Source: an uncultured Chloroflexia bacterium
GTDB taxonomy: Bacteria > Chloroflexota > Limnocylindria > Limnocylindrales > CSP1-4
DNA: 64,000 bases
Reading direction: 5' to 3'
NCBI GenBank assembly: GCA_963720755.1
Contig: CAVRGP010000011.1
Span: 512,001 to 576,000 of the forward strand
The position numbers were made by a program, and so were the translations under genes. Positions within the stretch are counted from its first letter, which is position 1; the number at the start of each line of letters is the position of its first letter. Shown here in pieces: positions 1 through 64,000 of this stretch. A model generated the notes under the pieces. That model ran no database searches. It was not told the DNA's origin and saw only the letters and a list, made by a program, of their open reading frames with translations.

Positions 1-2
1 CC

Positions 3-248
3 GCGACCGCTCGACCGAGCACGCCGGCACCGAGCATCGAGGTCGCGCCGAGCGATGCGGTCCCGGCATCGGCCGCGCCCGCGACGCCCCGGCCGACGGC
101 CGCGACCCGGACGTACAAGGTCAAGAGCGGCGACACGCTGAGCGGCATCGCGGCCAAGTTCGGGACCACGGTGAAGGCCATCCGGAAGTTGAACGGGCTG
201 ACCAGCCAGTCGACCCTGAGACCCGGTCAGGTGCTGCAGATCCCCTGA
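3..248 (+). CDS. LysM peptidoglycan-binding domain protein, 5'-truncated by window edge
   Basis: Manual translation: Pro/Ala/Thr linker then [45 protein letters not shown], a canonical LysM; TGA at 246-248. Confidence 0.9.
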
Positions 249-287
249 TCGCCGCGCGTCGCGACCCGCGACCGGTGTCGCCCGGCG

Positions 288-1172
288 TCAGTGTTGACAG
301 CCGCGGCAGAACGAGGTGATGAATCCGCCGGCCCGGACCTCGGTGATCCGAGTCCCGCAACGCGGGCATGGTTCGCCGCCCTTATCGTGGACAGCCAGGA
401 AGTCCCGGACCTGGCGTTCGAATGTCGGCGGGACCCTGGTCCGGAGCGTCGCGATCGCATCCACCAGCGTCTCGCGCATCGCGGCATACAGAGCGTCGAC
501 CTCCTCATCGGCCAGGCTGGATCGTTTCCGGAATGGCAGCAGGCTCGCGCGGTGCAGGATCTCGTCGCTGTAGGCGTTGCCGATGCCGGCGACGAACGCC
601 TGGTTGCGGAGCAGGTTCTTCAATTCGCCCGGGTGTCGACGGATGCGCTCGCGCCAGGAGTCGATGGTCAAGTCAGGATCGTCCGCATCGGGACCCTGGT
701 CGGGTGGGCCCAGACCGGGCACCGGCCGATCGACTCCTGCAGGACGCAGGTAGACCTTGCCCATCTGCGTCGGATCGCGATAGCGGACCTCCGGGCTGGC
801 GTCATCCGCCGGGAGCCACGAAGCGCCCTGCGTCCAGGGGGCCGATGGCTCGGCGTCATCCGCGCCTCGCCCGCGCGCACCGAAGCCAAGGACGACGGCC
901 GTCTTGGTCGGCCGGCGTTCGCTCTTCGCCGCCAGCTGGAAGCGACCCGTGAGCATCGGGTTCCACGCGACCGCATCCTGCTCAAGGGCCATCAGCAGGA
1001 ACTTGCCTCGACGCGTGATCGTGCCGACCCGTTGGCCGACGAGCGCATCCAACTCCGCCGGCGTCCCACGGACCGCGAGCGGACCCGGGGCATCGACCGT
1101 GTCGACGGGTCGACCGGAAAGAGCAGCCTGGAGCGCTTCGGCGACCACGGTCAGATCGGGCAATTCGGGCAC
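288..1172 (-). CDS. mutM: Fpg/Nei family DNA glycosylase/AP lyase
   Basis: N-terminal PELPD, RRGKFL, H2TH motif GIGNAYSDEIL, C-terminal zinc finger CPRC...CRGCQ. Confidence 0.85.
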   Translation of the reverse strand: MPELPDLTVVAEALQAALSGRPVDTVDAPGPLAVRGTPAELDALVGQRVGTITRRGKFLLMALEQDAVAWNPMLTGRFQLAAKSERRPTKTAVVLGFGARGRGADDAEPSAPWTQGASWLPADDASPEVRYRDPTQMGKVYLRPAGVDRPVPGLGPPDQGPDADDPDLTIDSWRERIRRHPGELKNLLRNQAFVAGIGNAYSDEILHRASLLPFRKRSSLADEEVDALYAAMRETLVDAIATLRTRVPPTFERQVRDFLAVHDKGGEPCPRCGTRITEVRAGGFITSFCRGCQH

Positions 1173-1181
1173 GGCCGGGCG

Positions 1182-1187
1182 ATTGTA
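1182..1187 (-). promoter_or_regulatory. -10 element (TACAAT) for the Fpg gene, very short leader
   Basis: TACAAT on minus strand, 9 nt upstream of the GTG start; no SD. Confidence 0.55.
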
Positions 1188-1203
1188 GCCGTCAGAAGTC
1201 GTG

Positions 1204-1212
1204 TGCTAGACT
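1204..1212 (+). promoter_or_regulatory. Extended -10 promoter (TGcTAGACT) for rpsA
   Basis: TGnTAnnnT match in the divergent intergenic region. Confidence 0.55.
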
Positions 1213-1388
1213 CTCCCGGCCCCAAGAGGCAGGACAGCTGAAGAGCGCTGGACAAGCCATCGACGCAGGAGGACCGGACCGCGGAGTAGAGAACCACGGA
1301 CCACCTGATCGCATCGGACTCGGCTTGAGCGTCGCTCGAGCCGATCGTGATTCTCGGGCGCAAATCCACCATAGGAGTGACTACCACC

Positions 1389-3872
1389 TTGACCGAAGAG
1401 CAGTCGGGCGGGACCGCGCCGGAGCCGGAAGCCACCGCATCCGTCGCCGACCAGGCGTCCGAAGAAACCGTCGCGGCGGTCGCCGTCGCTGACGAGCCCG
1501 CCACCAGTCCAGTCGATCCGGAGACCCCCGAGCCGGAGCGCATCCCGGAAGCGTCGAGCGATGAAGCGCCGGGCGATCCCGCCGTCGATGGGGCACCCGC
1601 GGATCCGGCTGAGCCCGTCGCGGCCGAAGCCGAACCAGTCGCGGCCGACGCCGCGCCGGATGCGCCCGATGCTGCGCCGGAGGCGCCCGATGCTGCGCCG
1701 GAGGCGCCCGCCGCCGCACCGGCCACGACGGAGACCGCCGCCGCCGCCGCTGCTGGCGACGATGGATCGGCCGAGGAGGCTCATCCGGAGCCCGCGCCCG
1801 CGCGCGACCTCGGACCCGAACCGACGACGATGGAGGAGCTCCTCGCCGAGCAGGATTCCGATATCAAGAGCTTCAAGCACGGCGACGTCGTCGAAGGCCA
1901 GGTGGTCCGGATCGACAAGGACGAGATCCTCGTCGACATCGGTGCCAAGAGCGAGGGCGTGGTCAGCAACCGGGAGCTGTTCGGTCGACACGGCGAAGGC
2001 CAACCGGAGCTCGCGATCGGCGATACGGTCCTGGTCTACGTTCTCCAGCCCGAATCGCCAGAGGGTCATGTCGTCCTGTCATTGCGCCGGGCCGGGCTTG
2101 AGCGCAAGTGGCGGGCGATGCAGGAGCAGTTCGAGGCGGGCGTCATCATCGAGGCGCCCGTCATCGACCACAACAAGGGCGGACTGATCGTCGATTGCGG
2201 AATCCGCGGTTTCGTCCCGATCAGCCAGATCGTCGACTTCCCGAGGCGTCCGCAGAACGACCAGCCGCGCGACGCCGCCCAGGAGATCGCCGAGAAGCTG
2301 ATGCCGTTCGTCGGCCGCAAGCTTCGACTCAAGATCCTCGAGGTGAACCGCAAGGCGAACCGACTCATCCTGTCCGAGAAGGTCGCCCTCTATGAGGAGC
2401 GCCGCGAGAAGCGGGATGAGCTGTTCAGCAGTCTGCAGGTCGGCCAGAAGGTGACCGGCACGGTCCGCTCGATCGCGCCGTTCGGCGTCTTCATCGACCT
2501 TGGCGGCATCGACGGGCTCGTGCACAAGAGCGAGTTGTCGTGGAACAAGGTCAACAACCCCGAAGCCGGCTACGAAGTCGGTGAGGAGGTCGAGGCCGAG
2601 GTCATCGACATCAATCACGAGCGCGGCCGGATCAGCCTGTCGATCCGGCGGCTGCAACCGGATCCGTGGCATTCGACCGTCGCCGACTTCAACGTCGGGG
2701 ACATCATCGACGGGACGGTCACCAAACTCGTCAACTTCGGCGCATTCGTGCGTGTCCGCGACGGGCTCGAAGGGCTCATCCACATCAGCGAGCTGTCGCA
2801 TCAACGCGTCGCCCACCCCGGTGATGTCGTCCATGAAGGCCAGTCGCTCAAGTTGAAGATCATCTCGCTCGACTCCGAGCGACATCGCCTTGGGCTGAGT
2901 CTCAAGCAGGCGGAGGAGCCGCCGGCCCGGCCGGCGGTCGAGGCGGGATCACCCGCCCCCGGTGCGCCACGGCCAGAGCGTCGTCCGCGGCCGGAACGCA
3001 GTTACTCGATGTCCGATGCGGTCCAGGAACCCGAGGGCGGGATCGATAACACCCTGGCCTCGGCCTTCGCCCAGGTCCGCCAGCAGCTTGCTGCCGCCGA
3101 GGTCGACGAGGTGGTCGCGACCGTCGCCGAGGACGAAGCGAACGAGGAAGCCGACGCGATCGATCGCGTCGATCAGGTCCTGACCAACGTCGCCGAGGAT
3201 GAGGCCATCGAGGAGGCCTTCGCCGCAAAGAAGATCGACGAGATCGGCGATGCGGTTGTGGAGGATGAGGCCGCCGAGGAAGCCATCCTGGCTGAGTCGG
3301 TCGAGACGATCGCCACCAACGTCGCCGAGGATGAGGCGATCGAGGAGGCCTTCGCCGCCAAGAAGATCGACGAGATCGTCGACACGGTCGCAAGCGACGA
3401 GGCGGCCCTGGAACAGGCCGCTGCAGCCGAGGTCGACCGCCTCGCTGACGTGGCCGCGGCCAACGACGACAACGCTGCGGCCGCGACCGAGGCCGAAGTG
3501 GACGTCGTCGAGACGGTCGCCGCCCTCGAGCAGGCTGAAGAGCAGGTCGCTGCGGCAGAGATCGAGACGATCGTCGAGACCGTCGCCGAAGACGAGGCAG
3601 CCGAAGAGGCGATCGCCGCCGAGACGATCGAGACGATGGTCGACAACGTTGCCCAGGACGAGGCGGTCGAGGAAGCCGTCGCGGCCGCCGAGGTCGACGA
3701 GGTCGTGGCGACCGTCGCCGAAGACGAGGCAGCCGAAGAGGCGATCGCCGCCGAGACCGTCGAGACGATCGCCGCCGAGGTGGCGGCCGACGAGATCGCC
3801 GAGGAAGCGGCCGCGGCGGAGACCGTGGAAGAGATCGCTCGCAAGACGATGGAGGCCAACACCGAGGGGTAA
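1389..3872 (+). CDS. rpsA: 30S ribosomal protein S1 (four S1 domains) with long acidic N- and C-terminal extensions
   Basis: S1 repeats ([53 protein letters not shown]); AGGAG at 1373-1377; start uncertain (TTG 1389 or GTG 1377). Confidence 0.9.
1653..1710 (+). repeat. 21-bp tandem repeat (about 2.8 copies) encoding [14 protein letters not shown]
   Basis: gcgccgga(t/g)gcgcccgatgct repeated at 1653, 1674, 1695. Confidence 0.85.
3123..3845 (+). repeat. Degenerate 66-bp (22-aa) coding repeat, about 11 units, in the rpsA 3' end
   Basis: Units start VAEDEA/VVEDEA/VASDEA/VAQDEA at 66-nt spacing (3123, 3189, 3255, 3321, 3387...); units at 3189 and 3321 nearly identical. Confidence 0.85.
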
Positions 3873-3962
3873 CCGCCCCTCGGCCGATCGACGACCCGCC
3901 GGTGTCCGGCGGGTCGTGTCGAATTCCTTACCCGTTCGCCAAGCCTTGGGTGACAGGCGGCG

Positions 3963-3971
3963 TGCTAGCAT
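3963..3971 (+). promoter_or_regulatory. Extended -10 promoter (TGcTAGCAT) for clpC
   Basis: TGnTAnnnT match 50 nt upstream of ATG 4022. Confidence 0.45.
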
Positions 3972-4021
3972 GGCCGGAGCGCCGCCAGACGGTGTCGGGA
4001 AGGGAACAGGCGTTCGACTCG

Positions 4022-6496
4022 ATGGATCGCTTCGACAAGTTCACGGATCGCGCGCGCAAGGTCCTGACCCTCGCGCAGGACGAAGCGCAGCGGTTCAACC
4101 ACAACTACATCGGCACGGAGCATCTCCTGCTGGGTCTCGTCCGGGAGGGCGAGGGTGTGGCTGCGCGCGTCCTTGAAAACATGAACGTCGAGTTGCCCAA
4201 GGTCCGGACGGCCGTGGAATTCATCATCGGCCGGGGTGACCGGCCGGTCGTCGGCGAGGTCGGGCTGACACCACGGGCCAAGCGGGTGATCGAGCTCGCG
4301 ATCGACGAGGCACGCCGCCTCGGCCACAACTACATCGGCACGGAGCACCTGCTCCTTGGCCTCGTCCGTGAGGGTGAGGGGATCGCCGCCGGTGTCCTGG
4401 AGTCGCTGGGCGTCAATCTCGACAAGGTCCGTCACGAGGTCATCCGGGTACTGTCGCAGAGCTCGTCCGCCGGCCCCACACCAGAGGCCAAGCGAGCCAG
4501 CAAGACGCCGACGGTGGACCAGCTCGGCATCAATCTCACCGACGCGGCCCGTGCAGGAAAGCTGGATCCCGTCATCGGCAGGGAGAAAGAGATCGAGCGG
4601 GTCATCCAGATCCTCTCGAGGCGCACCAAGAACAACCCGGCCCTCATCGGCGAGCCCGGCGTCGGCAAGACGGCCATCGCCGAGGGTCTCGCCCACAGGA
4701 TCGTCGCCGGCGACGTCCCGGAGACGCTGCTCAACAAGCGGGTCCTGACGCTCGACATCGGCTCGCTGGTGGCAGGGACCAAGTACCGCGGCGAGTTCGA
4801 GGAGCGACTCAAGAAGATCATCGAGGAGCTCCGCAACACGAACGACGCGGTCCTCTTCATCGACGAGCTCCACACGCTCGTCGGGGCTGGGGCAGCCGAG
4901 GGCGCCATCGACGCCGCCAACATCCTCAAGCCGCCGCTGGCCCGCGGCGAACTCCAGTGCATCGGCGCCACGACTCTCGACGAGTACCGCAAGTACATCG
5001 AGCGCGATGCCGCCCTCGAGCGACGGTTCCAGCCGGTCATGGTCGAAGAGCCCACGCTCGAGCAGACCGTCGATATCCTGCTGGGGATCCGTGCGCGCTA
5101 CGAGGAGCATCACAAGGTCACGATCACCGACGAAGCGGTCAAGGCCGCGGCCGATCTGTCGACCCGCTACATCACGGATCGGCACCTTCCGGACAAGGCG
5201 ATCGATCTCATCGACGAGGCTGCGTCACGCGTCCGCCTGCGTCACGCGTCGGCTCCGCCCGCCTTGCGCGAGGCGCAGAAGGAGTTGGAGCGCGTCACCA
5301 AGGAGAAGGACGCCGCGATCAACAACCAGGAGTATGAAGAGGCGGCCACCTTGCGCGAGGCGGAGGCGACGGCCCGGGAGAGCGTCGACACCCTCCGGGC
5401 CGAGTGGCAGGCGCAGGTTTCCGGTGAGCAGCCGACGGTCGGCGAGGAGGAGATCGCCCAGGTCGTCGCGATGTGGACCGGCATCCCGGTCACCCGGATC
5501 GCCCAGGAAGAGTCGGAACGACTGCTCAAGATGGAGGAAGTCCTCCACGGGCGGGTGATCGGCCAGGAGGAGGCGATCGGTATCGTCTCCAAGGCGGTCC
5601 GCCGCGCCCGGGCTGGCCTCAAGGATCCCAAGCGCCCGATCGGTTCGTTCATCTTCCTCGGTCCGACCGGCGTCGGGAAGACCGAGCTGGCCAAGGCCCT
5701 CGCCGAGTTCATGTTCGGCAGCGAAGACGCCCTGATCAAGATCGACATGAGCGAATTCATGGAACGGCACAACGTCAGCCGACTCGTCGGTGCCCCTCCG
5801 GGTTATGTCGGGTTCGACGAGGGCGGTCAGCTGACCGAGGCCGTCCGGCGGAAGAACTACTGCGTGGTGCTTCTCGACGAGGTCGAGAAGGCGCACCCGG
5901 AGGTCTTCAACATCCTCCTGCAGATCCTGGAGGACGGGCACCTCTCGGATGCCAAGGGTCGACGCGTCGACTTCCGCAACGCCATCATCATCATGACCTC
6001 GAACCTGGGAGCCAAGCAGCTCCAGACGAATTCGAGTCTCGGTTTCCGGGCGATGGGCTCGACCGATGCCAACCGCGCCGAGAGCTCGTACGAATTGATG
6101 CGTGAAAAGGTCGCGGCCGAGCTCAAGTCGAACTTCCGCCCCGAATTCCTCAACCGCATCGATGCGACCGTGGTCTTCCGCTCGTTGACGATCGAGGAGA
6201 TCGCCCAGATCGTCGACCTGATGCTGGCCCGCGTGCGCGACCAGCTTCGGGCGCAGGGCATGGCACTTGAAGTCACCCCGGCCGCCAAGGAGCACATCAT
6301 CAAGCTCGGCTATGACGTCGCCTACGGCGCGAGACCCCTCCGCCGGGTCATCCAGAACATGGTGGAAGACGTCCTGGCGGAGCATCTGCTCCTTGGAAAG
6401 TACGAGCCGGGCTCGACGATCATCGTCGATCGGGACCCGGACGCCGGTCTCGACATCCACCTCGCCGAGCCCCGGACGCCGGTCGAGGCCAGATGA
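4022..6496 (+). CDS. clpC: ATP-dependent Clp protease ATPase subunit ClpC
   Basis: Duplicated Clp_N ([13 protein letters not shown] x2), Walker A GEPGVGKT and GPTGVGKT, short UVR M-domain, LGF ClpP-binding loop. Confidence 0.95.
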
Positions 6497-6524
6497 TCCG
6501 CGCCGCCAGCCTCGTCGTCTAGCG

Positions 6525-7958
6525 ATGGCGCGGCCGAAGAGCCGCTTTGTCTGTCAGTCCTGCGCGGAGTCGTTCCTCCGTTGGGAAGGGCAGTGTCCGG
6601 CCTGCGGCCAATGGAATTCGCTTGTCGAGACCGTGGTCCGAGAACACTCGCGGAGCGAGCGCTTGGCCGGCCGGGCCGATCTGCCCGGTCTGATCGGACT
6701 CGGGTCGATCGCGGATGCGGACGTGCCGCGTCACCGATCCGGGATCGCCGAACTCGACCGCGTTCTTGGTGGCGGACTTGTACCCGGGTCGCTCATCCTC
6801 GTCGGTGGTGAGCCCGGGATCGGCAAGTCGACCCTGCTGCTCCAGGCGGCCGCAAGCCTGACCCATGGTCCCGATGGCCGTCTGCGCGTCCTGTACGCCA
6901 CCGGCGAGGAATCGCCGGGTCAGGTCCGGCTGCGGGCAGCCCGCCTCGACCTGCTCGACGGCACAGCGGCCGATGGCGTCCAGGTCCTCGCCGAACATGA
7001 CGTGAGCCGGATCGTCGAGGCCGCTCGGGCCACCAGGCCGGGCCTGGTCGTCGTGGACTCGATCCAGACGGCCACCGTCGATGAGCTCGACGGCGCGGCG
7101 GGCAGCGTCGGCCAGGTCCGCGAGGCGACCCTCAGGCTCATGGATCTGGCAAAGGGTGACGGCATCTCGGTGATCCTGGTCGGTCACGTGACCAAGGACG
7201 GTTCGATCGCTGGCCCGAAGACGCTGGAGCACCTCGTCGATGCGGTCATCAGCCTGGAGGGCGAACGCTACGCTGCGCTCCGACTGCTCCGGGCAACCAA
7301 GAACCGATACGGGTCGACCGATGAAGTCGGCGTGTTCGAGATGGCCGAGAACGGCCTCCGCGAGGTGGCCGACCCCGCGCGCGCATTCCTCACCGATTCC
7401 GACGGGTCCGCACCGGGCAGTGTCATCGCGCCGACGCTCGAAGGGAGCCGCCCGCTCCTGATCGAAGTCCAGGCGCTGGTCAGCCCGACCGGGTACGGCA
7501 ACCCGTCGCGGCGAGCGAGCGGCGTCGATCCGAACCGGTTGAACTTGTTGATCGCCGTGCTCGGGCGCCGGGCAGGCATCGCCCTCGGTGCGCACGATGT
7601 CTACGCGAACCTGGCGGGCGGCCTGTCCGTCGCCGAGCCTGCCATCGACCTTCCACTGGCCCTCGCCCTGGCCTCATCCGTGCGCGACCGGGCGATCCCA
7701 CGCGGCACGATCGCGATCGGGGAGGTCGGTCTGCTCGGGGAGCTTCGGAGCGTGGTCGGGCTCGAACGCCGGCTCCGCGAGGCGGCCCGGCTCGGGTTCG
7801 ATACCGCCATCGTCCCTGGCGTTCCCGGCGAGGCGGGACCGGGTCCGATCGAGGGTCTGGCCATCCGTCCAGCTCGGACGATCCGGGACGCGATCGAGAT
7901 CGGACTCGCCGATCGGCCGACCAGTCGTGGCGACGCGCTCCCGGCGATGCTAGGCTGA
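6525..7958 (+). CDS. radA: DNA repair protein RadA/Sms
   Basis: CQSC..CPAC zinc finger, GEPGIGKST, KNRYG motif, Lon-like C-terminus. Confidence 0.95.
   Translation: MARPKSRFVCQSCAESFLRWEGQCPACGQWNSLVETVVREHSRSERLAGRADLPGLIGLGSIADADVPRHRSGIAELDRVLGGGLVPGSLILVGGEPGIGKSTLLLQAAASLTHGPDGRLRVLYATGEESPGQVRLRAARLDLLDGTAADGVQVLAEHDVSRIVEAARATRPGLVVVDSIQTATVDELDGAAGSVGQVREATLRLMDLAKGDGISVILVGHVTKDGSIAGPKTLEHLVDAVISLEGERYAALRLLRATKNRYGSTDEVGVFEMAENGLREVADPARAFLTDSDGSAPGSVIAPTLEGSRPLLIEVQALVSPTGYGNPSRRASGVDPNRLNLLIAVLGRRAGIALGAHDVYANLAGGLSVAEPAIDLPLALALASSVRDRAIPRGTIAIGEVGLLGELRSVVGLERRLREAARLGFDTAIVPGVPGEAGPGPIEGLAIRPARTIRDAIEIGLADRPTSRGDALPAMLG
7948..7956 (+). promoter_or_regulatory. Possible extended -10 promoter (TGcTAGGCT) for the PIN/TRAM gene
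   Basis: TGnTAnnnT match overlapping the radA 3' end. Confidence 0.35.
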
Positions 7959-8012
7959 CCGTCCGTCAGGCTGCCACGAGAACGTGACGCCGGTCGTGTC
8001 CGAGGATTCCAG

Positions 8013-9065
8013 TTGATCCGCTATATCCGCCTCCTGGGCGCTGCGCTCGGGGCCGCTGTCGGGTTGGCCCTAGGCTCTTCCGGCCTGTTCGCGAGCAGCG
8101 CCTACGAGGGTGCCTTTTTGGCCGCCTGGGTCGTCGCCTGGATCGTCGTCGGGTTCGCCATCCTGCCGTACCTCACGATCGTGCCGGCGCAATGGTTGAT
8201 CAGGCAGGTCGAGGCGCTGTCGACCGCCGAGTTCGTCGCCGCGGTCATCGGTCTGCTCATCGGTCTCCTGATGGGCCTGCTCCTTGCCGTCCCGCTGTCG
8301 GGGCTGGCCGCTCCCTGGGGCCAATGGCTCCCGCTCGGCGTCTCGATCCTGTTCGGACTGGGGATGCTCGGTCTGACCGTGGCCAAGCGGAAGGACCTGC
8401 TCCTCGCGGCTCAGACGGTCGGACTCCTCCGTCAGGCAGGGACTGATCGCGCGGCGTCGGGCGCGGGCGACCCACGGATCGTCGTCGACACCAGCGCGAT
8501 CATCGACGGCCGGATCGCCGAGATCGTCGAATCGGGCTTCATCTACGGCACGCTCGTCATCCCACGGTTCGTGCTCGAGGAACTGCAGCACATCGCCGAC
8601 AGCTCGGATGCGCTCCGGCGGAACCGTGGTCGTCGCGGACTCGAGATCCTCAACCGGATGCAGAAGGAACCGGGGACGCCGGTCGAGATCGTCGAGGACG
8701 ACGTCCCCGGGATCCCCGAGGTGGATGCCAAGCTCGTCGCCCTTGCGATCGCCCGCAGCCGGGTCATCCTGACGAACGACTTCAATCTCAACCGGGTCGC
8801 CGAGCTGCAGGGTGTCCGGGTCATGAACATCAACTCGCTCGCCAACGCGGTGAAGCCGGCGGTGCTCCCGGGCGAGGAGCTCAAGGTCAGGGTCATCCAG
8901 GAGGGCAAGGAAGCGGGCCAGGGCGTCGGCTTCCTCGATGACGGCACGATGATCGTGATCGAGGGTGGTGCGCGCTACATCGACCGCGAACTCGACGTGT
9001 CGGTCACCCGGGTGCTGCAGACGGTGGCCGGCCGGATGATCTTCGCGCAGCCGCATCTCGATTGA
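8013..9065 (+). CDS. Membrane PIN/TRAM-domain protein (YacL family)
   Basis: Four hydrophobic N-terminal helices, [15 protein letters not shown] motif, [23 protein letters not shown] region; Bacillus-like position. Confidence 0.9.
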
Positions 9066-10249
9066 GCCCACTGGACGCTGCGCTCCGGGCGGACGCGATC
9101 GTCGTCGCGGCGGGCCGGTCGACCCGGATGGACGGCAACGACAAGCTCGCGGTCGAGGTCGGTGGGCGACCGCTCCTTGCCTGGACGCTCGACGCCGTCG
9201 CGGCCGCCACGGTCGTCGACCGGATCATCGTCGTGGCCCCGCCCGAACGGCGGGCCGCCGTCGCGGCCGCGGCCTGGTTGCCGGCCAAGGTCATCGATGT
9301 CGTGGACGGTGGCAGCCGTCGGCAGGAATCGGTCTTTGCCGGGTTCACGGCGTTCGACCGACACGAACCGGACGAGGCCGGCGTGGTCCTGGTCCATGAC
9401 GCGGCGCGGCCGATGATCGATCGGGCCGTGATCGAGGCGGTCGTCCGGGTCAGCGCGGAGCGAGGCGCGGCTGTGCCGATCGTGCCCATCGTCGAGACCC
9501 TCAAACGCCTCGACGGTGACCGAGTCGGCGAGACGGTCGATCGGACCCGATTCGGGGCGGCCCAGACGCCCCAGGGCGCTCGCCGTGACCTGTTCCGGAA
9601 GGCGTGGACCGCGTTCCGGGCGGATGGGCCGGAGACATTCACCGACGAGGCTGCTCTGCTCGAAGCCTGTAGCATTCCGGTCCATGTCGTCGCCGGTGAT
9701 CCAGGGAATCGCAAAGTGACCGTCCCAAGCGATCTGCGCACTGTCGCGGCCGCGCTGCTCGGCGTCGGGCCCACGCGGACCGGGATCGGCCATGACAGCC
9801 ACCCGTTCGGGCCGGGCGAGCCGCTCGTCCTCGGGGGGATCGAGATCGCCGGTGCGCCGGCGTTGGCCGGGCACTCCGACGGCGACGTCGTCCTCCACGC
9901 CGTGGCCGATGCCTTGCTCGGTGCCACGGGACTCGGCGACCTCGGGCGGCTCTTCCCGGCGGACGCGCGGACGCCCCGCGGGATCGCCGGTGCGTCGCTC
10001 ATCGAGGAGGTGCGCCGGCAGATCGCTCCCACCGGCTGGCGGCCGTCGACCATCGACCTCACCGTCGTCGCGGCGCGTCCGCGGCTCGGCGCCTACCTCG
10101 ATCCGATGCGCGATCGGATCGCTGCCCTGCTCGACCTCGATCCGGGGTCGGTGAACGTGAAGGCGTCGAGCGGCAATCTTGACGGCGCGGATGGCGGTGG
10201 CCGATCGATCTCGGCCCTGGTCATCGCCACCGTGGAGTCGACAGGATGA
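9062..10249 (+). CDS. ispDF: Bifunctional IspD/IspF (MEP pathway)
   Basis: [26 protein letters not shown] (IspD); [21 protein letters not shown] (IspF). Confidence 0.92.
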
Positions 10250-11661
10250 CCATCCGCCTGCATGACACCCTGTCCGGCGAGACGCGCCCGCTCGTGCCGC
10301 TCGAGCCGAGCCGGGTCGGCGTGTACACCTGCGGACCGACCGTCTACGGTCCGGCCCACATCGGGAACTTCCGGACGTTCCTGGCCGCGGACGTGCTCGT
10401 GCGCTACCTCCGTTGGCGAGGCCTGACCGTGACCTGGGTGATGAACATCACCGATGTCGACGACAAGATCATCCGGGGCGCGGCCGCGACAGGGGAGACC
10501 ATGGAGGCCCTGGCGGACCGCTACACCGCCACCTTCCTGGCCGACGCCGCGACGCTTCGGATGACGATGCCTGACGTCCTGCCGCGGGCGACGCGACACA
10601 TCGACGAGATCGTCGGGCTCATCAGTACGCTCCTCGAGCGGGGTCACGCGTATCGGACGGACGATGGATCGATCTTCTTCCGGATCGCATCGTGGCCGCG
10701 TTATGGCCGGCTGGCTCGGCTCGACCCCGAGGGACAGCGGGTGGGGGAGCGCGTCGAGGCCGACGAGTACGGCAAGGACGATGTCCGCGATTTCGCGCTC
10801 TGGAAGGCACCGAAGCCCGGCGAGCCCGTCTGGGAGACGGACATTGGCCTGGGCCGACCCGGCTGGCACATCGAATGCTCGGCGATGAGCATGGCCCACC
10901 TCGGACCGTCATTCGATATCCATACCGGCGGGGTGGACCTCACGTTCCCGCACCACGAGGACGAGATGGCCCAGAGCGAAGCATCGACCGGGCTGCCCTT
11001 CGTCGGCACGTGGTTCCACAGCGCCATGCTCCGGATGAGCGGCGCCAAGATGGCCAGGTCGATCGGTAACATCGCCCGGGTCGACGACATCGTCTCGGGG
11101 GGCATCTCGCCCCGGGCGCTCCGCCTGGCCCTCATCTCGGTCCACTACCGGTCGAGCCTCAACCAGTCGGACGAATCACTCTCAGCGGCGGTGGCCGCGC
11201 TCGACCGCCTGGACGCAGCGGTGGCGGCCCTGGGGGCGTATCGCGGTTCGACCGGCGAGGACGACTCGACCCTCGAGTCACGGCTGACCGCCGCGACCGC
11301 GGCGTTCGTCGCCGCCCTCGATGACGACCTGAACATCTCGGCTGGCCTGGCCGCGGTCTTCGAACTCATCCGCGACCTCAATCGGCGGATGGAGCAGCGC
11401 TCCATGTCGACCGCCGACGCCGGACGTGCCCTCGGGGTCCTCAGGGACCTGGATCAGGTACTCGGCATCCTGGCCGATGCCGAGCAGGAACTCGATCCAG
11501 AACTGTCGGGCCTGCTCGACGAGCGCGCGGCCGCCCGGGCAGCTCGCGACTTCGCCGAGTCCGACCGGCTTCGGGATGTCCTCGCGCTTCGAGGTGTGAC
11601 CGTCGAGGACACCCGTGATGGGCAGCGCTGGCGACGGATCGGGGAGCTCGACCGTGGCTGA
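10246..11661 (+). CDS. cysS: Cysteine--tRNA ligase
   Basis: YTCGPTVY, HIGN, DFALWK, GRPGWHIECSAM, DIHTGGVDL.FPHHE. Confidence 0.95.
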   Translation: MTIRLHDTLSGETRPLVPLEPSRVGVYTCGPTVYGPAHIGNFRTFLAADVLVRYLRWRGLTVTWVMNITDVDDKIIRGAAATGETMEALADRYTATFLADAATLRMTMPDVLPRATRHIDEIVGLISTLLERGHAYRTDDGSIFFRIASWPRYGRLARLDPEGQRVGERVEADEYGKDDVRDFALWKAPKPGEPVWETDIGLGRPGWHIECSAMSMAHLGPSFDIHTGGVDLTFPHHEDEMAQSEASTGLPFVGTWFHSAMLRMSGAKMARSIGNIARVDDIVSGGISPRALRLALISVHYRSSLNQSDESLSAAVAALDRLDAAVAALGAYRGSTGEDDSTLESRLTAATAAFVAALDDDLNISAGLAAVFELIRDLNRRMEQRSMSTADAGRALGVLRDLDQVLGILADAEQELDPELSGLLDERAAARAARDFAESDRLRDVLALRGVTVEDTRDGQRWRRIGELDRG

Positions 11662-13156
11662 CAGGCCGGAAGATCGAGACCACCGGCCCCCGGGCCGAAA
11701 CGGCAAGAAGGCCGGACATCGTTCGGATGGCCGGCAGCCCGGCAGGCCGCCCGGCGCAGGTCGTCGAGGTCGGCCCGGCCCAGGTGGCGACGCCGGCCAC
11801 ACCGGTCCGACGGGCCGTTCGGGCCCCAGGGGTCGATGGGACGACACACCGGGTCCCGGCGATGCAACGCGGCCGATCCGCCCACCGTGGGAACGCCCAC
11901 CGTGGGAACGCCCCGGCCACCGTCCAGTGGACGGCCATGGACCTCGCCACGGTGGTCCATCTCGCGGATCCGGCCGCGATCCAGGCCCGCCAGCCGACCG
12001 CGGGCCGGCTCGACCGCCCGCCGGTCAGGGCGACTGGCGACCACGATCCGATCGCGGCCGACCACCGGGCCCACGCCAGCCATGGGCTCCGCCACCCCGT
12101 CCGGGATGGCCCCCGGGTCCGCCAGGGTACCGACCGGGGATGCGTCCGCCCGGTCTCGGGGCGCCCGCGCCACGCACGCCGGCACCGCTCCCGGCCCCGG
12201 ACCTCCTGGAGCCCGATGAGGCCCTGGTGGCCGGACGTCGCCCGGTCGAGGAAGTGTTCGCATCCGGGCGGACTGCGCTGCGTCTCCTGGTGGTCCCCCA
12301 GCGGCGACAGGCCCTTGAACGACTCGTTCTCCACGCAACCCGGCTCCGGATCCCGATCGTCGAGGTCGAGGGCGGGACACTGACCGCCATCGCCGGGTTC
12401 GACGGCCACCAGGGCGTCGCGGTCGTCGTCGAGCCCCGGAGCTTCGCCACCATCGACGATGTTCTCGCCCGTGCGGCGGAACGTTCGGAGCCGCCGTTCA
12501 TCCTCGTCCTCGATTCGCTCGAGGACCCCCAGAACGTCGGGACGCTGCTCCGGAGCGCTGAGGCGGCCGGGGTGCATGGCGTGTTGTTCCCGACTCGGCG
12601 CCAGGCACCACTCTCTCCGGCCGCCGTGAAGGCCTCGGCGGGCGCCACGGAGCATCTCCTGCTCTGCCCGGTCGACGACCTCCCGGGCGCGCTCGCCGAT
12701 CTGCGGATCCACGGCCTGCGGATCGCGGGATCCGAGGCCGAGGCGCCACTGACCGCTCGACAGACCGACCTGCGCGGGCCGCTGGCCATCGTCGTGGGGA
12801 GCGAGGGCCAGGGCCTGGGGCCGGCCGTCCGTCGACGATGCGATCTGTTGATGCGGATCCCGATGCGCGGCGCGATCGGGTCGCTCAACGCCGCCGTCGC
12901 GGGTTCGGTCCTGCTGTTCGAAGCCGTCGCCCAGCGGGAGCCGGAACCAGGGAGCGCGGTGCCGGTCGCGCCCGAGGCAACGCCCACGCCCGCGGCGGCG
13001 AAGGCGTCGCGCCGGCGCCCGCGGGCGCATTCGACGGAGCCGCGGACGTCGACGCTCGAACAGGCCCCCACGCCCGCGGAGGGTGGCGATCCCGATGTCG
13101 AGCAGGAGCTGCTGCCGGGCGGTCCCGGTCCGGCAGTCGAGCCGGATGCGCCCTGA
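11654..13156 (+). CDS. rlmB: 23S rRNA (Gm2251) 2'-O-methyltransferase RlmB (SPOUT) with long P/G/R-rich N-terminal extension
   Basis: HQGV, LDSLEDPQNVGTLLRSAEA, GSEGQG, SLNAAVA motifs; GTG 11654 after GGGGAG, overlapping cysS stop. Confidence 0.85.
   Translation: MADRPEDRDHRPPGRNGKKAGHRSDGRQPGRPPGAGRRGRPGPGGDAGHTGPTGRSGPRGRWDDTPGPGDATRPIRPPWERPPWERPGHRPVDGHGPRHGGPSRGSGRDPGPPADRGPARPPAGQGDWRPRSDRGRPPGPRQPWAPPPRPGWPPGPPGYRPGMRPPGLGAPAPRTPAPLPAPDLLEPDEALVAGRRPVEEVFASGRTALRLLVVPQRRQALERLVLHATRLRIPIVEVEGGTLTAIAGFDGHQGVAVVVEPRSFATIDDVLARAAERSEPPFILVLDSLEDPQNVGTLLRSAEAAGVHGVLFPTRRQAPLSPAAVKASAGATEHLLLCPVDDLPGALADLRIHGLRIAGSEAEAPLTARQTDLRGPLAIVVGSEGQGLGPAVRRRCDLLMRIPMRGAIGSLNAAVAGSVLLFEAVAQREPEPGSAVPVAPEATPTPAAAKASRRRPRAHSTEPRTSTLEQAPTPAEGGDPDVEQELLPGGPGPAVEPDAP
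11879..11913 (+). repeat. Perfect 15-bp tandem repeat (RPPWE x2.3)
   Basis: cgcccaccgtgggaa cgcccaccgtgggaa cgccc. Confidence 0.9.
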
Positions 13157-13180
13157 CCAGGAGGACCTGAACCGGCACGC

Positions 13181-13210
13181 TTGACCCATCCGGCCGGCGC
13201 GCCCTATCAT
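13181..13210 (+). promoter_or_regulatory. Sigma70-type promoter for the tRNA-tuf operon
   Basis: TTGACC (13181-86), 18-bp spacer, TATCAT (13205-10). Confidence 0.7.
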
Positions 13211-13256
13211 TCCCCGGCGCCGGAAGGGTCATCTGCGGTATGACCCTGCCTGTCGT

Positions 13257-13332
13257 GCCGACGTAGCTCAATTGGTAGAGCAGCGGTTTTGTAAACCGCA
13301 GGTTCCGGGTTCGAGTCCCGTCGTCGGCTCCA
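13257..13332 (+). tRNA. tRNA-Thr(TGT)
   Basis: GCCGACG/CGTCGGC acceptor stem, GCGGT-TT-TGT-AA-ACCGC anticodon arm, TTCGAGT loop, encoded CCA. Confidence 0.95.
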
Positions 13333-13396
13333 GAGCGAAAAGATCCGGTGGCGGATCGCCCGGGCCGCAGGCCGGACACGAAAACGCTGCCACAGT

Positions 13397-13481
13397 GGGT
13401 AGGTTGAGCAGGTGGTGAGCTCCGCTGGCTGTAGACCAGCCGCCTTCGGCTGTGGGGGTTCGATTCCCTCCCTGCCCACCA
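13397..13481 (+). tRNA. tRNA-Tyr(GTA)
   Basis: GGGTAGG/CCTGCCC acceptor stem, GCTGG-CT-GTA-GA-CCAGC, long variable arm GCCTTCGGC, encoded CCA. Confidence 0.93.
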
Positions 13482-13506
13482 ATACAGCGAAAGTGATCGG
13501 TCCCGG

Positions 13507-13582
13507 GCCCACATAGCTCAGCTGGCAGAGCACTTCCTTGGTAAGGAAGAGGTCATCGGTTCGAGTCCGATTGTGGGCTCCA
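13507..13582 (+). tRNA. tRNA-Thr(GGT)
   Basis: GCCCACA/TGTGGGC acceptor stem, CTTCC-TT-GGT-AA-GGAAG, encoded CCA. Confidence 0.95.
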
Positions 13583-13657
13583 CGCCCAGGCGGCCCGAAA
13601 GCCCCCTGAAGTCGACACAGCGGCGAAGCCGCGCCTGGTAAGGAGTGAAACGGTCTC

Positions 13658-14861
<1,204 letters not shown>

Positions 14862-14869
<8 letters not shown>

Positions 14870-15026
14870 AGTCGAAGCTCGTCCGACGATCCAGCTCGCT
14901 TGCACCGAGTGCAAGGAGCGGACCTACACGACGCGCAAGAACAAACGGAACGACCCCAACCGCCTGGAGCTTCAGAAATACTGTCCACGCTGCCGACGAC
15001 ATACACTTCACCGCGAGGCGAAGTAG
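14862..15026 (+). CDS. rpmG: 50S ribosomal protein L33 (Zn-binding type)
   Basis: [41 protein letters not shown]. Confidence 0.95.
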
Positions 15027-15041
15027 GCAGGCGAGCCCCAC

Positions 15042-15117
15042 AGGGGTGTAGCTCAATTGGCAGAGCACTGGTCTCCAAAACCAGCGGTTGTAGGTTCGAG
15101 TCCTATCGCCCCTGCCA
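15042..15117 (+). tRNA. tRNA-Trp(CCA)
   Basis: AGGGGTG/CGCCCCT acceptor stem, CTGGT-CT-CCA-AA-ACCAG, encoded CCA; usual position before secE. Confidence 0.95.
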
Positions 15118-15155
15118 CTTCACTTCCGTAGCCCGAGAGAAGAAGAACCACTGAC

Positions 15156-15338
15156 GTGACCCGCATCCGCCGTTACTTCGACGAAGTCTGGTCCGAGCTC
15201 CGCAAGGTCTCGTGGCCGACGCGCGAGCATGTCCGGAACCTCACGGTCCTGGTCTTCGCGATCAGCCTGGTGGTCGGCATCTACATCGCGTTCTGGGACG
15301 CCATCTTCCAGAACGTCATCGCGTTCATCGCGGGCTAG
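15156..15338 (+). CDS. secE: Preprotein translocase SecE (single TM)
   Basis: ELRKVSWPTR motif followed by one TM helix. Confidence 0.93.
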   Translation: MTRIRRYFDEVWSELRKVSWPTREHVRNLTVLVFAISLVVGIYIAFWDAIFQNVIAFIAG

Positions 15339-15344
15339 GGACGA

Positions 15345-15917
15345 ATGATGACCGAAACGACGACCGAGACCAAAGCCGAGAAGCGCTGGTATGTGATCCA
15401 TACCTACTCAGGCTATGAGAACAAGGTGAAGGCCAACCTCGAACACCGCATCGAATCGATGGGGATGGAAGACAAGATCTTCCAGGTCCTCGTCCCGATG
15501 GAGGACGAGATCGAGATCCGCCAGGGTCAGCGCCACACCGTCCAGAAGAAGGTCTATCCCGGGTACGTGCTCGTCGAGATGATCCTCGATCCGGACAGCT
15601 GGTTCGTCGTCCGCAACACGCCGGGCGTGACCAGCTTCGTCGGCGGGGCCAACATCCCGGGCGTTCGCAGCGAGCCGATCCCGCTCGACGAGAACGAAGT
15701 CAAGCAGATCCTGCGGCACATGGGCGTGGAGACGCCGAAGTACCGCGTCGCATTCACCAAGGGCCAGAGCGTCCGGGTCACCGACGGGCCGTTCGCCGAA
15801 TTCATCGGCACGGTCGACGAGGTCAACCCCGAGCGCAACAAGGTCAAGGTCCTGGTGAGCATCTTCGGCCGCGAGACCCCGGTCGAACTCGACTTCCTGC
15901 AGGTCGAGAAGCTCTAA
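15345..15917 (+). CDS. nusG: Transcription factor NusG
   Basis: [41 protein letters not shown]. Confidence 0.97.
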
Positions 15918-15936
15918 GAAAGGAACCCTGACACCC

Positions 15937-16362
15937 GTGGCCAAGAAGATCCGCATCGTCCTGACCCTGCAGTTGCCGGCTGGCAAGGCGACCCCCGCCC
16001 CGCCTGTCGGCACCGCCCTGGGCCCGCACGGCATCAACATCGTCGAGTTCACCAAGTCCTACAACGAGAAGACCGCCGACAAGGCCGGCCAGATCATCCC
16101 GGCCCAGATCACGATCTTCGAGGATCGGTCGTTCTCGTTCATCCTCAAGACGCCACCGGCGGCCGACCTCCTGCGCAAAGCGGCCGGCGTCGAGAAGGGC
16201 GCGGTCGCCACCCGCCGGGAGACGGTCGGCCGAGTCACCCGAGACCAGGTCCGCGAGATCGCGGGCATCAAGATGGCCGATCTCAACGCCAACGACGTCG
16301 ATGCGGCGATGCGCCAGATCGAAGGAACGGCCCGGAGCATGGGCATCGAGGTCATCGGCTAG
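15937..16362 (+). CDS. rplK: 50S ribosomal protein L11
   Basis: [23 protein letters not shown]. Confidence 0.97.
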
Positions 16363-16417
16363 CCGATCGCACCGCGCCGCGGCGACGCTCGATTCGCCGA
16401 ACGAGGACCCCACGAGA

Positions 16418-16446
16418 CGGGGGAGATCGAGCCAGGCTCGACCGCA
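16418..16446 (+). promoter_or_regulatory. Putative L1-binding autoregulatory RNA upstream of rplA
   Basis: GGGAG + stem TCGAGC/GCTCGA + ACC, resembling the L1 binding site found between rplK and rplA in several phyla. Confidence 0.5.
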
Positions 16447-16462
16447 AGAAGGGAACGTGGAC

Positions 16463-17167
16463 ATGGCACACGGCAAGAAGTATTCCGAGGTCGCGAAGCT
16501 CGTCGATCGCGAGCAGATCTACGCCCCGCTGGCCGCGGCGGAACTGGTCAAGGAGACGACCTACGTCGCGTTCGACGCCACCGTCGAGGCGCATCTCCGA
16601 CTCGGTGTCGATCCTCGGCATGCGGACCAGATGGTCCGCGGCACGGTCGTCCTGCCGCACGGCACGGGCAAGGTCGTCCGGGTCGCCGTCTTCGCCCAGG
16701 GTGAGAAGGCGCAGGAAGCGCTTCGGGCCGGGGCCGACGAGGTCGGTGGCGAGGATCTGGTGAAGAAGATCGAAGCTGGCTGGCTCGAGTTCGATGTCGC
16801 CATCGCGACGCCTGATTCGATGGGGCTGGTCGGCAAGCTCGGGAAGATCCTGGGTCGGCGTGGCCTGATGCCGAACCCGAAGGCCGGGACGATCACCTTC
16901 GATGTCGACCGGGCGGTGCGGGAGGTCAAGGGCGGCCGTGTCGAGTTCCGGGTCGACAAGAGCGCCATCGTCCATGCTCCGGTCGGCAAGAGCAGCTTCG
17001 AGCCGGCGGACCTCGTCGACAACCTGGCTGCCCTGGTGGACGCCATCAACCGGGCCAAGCCCGCCGGGTCCAAGGGTCAGTACATCCGGGGCCTGACCAT
17101 CGCCAGCACGATGGGCCCGGGGATCCGGGTCGACGTGCCCGCCGTTCTTGCGGCCGCGGTCGCCTAG
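16463..17167 (+). CDS. rplA: 50S ribosomal protein L1
   Basis: [40 protein letters not shown]. Confidence 0.97.
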
Positions 17168-17250
17168 TCACCATCCAGGGGCCGGCGCCAGCCGGTCATC
17201 AACCACGGTGGCGGTCGAGAGGCGCGTCACCTGACCATACAGACGAAACC

Positions 17251-17382
17251 GCCGCAGACAGCCTGCGCCCGCGGGTTCGCCAGCGCCCAAGCGCTGACGA
17301 CCGGGGCTTGATCCGTCGGACCGGATCGATCAGTTGCCCAGACTGGGTCGCCGATCGGGGACGCCGACGAGCACGCCGAGGC
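17251..17382 (+). promoter_or_regulatory. L10 leader (rplJL autoregulatory RNA)
   Basis: 5' arm GCCGCAGACAGCCTGC and 3' arm GCACGCCGAGGC match the AGACAG...CCGAGG core, upstream of rplJ. Confidence 0.6.
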
Positions 17383-17510
17383 AGACGCGCCGCTCCACCC
17401 AACGGTGGGACGCGCTCCTGCGAGTGGGGGACGTCGCAGGGGCCGGCCGGTCAAGTGATCGGCGACCCACCGTCGCACGCCGGTCGCGTGCCGGAAGAAG
17501 GAGCAGGCAT

Positions 17511-18041
17511 ATGCCGACGGAGGCCAAACGAGCGACCGTCGCCGAGCTGCGCGAAGAACTCGCCAAGGCGCGGACGATGATCGTGTCCGAATATCGCGGC
17601 CTCGACGTGAAGGAGATCGCCGAGATCCGGCGAAACCTGCGCAAGCAGGACGTGACCTACCGGGTCGTCAAGAACCGGTTGATGCGGATCGCCGCCGAGG
17701 GTTCGGTCGGTGATGCCCTGAGTCCATTGCTGGTCGGCCCGACCGCGATCGCCTTCGGCACCGACGAGGCCTCCACGGCCAAAGCGGTCATCGATGCCAC
17801 CCGCCCGTATGCGCGGGTCGTCCGGATCACCGGCGGCGTGCTCGGGGACCGGGCCATCGGCGCCGACGACGTGACCCGCCTGGCCGCCCTGCCGTCGCGC
17901 GACGTCCTGCTGGCCAAGTTGGCCGGTGGGATGCAGGCACCGGTCGGGACCCTTGCCGGTCTGTTCGCCGCCCCGCTGCGCAACCTGGGTTATGCCCTGC
18001 AGCAGGTCGCCGATCAGAAGGCTGCCGAGTCGGGGGCCTAG
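17511..18041 (+). CDS. rplJ: 50S ribosomal protein L10
   Basis: [36 protein letters not shown]; SD AAGGAG. Confidence 0.95.
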
Positions 18042-18094
18042 ACCGTCCAGGCTCGCTCACACCACCTCACCAGACACGACACAAGGAGAACACC

Positions 18095-18487
18095 ATGGCT
18101 GTCCTGACCCAGGATGATCTGCTCGAAGCGATCGACAAGATGACCGTCCTCGAGCTGTCCGAATTCATCAAGCGCTTCGAGGAGCGGTATGGCGTCACCG
18201 CTGCCGCCCCGGCCGCTGCCGCTGCCCCCGCCGCGGCCGCGGGAGCCTCTGAGGCCGTCGCGGCCCCAGAGGAGCAGACCGAGTTCACCGTGACTCTGAC
18301 CGAGATCGGGCCGAACAAGATCCCGGTCATCAAGGTCGTTCGCGAGCTGACCGGGCTGGGCCTCAAGGAGGCCAAGGACGTGGTCGATGCCGCGCCCAAG
18401 GCCGTCAAGGAAGGCGTCACGAAGGACGAGGCCGAGAAGATCAAGGCCGCCCTCGAGGAGCAGGGAGCCAAGGCCGAGATCAAGTAG
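18095..18487 (+). CDS. rplL: 50S ribosomal protein L7/L12
   Basis: TVLELSE, Ala-rich hinge, [18 protein letters not shown]. Confidence 0.97.
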
Positions 18488-18583
18488 TGCCGGCGCCGGG
18501 CGGCGCATCCGTGCGTTGCCCGGCGACCCCACGGGTCAGCTTGGTTGCGGACGGATCCAGGTCCCTAGCATCTCTGAAGGCGT

Positions 18584-18611
18584 TTGACAAGATGCGAAAT
18601 CGCGGTATCCT
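18584..18611 (+). promoter_or_regulatory. Sigma70-type promoter for rpoBC
   Basis: TTGACA (18584-89), 16-bp spacer, TATCCT (18606-11). Confidence 0.55.
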
Positions 18612-18672
18612 ACTCCTTCTGTGAGCCCGGCCTCTCTTTTCCCTTTCTACCTCCGTCAAGGAGTGGTGCTTC

Positions 18673-21600
18673 ATGCTGTCTGCTGAGTCTTTGACTCGCG
18701 CCCGGACCCCATCGGGTCGCATCTCGTATGCCCACATCGATCGCAAGGTCGACGGGATCAGTTACGAGAAGTTCGAGATCCCCAACCTGATCGAGCTGCA
18801 GCTCGACTCGTTTGCCTGGTTCGTCGAGCACGGCCTGCGGGACCTGCTTGATGAGATCAGTCCGATCAAGGACTTCACGGGCAAGGTCATGGAGCTCGAA
18901 TTCCTTGACTACGAGTTCGGCGCTCCGAAGTACTCCGAGGAGGAATGCCGGACGAAGGACCTGACGTTCAGCAAGCCGCTCTACGTCAACGTCGAACTCC
19001 TGATCAAGGAAACCGGCGAGATCCAGCGCCAGCGGGTGTACATGGGCGACTACCCGTGGATGACCGACCAGGGGACCTTCGTCATCAACGGCGCTGAGCG
19101 TGTCGTCGTCAGCCAGTTGGTCCGCTCACCGGGCGTCTACTACAGCGAGACGGAGGACCCGGCATCCGGCCGGATGCTCTTCAGCGCGAAGGTCATCCCG
19201 AACCGAGGCGCCTGGCTGGAGTTCGAGACCAACAACAAGGACCAGCTCTGGGTCAAGGTGGATCGCAAGCGCAAGATCGCGGCGACGACCCTGCTCCGCG
19301 CCGTCGGGTACGAAGAGAACGACGAGATCGCAGCGCTGTTCAGCCCGGTCGATGTCGACCTGGAGCATCCGTATATCGCCGCAACGCTGGACAAGGACCT
19401 GACCCACACCCAGGGCGAGGCCCTGATCGAGGTCTACAAGAAGCTTCGGCCCGGCGATCCGCCCACCGGCGACAATGCCCGCCAGCTGGTCGAGAGCCTG
19501 TTCTTCAACTTCCGGCGCTACGACCTCGGCCGGGTCGGCCGGTACAAGTTCAACAAGAAGCTGGATTCGGTGGCCGGGCGGCTCAACATCGAACTGCCGC
19601 GTGAGGGCCGGACGATCACCCGCGAGGACATCGCGGCGATCGTCGGACATCTCATCGAATGCAACCGGGGACTGCACCCGAAGGACGACATCGACCATCT
19701 CGGCAACCGCCGGATCCGGGCCAACGGCGAGCTGATCCAGAACGCGTTCCGGATCGGCCTGCTCCGCATGGAGCGCGTCGTCCGTGAGCGGATGACGATC
19801 CAGGAACTGGACAAGGCGACCCCGAATGCCCTGATCAACATCCGGCCGGTCGTCGCCGCGATGAAGGAATTCTTCGGTGGCAGCCAGCTCAGCCAGTTCA
19901 TGGACCAGACCAACCCGCTCGCCGAGCTGACCAGCAAGCGTCGCCTGTCGGCCCTCGGACCGGGTGGCCTGTCCCGCGAGCGAGCCGGTTTCGACGTCCG
20001 AGACGTCCACCACAGCCACTACGGCCGGATCTGCCCGATCGAGACGCCGGAAGGTCCGAACATCGGCCTGATCGGCTCGCTTGCGACCTATGGTCGGATC
20101 AACAGCTACGGCTTCATCGAAACGCCGTACCGCCGGGTCAAGCGAACCGTCAGTTACGAGGATGCGGACCTCACCCGGTACGAGGCCGGAGACGACCTCG
20201 TGACGAAGAGTGGGGACGTGGTCCTCGCGGCGGGCAAGTCGTTCGACGCGAAGGCCGTGGCGGAACTCAAGAAGCAGAAGGCCCGGGCATTCCCGATCCG
20301 TCCGGTCGTGACCGACGAGATCCATTACATGCCGGCCGATGAGGAAGAGGAGCACGTCGTCGCCCAGGCCAATGCGCCGCTCGACGACGAGGGTCACTTC
20401 ACCGCTGAGCGGATCCCGTCGCGCTATCGCGACACGTTCCCGGAGGCACGCGCCAGCCAGATCGAATACATGGATGTATCCCCGAAACAGGTCGTTTCGG
20501 TGGCCACGGCGCTCATCCCGTTCCTCGAGCACGACGACGCCAACCGGGCCCTGATGGGTTCGAACATGCAGCGCCAGGCAGTCCCACTGCTCGAACCCGA
20601 ATCGCCGATCGTCGGCACGGGGATGGAGGAGCGGGCGGCTCGAGACTCCGGCCAGGTCCTCGTCGCCAAGCGCGGCGGGCTGATCACCAGCGTCACGGCG
20701 GAGCGGATCCACATCGAGACCGATGCCGGCGAACTCGACGAGTACAAGCTGCTGAAGTTCGTGCGCAGCAACCAGGGCACGTGCATCAATCAACGCCCCA
20801 TCGTCAACGTCGGTGATCGGGTGGCGGACGGTCAGCCGTTGGCCGACTCCAGCTCGACCCAGCTGGGCGAGCTCGCGCTCGGGCGCAACATCCTGGTCGC
20901 GTTCATGAGCTGGGAGGGCGGCAACTACGAGGACGCCATCGTCATCAGCGATCGCCTCGTCCGCGACGACCTCTTCACCAGCATCCACATCGAGAAGCAC
21001 GAGATGGAGTCGCGGGACACCAAGCTCGGCCCCGAAGAGATCACCCGCGACATCCCCAACGTCGGCGAGGAGTCCCTCAAGGACCTCGACGAGGAAGGGA
21101 TCGTCTACATCGGGGCGGAAGTCCGGCCCGGTGACATCCTCGTCGGCAAGATCACGCCGAAGGGCGAGACCGAGCTGACCGCCGAGGAGCGCCTCCTGCG
21201 GGCCATCTTCGGCGAGAAGGCTCGCGAGGTGAAGGACAGTTCGCTGCGCCTGCCCCACGGGGAGCGCGGCAAGGTCGTCGAGGTCCGCGAGTTCCGCCGA
21301 GAGCTGAACGACGACCTGCAGCCCGGCGTCAATCGACTCGTCCGGGTGTCGGTCGCCCAGAAGCGCAAGATCAGCGTCGGCGACAAGATGGCCGGCCGCC
21401 ACGGCAACAAGGGGGTCATCGCCAAGATCCTGCCGGCCGAGGACATGCCCTTCCTCCCGGATGGGACCCCGGTCGACATCATCCTCAATCCACTCGGCGT
21501 GCCGAGCCGGATGAATATCGGCCAGATCCTCGAGACCCACCTTGGCTGGGCGCTCCACGCCAAGGGCCTGAAGGCCGCCACGGCGGTGTTCGACGGCGCC

Positions 21601-22149
21601 ACCGAGCACGACATCCGGACCGAGCTCCTCGAAGCCGGCCTGCCCGAGAATGGCAAGACCGAACTCCGGGATGGCCGGACCGGTGAATCGTTCGACCGCC
21701 CGATCACCGTCGGCTACATCTACATGCTCAAGCTCCACCACCTCGTCGAGGACAAGATCCACGCCCGATCCACTGGTCCGTACAGCCTCATCACCCAGCA
21801 GCCGCTCGGTGGCAAGGCCCAGTTCGGCGGCCAGCGGTTCGGTGAGATGGAGGTCTGGGCCCTGGAGGCGTACGGCGCGGCCAACATCCTTCAGGAACTG
21901 CTGACCGTGAAGTCGGATGACGTCCTTGGCCGGGTCCAGACCTACGAAGCCATCGTCAAGGGCGAGGAGATCCAGCCACCACGCGTCCCCGAATCGTTCA
22001 AGGTCCTCATCAAGGAATTGCGGAGCCTCGGTCTCAATGCCGAGATCCTCGATCCCAACGACGAGGAGATCCCACTCGCGGAGGACGATGCCTCCGGCTA
22101 CCTGTTGCCAGATCTCGGCGGGATCAATCTCGCCGGGTTCGAGGACTGA
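18673..22149 (+). CDS. rpoB: RNA polymerase beta subunit
   Basis: [56 protein letters not shown]. Confidence 0.99.
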
Positions 22150-22271
22150 TCGTCTGTCATTGAACCTGTCCCCGACCCGATACCCGCAGGCTCGCGTCAT
22201 GGCCGTCGCGTTCCTGCCCGCTCACGGTCCGCATCGCGTCGCCGAGCCAGACGGCAGCGCGGAGGAGAACC

Positions 22272-26774
<4,503 letters not shown>

Positions 26775-26817
26775 CCAGGCAGCTCGCGAAACCGTCATCT
26801 GGCGGCTCCACGAGCGT

Positions 26818-26847
26818 TTGACACGCTCGTCGGGCCGCTGATAGACT
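26818..26847 (+). promoter_or_regulatory. Sigma70-type promoter for the str operon
   Basis: TTGACA (26818-23), 18-bp spacer, TG-a-TAGACT (26839-47). Confidence 0.7.
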
Positions 26848-27019
26848 CCGCCTTCGTGGCCTCGGGAGGGGTCCGCCCTCGGCGCGTGCGCCGGAGACCC
26901 ATCTTGGACCCCAGACACACCCGGTCGACGACCGCCGACCAGCCGGCGGCGACCACCGACCCGCCCCGGTCGGTGACGACCGACCAACCGACGATCCGAC
27001 CGAAAGGAGCAGCGACTTC

Positions 27020-27448
27020 GTGCCGACGATCAGCCAGCTCGTCCGCCACGGCCGCAAGCGCAAGATCTCGAAGATCAAGGCGCCGGCCATGCGCAAGAAC
27101 TGGAACAGCCTGCGGCAGCGCCAGGTTTCGATCCCGGGCGCCCCACAGAAGCGCGGGGTCTGCCTTCAGGTCCGGACGATGACGCCCAAGAAGCCGAACT
27201 CCGCGTTGCGCAAGATCGCCCGCGTGCGCCTGACCAACCAGATGGAGGTCACGGCCTACATCCCCGGCATCGGTCACAACCTGCAGGAGCACTCGGTCGT
27301 GCTCGTCCGCGGCGGCCGGGTCAAGGACCTGCCCTCGGTCAAGTACCACATCATCCGGGGCACCCTGGATGCGGCTGGCGTTCGTGATCGAAAGCAGGGG
27401 CGCAGCAAGTACGGCGCGAAGTCTGCGGGCAAGGCAGGGATCCGCTAG
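27020..27448 (+). CDS. rpsL: 30S ribosomal protein S12
   Basis: [23 protein letters not shown]. Confidence 0.98.
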
Positions 27449-27916
27449 ATGCCACGCCGCACGAGCATCCCGCGCAAGTCCAAGTACGAGACCATCCCGG
27501 CCAACCGGATGACCGCCCGGTTCTCGGCCAAGTTGATGAAGGGCGGCAAGCAGAACCTTGCCGAACGGATCCTGCGCCAGGCTCTGGCCCGTGCTGAAGC
27601 CCAGGCCGGGCGGCCGGGGCTGGAGATCCTCGAGGCGGCGATGCGCAATGCGACCCCCATCATCGAGGTCAAGCCCCGCCGTGTCGGCGGCGCCACCTAC
27701 CAGGTCCCGGTCGAGATCCGGGGCGATCGCCGAATGTCGCTGGGTGTCCGCTGGCTCGTCCAGTCGGCCCGCAAGCGAAACGGCAAGAGCATGAGCGAGA
27801 AGCTCGCCGCCGAACTCGTGGACGCGATGAACGGCCTCGGGGCAGCGGTGAAGCGACGAGAAGACACGCACAAGATGGCGGAGGCCAACCGGGCCTTCAG
27901 CCATTTCAAGTGGTAG
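27449..27916 (+). CDS. rpsG: 30S ribosomal protein S7
   Basis: RRVGGATYQVPVE, HKMAEANRAFSHF. Confidence 0.97.
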   Translation: MPRRTSIPRKSKYETIPANRMTARFSAKLMKGGKQNLAERILRQALARAEAQAGRPGLEILEAAMRNATPIIEVKPRRVGGATYQVPVEIRGDRRMSLGVRWLVQSARKRNGKSMSEKLAAELVDAMNGLGAAVKRREDTHKMAEANRAFSHFKW

Positions 27917-27937
27917 ATCCGGGAGCGTAGGCAGACC

Positions 27938-30013
27938 GTGGCACGACAGGTTCCGCTCGCGAGAACGCGGAACATCGAAATCATCGCGCATATCGACGCC
28001 GGCAAGACCACCGTCACCGAGCGGATCCTTTTCTATACGAAAAAGATCTACAAGATCGGCGAGGTCCATGAGGGCGCGGCCACGATGGACTGGATGCCCC
28101 AGGAACAGGAGCGGGGGATCACCATCACGGCCGCCGCGACAACGGCATTCTGGGGCGATCATCGCATCAACATCATCGATACGCCCGGGCACGTGGACTT
28201 CACGGTCGAAGTCGAGCGAAGCCTCCGCGTCCTCGATGGTGCGGTCGTCGTGTTCGACGGCGTGGCCGGGGTCGAACCCCAGTCCGAGACTGTCTGGCGG
28301 CAGGCCGACCGCTACGGGGTGCCGCGCTTCTGCTTCATCAACAAGCTCGACCGCACGGGTGCCGACTTCTGGCGCTGTGTCGACTCGATCAAGGACCGAC
28401 TCGGTGCCAACGCGGTCCCGATCCAGATCCCGATCGGCCGCGAAGACCAGTTCCAGGGGGTCATCGACCTCGTCGAGATGAAGGCCGTCTACTACCGTGA
28501 CGACCTCGGCAACAACATCGACGTGGTGGACATCCCGGAGGAACTCGTCGCCGATGCCGAGAAGCATCGCCACATCCTTGTCGAGGCCGTCGCCGAGATG
28601 GATGACGACCTGACCCACAAGTATCTCGAAGGCGAGGAACTGACCGTCGCCGAGATCAAGCGTGGTCTCCGCCTTGGCACCCTGACCACGAGGATCATCC
28701 CGGTCCTGACCGGTTCGGCTCTCAAGAACAAGGGCGTTCAGAAGATGCTCGACGCGGTCGTCGACTACCTGCCCTCGCCGCTCGATGTCCCGCCGATGAT
28801 CGGGGTCGACCCGCAGACCGGCGCCGATCTCCTGCGCAAGCCGGATGACAGCGAGCCATTCAGCGCCCTCGCCTTCAAGATCGCAGCCGACCCATTCGTC
28901 GGCAAGCTGGCCTTCTTCCGGGTCTACTCCGGGACGCTCAAGGCGGGGTCGTACGTCCTGAACCCGACCAAGGGCAAGAAGGAGCGGATCGGTCGCATCC
29001 TGCAGATGCATGCGAACCACCGCGAGGAGATCGAGATCGTCTACGCCGGCGACATCGCCGCCGCGGTGGGTCTCAAGGACACCTACACCGGTGACACCCT
29101 CACCGATCCGGAGCACCCGGTCCTGCTCGAGTCGATGACGTTCCCCGAGCCCGTCATCGAAGTCAAGATCGAACCGAAGACGAAGGCTGACCAGGACAAG
29201 CTCGCCATCGCCCTCCAGCGTCTGGCCGAGGAGGACCCGACGTTCCGGGTCAAGACCGATCCGGAAACCGCCGAGACCCTGATCGCCGGGATGGGCGAGC
29301 TCCACCTCGACGTCCTGGTCGATCGGATGATCCGCGAGTTCAAGGTGGCGGCCAACATCGGCAAGCCCCAGGTCTCCTATCGCGAGACCATCCGTCGGGC
29401 TGCCGAAGGCAATGGTCGCTTCATCCGCCAGACCGGCGGCAAGGGCCAGTACGGTCACGCTGTCATCAAGCTCGAGCCCGCCGAGAAGGGCTCAGGCTAC
29501 GAGTTCATCGACAAGATCGTCGGTGGCACGATCCCGCGTGAGTACATCAAGCCGGTCGACCAGGGCATCCGCGAGACGCTGGCGACAGGGATCTATGCCG
29601 GTTTCCCGGTGGTGGATGTCAAGGTGACGTTGTTCGACGGTTCGTACCACGACGTCGACTCATCGGAGATGGCGTTCAAGATCGCCGGTTCGATGGCCGT
29701 CAAGGATGCCTTCGCCAAGGCCCAGCCCGCCATCCTCGAACCGATCATGCGGGTCGAGGTGACGATGCCCGAGGAATTCATGGGCGACGTCATCGGCGAC
29801 CTGAACAGCCGCCGCGGTCAGATCGAGGGGATGGAGTCGCGTGGCACGACCCAGGTCGTCCGTGCGTTCGTACCGCTCGCCCAGATGTTCGGATACGTCA
29901 CGGACCTGCGAAGCATGTCGCAGGGTCGGGCGACATCATCGATGGAATTCAGCCACTACGCCGAGGTGCCAGCCAATCTGGCCTCGGAACTCGTCCAGAA
30001 GTCCAAGGTCTAG
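27938..30013 (+). CDS. fusA: Elongation factor G
   Basis: [37 protein letters not shown]. Confidence 0.98.
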
Positions 30014-30035
30014 CAGGAAGCCGGGAGCAGCCCAG

Positions 30036-31232
<1,197 letters not shown>

Positions 31233-31239
31233 GGACGAC

Positions 31240-31547
<308 letters not shown>

Positions 31548-31548
<1 letters not shown>

Positions 31549-32159
31549 TGGAGATCGGACTGATCGGCCGCAAGGTCGGCATGACCCAGGTGTTCCAGGA
31601 CGACGGCACGATGGTTGCCGTGTCGGTGCTCGCCATCGAGCCCAACACGGTCACCCGCCTCCGAACGCCCGAGCGCGACGGCTACACGGCCGTCCAGCTC
31701 GGTACCGAGGTGTCCAAGAAACTCAACAAGCCGGAGTCGGGCCAGCTCAAGGACCTGCCCAAGGTCGCCACGATCCGTGAGTTCCGGGTCGACAGCGTCG
31801 CCGACGTGACGGTCGGCCAGACCTTTTCGATCGGCGACCTCTTCGCCGCCGGCGACCTCGTCGACGTGACCGGGGTCTCCAAGGGCAAGGGCTTCGCCGG
31901 GCACATCAAGCGCCACAACTTCCACCGTGGACCGCAGACCCACGGCTCGGACCATCACCGCGCCCCGGGCTCGATCGGGCCGGGCACGACACCGGGTCGC
32001 GTCTATCGCGGCCTGAAGATGGCCGGCCACATGGGCGATGAGCGGGTCACGATCAAGAAGGTCCGCGTCGTGCGGGCCGATCCCGATCGCAACCTCCTGC
32101 TGGTCAAGGGCAGCCTGCCCGGCGCTCGTGGCGGGCTGATCCTCGTGAAGAAGGCCTGA
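31548..32159 (+). CDS. rplC: 50S ribosomal protein L3
   Basis: [23 protein letters not shown]. Confidence 0.97.
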
Positions 32160-32162
32160 CCG

Positions 32163-32786
32163 ATGCCCCAGACCAATGTCTATGACAAGACCGGCAAGAC
32201 GGTCGGCAGCGTGGACCTGAGCGATGCGTTGTTCGCAGCGCCGGTCAATGCCGCGGTCCTGCACCAGGTCGTGACCGCCCAGCTGGCCGGTCGACGGACC
32301 GGCACCGCCGACACCAAGACCCGTGGCGAAGTCCGCGGCGGCGGGAAGAAGCCGTACCGCCAGAAGGGGACCGGCCGCGCCCGACAGGGCACGGTCAGCG
32401 CTCCGCACTATCGTGGCGGTGGAACGGTCTTCGGGCCGCATCCCCGGTCCTACGAGCAGCGGCTTCCCCGCAAGATGAAGCGTCTCGCCCTGCGCGGCGC
32501 GCTGACCGCGAAGTTCGGCGACGAGGCGATCAAGGTCATCGACACCTTCGGACTCGAAGCCATCCGGACGCGCGACCTCGTCGGCGTCCTGAGCGCGCTC
32601 GAAGCCAGCGGACGTGTGCTGGTCGTCTCCCCGGGTCGCGACGAGCGACTCGAGCTGTCGGCCCGCAACCTGCCGACGGTCGAGATCATCCTGGCCGACT
32701 CGCTCAACGTCGTCGACCTGCTGAAGGCCGACATCGTGCTCATCGAGCAGCCCTCGCTGGCCCGGATGCAGGAGGTCTACGCATGA
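32163..32786 (+). CDS. rplD: 50S ribosomal protein L4
   Basis: [23 protein letters not shown]. Confidence 0.97.
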
Positions 32787-33097
32787 GCTCCCTGACGGCA
32801 CCCGAGATCATCCTTCGGCCGGTCATCAGCGAGAAGTCGATCGACGAGTCCGGCCGCGGCAAGTACACCTTCGCCGTGCACGATCAGGCCAACAAGATCC
32901 AGATCAAGGCCGCGATCGAGGAGCTCTACAAGAAGGAGAACGTGACCGTCGTGTCGGTCCACGTCCTGACGACCAAGGCCAAGGAGAAGCGCCGCGGCAA
33001 TCGCCGCGGACAGACCGTCGGCCACACCACGCCATGGCGCAAGGCGATCGTCACGCTGGCCCCCGGCCAGAAGATCGAGTTCTTCGAGGGGGTCTGA
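32783..33097 (+). CDS. rplW: 50S ribosomal protein L23
   Basis: [27 protein letters not shown]. Confidence 0.96.
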
Positions 33098-33100
33098 CCG

Positions 33101-33928
33101 ATGCCACTACGCAGTTACAAGGCCACCTCGCCGGGGCTCCGGCAGATGACTCGCTCGACCTTCGAGGAGATCACCACCAAGCAGCCCCACAAGCCCCTGC
33201 TCGAACCGCAGGTCCGTGGTTCGGGTCGGAACAATGCCGGCCGGTTGACGGTCCGCCATCGAGGCGGCGGCGAGAAGCAGCATTACCGCAAGATCGACTT
33301 CAAGCGGGACAAGCTCAGCGTGCCCGCGCGACTGGCGACGATCGAGTACGACCCGAATCGATCGGCCCGGATCGGGCTGCTCCACTACCGGGACGGCGAG
33401 AAGCGCTACATGCTCCTGCCTCACGGCCTCAAGGTCGGCGACGTCGTGGTCGCGGGACCCGATGCCGAGGCGCGGGTCGGGAATGCCCTGCCCCTGGCCA
33501 ACATCCCTCTCGGCACCACGATCCACAACATCGAGCTGGTGCCTGGCAAGGGTGGCCAGATCGTCCGGTCGGCCGGCGTCTCGGCCCAGCTCCTGGCCAA
33601 GGAAGGCGACTTCGCCACCGTCCGGCTGCCGTCGGGCGAGATGCGTCGCGTGCCGCTGCGCTGCATGGCGACCGTCGGGCAGGTCAGCAACCTCGACCAC
33701 GAGAACCAGAACCTCGGCAAGGCCGGGCGCGCCCGCCATCTGGGTCAGCGACCCGAGGTCCGAGGCGTGGTCATGAACCCACGCGACCATCCGCACGGCG
33801 GTGGCGAGGGCAAGTCCCCGACCGGGATGCCGCCCAAGACCCCGTGGGGCAAGCCCGCCATGGGCTATCGCACCCGGCGGTCGAAGACGACCGGGCGACT
33901 CATCGTCCGATCACGGCATCGCAAGTAG
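33101..33928 (+). CDS. rplB: 50S ribosomal protein L2
   Basis: [29 protein letters not shown]. Confidence 0.98.
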
Positions 33929-33946
33929 CAGGGGAGGAGGTCACCG

Positions 33947-34231
33947 ATGTCCCGCTCGATCAAGAAAGGCCCGTTCGTCGAGGCCCGTCTCCTCGGCCGC
34001 ATCGAGGCGATGAACAAGCGCAACGAGAAGAAGGTCGTGAAGTCGTGGTCGCGCGCGTCGGTGATCTTCCCGACGTTCATCGGCCACACCATCGCGGTCT
34101 ACAACGGCAAGAAGCACATCCCGGTCTACGTGACCGAGAACATGGTCGGCCATCGACTCGGTGAGTTCAGCCCGACCCGCAACTATCGCGGGCACGGCCG
34201 ACACACCGACCGATCGACGGCGCTGAAGTAG
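33947..34231 (+). CDS. rpsS: 30S ribosomal protein S19
   Basis: [22 protein letters not shown]. Confidence 0.97.
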
Positions 34232-34240
34232 GTGCCGAGC

Positions 34241-34579
34241 ATGCGCGTCTCCGCCACCGCCAAGTACCTCCGAGCCTCGACTCGCAAGACCCGTCTGGTC
34301 ACCGAGGCGATCAAGGGCAAGCCCGTCGAAGAGGCTGCCGCCCTGCTCCGGTTCATGCCCCAGAAGGCCGCTGCCGACGTTGCCCGCGTGCTCAAGAGCG
34401 CCACGGCGAACGCGGAGAACAATCACAACCTGTCGGCCGAGGACTTGTACATCGCCGACGCCATCGCCGATGAAGGCCCGACGATCAAGCGGTTCCAGCC
34501 TCGGGCCCAGGGTCGCGCCTTCCCCATCCACAAGCCCATGACCCACATCACCATCATCGTCGCGGACCAGGAGGCCTGA
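34241..34579 (+). CDS. rplV: 50S ribosomal protein L22
   Basis: SATANAENN, DEGPTIKRFQPRAQGRA; alternative start GTG 34232. Confidence 0.95.
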   Translation: MRVSATAKYLRASTRKTRLVTEAIKGKPVEEAAALLRFMPQKAAADVARVLKSATANAENNHNLSAEDLYIADAIADEGPTIKRFQPRAQGRAFPIHKPMTHITIIVADQEA

Positions 34580-34580
34580 C

Positions 34581-35261
34581 ATGGGACACAAGGTCCATCC
34601 GTACGGCTTCCGGCTCGGTGTCTCGCGCACCTGGACCGCGAAGTGGTATGCCGATAACAAGGAGTACACGGCCTCCCTCCAGGAGGACATCAAGATCCGA
34701 CAGCTCATCGACAAGCGCCTGGCCAACGCCAGCGTCAGCGGCGTCGAGATCGAGCGGGGCATCAACCACGTGACCGTCACGATCCACACGGCCAAGCCCG
34801 GGATCGTGATCGGCAAGGGCGGCGCCAATGTCGAGGTCCTGCGCCAGCAGATCGGGGCGATGACGACCCGCAAGGTCAAGCTGGAGATCAAGGAGATCCG
34901 ACAGCCCGAGCTCGACGCGTACCTGGTCGCGATGAATATCGCCGGGCAGTTGAGCCGGAGGATCGCCTTCAAGAAGGCGATGAAGCAGGCCATCCAGCGA
35001 TCGATGAAGGCGGGTGCCAAGGGCGTCAAGATCGCCGTCGCCGGCCGCCTCGGTGGCTCGGAGATGGGCCGTCGCGAATGGGACAAGGAGGGCCGGATCC
35101 CGCTCGGCACCCTTCGCGCCGACATCAGCTACGGCCAGGTCCACGCCCACACCACGTATGGCCGGATCGGCGTCAAGGTCTGGATCTATCGGGGCGACAT
35201 CACCCCGGAGCGCGCGGCGCGTGATGCCGGGGTCCCGACGGTCATCGGGACGGGGGTCTGA
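34581..35261 (+). CDS. rpsC: 30S ribosomal protein S3
   Basis: [34 protein letters not shown]. Confidence 0.97.
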
Positions 35262-35264
35262 CCC

Positions 35265-35690
35265 ATGTTGATGCCGAAACGAGTCAAGCATCGCAAGGTC
35301 ATGCGCGGTCGCATGTCCGGGATGGCCAAGGGCGGACACACGGTCGCCTTCGGCGAGTACGGGCTCGCGACCCAGGAGCCTGCCTGGATCACCAGCCGCC
35401 AGATCGAGGCCGCCCGGCGGGCGATGACCCGATCGGTCAAGCGCGGCGGCAAGATCTGGATCCGCGTCTTCCCGGACAAGCCGGCGACGAAGAAGCCAGC
35501 CGAAACCCGGATGGGCTCGGGCAAGGGCGCTCCCGACCATTGGGTCGCGGTCGTCAAGCCGGGCCGGATCCTGTTCGAGATGGCCGGCGTCGACCATGAG
35601 TCGGCGGTCGAGGCGATGCGCCTCGCCAGCCATAAGTTGCCCGTCGCCACCCGCGTCGTCGTGCGCGAGTCGGCGAAGGAGTCGAATTGA
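35265..35690 (+). CDS. rplP: 50S ribosomal protein L16
   Basis: [24 protein letters not shown]. Confidence 0.97.
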
Positions 35691-35908
35691 TGGATATCGA
35701 AAAGGTTCGCCAGCTATCCGATACCGAGCTCGAGGCCGCCCTTCGGGAGGCCAAGCAGGATCTATGGGGAGCGCGCTTCGCGCTGTCCACGCGACAGCTG
35801 AAGGACTACAGCACGATCCCGCAGACGCGGCGAACGATCGCGCGGATCCTGACCGTCCAGCGTGAGCGCGGAGCTCAGCCGGCCGGCTCGAGGGAGATCA
35901 CGCGATGA
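35690..35908 (+). CDS. rpmC: 50S ribosomal protein L29
   Basis: [14 protein letters not shown]; operon position. Confidence 0.92.
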
Positions 35909-36312
35909 CAGGAGCTGACACCCAGGTGCAAGGCAAGCGCAAGACCAAGGTCGGGCGCGTCGTGAGCGACCGGATGGACAAGACGATCGTCGTGTCCGTC
36001 GAGCGTCTCGCGCGCCACCGACTGTACAAGCGGGTCATCCGCTTGAGCACGAAGTTCAAGGCACATGACGAGACCAACGACGCCCGCATCGGGGATACGG
36101 TCCTCATCGAGGAGTCGCGGCCGTTGTCCGCGACGAAGCGATGGCGACTCGTTTCGGTGGTCCAGCGAGCCGGGGACCAGGGGCTTCCCGGTGAGGTCGT
36201 GACCGACGAGGCCGACACCTCGGAAGCCATCCATGCCGCCGCCCACCCGGGCCGGACTCGGGATAGCGAAGCGGAGATCGCGGACGCGCCGGTCGAGGAG
36301 GCCGCCCAGTGA
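35905..36312 (+). CDS. rpsQ: 30S ribosomal protein S17 with acidic C-terminal extension
   Basis: [27 protein letters not shown]. Confidence 0.96.
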
Positions 36313-36677
36313 TCCAGTCCCAGACGCGTCTCAAGGTGGCCGACAATACGGGCGCCCGGACGATCCAGTGCATCCGGGTGATGGGTCGCTCGCTCAAGAC
36401 CGACGCGGGTGTCGGTGACGTCATCGTCGCCAGCGTCAAGCAGGCCATTCCCAACGCGGCGGTCAAGAAGGGCGACGTCGTGCGCGCGGTCATCGTGCGG
36501 ACGGCCAAGGAATACGGCCGGCCCGATGGCAGCTACATCCGGTTCGATGAGAACGCCGCGGTCCTGATCAACAACCAGGGCAACCCGCGGGGGACCCGCA
36601 TCTTCGGTCCGGTCGCCCGCGAGCTCCGCGACCGCAACTACATGAAGATCGTTTCGCTCGCTCCGGAGGTGCTGTGA
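36309..36677 (+). CDS. rplN: 50S ribosomal protein L14
   Basis: [34 protein letters not shown]. Confidence 0.97.
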
Positions 36678-37117
36678 TGGCCGTCCGGGCTGCGCAGCCA
36701 CGTGCGCCCAAGGTGCCCGAGATCCGCAAGGGCGACACCGTCGTCGTCCTGGCCGGCAAGGATGCGGGCAAGCGGGGCACGGTCGAACGGGTCATCCGCC
36801 GGACGGCCGCTCCGTCGGCGGCGCGAAGCGTCTTTCGACGCGGATCGCCGGCCGGGGGCGCCTTCGTCGTCGTCGAAGGCCTCAACATCGCGAAGCGCCA
36901 CACCAAGCCGCGCCAGGCGGCCGGGACCAGTGACCGCGTCCCGAAGATGCAGCAGGGCGGGATCCTCGAGATCGCCCAGCCACTGCCGGTCAGCCGGGTG
37001 ATGCTCGTCTGCCCGAGTTGCTCGAAGCCGACCCGGATCGCGCATGCGACGCTCGAGACAGGTCGTCGCGTCCGCATCTGCCGGCATTGCGGCCAGCAGC
37101 TGGAGGTGAAGGGATGA
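36677..37117 (+). CDS. rplX: 50S ribosomal protein L24
   Basis: [36 protein letters not shown]. Confidence 0.95.
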
Positions 37118-37656
37118 CCAGTCGTCTCCACGAACGGTATGCGGCCGAAGTCGTTCCGGCGCTCCAGAAGCAGTTCGAGTACGGGAACTCGATGGAGATC
37201 CCGCGTCTGTCCAAGATCGTGGTCAACATCGGTCTTGGCGAGGCGCTCACGAACGCCAAGGCGCTCGACGCCGCGCTCGGCGACCTGACCACCATCACCG
37301 GCCAGAAGCCGATCGTGACGAAGGCCAAGCGCTCGATCGCGCAGTTCCGCGTCCGGACCGGCAACTCCATCGGTGCCAAGGTCACCCTGCGCGGGGACCG
37401 GATGTGGGATTTCATGGATCGCCTGACCACGCTCGCCCTGCCCCGGATCCGCGACTTCCGCGGCATCCCAGGCAGGTCGTTCGATGGACGTGGCAACTAT
37501 TCACTCGGCCTCCGGGAGCAGCTTGCCTTCCCGGAGATCGACTACGACAAGGTGGATCGTCTCCGCGGGCTGGAGATCAGCATCGTGACGACGGCGAAGA
37601 CCGACGAGGAATCGAGAAAGCTTCTCGAACTCCTCGGCATGCCCTTTGCCTCGTAG
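37114..37656 (+). CDS. rplE: 50S ribosomal protein L5
   Basis: [31 protein letters not shown]. Confidence 0.97.
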
Positions 37657-37674
37657 GCGCGGGGAGGGAGACTC

Positions 37675-37860
37675 ATGGCTAAGAAATCGATGATCGCCAA
37701 GGCGAAGCGGACCCCGAAGCACAAGGTGCAGGCGTATCACCGCTGCACCGTGTGTGGACGACCGCGTGCCTTCATCCGGCGGTTCGCCCTGTGCCGCATC
37801 TGCTTCCGGGAGCGAGCGCTCCTCGGGGAGTTGCCGGGCGTCACGAAGTCGAGTTGGTAG
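37675..37860 (+). CDS. rpsN: 30S ribosomal protein S14, 61-aa Zn-binding type
   Basis: [25 protein letters not shown]. Confidence 0.96.
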
Positions 37861-37867
37861 GGGACCG

Positions 37868-38266
37868 ATGAACATCTCCGACCCCATCGCGGACATGCTC
37901 ACGCGCGTTCGGAACGCGTCTCGGGCGCGCCACACGGACGTGGTCGTCCCGGCGTCGCGGACGAAGCGTGAGATCGCGCGCATCCTCAAGGCGGAAGGCT
38001 TCATCGCCGACGTCTCCGAGGAGCAGGATGGGCCGACCGCGACCCTCCGCATCACCCTCAAGTACGTCGACGGGAAGGTCCCGGTCGTCTCGGGCCTCAA
38101 GCGCATCAGCAAGCCGGGCCTGCGCGTCTACGCGCGCAAGACCGACATCCCGCGGGTGCTCGGCGGCCTGGGCATCGTCATCGTCAGCACGAGCCAGGGG
38201 ATCATGACCGGCCAGGAGGCGCGACGGGCGCAACTGGGCGGCGAAGTCCTCGCGTTCGTCTGGTAG
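37868..38266 (+). CDS. rpsH: 30S ribosomal protein S8
   Basis: [31 protein letters not shown]. Confidence 0.97.
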
Positions 38267-38276
38267 GCAGGACGAC

Positions 38277-38828
38277 ATGTCGCGTATCGGACGCCTCCCC
38301 ATCACCGTCCCGCCTGGTGTCGACGTCACCATCGACGGCCGCCTCGTCACGGTCACCGGTCCGAAGGGCAGCCTCAGCCGCTCCCTGCACCCGGACATGA
38401 CCCTCAGTCGGGAGGAACAGACGCTCGTCGTCACCCGACCGACCGAGCAGAAGATGCATCGCCAACTCCACGGTCTCACCCGGACCCTGGTCAACAACAT
38501 GGTCGTCGGCGTGACCGACGGGTACCGCAAGGGCCTGGAGATCACCGGTGTCGGGTATCGGGCGGCCCTCAACGGCCGCAAGCTGACGCTCAACCTGGGC
38601 TACAGCCACCCGATCGAGATCGATCCGCCTGAGGGCATCAGCTTCGAAGTCGAGAACCCGACCCGCCTGGCGGTCGTCGGGATCGACAAGGAGCTGGTGG
38701 GCCAGATGGCGGCCAAGGTCCGCTCCACCCGCAAGCCGGAGCCATACAAGGGCAAGGGCGTCCGCTACTCCGGCGAGTACATCCGTCGCAAGGCGGGCAA
38801 GGCCGGCAAGATCGGCGGCAAGAAATGA
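38277..38828 (+). CDS. rplF: 50S ribosomal protein L6
   Basis: [27 protein letters not shown]. Confidence 0.97.
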
Positions 38829-38853
38829 CCGTGACTGACAAGGAACGAACACG

Positions 38854-39216
38854 ATGACCCAGGTCGCCACCCGCGGCGCCGCCCGGCGCAAGCGCCACGA
38901 ACGGATCCGCCTTCACCTGGCGGGCTCCGAGGCGCGCCCGCGTCTCGCGGTGTTCCGTAGCCTCAACCATATCTATGCGCAAGTCATCGACGACGCGTCG
39001 GGAACGACGCTGGTCGCTGCCTCGACGGTCGAGAAGGGACTCAAGAGTCCCGCCAAGACCAAGTCGGAAGAAGCCGCCGCCGTCGGAAAGCTGATCGCCG
39101 AGCGGGCCAAAGCCGCTGGCGTCGAGCGCGTGGTGTTCGATCGCGCCGGGTTCCGGTACCACGGGCGGATCAAGTCGCTCGCCGATGCCGCCCGCGAAGC
39201 CGGCCTCGAGTTCTGA
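38854..39216 (+). CDS. rplR: 50S ribosomal protein L18
   Basis: [26 protein letters not shown]. Confidence 0.97.
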
Positions 39217-39231
39217 TCGGAAGGAGCCCCC

Positions 39232-39774
39232 GTGGCACGAATCGACCCCAATAAGCTCGCGCTCGAGGAGCGCGTCGTTCAGATCAATCGCGTCGCCAAG
39301 GTCGTCAAGGGTGGCCGTCGGTTCAGCTTCAGCGCGGTCGTCGTCGTCGGCGATGGCGCCGGCCACGTCGGCGTCGGCCTGGGCAAGGCCGGAGAGGTCC
39401 CCGAGTCGATCCGCAAGGGCGTCGAAGACGCAAAGAAGAACCTGATCCGGATCCCGATGGTCGGCACGACGATCCCCCACGAGGTCCAGGTGGTCTTCGG
39501 CGCGAGCAGCGTCCTGCTCAAGCCGGCCTCGCAGGGCACCGGCGTCATCGCCGGTGGCTCGGTCCGCGCCGTCCTCGAGGCCGCGGGCGTGCGCGACATC
39601 CTGTCCAAGATCCATGGCTCGACCAATCCGGTCAACGTGACCAGGGCTACGATCGAGGCGCTCCGAAGCCTGCACTCCGCCGAGGAGCTCGGCGCCCGAC
39701 GCGGGGTCAAGCTGGTCAGCCGGATCGCCGGCCAGCCGGCCCCGGTCGCTGCGGAGGTGTCGGGTGGCCGCTAA
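39232..39774 (+). CDS. rpsE: 30S ribosomal protein S5
   Basis: [22 protein letters not shown]. Confidence 0.97.
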
Positions 39775-39982
39775 GCTCAAGGTGACCCAGATCAAGAGCA
39801 CGATCGGCCACATCGCGCGCAATCGTGGGACGGCCAGGGCTCTCGGGCTGCACGGGATCGGCAGCACGAGCATCGTGACCGACAACCCGGCGACTCGAGG
39901 AATGGTCCGACAGGTCCGTTTCCTCGTCAGCGTCGAGGAGATCGAGGAAGCCTCAGGATCCGATTCCGGGGAGAAATCATGA
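39764..39982 (+). CDS. rpmD: 50S ribosomal protein L30
   Basis: [19 protein letters not shown]. Confidence 0.93.
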
Positions 39983-40689
39983 AGCTCCACGATCTACGAC
40001 CGGCCGAGGGTTCCCGGAAGGCGCGGACACGCGTCGGCCGCGGGATCGCCGCCGGGAAAGGCAAGACCGCGGGTCGCGGGACCAAGGGCCAGAAGGCTCG
40101 AGCCGGCGGCTCGATCCCGCCCTGGTTCGAGGGTGGCCAGACACCGCTCCACGTCCGGATCCCCAAGCTTCGCGGCTTCAAGAACCGGTTCAAGATCGAG
40201 TACGAGGTCGTCAACGTCGGCGCGATCGGCGCCCTGGCTGAGCGCGGCGCCCTGACCTTCGAGGGCGACAAGAAGGCGTCGTCCAAGGCGCCGATCACGG
40301 TCAACCAGGACATCCTCCGTGCCCTCGGTCTGGTGCGGACCCTCAACAAGCCGCTCAAGATCCTCGGCGCGGGCGAGCTATCGGTCCCGCTGTTCGTCGT
40401 CGCCGACGCGTTCACCGCGTCGGCCCGGGCGAAGATCGAGGCGGCCGGTGGGACCGTCTCGGTCCTCGAGATCCCGGCGTCCCCGCTGGCTGCGTTGGGC
40501 GTCAACGCCCCATCCGAGCCTGACGTTGCCGAGACCGAACCGGCTGTGGCCGAGGCGACCCCGGTCGCCGACAAGCCGGCCAAGGCCAAGAGCCGGTCCA
40601 AGCCGACCAAGACCAAGCCCGCCGCGACCGGCGACGACGGATCGCCACTCGCCGAGGAGGCAGAGCTGCCCTCCGGCGACGACGCCTGA
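39979..40689 (+). CDS. rplO: 50S ribosomal protein L15 with C-terminal low-complexity tail
   Basis: [36 protein letters not shown]. Confidence 0.96.
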
Positions 40690-40692
40690 CCC

Positions 40693-41973
40693 GTGTTCGA
40701 ATCGCTCCTCAACGCCTTCCGAGCGCCGGACATCCGGCGCCGGATCCTCTATGTCCTCGCGCTCCTGATCGTCTTCAGGCTGCTTGCCTCGGTGCCCATC
40801 CCGGGCGTCGACAAGGCCCAGCTGAAGGTCTTCGTGGAGGGCAATGCGCTCGCCGGACTGCTCGACCTCTTCTCGGGCGGCGGGTTGTCGCACTTCTCGG
40901 TCGTGGCACTGGGGATGAACCCGTACATCAACGCCTCGATCATCATGCAGTTGATGACGGGCGTCGTGCCCTCGCTCCAGGCCCTCAGCCGGGAAGGTGA
41001 GTTCGGCCGCAACAAGATCAACCAGTACACCCGCTATCTGACCGTCCCGATGGCGATGCTGCAGGCCTATGGCGTGCTCGCCCTGCTCAACTCGCAGAGC
41101 GTCCTGACCGGCGCGTTCGACCTGTCGAGTTTCGAGACGCTGACCCAGATCGCGACCCTCACCGCCGGCGCCATCGTCCTGATGTGGGTCGGTGAGTTGA
41201 TCACCGAACGTGGGATCGGCAACGGCATCAGCTTCATCATCTTCGCGGGCATCGTCAGCCGCGCGCCCGGCGCGCTCAACTCGTTCCGACTCAATCCGAA
41301 CATCGGGCTGGCCGTCGCTTTCGCGATCGTGGCTGTCGCCGCGGTCGGCGTGATCATCTACATCCAGGAGGGCCAGCGCCGGATCCCGATCCAGTACGCC
41401 AGCCGCGTCCGCGGACGGCGGATGTATTCGGGCGGCCAGACGTTCCTTCCGCTGCGAGTCAACCAGGCCGGCGTCATCCCGATCATCTTCGCGGTGAGCA
41501 TCCTGCTCTTCCCGCACCAGCTGGCGACCTACTTCTCGACGTCGGATATCCCGATCATCAAGGGGATCTCCGAGTTCATCGTGACGATCTTCAGCTCGAC
41601 CTCTCCGTTGTACATCGTCATGTACTTCCTGCTGACGATGGGCTTCACCTACTTCTATACCGCCTTCACGTTCAAGCCCGACGAAACGGCGGAACAGCTG
41701 CGCAAGAACGGCGGGTTCATCCCGGGGATCCGGCCGGGACGCCCGACTCAGGACTACCTCGCCAGGGTGGTGACCCGGATCACCTTCGCCGGCGCCCTCT
41801 TCCTGGCCATCGTGGCCGTCTCGCCGTCGGTCGTGGCCCTCGCGGTCCCGGACCTTGCGACGCTCGGCCTCGGCGGCACGAGCCTGCTCATCGTCGTATC
41901 CGTGGTCGTCGAGACGATGAAGCAGATCGAGGCGCAGCTGATGATGCGCAACTACGAGGGTTTCATCCGATGA
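40693..41973 (+). CDS. secY: Preprotein translocase SecY
   Basis: ALGMNPYINASII, GIGNGIS, GFIPGIRPG, GGTSLLIVV. Confidence 0.98.
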   Translation: MFESLLNAFRAPDIRRRILYVLALLIVFRLLASVPIPGVDKAQLKVFVEGNALAGLLDLFSGGGLSHFSVVALGMNPYINASIIMQLMTGVVPSLQALSREGEFGRNKINQYTRYLTVPMAMLQAYGVLALLNSQSVLTGAFDLSSFETLTQIATLTAGAIVLMWVGELITERGIGNGISFIIFAGIVSRAPGALNSFRLNPNIGLAVAFAIVAVAAVGVIIYIQEGQRRIPIQYASRVRGRRMYSGGQTFLPLRVNQAGVIPIIFAVSILLFPHQLATYFSTSDIPIIKGISEFIVTIFSSTSPLYIVMYFLLTMGFTYFYTAFTFKPDETAEQLRKNGGFIPGIRPGRPTQDYLARVVTRITFAGALFLAIVAVSPSVVALAVPDLATLGLGGTSLLIVVSVVVETMKQIEAQLMMRNYEGFIR

Positions 41974-41998
41974 CCCCAGCCGGCGTCGATCTGATCGC

Positions 41999-42658
41999 AT
42001 GACCGTCCTCGTCCTGCTCGGCGCCCCAGGGGCCGGGAAGGGCACGCAGGCGCCGGCGCTCGCCGCTCGCCTTCATGTCCCGGTCCTGGCGTCCGGTGAC
42101 CTGCTTCGGGAGGCGGTCGCCGCTGGGACGCCACTGGGCAGGGCGGCAGACCGGTACATGAGCCGCGGCCAGCTCGTGCCGGACGAGACGATCGTTCGCG
42201 TGTTCCTCGACCGCCTCGATGCGGCCGATGCGGTCGATGGAGCCATCCTCGACGGCTTTCCCCGGACCAAGGTCCAGGCCGAGGCGCTCGATATCGCGCT
42301 CGCGGAGGCCGGGCGCCGGGTCGACCTGGCCGCCTACATCGACGTCCCGACCGAGGATCTCGTCCGCCGGATGGCCGATCGGCGGATCTGCAGTGCGAAC
42401 GGCCATGTCTTCAATCTCGTGTCGAATCCGCCGACCCTCGACGGTGTCTGCGACATCGATGGATCGGAACTCGGACAGCGGACCGACGACGAGGAATCGA
42501 CGGTCCGGGCGCGGATGGCCCAACAGCTGCCGCCGTTGCTGGAGGTCGTCGAGCACTACCGCGCTCGCGGCGTCCTGACGACGGTCGACGGCGGAGCGGG
42601 GATCGACGAGGTGACCCGCGCGCTGGTCGCTGCCGTCGAGACTGCCATGGCGTCCTGA
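41999..42658 (+). CDS. adk: Adenylate kinase
   Basis: GAPGAGKGTQ, SGDLLR, LDGFPRT, LID domain. Confidence 0.96.
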   Translation: MTVLVLLGAPGAGKGTQAPALAARLHVPVLASGDLLREAVAAGTPLGRAADRYMSRGQLVPDETIVRVFLDRLDAADAVDGAILDGFPRTKVQAEALDIALAEAGRRVDLAAYIDVPTEDLVRRMADRRICSANGHVFNLVSNPPTLDGVCDIDGSELGQRTDDEESTVRARMAQQLPPLLEVVEHYRARGVLTTVDGGAGIDEVTRALVAAVETAMAS

Positions 42659-42659
42659 C

Positions 42660-43424
42660 ATGGTCACCCGCAAATCACGAGCCGAGATCGAGCAGATGCG
42701 CCGGGCTGGCCGTGTGGTCGGTGAGATCCTCGACCTTCTGGGTGCGGCCTTGCGGCCGGGCGTCTCCACGGCCGATCTCGATGCCCTTGCCGAGCGCCAC
42801 ATCCGCGCGGCTGGCGCGACACCGTCGTTCAAGGGCTACCCCGGGATCAACCCGCGCCGGCCATTCCCGGCCAGTGTGTGCATCTCGATCGACGATGAGA
42901 TCGTCCACGGCATCCCCGGCGACCGCGAGATCAGGGCCGGTCAGATCGTATCGATCGATGCCGGCGCGATCGTCGACGGCTGGCACGGCGACGCGGCTCG
43001 GACGTTCTATGTCGGTGAGCCACCCGCCAGGATCGGCACGCTGATCGATCTCACCCGCGAGGCCATGATGGCCGGCATCGCCGCGTCGATCCCGGGCAAC
43101 CACATCGACGACATCTCGGCGGCGGTCGAGGCGGTCGCCGATCGGGTCGGTCTTGGCGTCATCCGTCAGTTCGTCGGGCACGGCATCGGGACGGCCATGC
43201 ATGAGGATCCGCAGGTCCCGAACTATCGAACGGGGCGTCCGGGCCGTAAGCTCGAGCCCGGCTTGTGCCTCGCGATCGAGCCGATGTTCACGCTGGGCGG
43301 ACATGACACCCGGATCCAGCCGGACGACTGGACCGTCGTGACCGCGGACGGGTCGATGGCCGCACATTTCGAGCATTCGATCGCCATCACCGACGACGGT
43401 CCGCAGATCCTGACGGTCGCGTGA
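42660..43424 (+). CDS. map: Methionine aminopeptidase type I
   Basis: IVHGIP, DAG..GWHGDAART, GHGIG..HEDP, AIEPM, AHFEH. Confidence 0.96.
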   Translation: MVTRKSRAEIEQMRRAGRVVGEILDLLGAALRPGVSTADLDALAERHIRAAGATPSFKGYPGINPRRPFPASVCISIDDEIVHGIPGDREIRAGQIVSIDAGAIVDGWHGDAARTFYVGEPPARIGTLIDLTREAMMAGIAASIPGNHIDDISAAVEAVADRVGLGVIRQFVGHGIGTAMHEDPQVPNYRTGRPGRKLEPGLCLAIEPMFTLGGHDTRIQPDDWTVVTADGSMAAHFEHSIAITDDGPQILTVA

Positions 43425-43432
43425 CCGGACGG

Positions 43433-43461
43433 TTGCCGGGTGCGGTCATCTTTGGTACGCT
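43433..43461 (+). promoter_or_regulatory. Sigma70-type promoter for infA/alpha operon
   Basis: TTGCCG (43433-38), 17-bp spacer, TG-g-TACGCT (43453-61). Confidence 0.6.
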
Positions 43462-43525
43462 ACGCGTTCGTGTGTCGGCCCGACTGGGCCGACACTGCGC
43501 GTGAGAAAGGGAAGCACGCAAGCCT

Positions 43526-43744
43526 GTGGCCAAGCGAGACGCGATCGAAGTCGAGGGAACGGTCATCGAACCGCTCCCCAACACCATGTTCGCGGTCGAG
43601 CTGGAGAATGGCCACCGGGTGCTCGCCCACATCAGCGGCAAGCTGCGCATGAACTTCATCCGCATCCTGCCCGGTGACCGTGTCCGAGTCGAGTTGTCTC
43701 CGTACGACCTGACCCGGGGCCGGATCACCTACCGACTCAAGTGA
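43526..43744 (+). CDS. infA: Translation initiation factor IF-1
   Basis: [26 protein letters not shown]. Confidence 0.97.
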
Positions 43745-43772
43745 CGCCACCACCAAGAACACCGAGGATCCG

Positions 43773-43886
43773 TTGAAAGTCAGAGCTTCCGTCAAGGCGC
43801 GCTGCGACAACTGCAAGGTCATCCGTCGCCACGGCACCGTGATGGTCATCTGCACCAACCCGAAGCACAAGCAGCGGCAGGGGTAA
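43773..43886 (+). CDS. rpmJ: 50S ribosomal protein L36 (missing from the ORF track)
   Basis: Manual translation from TTG: [37 protein letters not shown]; SD GAGG. Confidence 0.96.
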
Positions 43887-43889
43887 CCG

Positions 43890-44261
43890 ATGGCACGTAT
43901 CGCCGGCGTCGACATCCCTCGCGAGAAGCGGGTGGAGGTCGCCCTCACCTACGTCTTCGGGATCGGTCTGCCGACCAGCCAGAAGATCCTCGCTCAGACC
44001 AACGTCAACCCGGACACCCGGGTGCGCGATCTGACCGAGGAGCAGGTCAATCGACTGCGCGAGCTCATCGACCGACGCTACAAGGTCGAGGGCGACTTGC
44101 GTCGCGAAGTGGCGCTCAACATCAAGCGCCTGATCGAGATCGGCTCGTATCGCGGTGTGCGCCACCGGCGCAACCTGCCGGTCCGCGGCCAGCGCACCAA
44201 GACCAACGCTCGCCAGCGTCGCGGACCGAAGAAGACGGTCGGCGTCAGGCGCAAGAAGTGA
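43890..44261 (+). CDS. rpsM: 30S ribosomal protein S13
   Basis: [22 protein letters not shown]. Confidence 0.97.
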
Positions 44262-44278
44262 CGAAGGACTGACCAGGC

Positions 44279-44674
44279 ATGGCAGAACGCAAGCGAGCGG
44301 TCAAGACACGTCGGCGTGAGAAGAAGAACGTTCCTCAGGGCCACGTTCACATCCAGGCCACATTCAACAACACGATCATCACGATCACCGACCTCAACGG
44401 GGCCGTCATCAGCTGGGGCTCCGCCGGCGTCGCCGGGTTCAAGGGGTCGCGCAAGAGCACGCCCTACGCGGCTGCGCTCTCGGCTGACGGCGCGGCCAAG
44501 CGTGCGATGGAGCACGGCATGCGCCAGGTCGAGGTCTATGTGAAGGGACCGGGCGCCGGGCGCGAGCAGGCGATCCGGTCGCTCCAGGCAGCCGGCCTCG
44601 AGGTCAGCGCCATCACCGACGTCACACCCATCCCGCACAACGGTTGCCGCCCGCCCAAGCGGCGCCGAGTCTAA
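44279..44674 (+). CDS. rpsK: 30S ribosomal protein S11
   Basis: [30 protein letters not shown]. Confidence 0.97.
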
Positions 44675-44688
44675 GAGTTCGAGGACCC

Positions 44689-45315
44689 ATGGCCCGTTAC
44701 ACCGGATCCGTCTGCCGCCTCTGCCGCCGCGAGGGAGCCAAGCTCTTCCTGAAAGGCAGCCGCTGCTATTCCAAGAAGTGCTCGTTCGAGCGCCGACCGA
44801 CCCCTCCCGGCCAGCACGGCGTTCGTCGCCGGAAGGTCGGTGAGTACGGTCTCCAGCTTCGGGAGAAGCAGAAGGTCCGCCGCACCTACGGCGTCCTGGA
44901 GCGACAATTCCGGAACTACTTCATCGACGCCGAGAATCAGCCGGGCGTGACCGGCGAGAACCTGCTGCGCTCGCTCGAGCTGCGGCTGGACAACGTCGTC
45001 TATCGGCTCGGCATCGCGTCGTCGCGCGCCCAGGCCCGCCATTTCGTGGGCCACGGACATTTCGCCGTCAACGGCCGCCCGACGAATATCTCCTCGTATC
45101 AACTCAAGCCCGGCGATCGGATCGAGGTTCGCGAATCCCATCGCGTCCGCGAGCCGTTCAAGATCGCAAAGGAGACCCTCCGGTCGCATCAGGCGCCGGA
45201 GTGGCTGACCATCGATGCGGCCAACCTGTCCGGGGCTGTCGTCGCGCCACCATCCCGCGACCAGATGCCGCTCGATCTCAACGAGCAGCTCGTGGTCGAG
45301 TACTACTCGAGGTAA
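44689..45315 (+). CDS. rpsD: 30S ribosomal protein S4 (Zn-binding type)
   Basis: [16 protein letters not shown]...[22 protein letters not shown]. Confidence 0.97.
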
Positions 45316-45324
45316 CCCGCACCC

Positions 45325-46323
45325 ATGATCGAACTCGAGAGCCCGCAGATCGAGCCCGTAGAGGAAGCCGGCACGTACGCCAAGTACGAAGCCGGGCCGC
45401 TCCAGGCCGGGTACGGCGTCACCCTCGGCAATGCCCTCCGACGGGTGCTCCTGTCGTCGCTGGAGGGTGCCGCTGTCACCAGCATCCAGATCCGCGACAT
45501 CTACCAGGAGTTCTCGACGATCCCCGGCGTCAAGGAAGACGTCACCCAGATCGTGCTGAACGTCAAGAAGCTACGCCTCAAGAGCTATGCCGGGCATCCG
45601 GTCCAGCTCCGCCTGATCAAGAGTGGGGCAGGCGCGGTGACCGCGGCCGATATCGCCGAGTCGGCCGATATCGAGATCGTCAATCCTGACCTTGTCCTGA
45701 TGACCCTCGACACGGACGACGTGACCATCGAGATGGACCTGACCGTCGAACGCGGGGTCGGTTACCTTGGCGCCGAGCGTGCGGAGGCCCTGCCGATCGG
45801 GGTCATCGCCGTGGACGCGATCTTCACGCCGGTTCGCAAGATCAACTACTGGGTCGAGAGCATGCGGGTCGGTCAGATGACCAACTACGACAAGCTCACG
45901 ATCGAGATCGAGACCGACGGGACGATCAGCCCGGAAGAGGCACTCAGCCGTTCGGCCGAGATCCTGGTCAACCAGTTCCGGCCGTTCGTGACCGTGGGCG
46001 TGCCGACGGCCCCGCCAGCTCCGGTGACCGGGGCGGCAGCCCTGCCAGCCAACATGCTGGACATGCCGATCGAAGAGCTCGATCTCCCGATGCGGGCCTA
46101 CAACTCGCTCAAGCGCAACAACATCGTCAAGGTCGGTCAGCTGCTCCAGCTGAAAGACGAGGACCTGTTGCGGATGCGCAACTTCGGCAAGAAGTCGCTC
46201 GACGAGATGAAGGAACGGCTGCGCATGCGCGGGTTCATCGTCCCCGAGACGGAGGCCGAGGGCCTCGACGACATCGATGCGCTCGAGACGGACGAGCCGT
46301 TCGAGGATGAGGCTGAGGACTGA
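45325..46323 (+). CDS. rpoA: RNA polymerase alpha subunit
   Basis: GYGVTLGNALRRVLLSS, IPGVKEDV, RAYNSLKR, NFGKKSLDE. Confidence 0.97.
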   Translation: MIELESPQIEPVEEAGTYAKYEAGPLQAGYGVTLGNALRRVLLSSLEGAAVTSIQIRDIYQEFSTIPGVKEDVTQIVLNVKKLRLKSYAGHPVQLRLIKSGAGAVTAADIAESADIEIVNPDLVLMTLDTDDVTIEMDLTVERGVGYLGAERAEALPIGVIAVDAIFTPVRKINYWVESMRVGQMTNYDKLTIEIETDGTISPEEALSRSAEILVNQFRPFVTVGVPTAPPAPVTGAAALPANMLDMPIEELDLPMRAYNSLKRNNIVKVGQLLQLKDEDLLRMRNFGKKSLDEMKERLRMRGFIVPETEAEGLDDIDALETDEPFEDEAED

Positions 46324-46325
46324 CG

Positions 46326-46679
46326 ATGGCGCATCGGATCGGCGGTCGCAAACTCAGTCGCAAGCAGGGGCCGCGTCTCAGCTTGTTCAAGAACCTCACC
46401 GTGTCGGTCATCCGCTACGAGAAGGTCAAGACGACCGAGGCGAAGGCCAAGGAGATCAGCGGGCGCGTCGAGAAGATGATCACGCTCGCCAAGCGGGGCG
46501 ACCTGTCGGCACGCCGTGCGGTCGTCTCCCAGTTTCCCAATGAGCCGCTCGTCGTCGCCAAGCTGTTCGACGAGATCGCGCCCAAGTATGCCGACCGGAC
46601 ATCGGGGTTCACCCGGATCGTCCGGCTCGGTCAGCGCCGCGGCGACGCGGCAGAGATCGTCCAGATCGAACTGGTCTGA
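46326..46679 (+). CDS. rplQ: 50S ribosomal protein L17
   Basis: KTTEAKAKE, EKMITLAK, GFTRI, RRGDAA. Confidence 0.97.
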   Translation: MAHRIGGRKLSRKQGPRLSLFKNLTVSVIRYEKVKTTEAKAKEISGRVEKMITLAKRGDLSARRAVVSQFPNEPLVVAKLFDEIAPKYADRTSGFTRIVRLGQRRGDAAEIVQIELV

Positions 46680-46735
46680 ACGCCGATAACGAAGACCCGC
46701 CGCCTCGGCGGACCCAGCCCGAGACCAACGACGGC

Positions 46736-47545
46736 ATGAGTCGCCAGAGTGGCAAGTCAAGTGTCCGAGAGGGCACACTCCGGCGCTTCCGCGCCGGAGT
46801 GGAATACGACGGAACGGACTTCGCCGGGTTCCAGGTCAACCCTGGGAAACGGACGGTCCAGGGGGTCCTGGAGGCAGCGCTGGCCCACCTCGGAAATGAG
46901 GTGGACGAACGGGTCGACGGGGCGGGCCGAACGGATGCCGGTGTCCACGCCACTGGGCAGGTGATCGCATTCACCTACCACGGGCGACTGTCGGCGACGG
47001 AGCTGGGTCGAGCGCTTGACGCGCTCCTCCCACCGGATGTCGCGGTCAAGGACATCCGACCGGCACCGGACGGGTTCAACCCTCGCTATGCGGCGCGGTA
47101 CCGGGAGTATCGCTACACCGTCTGGAACGGGCCGCGCAGTCCGCTTCGCGAGCGCACCGCGCTCGGGGTTCGGGCCCCGCTCGATACCGCCGCGATGGCG
47201 CGGGCCGGGTCGGCCTTCATCGGCCGGCACGACTTTCGCTCATTCGGGGCGGCGGGCCGAACGTCGGTCCGGACCGTGAACTCGGTCCGGGTCAGGCGAG
47301 ATGGCCGGCTCGTGACGATCGACGTCCGCGCCGATGCCTTCTTGCGCGGGATGGTCCGCCGGATGGTGGCCGCCCTCCTGGAGGTCGGTCTCGGTAGGAT
47401 GGAAGAGACAGCGGTCACGGTGGCACTGGCCACCGAGGGCCCGGCCTTTGACGGGGCATCGGCTCCGGCGAAGGGGTTATGTCTCAGGCACGTCGCCCTC
47501 GGGCGCACACCTGGGCGATCGAACGGAGATGACGAGGAACGATGA
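46736..47545 (+). CDS. truA: tRNA pseudouridine(38-40) synthase
   Basis: [34 protein letters not shown]; start uncertain. Confidence 0.93.
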
Positions 47546-47973
47546 ACGCGAAGACCTATTCGGTCCGAGAGGGCGAGATCGAGCGACGCTGGTACGTCGT
47601 CGACGCGACGGACGAGACGCTCGGCCGCCTTGCCTCGCGCATCGCGCCGGTCCTCGAGGGCAAACACAAGCCCACCTATCAACCGAGTCTCGATTCGGGC
47701 GATCACGTGATCGTCCTCAATGCCGGCCGGATCGCCGTGACCAGCGACAAGCTCGAGACCAAGGTGTACAACCGCCACAGCGGTTATCCCCACGGGTTCA
47801 AGCAGGAGACCCTTGGTCATCTGTTGGAACGGCGACCGGAGGAAGTCATCCGACGCGCGGTCAAGGGGATGCTGCCACATAATCGACTCGGGACCCAGCA
47901 GCTCCGCAAGCTGAAGGTCTACCCCGGATCGGATCATCCGCATCAGGCCCAGCGGCCTGAGCCGCTCGCCTGA
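47542..47973 (+). CDS. rplM: 50S ribosomal protein L13
   Basis: [32 protein letters not shown]. Confidence 0.97.
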
Positions 47974-47990
47974 TCAGGAGCCTGCCGACC

Positions 47991-48389
47991 ATGACCATCC
48001 CCGCGTTCTACTCCGGAACCGGTCGCCGCAAGACGGCGATCGCCCGTGTTCGTCTTCTGCCCGGCGATGGTGAGATCGTCGTCAATGGCCGGACGATCGA
48101 CGAACACTTCGGCAACGCCATCAACGAATCCGATGTGCGGATGCCGTTCCGTGTGACCGGGACCGAAGGTCGCTACAACGTGATGGTCAAGGTGGAAGGC
48201 GGTGGCGTGACCGGCCAGGCCGGGGCGATCCGCCATGGCATCGCCCGCGCCCTGCTCGAGATCGACCCAGAGGGACACCGGCTGCCCCTCCGCCAGGCCG
48301 GCCTGCTCACCCGAGATCCGCGGATGAAGGAGCGCAAGAAGTACGGCCTCAAGCGGGCTCGCAAGGCGCCGCAGTACACCAAGCGGTAA
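47991..48389 (+). CDS. rpsI: 30S ribosomal protein S9
   Basis: [40 protein letters not shown]. Confidence 0.97.
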
Positions 48390-48414
48390 CGGGCGCGTCC
48401 GCCGGCCTGTCGCG

Positions 48415-49359
48415 ATGACGTCGACGTCGCTGCGGGGACGGGATCTGCTCAGCGTCGCCGACCTGTCCGCGGCAGATGTCGGGCAGGTCTTCGAGACCGC
48501 CACGACGCTCAAGTCCGAGTTCCGGGCGACTCGGCGACACGCAGACCCGCCGCTGATCGGTCGGACCCTGGCGATGCTCTTCCAGAAGCCGAGCCTGCGG
48601 ACGCGGGTGACCTTCGAGGCCGGGATGGCCCAGCTCGGGGGCCATGCCATCTACCTGACCCACGACGTCGTGCTGGGCGCGCGCGAGAGCGTCCGCGACG
48701 TCGCCCGGAACCTTGAACGGTTCGTCGACGGGATCGTCGTACGCACGGGACCCCACGAGGTAGCGGTCGAACTCGCTGCCCAGGCCGACATCCCGGTCAT
48801 CAACGGCCTGACCCTGCGGGAACACCCGTGTCAGGCGCTGGCCGACGCGTTCACCATGCGGGAACGGTTCGGTCGACTCGATGGCCTGGTCGTCGCCTTC
48901 GTGGGCGACGGGAACAATGTCTATCACTCACTGGCCCTGCTCGGCGGCGCGTTGGGCATGGAGATCCGGCTGGCGCATCCACCCGGTTACGGACCGAACG
49001 AGCGGATCGTGGCTCGAGCGACCGAAGCCGCGAGCGTGGGTGGCGGCCGTTTGAGCTTCGGCCACGACCCGGTCGAGGCCGTTCGGGGTGCATCCGTCGT
49101 CTACACCGACGCCTGGACGTCGATGGGCCAGGAGGCCGAGACCGAGGAACGGCGCGACGCGTTCGCCGGGTTCCAGGTCGACGATGCACTCCTCGACGCC
49201 GCGTCAGCGAACGCCGTCGCGATGCATTGCCTTCCCGCGCACCGAGGAGAGGAGATCACCTCGGCCGTGATGGATGGAGAGCGTACCCTGATCTGGGAGC
49301 AATCCGAGAATCGGCTCCATGTCCAGAAGGCCCTGCTGGTCGAACTGCTGCGAGGCTGA
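48415..49359 (+). CDS. argF: Ornithine carbamoyltransferase
   Basis: SLRTR, HPCQ, DAWTSMG, HCLPAHRG. Confidence 0.93.
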   Translation: MTSTSLRGRDLLSVADLSAADVGQVFETATTLKSEFRATRRHADPPLIGRTLAMLFQKPSLRTRVTFEAGMAQLGGHAIYLTHDVVLGARESVRDVARNLERFVDGIVVRTGPHEVAVELAAQADIPVINGLTLREHPCQALADAFTMRERFGRLDGLVVAFVGDGNNVYHSLALLGGALGMEIRLAHPPGYGPNERIVARATEAASVGGGRLSFGHDPVEAVRGASVVYTDAWTSMGQEAETEERRDAFAGFQVDDALLDAASANAVAMHCLPAHRGEEITSAVMDGERTLIWEQSENRLHVQKALLVELLRG

Positions 49360-49363
49360 ACGA

Positions 49364-50266
49364 ATGATGCGTGAAGCGCCGCTCGAGCTGTACAAGGAGG
49401 CGCTCAGGCGCGGCCACGTGGCCGCCCTCCAGGGGCGACTCGATGCGGCGGCGGGGGCCTATCGCGAGGCCTCTCGGATCGCCCCGGATCGCAGCTTGCC
49501 GTACGTCGGTCTCGGTGGCGTGCTGGCGCGCCTTGGCCGATCGGACGACTCGCTCAGGGCGTATGGCGCCGCTCTCGAGCGGTCTCCGGGCGATGAAGGT
49601 GCGATGCGTGGGCGGGCCGATGTCCTGATCGCGCTCGGACGCCGGGCGGAGGCCGCCGAGACACTCGATCACCTGGCCGAGACCATGGAGCGTGATAGTC
49701 GCCTGGCGGATGCCTGCGATGTGGCCAGGACGGCTCTCGAACTCGCCGAATCCCGCGGTCGGCGCCAGCACGTCGAGCGGATCGTCGCGGGACTCCGGGC
49801 CACCTCGCCCGTTGACGCGGCGGCGGCTGAAGCGCTCGCCCGCGCCGAAGGCGTGCTGGAAACGGCGCCGGGAGTCGGTGCACCGCTCACCGCCGCCCCG
49901 GCGGAGGCGCCCGACCCTGCCCGGTTGACGCTCGCCGTCGAAGAGGCGCTCGAGGCGGGAGATCTGGAGGAAGCGCGCCGACGCGCGCTCGTCGCCGCCC
50001 AGGCCCATCGAGCCGTGGGCCAATACCACGCGGCGATGGACGCGTGCTATCAGGGCCTCGCCATCGAGCCCGCGGACCCCGATATCCATCTGCTGCTTGT
50101 GGAGCTGTATCTCGACCGCGGCTGGAATGGACCCGCGGCAGACAAGCTCGTCCTGCTCGGTCGCTTGTCGAAGTTGACCGGCGACGGAGCCACACGCGGA
50201 CGGCTGTGCTATCTGGCCGCGGCCAAGTTCCCCGATGACCCGAGGCTCGCGGCCGTCTGTAGCTGA
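49364..50266 (+). CDS. Tetratricopeptide-repeat protein
   Basis: TPR-like helices (YREASRIAPD..PYVGLG, YGAALERSPGD..A, YQGLAIEPADPDIH). Confidence 0.75.
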   Translation: MMREAPLELYKEALRRGHVAALQGRLDAAAGAYREASRIAPDRSLPYVGLGGVLARLGRSDDSLRAYGAALERSPGDEGAMRGRADVLIALGRRAEAAETLDHLAETMERDSRLADACDVARTALELAESRGRRQHVERIVAGLRATSPVDAAAAEALARAEGVLETAPGVGAPLTAAPAEAPDPARLTLAVEEALEAGDLEEARRRALVAAQAHRAVGQYHAAMDACYQGLAIEPADPDIHLLLVELYLDRGWNGPAADKLVLLGRLSKLTGDGATRGRLCYLAAAKFPDDPRLAAVCS

Positions 50267-50353
50267 CGGCGCCGGCTGCGGACCGACGCATCTGCCTGGC
50301 GCGTCCACACGCGGCGATCCCCATTCGAACCGTCGAGTCGCCGGGTGGCACGA

Positions 50354-50362
50354 TGCTACACT
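50354..50362 (+). promoter_or_regulatory. Extended -10 (TGcTACACT), probable leaderless cdaA promoter
   Basis: 8 nt upstream of ATG 50371, no SD. Confidence 0.5.
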
Positions 50363-50370
50363 CGGTCTCG

Positions 50371-51396
50371 ATGCCCCTCTTCGGCTCCATCCTCGAGACG
50401 GTCCGCCTGACGACGGTCGTCGACATTGGGATCACCGCGCTCCTGATCTACTGGCTGTTCATCCTCATCCGTGGGACGCGAGCGGTCCGCCTGGTGATCG
50501 GCGTCAGTGTCCTGGCTTTGGTCTACGGCCTGGCCGTTGCGTTCGACCTTCGGCTGTTGACCCGGATCCTCGAGACCGGGGCGGTGGTCGGGCTGTTCGC
50601 GCTGGTCGTGATCTTCCAACCCGAACTTCGACGGGCGCTGGAGCGCATCGGGAGTGTCGGGTCGTTCAGCTGGCTCCTGTCGCCGGCCGAGTCGCGAGCC
50701 GTCGAACACGTTGCCACGGAAGTCGCTCACGCTGCGGCTGAGATGTCCGCGGATGGACACGGCGCGCTCATCGTCCTCCAGCGGGAGACCGGACTCGAGG
50801 AGGTCGCCGAGACGGGGGTGATGATCCACGGCGATGTCTCCGCCGATCTGTTGCGGACCATCTTCATGCCCAAGTCCGCCTTGCACGATGGAGCGGTGAT
50901 CATCAACGACGAGCGAGTGGTGGCGGCCGGCGCGCTGCTGCCGTTGGCGGAGATGTCGATCCACACCGAGCGGTTCGGGACGCGTCATCGTGCCGCCCTC
51001 GGGATCACCGAGCAGACCGACGCGGTGGTCGTGGTGGTCTCCGAGGAGAATGGCCAGATCAGCCTGGTGGAGCGGGCTCGCATCGTCCGCAACCTGACCG
51101 AGGTCGGTCTCGCGCGGGCGATCAGGCTGCTCCTCGATCCGGGAGGCGGGCGGCGCACGCCATTCGCCTGGTGGTCGACCGGAGGGCGGTCGGGTGACGC
51201 CGGACGCGCGCCCCGATTGCGCGATCTCGGTCGCCTCGTCGGGCGACCGCCGACCGTGATACCGAAACCCGCCCCGCCGTCGGCAGCGCCGGCGCCACCG
51301 GGCCCACCACCTGCCGGCTCGTCGGCACCAGCCCCGTCGGTGGCGAGCCCGCCGGTCGAGGATCGCGGTCCGTCCGCGGCTTCCACCCGGCAGTGA
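50371..51396 (+). CDS. cdaA: Diadenylate cyclase CdaA
   Basis: Three TM helices, FQPELRRALE, catalytic LHDGA and GTRHRAA, VSEE. Confidence 0.93.
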   Translation: MPLFGSILETVRLTTVVDIGITALLIYWLFILIRGTRAVRLVIGVSVLALVYGLAVAFDLRLLTRILETGAVVGLFALVVIFQPELRRALERIGSVGSFSWLLSPAESRAVEHVATEVAHAAAEMSADGHGALIVLQRETGLEEVAETGVMIHGDVSADLLRTIFMPKSALHDGAVIINDERVVAAGALLPLAEMSIHTERFGTRHRAALGITEQTDAVVVVVSEENGQISLVERARIVRNLTEVGLARAIRLLLDPGGGRRTPFAWWSTGGRSGDAGRAPRLRDLGRLVGRPPTVIPKPAPPSAAPAPPGPPPAGSSAPAPSVASPPVEDRGPSAASTRQ

Positions 51397-52658
51397 GACG
51401 GATCCTCGGTCGGATCGTCCACAACTGGCCGCTCAAGCTGGCCGCCGTCGGCGTCGCCATGCTCCTGTACGGCGGGCTGGCGCTGTCGCAGAACACCCAG
51501 ACGTACCCGGGCGTCATCCCGGTCCGACAGATCAATGCGCCGCCCGATACCTATGTCCTGACGCCCTCGCCGCCGGTGACCCTGATCCGCTACTTCGCGT
51601 CGAACGGGGTGTCGGTCGCGGCGAGCTCGTTCCTCGCCACCATCGACCTCGAGAGTTACGCCGATACGGTCGGTGTCGTGAGCGTCCCGATCGTGGTGAG
51701 CAGCCCGGATCCGAGGATACGGATCCTCGGCTTCGAACCGAGTTACGCCGTCATCGAACTCGATCATCTCGTGTCGAAGGGCGACATCCCGGTGCGTGTC
51801 GACCATGGCGCCGTCCCGGATGGCTTGACCCTGGGGGAGGTCACGGTGGAGCCGTCGACCGTGACGGTCTCGGGGGCGGCGTCGATCGTCTCCAAGGTGG
51901 ACTCGGTCAGGGCCGATGTCGCCATCGGGTCGACCGGGATCAATGTCGACGAGGATGTCACCCTCGTCCCGGTCGACAAGCTCGGCAACGCGCTGCGGCC
52001 GCTCGACGTCACGCCGCCGACGGCCCGGGTCCAGATCCCGGTGTTCTCCGATCGGCAGAGTCGCGCATTGCCGGTCAACCCGGTCATCTCCGGACAGCCG
52101 GCGGCTGGGTTCGAGATCGCCTCGGTGACCCCGACGCCGCAGGTCGTCCTCGTCGCCGGTGACGCCAACCAGCTGGCCGATCTGAAAAGCGTCGATACGG
52201 ATCCGATCTCGATGGCCGGGGTGTCCGGGAGCGAGACGGTCACGGTCGGCCTCGCCCTGCCTGACGGGATCGTGGCCGTCGATGGCGAGACGATCACGGT
52301 CACCATCGCGATCCGACCGGTCACCGCGACCCGGACCTTCGAGTCGGGACTCCGGCTCGTGGGCGCAAGCAGCGATCTCACCTACACGCTGTCGATCGAT
52401 CGGGTGCTCGTGACGATCGGCGGATCGACCGCCGACCTTGATCGACTGTCGGGTGCGAGCCTGGTGATGGATCTCGACGTCACCGGACTCGATCCGGGGG
52501 TCTACGATCTCACACCGACCGCGACCCTCCCAGCGGGTACCGCCGTCGTGGCGGTCAGCCCAGCGACCGTTCAGGTCACGATCGCCGGGCCCGTGGCGAG
52601 TCCGAGTCCGGGCAGCTCCACCTTCCCGTCGGCATCCCCGGCAGCGTCTGGAGGCTGA
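51393..52658 (+). CDS. cdaR: CdaR (YbbR-domain) regulator
   Basis: N-terminal NW.LKL TM anchor, about four beta-rich YbbR repeats (VEPSTVTVSG, TPQVVLVAG); lies between cdaA and glmM. Confidence 0.85.
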   Translation: MRRILGRIVHNWPLKLAAVGVAMLLYGGLALSQNTQTYPGVIPVRQINAPPDTYVLTPSPPVTLIRYFASNGVSVAASSFLATIDLESYADTVGVVSVPIVVSSPDPRIRILGFEPSYAVIELDHLVSKGDIPVRVDHGAVPDGLTLGEVTVEPSTVTVSGAASIVSKVDSVRADVAIGSTGINVDEDVTLVPVDKLGNALRPLDVTPPTARVQIPVFSDRQSRALPVNPVISGQPAAGFEIASVTPTPQVVLVAGDANQLADLKSVDTDPISMAGVSGSETVTVGLALPDGIVAVDGETITVTIAIRPVTATRTFESGLRLVGASSDLTYTLSIDRVLVTIGGSTADLDRLSGASLVMDLDVTGLDPGVYDLTPTATLPAGTAVVAVSPATVQVTIAGPVASPSPGSSTFPSASPAASGG

Positions 52659-52665
52659 TCCGAGG

Positions 52666-54000
52666 ATGGCTCGCCTATTCGGCACCGATGGGATCCGTGG
52701 GGTCGCGAATGTCGATCTCAAGCCGACGGTGGCCTATGCTCTCGGCCGGGCCGTGGCCCACCGGCTGGTCGGGCCAGGCGGCGCGATCGTGGTGGGTCAG
52801 GACACCCGCCGATCCGGGGACATGTTCGTGGCCGCCATCGTGGCCGGCGCCACGAGCCTCGGCGCCGATGTCCATGTCGTCGGCGTGGTCCCGACGCCGG
52901 CCCTCGCCTTCATCACGAGCCAGGGGCCATTCGCGGCCGGGATCATGGTCTCGGCTTCGCACAACCCCGCCGCCGACAACGGACTCAAGGTGCTCGACCA
53001 GGACGGACTCAAGCTCGACGACGCGATCGAGAACGAGCTCGAGGCGCTCATCTGGCGGACGGAGGAACTCGCCGGCCGCTCGAACGACGAGCTCGGCCAG
53101 GTCGTCGAGGCGAGCGCCCGGATCGATGACTACCGAGCGCATCGGATCGGCCTCGCGCGCGAGATCGATGCCAGCGGGTTGCGGCTCGTCCTCGACGCGG
53201 CCAACGGATCCGGATCGGCGGTCGGCCCGGAAGTCCTGGCGGCGACCGGCGCGACCGTCGAGGTCATCCATGCGGCCCCGGACGGCATGAATATCAACGT
53301 CCGGTCTGGTGCCACGGCCCCCGCCTCGCTCGCAGAGGCCGTCCTCGCCTCGGGTGCGGATGCCGGGTTCGCGCTCGATGGCGATGCCGATCGCCTGATC
53401 TCGGTCGATGCGGCGGGGCAGGTCGTGGACGGCGATCAGGTCCTGGGGATCCTGGCGCTGGATCGCCTCGAGCGCGGCGTCCTTCCCGGTGGCGGCCTGG
53501 TCGTGTCCGTCCTCTCGAACGGTGGGTTGCAGGCGGTCGTGGAGGCGGCCGGTGGCGAAGTCGTTCGAACGCCCGTCGGCGACAAGTACATCCTCGAGGG
53601 GATGCAGGTCTCCGGGGCGGTCCTCGGCGGCGAGAAGAGCGGTCATGTCATCGTCCTGGAACACACCACCTCGGGCGACGGTATCGTGACGGCGCTCGAG
53701 GTCCTCCGGGTGATGGCCCGACGTCGAGCGAGCCTGGCCGAGCTCGCGGCCGCGATCCCGCTCCTGCCCCAGCAACAGCGGGCGGTCAGGGCGCGTCACA
53801 AGGACCAATGGGAAGGCGACCCGGTCGTGCAGCGGGCCATCGCGGATGCCACCAGCCGGCTGGGCGAGCACGGGCGCGTCCTGGTCCGGCCATCCGGGAC
53901 GGAACCGGTCCTGCGGGTCATGGTCGAGGGGCCGGATGCCGCACTCGTCGAGTCGCTGGCCGACGCGCTCGCGGCCCTCGCCGGGGAGCGACTAGACTAG
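52666..54000 (+). CDS. glmM: Phosphoglucosamine mutase
   Basis: FGTDGIRG, SASHNP, DGDADR, GGEKSGH, RPSGTEP. Confidence 0.95.
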   Translation: MARLFGTDGIRGVANVDLKPTVAYALGRAVAHRLVGPGGAIVVGQDTRRSGDMFVAAIVAGATSLGADVHVVGVVPTPALAFITSQGPFAAGIMVSASHNPAADNGLKVLDQDGLKLDDAIENELEALIWRTEELAGRSNDELGQVVEASARIDDYRAHRIGLAREIDASGLRLVLDAANGSGSAVGPEVLAATGATVEVIHAAPDGMNINVRSGATAPASLAEAVLASGADAGFALDGDADRLISVDAAGQVVDGDQVLGILALDRLERGVLPGGGLVVSVLSNGGLQAVVEAAGGEVVRTPVGDKYILEGMQVSGAVLGGEKSGHVIVLEHTTSGDGIVTALEVLRVMARRRASLAELAAAIPLLPQQQRAVRARHKDQWEGDPVVQRAIADATSRLGEHGRVLVRPSGTEPVLRVMVEGPDAALVESLADALAALAGERLD

Positions 54001-54075
54001 CCGCGGTGCCCATCGATCGGAGTCACCACTGTCGCGCGGCGTTGGATCGCCGGCACGCACGGAGGACCTGACGGC

Positions 54076-55908
54076 ATGTGCGGCATCGTCGGATACACAG
54101 GCCCGCGAGAGGCGGGACCGATCCTGATCGAGGGCCTGCGCCGACTCGAGTACCGTGGCTACGATTCGGCCGGGATCGCCCTGGTCGACGATGCGGGCGA
54201 CCTGTTCGTCGAGAAGCGAGCTGGCAAACTGGTCAACCTCCAGACCGCGATCGCCGACCGTACCCCGCACGCTGCCATCGGTCTGGCCCATACCCGCTGG
54301 GCGACCCACGGGCGTCCCAACGACTTGAACGCCCACCCCCATCGCGACTGCACCGGTCGGATCACGGTCATCCACAACGGGATCATCGAGAACTTCCGGG
54401 AGTTGCGCGACGGGCTGGAGGCGCGCGGCCACGTTCTCACGTCCGAGACCGATACCGAGGCGATCGCCCACCTCGTGGAGGAAGCCTACGACGGTGATCT
54501 GGCCGACGCCGTCCGGTTCACCCTGCGGCAGCTCGAGGGGGCCTATGCCATCGCGGTCATGCATATCGGTGAGGGAGACCGGCTGGTCGGGGCGCGCAAG
54601 GATGTGCCACTCGTCGTCGGGCTCGGCGATGGGGAGACCTTTCTCGCCTCGGACGTCGCCGCCATCCTGGCCCACACGGATCAGATCATCTTCCTCGAGG
54701 ACGGCGATGTCGCCGACCTGCGGCCGTGGGGTGCGACGATCACTGACGTCGCCGGGGTGCCGAGGGAGCGCTCGGCGACGACGATCGACTGGACGCCCGA
54801 GGCGGCCGAGAAGGGCGGCTTCGACCACTTCATGCTCAAGGAGATCCATGAGCAGCCGGCCTCACTGGGTCAGTCGATCATGGGCCGGGTCGATCATGCG
54901 GATCGGATCAATATCGAAGAGCTGGCCGGTCTCGAGGCGGTCCTGGCCGGTGTGACCAGGGTCGAGCTGATCGCCTGTGGCAGTGCCTACTATGCGGCGA
55001 TGATCGGCGCGGCGGCGCTCCAGGATTGGACCGGGATCCCCGTCCGCGCCGCGATCGGATCGGAGTTCCGGTACGCGCCGCCGCCGCTCGATGCGCACAC
55101 CCTGGTCATCGCCGTCACCCAGTCGGGCGAGACCGCAGATACGATCGCCCCGACCCGACTGGCCCGTGAACGCGGCTGCCCGATCATCGCCGTGACCAAT
55201 ACGGTCGGGTCCGCCATCACCCGGGAGGCCGACGCGGTCCTGTACCTGCAGGCCGGTCCGGAGGTCGCGGTCGCCGCGTCGAAGACGTTCGTGACCCAGG
55301 TGACGACGCTGGTGGTCCTGGCCGCCGCGATCGCCAAGATCCGCGGAGCGCTTGGTGACGCGGACGAGCTGGCCCTCGGCGCGGCCCTCCGAGCCCTGCC
55401 CGGCAAGGCGGGCATGGCCCTTGAGACGGCGACCGCCGTGTCCCCTGAGTTCGCTCGCCGGTACGTCAATTCGCGAGGGTTCATGTTCGTGGGCCGGGGC
55501 ACGACCTACCCGGTCGCGCTCGAGGGAGCGTTGAAGCTCAAGGAAGTGAGCTACGTTCATGCCGAGGGCTATGCGGCGGGCGAACTCAAGCATGGCCCCA
55601 TCTCGCTCCTGGACGCCGAGTGTCCCCTCGTCGCCATCGCGACGCGCTCGCCCGTGTATGACAAGGTCATCAGCAACGTGATGGAGGGGCGGGCGAGGGA
55701 CGCCCGGGTGATCGCCGTCGCGACCGAGGGAGATACCAACATCGGTCGGATCGCCGATGACGTGTATTGGGTACCCGAGACCCACGATGCGCTCACTCCG
55801 GTCCTGGCGATCATCCCGTTGCAGTTGTTCGCGTATCACATCGCGGTCGCCCGCGGGACCGATGTGGACCAGCCACGAAACCTGGCGAAGTCGGTCACGG
55901 TCGAGTAG
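54076..55908 (+). CDS. glmS: Glutamine--fructose-6-phosphate aminotransferase
   Basis: MCGIVG, HTRWATHG, QSGETAD, ELKHGP, PRNLAKSVTVE. Confidence 0.97.
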   Translation: MCGIVGYTGPREAGPILIEGLRRLEYRGYDSAGIALVDDAGDLFVEKRAGKLVNLQTAIADRTPHAAIGLAHTRWATHGRPNDLNAHPHRDCTGRITVIHNGIIENFRELRDGLEARGHVLTSETDTEAIAHLVEEAYDGDLADAVRFTLRQLEGAYAIAVMHIGEGDRLVGARKDVPLVVGLGDGETFLASDVAAILAHTDQIIFLEDGDVADLRPWGATITDVAGVPRERSATTIDWTPEAAEKGGFDHFMLKEIHEQPASLGQSIMGRVDHADRINIEELAGLEAVLAGVTRVELIACGSAYYAAMIGAAALQDWTGIPVRAAIGSEFRYAPPPLDAHTLVIAVTQSGETADTIAPTRLARERGCPIIAVTNTVGSAITREADAVLYLQAGPEVAVAASKTFVTQVTTLVVLAAAIAKIRGALGDADELALGAALRALPGKAGMALETATAVSPEFARRYVNSRGFMFVGRGTTYPVALEGALKLKEVSYVHAEGYAAGELKHGPISLLDAECPLVAIATRSPVYDKVISNVMEGRARDARVIAVATEGDTNIGRIADDVYWVPETHDALTPVLAIIPLQLFAYHIAVARGTDVDQPRNLAKSVTVE

Positions 55909-55918
55909 CCGCCGGACC

Positions 55919-56518
55919 ATGACAGACGGCCCTGATCCCGGCACGGTCGCCCTGCCGCCCGGTCTCGTCCCGCCCGGAACGACCGAGCTCGGTATCGACA
56001 TCATCAAGGTGGACCGGATCGCCGGGTCGCTCGAGCGGTTCGGCGAACGCTTCACGAAGCGCGTGCTGACGGACGCGGAGCGGCGCTACGTGCGGGGTCG
56101 GCCCGAGACGATGGCCGGTCGCTGGGCCGCCAAGGAAGCGGTCTCCAAGGTCCTTGGCCTGGGTGTGCGCGGGATCGGCTGGCGCGACATCGAGATCGAG
56201 CGCCTGCCGACCGGCCAGCCGAGCGTGCGCCTGCACGGCCGGGCCGCCGTTCGAGCGGAGCAGTTGGGGATGGGCCGGGTCGCTGTTTCGATCTCACACG
56301 AGTCGGAATACGCCGTGGCCGTCGCGTTCGGGGTGCGGACCGCTGGCGGGCGGTACGTCTTTCCACTGGACATCGACGACCGGCTCGACGATCGCGAGCG
56401 ACAGATCCTCGCCCGGATCGAGCGCCTTCGAGCGATGGCGGTCGCCGGCGGCGTCGAGGGGCTGGCCGCCGACGCGCCGGGCTCGCAACGACCCGCCGAG
56501 GATGAGGTCGATGGCTGA
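55919..56518 (+). CDS. acpS: Holo-ACP synthase with N- and C-terminal extensions
   Basis: GIDII, AGRWAAKEAVSK, SISHE. Confidence 0.9.
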   Translation: MTDGPDPGTVALPPGLVPPGTTELGIDIIKVDRIAGSLERFGERFTKRVLTDAERRYVRGRPETMAGRWAAKEAVSKVLGLGVRGIGWRDIEIERLPTGQPSVRLHGRAAVRAEQLGMGRVAVSISHESEYAVAVAFGVRTAGGRYVFPLDIDDRLDDRERQILARIERLRAMAVAGGVEGLAADAPGSQRPAEDEVDG

Positions 56519-57584
56519 TCGCAGCCCGGTCGGCTTCGGGCGCCGTGAGGTGGCCGCGGATGATCCGACTCCCGCCGACGGCCCATTCCCGGACGGAGCC
56601 ACGGTGCTCGACGAGGCCATCGCATCTGGGCTCGTCCCGGAGCGCTCTGCCAGAGGACACAAGGGCTCCTTCGGCAAGTTGCTGGTCATCGCGGGATCGC
56701 TGGATTACGCGGGCGCGGCCCTGCTCGTCTGTCGCTCCGCTGCGCGGACCGGCGTCGGCCTGGTGACCCTGGCGGTCCCCGAGTCGCTCCAACCGCTCTT
56801 CGCGGCCAAGGTCGTCGAGGCCACGACCATGGCGCTGCCCGAGGATGACGTGGAGGAAGTCGACCCCGAGCCGGCCCTCGCTCGGATCCTTGATCACGAG
56901 CACGATGCGATCGTCGTCGGCCCTGGACTTCGGCCGGGCCTCGCGACGACCGAACTGGTCCGGTCTCTGCTGTCGGCGTCCGGTGACAACGATACGGTCC
57001 CGATCGTGCTGGACGCCGAGGCCCTCCGGGCGATGGCCACGATCGAAGGCTGGTGGACGGGCGAGCGGCGCCCCTCGATCCTGACGCCGCATGCTGGCGA
57101 GTTCGCTCGACTGCGGGCCGGGAGTGGCGACCGTCCGACCGACGACGGTGACGTGGCCCTCGACGACGAAGCCCGTCTCGCGGCGGCTCTCGACGCCGCA
57201 GCGCTGTGGGCTTCGATCGTGGTCCTCAAGGGGGCTCGCACCGTCATCGCGACCGCCGACGGTGAGGCCTCCATCGCGCCATTCGCGAACCCCGCCCTGG
57301 CGACCGGCGGGACTGGCGATGTGTTGTCCGGTGCGATCGGGGCCCTGCTGGCTCAGGGTCTTTCGCCCTATTCGGCCGCCCGCCTGGGGGTCTATCTGCA
57401 CGGGCTCGCGGGCGAGGCGGGCCGGGAGCGGTTCGGCGACGCCGGGATGATCGCCTCCGACCTTCCCGACGCGATCGCCCAGGCACGCAAACGGCTCGCG
57501 CTGGTGGCTGAACGGCGAGCGGCCAGCCAGCGCCTCGGGTTCGGCGCACGTTCCCCGGTGGCCCGATCCGAGGGTCCGCCGTGA
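56511..57584 (+). CDS. nnrD: ADP-dependent NAD(P)HX dehydratase (YjeF C-terminal domain only)
   Basis: HKGSFG, YAGAA, GPGL, LDAEAL, LTPHAGEF, LATGGTGDVLSG. Confidence 0.9.
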   Translation: MADRSPVGFGRREVAADDPTPADGPFPDGATVLDEAIASGLVPERSARGHKGSFGKLLVIAGSLDYAGAALLVCRSAARTGVGLVTLAVPESLQPLFAAKVVEATTMALPEDDVEEVDPEPALARILDHEHDAIVVGPGLRPGLATTELVRSLLSASGDNDTVPIVLDAEALRAMATIEGWWTGERRPSILTPHAGEFARLRAGSGDRPTDDGDVALDDEARLAAALDAAALWASIVVLKGARTVIATADGEASIAPFANPALATGGTGDVLSGAIGALLAQGLSPYSAARLGVYLHGLAGEAGRERFGDAGMIASDLPDAIAQARKRLALVAERRAASQRLGFGARSPVARSEGPP

Positions 57585-57600
57585 GCGCGCTCCGGACCCG

Positions 57601-58851
57601 GTGACCGGGATCCTGCCGCCGCGTCGACCCATCGAGCGACGACTGGCCGACGCTGGGCTGCCTGCGCTGCCCCGCACCGCCTGGCTCGAGATCGACCTGG
57701 TCGCCCTGTCCGATAACCTGGCGCTCATTCGTGAGGTGGCGGGAGCCGACGTACCGGTCTGGCCAGTCGTCAAGGCGGATGCCTACGGCCATGGCGCGGT
57801 CCCCGTGGCGCTCGCTCTCGAATCGGTCGGCGCCGATGGCTTCTGCGTGGCCACGATGGATGAGGCCCTGGAACTCCGGGCCGGCGGCGTTCGCGGGCCG
57901 ATCGTGGTCCTCTACCCGGTGCCCCCGAGCTGGGCTGGTGAGGCGGCCCGATCGTCGATCGCCGTCGCGGCCGGGGACCTGGGGGCGTTGGCCGATCTGG
58001 TTCGAGCGGCCGCGAGCGCCGGGCAGGAGGGCCTGCTCCGGATCCATCTGGAGGTGGAAACCGGACTTGGGCGAGGCGGGCTTGATGGAGCGGACGTCGT
58101 CGCCGCAGCTCGTCTCGTTGCCGGATCGCCGAAGGTCGTCCCGGCCGGGTTGTGGACCCACCTGCAGGCCGTCGAGGATGCGGCCACGACGGCCTCTCAG
58201 GTTGCCCGCTTCGACGCCGCGGTGGCGGCCGTCGCAGCCGCCGGTATCGACCTTCCGCCGCGTCACGTGGCAGCCAGTGCCGCGATCATGTCGGCCGGGG
58301 TCGTGGCCTACGATGCGATCCGACCCGGGCTGGCCATCTACGGACTGGTGCCCGACGAACTGGACGGGTCGGCGATCGATCCGAGGATCCACGGCCGGCT
58401 GCGGCCGGTGATGTCCCTGATCGCTCGCCCGGTCCGCGTCGCCGACCTGCCGGCCGGCCATGGCATCAGCTATGGCCCGACCTTCCGGACGTCGCGCCCA
58501 AGCCGGATCGCCACCTTGCCCCTCGGCTATGGGGACGGCTGGTCGAGGCAGCTCTCGAATCGGGCAAGTGCGATCGTCCGGGGCGTGCGCGTGCCCCTGG
58601 TCGGCAACGTGGCGATGGATGCGGTGATGGCCGATGTGACCGACGTTCCCGGGGCGCCGGTCGAGCCCACCGACGAGTTCGTGTTGTTCGGCGGATCCGG
58701 TGGTGAGCGGATCACGGTCGCAGCGCTGGCGCAGGCGCGCACCACCAATCCGTGGGAGGTGGTGACGGCGATGTCCCGCCGCCTCCCTCGGGTGTACCAT
58801 GCCGCCTCGGGGCCGGTCGGTCTGCGGACGTTGACCGGGAGGAGAGGCTAG
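57601..58851 (+). CDS. alr: Alanine racemase
   Basis: VVKADAYGHG PLP lysine, ETGLGR, RPGLAIYG, GISYG, GYGDG. Confidence 0.93.
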   Translation: MTGILPPRRPIERRLADAGLPALPRTAWLEIDLVALSDNLALIREVAGADVPVWPVVKADAYGHGAVPVALALESVGADGFCVATMDEALELRAGGVRGPIVVLYPVPPSWAGEAARSSIAVAAGDLGALADLVRAAASAGQEGLLRIHLEVETGLGRGGLDGADVVAAARLVAGSPKVVPAGLWTHLQAVEDAATTASQVARFDAAVAAVAAAGIDLPPRHVAASAAIMSAGVVAYDAIRPGLAIYGLVPDELDGSAIDPRIHGRLRPVMSLIARPVRVADLPAGHGISYGPTFRTSRPSRIATLPLGYGDGWSRQLSNRASAIVRGVRVPLVGNVAMDAVMADVTDVPGAPVEPTDEFVLFGGSGGERITVAALAQARTTNPWEVVTAMSRRLPRVYHAASGPVGLRTLTGRRG

Positions 58852-58854
58852 GGC

Positions 58855-59382
58855 ATGGTACGGATCGAGCTGTGGAACGGTGACATCTGTGATCTGGAGG
58901 TCGACGCGATCGTGAACGCGGCGAACCCGTCGATGTGGATGTCAACCGGCGTTGGCGGGGCCTTGAAGCGGGCTGGTGGCGATACGATCGAGTTTGCCGC
59001 CGTCAGGCAGGCTCCCGTTCCCCTCGGAGGTGCGGTCGTCACCCCGGCCGGCACCCTCGCCTGCAAGGCGGTCATCCACGCCGTCTCGCTCGATCGCGAT
59101 CGCCGGACGAGCGGCCCGGTCATCGAGGCCGCGATCCGCAGCGCCATGGCCCGCGCCCGGGAGATCGGCTCGACGAGCATCGCGTTCCCGGCACTCGGGA
59201 CCGGTGTCGGTGGTTTCCCGCTGGACGAGGCTGCCCGGATCACGGTCGCGACCGTACGGTCCGAAGTGGAAGCCAGCCCAGCCATCGAACATGTCATCTT
59301 CGCCCTTCGTGGAGCGGCTGCCTACCACGCCTTCGGGGCGGCGCTCGAGCCGGTCACGGAAGGGGTCACGGGACCGTCGTGA
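58855..59382 (+). CDS. Macro domain protein (ADP-ribose binding/hydrolase family)
   Basis: GDI, VNAAN, GVGGAL, VIHAV, AFPALGTGVGGF. Confidence 0.9.
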   Translation: MVRIELWNGDICDLEVDAIVNAANPSMWMSTGVGGALKRAGGDTIEFAAVRQAPVPLGGAVVTPAGTLACKAVIHAVSLDRDRRTSGPVIEAAIRSAMARAREIGSTSIAFPALGTGVGGFPLDEAARITVATVRSEVEASPAIEHVIFALRGAAAYHAFGAALEPVTEGVTGPS

Positions 59383-59669
59383 GCTCGCCCTACGAAGCTG
59401 ATGAAGCGCAGCGCGACGAGCTCGTCGAACTCGTCGCCCGTGAGATCCAACTCCTGGGTCTGACTGGTCCGGCGGTCCATTTTCTCGAGGCCAGTCGGCC
59501 GTATCGAGAGCTCGGCGCCAACGCGATGCTCTTCTTCGACCCGGTCCTGCGCGGGGTCTTCGGCGGGGATCTGGCGTCGGCGAGCGAGCTTCTGGCCGAC
59601 GACATGGGGATCGAATTGCTCATCGCCCGCCTCGAGGGGGTCGATGACGAGATGATCTGGGACGCCTGA
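59379..59669 (+). CDS. Small helical hypothetical protein (96 aa)
   Basis: GTGA overlap with the macro stop; MSSPYEADEAQRDELVELVAREIQLLGLTGPAVHFLEASRPY...; GC3-rich codon usage. Confidence 0.75.
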   Translation: MSSPYEADEAQRDELVELVAREIQLLGLTGPAVHFLEASRPYRELGANAMLFFDPVLRGVFGGDLASASELLADDMGIELLIARLEGVDDEMIWDA

Positions 59670-59705
59670 CCGAGTCCCGCTGAGTCGCCGGCCGGCCCGG
59701 CCGGG

Positions 59706-59711
59706 TAGCAT
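59706..59711 (+). promoter_or_regulatory. -10 element (TAGCAT), probable leaderless promoter
   Basis: 6 nt upstream of GTG 59718; no SD. Confidence 0.45.
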
Positions 59712-59717
59712 GCACGG

Positions 59718-61322
59718 GTGACGAGCGAGCCCCGAGCCTTCCTCGCCCTCGATATGGGCGCCGCCACGATCGCCGCGACGTTGATCGGACGGGTCGATGC
59801 GCGTTGGCGTCTCATCGGGGCCATCGCGATGCCCGCCGAGGCCGACGTCGAAGCGGTCGTCGCCCTGCTCGGCGATCGGGCGATCGACGCCGACCCGGCG
59901 CTGGCGACCACCATCGGCCTGCGCCGAGGCGCCGCCGCAGGATTGCCCCGTCTCGAGGTCGAGAGTCATCCCCCGCGGGTGCTGGCGGTGGTGGCCGCCT
60001 CCGAACGTGCCCTGGCGCCGCTGGTCGCGTCGGCCTCGCGAAGCGGATGGCGGACCGTCTCCGGCAGTACGGAATCGGTCGACCCGTTGACGATGTCGGC
60101 CATGTTGCTGGACCCGGATGTTGCCGGGATCCTCGTCGGTGCGGGTGATCCGCCAGGCGCCGATGAACGGCGAGCCCTCGGCGAGCTATCGGCACTGGTG
60201 TCGGCCGCCGCGAGCCGACGGCCCGACCTGGTGATCGTCCTGGCCGGCGGGATGACCGACCGGCTCGCGGCGTTCGGTGACGCGGATCAGCGTTCGGGTG
60301 AGATCGTCCTGGCGCCGGCGGCGACCCGCGGGGTGCCCGGCGGACCGCTGGCCGACCTGCTCATGGAACTCGCCTTGCCACCGGTCGATTCGCACCGTGC
60401 TCTGGGCCTGGCCGCGATGGCGCTGGCCGAGGTGCTCGACCGACGAGTCGACGTCGTGGAGATCGGATTCGACGCCGGGACCAGGGCCGCGGCCAGCCCG
60501 AGCGTCGGCGGTGGCCCTGCGTCGATCGACCTTGCCGTCGTCCCGGCCGCCGCCCTCGCCCCGGTCGATCCGGATGACGGGGTCGTCGATCGGGTCGGGG
60601 CCTGGTCGACCTGGGGTGCCGATCGGCATCGGCTGCGGGATCGGCTCCGGGAATTGCGGGTCGCCCCGTGGAGCGATGCGACCGGAGATGGGATCACCCT
60701 CCGGATGGCGTCTGCCCGAGCGGCGCTCGGCCGGCTCGCGGAGTGGACGCCAGAATGGATGGACCGCCCGCCCGCCGACCTCATCGTGGCCGCCGGTGGC
60801 GCATGGGCGGTCGCGCCGGCCCCGACCGCGGCCCTCGCCATCGCCGACGTCCTGCGCCGGCCCGGGGCGAGTCAATTCGCCCTCGACCACGCACGCTTGC
60901 TGGCACCCCTGGGCGCGATCCCCGACGCGGATGAGCGGCGGGCCATGGTCGCCGACCTTCTCGATGATCTGCTCGCACCCCTCGGCACGTTCGTCACCCC
61001 AGCCGGTCTTCGGCCCGGCCGGAGCGCAGGCTCGGTGGTCGTCCACGGCCAGAGCGGAGACATCCAGCACGACCTGAGGCCGGGTGGTCTCGCCCTCGTC
61101 GACCTCGCGCCTGGCGCCACGGCCAGCGCCGAATTCCGATTTCGCGACACGGTCCGACTGGGCGCCCGCGGCCGGCATTTCGTCATCGATGTGACCGGCG
61201 GACTTGGCGGTCTGGTCGTCGATCTGCGCGACGTCCCGCTCCGCCTCCCTGACCGAGCCGATCACCGCGGGGAGCTCCTCGAGTCATGGCAGGCAGCCCT
61301 GCTCACCGGACGTTCGACATGA
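59718..61322 (+). CDS. GlmL/MutL-like (glutamate mutase L family) ASKHA-fold protein, divergent
   Basis: FLALDMGAATIAA phosphate-1-like strand, VVEIGFDAG phosphate-2-like, DLIVAAGG adenosine-like, C-terminal GGLGGLVVDLRDVPLRLP; recalled similarity, not searched. Confidence 0.6.
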   Translation: MTSEPRAFLALDMGAATIAATLIGRVDARWRLIGAIAMPAEADVEAVVALLGDRAIDADPALATTIGLRRGAAAGLPRLEVESHPPRVLAVVAASERALAPLVASASRSGWRTVSGSTESVDPLTMSAMLLDPDVAGILVGAGDPPGADERRALGELSALVSAAASRRPDLVIVLAGGMTDRLAAFGDADQRSGEIVLAPAATRGVPGGPLADLLMELALPPVDSHRALGLAAMALAEVLDRRVDVVEIGFDAGTRAAASPSVGGGPASIDLAVVPAAALAPVDPDDGVVDRVGAWSTWGADRHRLRDRLRELRVAPWSDATGDGITLRMASARAALGRLAEWTPEWMDRPPADLIVAAGGAWAVAPAPTAALAIADVLRRPGASQFALDHARLLAPLGAIPDADERRAMVADLLDDLLAPLGTFVTPAGLRPGRSAGSVVVHGQSGDIQHDLRPGGLALVDLAPGATASAEFRFRDTVRLGARGRHFVIDVTGGLGGLVVDLRDVPLRLPDRADHRGELLESWQAALLTGRST

Positions 61323-62308
61323 CCAGCGTCGGTATCCGACTCGTTCCAGCCCGAACGATCATCTCGTCCCCGGTCGATGCTCGATTCCGGTTGTCGCCGG
61401 GCGATCGTCCGCTGGTCAGCGCGGGCGATTCGGTCGTCGTCGGCGCACCGATCGCCGAGCGCCTGCGCGACCCGCGCCTCGACCACGTCGATGTCGCTCC
61501 GGAGGCGCCCGATCCCCGACCGGGTGCGCGCTGGGCCGGGCGATCGCGCCACGGAGCCGATCACGGGCCGACCGGTGAATACATGTTCGCGTGGGATGGG
61601 CGCTGGCGGGTCGCCGTCGGCGATATCGCCGATCCGATCGAAACGCCATTTGCCGGGATCGTCCGCGAAGTCCGCCCCGGGACCGACATCACCATCCGGG
61701 CAGCCGGCCGGGGGATCCGCGGTGTGGCCGCGTTCGGGACGGCGACCCGTGGTCGCCTGCACGCCGGCGCGGATGGTGAACTGCGATCGGGTGGCCTCGA
61801 CGTCGGATCGGCCGGGACGATCCTGGTCGTCGGTGCCCGCGTCGACGCGGAAACCCTCACGCGGGCGCGGGCGATGGGCGTCCGGGGCGTGATCGTGGCT
61901 GGGATGTCGAGCAAGGAGCGCCGCGACTTCCTCGGGTCGGAGGCCCGCCAACGGGCGGCCCTCCACCGTCTGCCGCCGTTTGCCGTGCTCGTGCTCGACG
62001 GCGCCGTCCGTCGCCCCCTGTCGGGTGCCGTGCAGGCCGTCCTGGGCGCGCTCGCCGGCCATCAGGTGGCGATCGTGACGGATCCCCCGATGCTGGTCTT
62101 CGACCAGCCCAGCGTCATCATCGAGCCGCCCCCGAGCGACCTCGTCCGGATCCGTTCCGGCGCGCTCGCGGGTCGTGAAGGACGGTTCGTCTCCGCGATC
62201 GGCCCTCGCCGGTTCGCTGGTGGCGTCCATCTCGAGGCCGGGATCGTCCTGCTTCCGGATGGGACGGAGGCAGCGATCCCGATCGGCGATCTCGAGCGGT
62301 TCGTCTGA
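61319..62308 (+). CDS. Hypothetical protein with barrel-sandwich-hybrid motifs, alpha/beta core and C-terminal KOW/SH3-like domain
   Basis: ATGA coupling; PLVSAGDSVVVGAPIAE and IETPFAGIVREV; ILVVG..RAMGVRGVIVAG; LVRIRSGALAGREG. Confidence 0.7.
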   Translation: MTSVGIRLVPARTIISSPVDARFRLSPGDRPLVSAGDSVVVGAPIAERLRDPRLDHVDVAPEAPDPRPGARWAGRSRHGADHGPTGEYMFAWDGRWRVAVGDIADPIETPFAGIVREVRPGTDITIRAAGRGIRGVAAFGTATRGRLHAGADGELRSGGLDVGSAGTILVVGARVDAETLTRARAMGVRGVIVAGMSSKERRDFLGSEARQRAALHRLPPFAVLVLDGAVRRPLSGAVQAVLGALAGHQVAIVTDPPMLVFDQPSVIIEPPPSDLVRIRSGALAGREGRFVSAIGPRRFAGGVHLEAGIVLLPDGTEAAIPIGDLERFV

Positions 62309-62315
62309 GTCACCG

Positions 62316-62789
62316 ATGCCGTCCGATACCCGGCTCGAACGCCGATCCACCTGCCCGGATCCGGCCGCGACGAGTGCCTTGGGAGCGGCGCTGGCGGCGG
62401 TCGCCCAGCCCGGCGACGTGATCTGCCTGTGGGGCGATCTCGGCGCGGGCAAGACGCACCTGGCCAAGGCCATCGGGCGGGCCCTCGGCGTCGAGGAGAC
62501 CATCACGTCGCCGACGTTCATCCTGATGGCCGAATACCGGGGTCGCCTGCCGCTGTTCCACATCGACCTGTATCGGCTGGCCGACGCCACCGACGCCCTG
62601 GCCGGCGGCCTGATCGACGACCGCCAGGCCGATGGGCTGACTCTGATCGAATGGCCGGATCGACTGGGACCGGCGCTGCCGACCCAGCGCCTCGACATCG
62701 TCATCGACGGTTCCGGCGACGAAGAGCGCCTGGTGACGGTCCGCGCGTCCAGTCCGGCGAACCAGCGGTACCTCGAGGTCGTGCCGTGA
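62316..62789 (+). CDS. tsaE: tRNA threonylcarbamoyladenosine biosynthesis ATPase TsaE
   Basis: GDLGAGKT, ITSPTF, HIDLYRL, LIEWP. Confidence 0.95.
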   Translation: MPSDTRLERRSTCPDPAATSALGAALAAVAQPGDVICLWGDLGAGKTHLAKAIGRALGVEETITSPTFILMAEYRGRLPLFHIDLYRLADATDALAGGLIDDRQADGLTLIEWPDRLGPALPTQRLDIVIDGSGDEERLVTVRASSPANQRYLEVVP

Positions 62790-63460
62790 CGCTGGACGCG
62801 GCCGCCGCGGTGGTCCTTGCCATCGATACGTCGACGACGCGGGTCACCATCGCCCTCGGCACCGCCGACGGGAGCCTTCTCGCTGGCGACGCCTGGCCGG
62901 CGGGCCATCGCCACGGTGAGACCCTCATGCCGGCCATCGAGTCACTGCTCGGTCGTGCCGAGGTCGACCGATCGCGGCTGTCGGCGATCCTCGTCGGGAC
63001 TGGCCCCGGCGCGTTCACCGGCCTCCGGGTCGGGATCGCGACGGCCAAGGGTCTCGCGGTCGGGCTCGGGATCCAGCTCGTCGGCATCTCGACGGCCGAC
63101 GCGATCCTCGCCGACGCCCCGGTCCGATCGGTGCTCCTGCTGCCCGCCGGGCCAGCCGATCGGCTGCTGGCACGTCCGGGTGAGCCGGCACTCCTGCTGC
63201 CCGCGGGGACGGAACCGGGTCTTGCGATCGACGAGACACTCCTCGCGGTCGACCTCGCCGGAAGGGCGCCAGCCGATGCGGTGGAGCGTGGCGAGGCCGC
63301 GCGGGGCACGCTCGGCCGGTCGATCCTCGGTCTGGGCACTGCGCGACTCTCTCGTGGCGACGCCGATGACCCGGCAGAACTCGTGCCGGAGTACGTCACG
63401 CTTCCGCGTGGTGTCCGAACCGAAGGCGGGGAGGTGGCATGGTCGCGCGACCGCCGTTGA
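62786..63460 (+). CDS. tsaB: tRNA threonylcarbamoyladenosine biosynthesis protein TsaB
   Basis: LAIDTST, GPGAFTGLRVG, LVPEY. Confidence 0.92.
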   Translation: MTLDAAAAVVLAIDTSTTRVTIALGTADGSLLAGDAWPAGHRHGETLMPAIESLLGRAEVDRSRLSAILVGTGPGAFTGLRVGIATAKGLAVGLGIQLVGISTADAILADAPVRSVLLLPAGPADRLLARPGEPALLLPAGTEPGLAIDETLLAVDLAGRAPADAVERGEAARGTLGRSILGLGTARLSRGDADDPAELVPEYVTLPRGVRTEGGEVAWSRDRR

Positions 63461-63987
63461 TCTTGCGGATCGAGCCGATGGAGGTCGACGACCTGCCGGC
63501 CGTCCATGCCATCGAGGCCCTGAGTTTCGACGCTCCGTGGCCGCCCGAGGCGTATCGCAACGACCTTGAGACCAATCGCCTGGCCCAGTACCTGGTCGCC
63601 CGGGTCGGGGACGAGGTCGCCGCGTTCGGCGGGATGTGGCTGATGGTCGACGAGGGCCACATCATCACCTTCGCCGTCCACCCGGTCTGGCGGCGCCAGA
63701 ACGTGGGTGGGCGTCTGTTGCTGTCGTTCCTCGATCTGGCGGGTGACCGCGGCGCCCACGAGGCGACCCTCGAGGTGCGCCTCTCCAACCTGCCGGCCCG
63801 CCGACTGTACGAGAAGTTCGGGTTCCGACCGGTCGGCCTGCGGCCGCGCTACTACAGCGACAACGGTGAGGACGCGCTGATCATGACGACCGATCCGCTC
63901 GCCGATCCCCGGATGCGCGACCGCATCGCTCGGCTGCGGGCAGCCATCGATGCCGCTCCGGCGCCCAGCCGGCGGCCCGACGCATGA
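63439..63987 (+). CDS. rimI: Ribosomal-protein-alanine N-acetyltransferase RimI
   Basis: AVHPVWRRQNVG, TLEVRLSN..ARRLYEKFGF, RYYSDNGEDALIM. Confidence 0.92.
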   Translation: MVARPPLILRIEPMEVDDLPAVHAIEALSFDAPWPPEAYRNDLETNRLAQYLVARVGDEVAAFGGMWLMVDEGHIITFAVHPVWRRQNVGGRLLLSFLDLAGDRGAHEATLEVRLSNLPARRLYEKFGFRPVGLRPRYYSDNGEDALIMTTDPLADPRMRDRIARLRAAIDAAPAPSRRPDA

Positions 63988-64000
63988 GTGGGGGTCTGAT
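63984..64000 (+). CDS. Start of next coupled gene, probably tsaD, truncated by window
   Basis: ATGA overlap with the rimI stop; identity inferred only from tsaE-tsaB-rimI-tsaD synteny. Confidence 0.3.

Follow-up and report, generated by a model that had tools for sequence, protein, structure and literature searches.

A long acidic repeat tail on ribosomal protein S1 of an uncultured Chloroflexota bacterium, predicted to fold as a helical hairpin

Introduction

In most bacteria, ribosomal protein S1 serves initiation by capturing mRNAs and unfolding them. The known variation of S1 lies chiefly in the number of S1 domains (PMC6705787, PMC6566611). The locus examined here raises the question of what kind of structure an S1 protein can carry behind these domains and what it may do there. 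It is located in a 64,000-nucleotide stretch of DNA (the whole stretch that was analysed, referred to as the window hereafter) of an uncultured Chloroflexia bacterium (assembly GCA_963720755.1, contig CAVRGP010000011.1), and its S1 protein has 315 aa on the C-terminal side of the fourth S1 domain. The host lineage consists of abundant, uncultured soil bacteria. An initial annotation of the window described the extension as a tail of acidic 22-aa repeats and stated that no S1 with this architecture was known. The latter statement agrees with our search: no S1 with a coiled-coil or repeat tail is described in the open-access papers and bioRxiv preprints searched.

Results

The gene and its S1 domains

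The rpsA (bS1) coding sequence was placed at positions 1389..3872 of the plus strand, based on the list of open reading frames, the score for NCBIfam NF005208 and its being the sole full S1. The longest reading frame, 1347..3872 (+), begins with GTG and gives a maximum of 841 aa; the residue numbers in this paper are all counted from nt 1347. Judging from the sequence, the translation start is likely the TTG at 1389: a GGAG (1374-1377) lies 11 nt upstream of it, and the gene-caller starts of the relatives fall at MTEEQ, which matches this choice.

The four S1 (OB-fold) RNA-binding domains occupy 1830..2924 (+; aa 162-526). They correspond to four stretches of PF00575 (Pfam, E 8.6e-61), strands were predicted in all of them by AlphaFold2, and they match the structures of the mycobacterial bS1 8wi9_b (Z 12.1), of 4nnh_A (Z 11.4) and of Vibrio S1 D3-D4 (7a05; Z 11.7). 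The NF005208 model ('30S ribosomal protein S1') aligned with aa 162-530 at 377.4 bits, the curated cut-off being 368. This was the single full S1 match in the bacterium's own genome, whose completeness was rated at 93.6%, and the runner-up was a lone S1 domain with 34.7 bits; the gene is the genome's sole ribosomal protein S1 and not a paralogue. The dN/dS of the S1 core, as compared with the relative L003, is 0.016.

On its N-terminal side, the core is preceded by an acidic extension rich in Ala, Pro and Glu (1389..1829, +; aa 15-161; net charge about -34), which contains 21-nt repeats at 1641-1722. AlphaFold2 gave a pLDDT of 30-46 for this extension, and it is predicted to be disordered. It was found in frame in all 10 species read, with lengths of 143-250 aa and conserved ends. 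A predicted helix, MEELLAEQ (aa 162-171), stands before domain 1. In bS1, domain 1 and the N-terminal helix make the contact with uS2 on the 30S subunit; going by the model, the MEELLAEQ helix may bind uS2 here, and the extension in front of it is unusual. On the C-terminal side, domain 4 is followed by a basic Pro/Arg-rich linker (2925..3005, +; aa 527-553; net +3), which is predicted to be disordered (pLDDT below 50 for aa 521-554). The whole protein has a net charge of about -123 and a pI of 4.2.

A tail of 22-aa repeats in the S1 reading frame

The reading frame continues through the linker into the tail without a stop codon until 3870-3872, so that the in-frame acidic 22-aa repeat tail of the initial annotation is confirmed. 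Eleven units of 22 aa (66 nt), the approximate number given there, are found in 3123..3848 (+). They line up between aa 593 (nt 3123) and aa 834, apart from a shift of one residue in the middle of the array, and show a partial higher order of 44 aa (132 nt). All the 44-aa and 22-aa units that had been quoted were located in this array. Tandem Repeats Finder detected a period of 66 nt at 3189-3391, 3501-3771 and 3562-3838, and one of 132 nt at 3183-3429 and 3571-3817. The residue identity within the tail was 0.44 at lag 22 and 0.438 at lag 44, while it was about 0.15 at other lags; the maximum identity at any lag in 2000 shuffles was 0.271. The Pro-free, Ala/Glu-rich composition was also verified: a stretch of 263 aa contains 76 Ala, 60 Glu, 33 Val, 24 Asp and no Pro, with a net charge of -76. 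For the tail as a whole, 86 Asp/Glu stand against 9 Lys/Arg (net charge about -77), and its 279 aa include no Pro and only 4 Gly, which lie outside the predicted helices described below except for one in the first of them.

Such a sequence might be suspected of being an artefact, whether assembled wrongly, read through after a frameshift or belonging to a separate gene. Indeed, the tails of several relatives are frameshifted into an Arg-rich frame in their assemblies (L014, L019, L020, P0125 and others), many of which have few contigs, and other long reading frames overlap the region in other frames. Four lines of evidence nevertheless rule the artefact out, and we regard it as effectively refuted. 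One is the GC content by codon position, 0.80/0.385/0.865 for the tail and 0.695/0.354/0.866 for the S1 core, with similar values for clpC: the tail matches both, which indicates that its frame is the coding one, and the pattern fits only the S1 frame, in accordance with a tail that is part of S1 and not a separate gene. Another is that the frame is kept to the same conserved end in 98 of the 120 listed homologues, which were assembled independently. The third is the divergence of the units at the DNA level (mostly 55-75% identical, with only two pairs at about 90%), which makes repeat collapse or misassembly unlikely. The last is that short-read contigs from four soil runs of one study showed zero differences at 2900-3124, 2934-3096, 3286-3531, 3596-3757 and 3728-3900; these runs are possibly from the source sample, and their contigs do not cover 3138-3273, a gap that carries no evidential weight. 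The contigs covering 2900-3124 are identical to the sequence across the junction at 3090, where a stop or a misassembly had been a concern.

The tail is a genuine coding sequence found specifically in S1, and it is under purifying selection. The dN/dS of its two helical arms, as compared with L003, is 0.19, about 12 times the value of the S1 core. The 22-aa repeat is absent elsewhere in the genome, and a 100-aa acidic window was contained in only 12 of 1165 long coding-like reading frames, that of S1 being the longest by far. Acidic tracts are not a proteome-wide habit of this bacterium.

The periodicity of the repeat

The initial annotation took the repeat as an 11/22-residue periodicity of the hendecad, apolipoprotein or LEA-like kind. 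This reading fails in its 11-residue part: the identity at lag 11 is 0.147, which equals the background, and it ranges from 0.09 to 0.20 in the 120 listed homologues. Hydrophobic residues recur most strongly at periods of 4.37 and 3.12 residues, which are the 5th and 7th harmonics of 22. A peak at 3.65 residues, close to the 3.67 of a hendecad, has a power of 74, about 2.8 sd above the shuffles (mean 34, sd 14, maximum 106). No apolipoprotein or LEA-like family was matched in Pfam at E ≤ 1, and the 22-mers of apoA-I are punctuated by Pro. The background identity at lag 11, the lack of a family match, the Pro-free tail and the hairpin model described below speak against a hendecad or apolipoprotein-like single rod.

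Predicted fold of the tail

Two AlphaFold2 runs were performed, with the full-length protein and with the tail only. The former gave helices at aa 566-705 and 707-839 with a pLDDT of 95-98, and the latter gave helices at 565-705 and 707-840 with a mean pLDDT of 92.4 and a pTM of 0.59. The lone non-helical residue in both models is aa 706 (residue 153 of the tail-only run). The models rest on shallow alignments, one of 57 sequences with 72-83% identity and one of 8, and AlphaFold2 may be over-confident on idealised helical repeats. In the predicted hairpin, arm 1 corresponds to 3042..3461 (+; aa 566-705; net -34) and arm 2 to 3465..3863 (+; aa 707-839; net -41). At their junction lies a conserved centre, AAANDDN (3453..3473, +; aa 703-709), with the predicted turn at Asn 706. 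A conserved base motif is located at 3006..3122 (+; aa 554-592), within which the first helix begins at aa 566, and the conserved C-terminal end of 12 aa is located at 3834..3869 (+; aa 830-841).

The hairpin geometry was deduced from DSSP and from structural matches, whose Z scores of 10-12 fall short of the value of about 13 below which the tool advises caution with long helices. In VIA-align, the tail fits antiparallel hairpins: the chemoreceptor 2ch7_A gave Z 11.0 with 273 residues aligned over 565..841 at an rmsd of 8.2 Å, again short of the cautionary value, and the Maxi antifreeze protein 4ke2_A gave Z 10.8 with 196 residues aligned over 602..809 at 2.5 Å and 19% identity. SMC, Tsr and PrgA were also among the matches. 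Foldseek with the tail model gave no match in the PDB at E ≤ 0.001, a hairpin of the 2ch7 type reaching E 0.013; a sequence search of the PDB with aa 554-841 gave no match at E ≤ 10, and a search of the ESM Atlas with the tail gave no usable one. When large hydrophobic residues are mirrored about possible turn positions, their correlation is highest at centres 699 and 710 (r 0.44-0.48) and is 0.07 at 706; these peaks fit a hairpin with a small register offset but are not decisive, and we did not count them as evidence.

With these models, the claim that the tail is an ordered helical rod and not a random acidic one can be divided. Its order and helicity are supported by the pLDDT of 92-98, the lack of Pro and the co-varying arms, while the predicted shape is a hairpin of two helices of about 135 residues and not one rod. 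Since both arms bear a strong negative charge, mutual repulsion is to be expected, and the core between them is mostly Ala, so that the stability of the hairpin in solution is uncertain.

Length classes of the arms and conservation among the homologues

A search with the tail gave 273 matches at E ≤ 1e-3, and all of the 120 listed carry PF00575. Among the matches listed, the tail was found only in S1 proteins annotated as Chloroflexota. Among 1.84 billion representative proteins, only 41 matched the tail; of the 12 that were read, ten are pieces of S1 tails, many of them frameshifted, one is an S1 whose N-terminus is an unrelated fused sequence (P0145), and one is an outlier with 27% identity.

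A clear regularity is seen in the lengths. Among the 120 listed homologues, the distance between the EGGID motif and the C-terminus takes discrete values 22 aa apart, and the two arms are matched in 87 of 94 tails, falling into five classes of (76,66), (98,88), (120,110), (142,132) and (164,154). Symmetric arms were found in all eight intact species representatives, including the bacterium's own genome. On a FastTree tree of 61 proteins, made from the non-tail columns and with 18 of its 58 inner branches unresolved, the minimum numbers of changes were 18 for arm 1, 16 for arm 2 and 19 for the pair combined, and the mismatched states were confined to the tips; if strains exchange whole tails, the number of joint changes could be overestimated. 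The arms change length jointly, by one 22-aa unit per arm, and the comparison of repeat numbers among related rpsA genes that had been called for gives this result. Covariation provided weak evidence: in the 235-aa class, six of the eight strongest anti-diagonals lie at i+j of 247-255, near the expected 244-250, while in the 279-aa class the signal is diffuse, with the top anti-diagonals at 284-331.

Matched arms would also be expected from an antiparallel dimer of unbroken helices, and they suit such a dimer equally well. In an intermolecular coiled coil of this kind, two unbroken helices of about 275 residues would lie antiparallel, or two hairpins would pair as a four-helix bundle, joining two S1 proteins and hence two ribosomes. 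DSSP gives just one non-helical residue at the centre, and the nearest structural matches, 4ke2 and the chemoreceptors, are dimers of hairpins, both of which would accord with this arrangement. We consider it quite improbable, because Asn and Asp, which tend to occur at helix ends, abound in the conserved centre, because the single chain in the AlphaFold2 model folds back, going by the structural matches, and because a charge of -77 per chain disfavours close four-helix packing. A prediction of self-association with two copies of the tail scored 0.00, the mark being 0.42, and neither supports nor opposes binding.

The hairpin reading can be compared with the distribution of conservation along the tail. 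The centre motif occurs once per tail in 94 of 98 complete tails. The base motif is invariant in 57 aligned homologues (dN/dS 0.014) and was present in 71 of 91, 12 of 12 and 16 of 103 genomes of the families f1, f2 and f4, respectively. The C-terminus follows the pattern T-[ML]-[EDK]-x-N-[TS]-x-x in 98 of the 120 listed homologues. For the last 12 aa the majority residue reaches a fraction of 0.83-0.94, compared with 0.70-0.82 in the arms and 0.76-0.85 at the tip, which is only slightly above the arms. Conservation in the tail is highest in the base motif and the last 12 residues, which would be neighbours in a hairpin. In one relative (L032), a second copy of the module with the same centre motif occurs in the N-terminal extension, which indicates that the module behaves as a unit.

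Instead of the repeat tail, Pro-containing acidic tails were found in 5-6 of 19 congener loci (L007, L008, L011, L016, L018 and partly L017), and likewise in another genus of the family (L034). These are probably disordered, and their existence suggests that the common feature may be the charge and not the shape. They are of similar length and lack the 22-aa unit, and they favour the explanation that the tail is a low-complexity acidic extension without a stable fold, a by-product of high GC content and repeat slippage that would form transient helices and serve at most as a solubility or 'entropic bristle' appendage. The acidic, predicted disordered N-terminal extension of the same protein, the large negative charge of both arms and the 12-fold higher dN/dS of the arms point in the same direction. 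Nevertheless, this explanation is unlikely. The dN/dS of 0.19 is well under 1, and the 279 aa without Pro contain only four Gly, one of them inside the arms. The arms are matched in five classes and alter their lengths together on the tree, conservation is seen at the centre, the base and the end, few reading frames of the proteome contain acidic tracts, and the pLDDT was high in both runs. With moderate confidence, and on the strength of the models and the matched arms, we favour the view that the tail is an antiparallel two-helix coiled-coil rod of about 20 nm that would act electrostatically or sterically.

Discussion

How the tail may be built and what it may do

Under the favoured hairpin model, a four-domain S1 of the type found in Actinobacteria and Chloroflexota would have gained a lineage-specific C-terminal module of 279 aa. 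The base motif would lead into a helix of about 140 residues. After turning at the Asn-rich centre (aa 703-709), the chain would return in a second helix, of about 133 residues, so that the conserved last 12 residues would end beside the base motif. The rise of a helix is 1.5 Å per residue, and the antiparallel coiled coil would accordingly be a rod of about 20 nm, bearing a seam of Ala, Val and Ile. It would be assembled from 22-aa units and would evolve by the gain or loss of one unit per arm. Held by the short, basic and flexible linker, the rod would be a stiff, strongly negative projection at the mRNA-binding end of S1.

We infer that the most likely function is that of a stiff polyanionic arm at this end, acting electrostatically or sterically in one of two ways. 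One is that it would keep RNA, DNA or neighbouring ribosomes away from the 30S platform. The other is that it would serve as a tethered nucleic-acid mimic that contends with RNA for binding to the basic surfaces of S1. Since the length varies about 2.3-fold among close relatives, the tail is unlikely to act as a ruler reaching a single fixed site. The initial annotation raised an RNA mimic, an oligomerisation arm and a membrane or condensate tether as candidate roles, any of which the tail may have.

Comparison with known systems

The protein shares with the four-domain bS1 (NF005208 / PRK06676) the same four S1/OB domains, the sole copy and the MEELLAEQ helix before domain 1. Its nearest solved relative is the mycobacterial bS1, and a lineage-specific C-terminal extension is described for the actinobacterial type of S1 as well (PMC10931766). 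Unlike the mycobacterial protein, the present one has a 315-aa extension with 22-aa repeats, predicted to form a 20-nm acidic hairpin, and an acidic N-terminal extension of about 147 aa.

The cytoplasmic signalling domain of chemoreceptors (methyl-accepting chemotaxis proteins; 2ch7, 3zx6) is a long antiparallel two-helix hairpin, comparable in length to the one predicted for S1. Symmetric indels, with length classes in both arms, are the known signature of the chemoreceptor hairpin (PMC5907407); both systems show them, with a step of 22 aa in the S1 tail and 7 in the chemoreceptor. The S1 tail differs in that its tip is not the most conserved part, that its charge is extreme and that it sits on a ribosomal protein, and the S1 protein has no Pfam match to MCPsignal at E ≤ 1. 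The best superposition found was that with Maxi, the hyperactive winter flounder type I antifreeze protein (4ke2; TM 0.64 by target length), an Ala-rich helical hairpin of the kind predicted for the S1 tail. Maxi has an 11-residue Thr periodicity and is not acidic, whereas the S1 tail is acidic with its lag-11 identity at background. The likeness concerns geometry and Ala content only, and there is no reason to suppose ice binding by the S1 tail. Another parallel to the predicted rod is offered by the intramolecular arms of SMC, MukB and Rad50, long antiparallel coiled coils in which the chain reverses at a distal element (matches: 5xg2, Z 10.9; 7ogt, Z 11.1; 7zr1, Z 9.2; 6h2x and 5nnv by Foldseek), but they join a hinge and an ATPase head, while the S1 tail has a tight turn and no domain at its far end.

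Nucleic acid is imitated, or a partner attracted, by acidic tails such as the Hfq C-terminal tip, the SSB tail, the ribosomal P-stalk and bL12, and the DNA mimics include Ocr and ArdA. Nucleic-acid mimics position surface carboxylates like backbone phosphates and occupy the nucleic-acid site of the partner. The tails of Hfq, SSB and the P-stalk are disordered, and Ocr and ArdA are free-standing phage or plasmid proteins. The S1 tail resembles the acidic tails in being a polyanionic appendage with a conserved end on a nucleic-acid-binding or ribosomal protein. Unlike those of Hfq, SSB and the P-stalk, it is predicted to be ordered, and its charge of -77 would be spread over a rod of about 20 nm that is roughly as thick as a duplex. 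The Pfam, PDB and ESM Atlas searches gave no link to these tails and mimics, either by sequence or by family.

Significance

Being short, Pro-free and probably easy to express, the module lends itself to a direct test of the structural claim. The matched-arm length classes offer a testable natural experiment on the evolution of repeat proteins under a pairing constraint. A folded, highly charged S1 stalk of about 20 nm, comparable to the ribosome in size, would be a new kind of bacterial ribosome decoration. More speculatively, a family of soil Chloroflexota might carry a polyanionic coiled-coil stalk of about 10-23 nm on S1, some at each end, as a nucleic-acid mimic or reach-out arm that gates RNAs to the 30S platform or couples the ribosome to another machine or ribosome. 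On this picture, which we hold to be unlikely, the stalk would be a structural and regulatory element of bacterial ribosomes for which no counterpart is described, and its matched-arm evolution would be the second natural example of hairpin-constrained indels after the chemoreceptors. If the tail is inert, it would plainly show that an essential ribosomal protein can tolerate a large appendage. If it tunes the access of RNA to S1, it would bear on how slow-growing soil bacteria adapt translation initiation.

The S1 gene and its product

The bS1 gene rpsA is a single long ORF on the plus strand (1347..3872; at most 841 aa, numbered here from GTG 1347), with a minus-strand fpg/MutM-like ORF upstream (288..1172; N-terminal PELPD and a zinc-finger end by eye) and a plus-strand ClpC-like ORF downstream (3902..6496, probable start ATG 4022). 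Since GGAG at 1374-1377 lies 11 nt 5′ of TTG 1389, and since gene callers start the S1 of relatives from the equivalent MTEEQ, the protein most likely begins at TTG 1389 (827 aa). The start calls of S1 proteins disagree, some lying 17 aa ahead of domain 1 and others 125-207 aa further out. A Pfam scan gave four S1 domains and nothing further above noise, and the product passed the NCBIfam four-domain S1 model NF005208 (377.4 against a cut-off of 368). Elsewhere in the genome (3.0 Mb, 93.6% complete), the search found a single isolated S1 domain (34.7 bits) and no second S1. The product is a true bS1 on every feature tested; its computed net charge is about -123 and its pI 4.2.

An acidic Ala/Pro/Glu-rich extension forms the N-terminal part (1389-1829, plus strand; ~147 aa, net charge about -34) and includes 21-nt repeats at 1641-1722. 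In all 10 species read it keeps the frame (143-250 aa); its ends are conserved, and its middle is hypervariable and full of repeats. It lies immediately ahead of the helix that docks S1 on uS2 in E. coli. The docking partner of S1, uS2, is represented outside the window by a plus-strand uS2-like ORF (C11:901728-902975) with a C-terminal Ala/Glu/Pro-rich acidic extension of ~110 aa. Also outside the window, a 745-aa open frame, CYTH/CHAD-type by eye (C13:232628-234862, minus strand), carries an inserted acidic tract of ~11-aa Ala/Glu units (EEIERAAAEAIEEVERAAADAVEEIEH...), a second Ala/Glu helical-repeat insert in this genome.

The acidic repeat tail

On the plus strand, S1 domain 4 ends at aa 526 (Pfam) and is followed by a basic Pro/Arg linker (aa 527-553, from the sequence), a base motif conserved in the homologue alignment (aa 554-592), and eleven 22-aa units (aa 593 to 834) that, laid out in register, show a one-residue slip mid-array. 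The in-frame, Pro-free acidic repeat described in the initial annotation was thereby confirmed: Tandem Repeats Finder gave periods of 66 and 132 nt in the DNA, and residue identity was 0.44 at lag 22 versus ~0.15 at other lags; 2000 shuffles gave at most 0.271, whatever the lag. Over 263 aa, the tail lacks Pro, is 29% Ala and 32% Asp+Glu, and has a net charge of -76. Acidic tracts occur in 12 of the 1165 long coding-like ORFs of the proteome, and the one in S1 is the longest by far. The GC contents by codon position (0.80/0.385/0.865) equal those of the S1 core and clpC. Against the congener locus L003, dN/dS was 0.19 in the arms, 0.014 in the base motif and 0.016 in the core, values that are approximate because dS (~1.3) is near saturation. 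Judged by its sequence, the tail is an extremely acidic module that is under selection, specific to S1 and attached through a short basic linker.

Misassembly had been named as a point to check, and none was indicated. Repeat collapse or misassembly is unlikely because the units have diverged as DNA (pairwise identity mostly 55-75%). Five stretches match soil contigs exactly (four runs of one study), one of which, 2900-3124, spans the S1/tail junction; these contigs may come from the source sample of this genome. That the tail is an artefact is hardly credible.

Distribution of the tail

A search with aa 575-841 returned 273 proteins at E ≤ 1e-3 among 8000 candidates scored. S1 domains are present in all 120 matches listed, and those that have organism names are annotated as Chloroflexota S1; the databases call tail-bearing proteins plainly "30S ribosomal protein S1". 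A filter-free scan of aa 554-841 against 1.84 billion representatives yielded 41 matches, and among the 12 inspected, 10 were S1 tail pieces, many of them frameshifted, and one was an outlier with 27% identity and a different repeat. The 22-aa repeat was not found elsewhere in the genome, and Pfam, PDB and ESM Atlas contained no known family for the module by sequence. The view that such an S1 was undescribed also held, in that none was found in the open-access papers and preprints searched. In the remaining one of the 12 inspected matches, P0145 (673 aa), an unrelated N-terminal part of ~250 aa runs straight into S1 at a point inside domain 1; a chimeric contig or a wrongly called frame is the probable cause.

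Across the class (301 genomes), the base motif occurs in 71/91 (family f1), 12/12 (f2), 1/92 (f3), 16/103 (f4) and 0/2 (f5). Of 19 congener loci, seven carry the repeat tail intact (L003, L004, L005, L006, L010, L012, L015), and in six it is cut, frameshifted or variant (L009, L013, L014, L019, L020, L021). In five, the tail is acidic but contains Pro and lacks the 22-aa unit (L007, L008, L011, L016, L018); one more (L017) resembles these at its start and further on changes frame. The sister family (genomes of ~1.1 Mb) keeps the base motif, followed by 65-100 aa without the repeat. Further genera of the family (L033, L035 and L032) have the repeat module too. In L032 (G247:C3:175400-179800, minus strand), a 793-aa S1 open frame contains two copies of the predicted hairpin module, one in the N-terminal extension and one C-terminal, both with an ...EIDRL/EIERI..DAADAN.. 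centre; a fragment, P0131, has the same N-terminal copy. The tail of L013 (G011:C6) has three centre motifs, 81, 181 and 259 aa past the base motif, and its end is of another, Lys-rich kind (AADKGKTDKR), which suggests several hairpins or a rearranged array. In L014, L017, L019, L020, P0125, P0126, P0127, P0136 and others, the tail jumps to an Arg/Pro/Ser-rich frame and sometimes returns, often in assemblies with few contigs; an indel error in the GC-rich repeat is most simply assumed.

Predicted shape

In a full-length AlphaFold2 run (57 homologues in the alignment), the N-terminal extension came out disordered (pLDDT 30-46), followed by four beta-rich domains and by two tail helices at 566-705 and 707-839 (pLDDT 95-98). 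The tail-only run (eight species; mean pLDDT 92.4, pTM 0.59) broke at the same residue, Asn 706 within the conserved AAANDDN. These predicted helices bear out the earlier proposal of an ordered helix rather than a random acidic tail, and a disordered tail, functionless or merely solubilising, is unlikely. The hendecad or apolipoprotein-like picture was not upheld as stated: 11-residue periodicity is absent from the lag identities, and hydrophobicity recurs most strongly every 4.37 and 3.12 residues and less so every 3.65.

The hairpin geometry was taken from structural matches of the predicted model. The matches are long antiparallel hairpins covering nearly the whole tail: chemoreceptor 2ch7_A (Z 11.0, 273 aligned) and Maxi antifreeze protein 4ke2_A (Z 10.8, rmsd 2.5 Å over 196), both with Z below the caution line for long helices, and further SMC, Tsr, PrgA and Rad50. 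Foldseek with the tail model gave no match at E ≤ 0.001. The structural matches would show arrangement, not ancestry. In predicted shape and presumed working, the module resembles antiparallel coiled-coil stalks, yet it stands outside those families.

Paired arm lengths

The length analysis used 98 of the 120 matches listed, those in which base motif and conserved end are both present (22 cut or frameshifted ones were left out). The distance from base motif to C-terminus is 147, 170, 191, 209, 213, 235, 257, 279, 280, 301 or 323 aa, and 91 of the 98 tails fall on the 44-aa series 147/191/235/279/323. Exactly one centre motif was found in 94; the four without one were left out of the arm comparison. 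The arms differ by the same constant in 87 of these 94, in the classes (arm 1,arm 2) (76,66), (98,88), (120,110), (142,132) and (164,154), with 1, 6, 44, 27 and 9 tails, respectively. Seven tails are mismatched: (98,110), (120,132) twice, (142,154), (142,88), (164,110) and (142,133). All eight intact species representatives, including this genome, have symmetric arms. The five matched classes in themselves require paired events. On a FastTree tree from non-tail columns (61 proteins with ≥100 aa ahead of domain 1; 33 lacking that part were left out), arm 1 needed a minimum of 18 changes, arm 2 of 16 and the pair of 19, against ~34 for the pair expected if the arms were independent, on a tree with 18/58 inner branches unresolved and with whole-tail exchange between strains as a possible inflator of joint changes. 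Mismatched states occur only at the tips.

Symmetric indels are described as a recognised mark of the chemoreceptor hairpin in PMC5907407. Covariation supports pairing weakly in the 235-aa class, where 6 of the 8 top anti-diagonals fall at i+j 247-255 (expected 244-250), and is diffuse in the 279-aa class. Conservation peaks at the base (0.92-0.96) and over the final 12 residues (0.83-0.94), and is lower in the arms (0.70-0.82) and tip (0.76-0.85); the base motif and the C-terminal end would adjoin in a hairpin. Model and arm lengths together suggest that the two tail halves pair with each other. Matched arms are compatible as well with an intermolecular coiled coil pairing S1 molecules, which we consider distinctly improbable. 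An antiparallel helical hairpin rod is the probable structure; the models and the evolutionary evidence both support it well, and it remains a prediction. At 1.5 Å per residue, the rod would be ~20 nm long here and ~10-23 nm over the length classes.

Possible role

With a length so variable among close relatives, the tail is unlikely to serve as a ruler that reaches a single fixed site. Because some congeners have probably disordered acidic tails in its place, the property in common is probably bulk and a negative charge acting at long range. We therefore favour, tentatively, a stiff electrostatic or steric arm on the mRNA-binding end of S1. Such an arm might be a tethered polyanion competing with RNA for the basic surfaces of S1, or it might hold nucleic acids and other ribosomes away from the platform.
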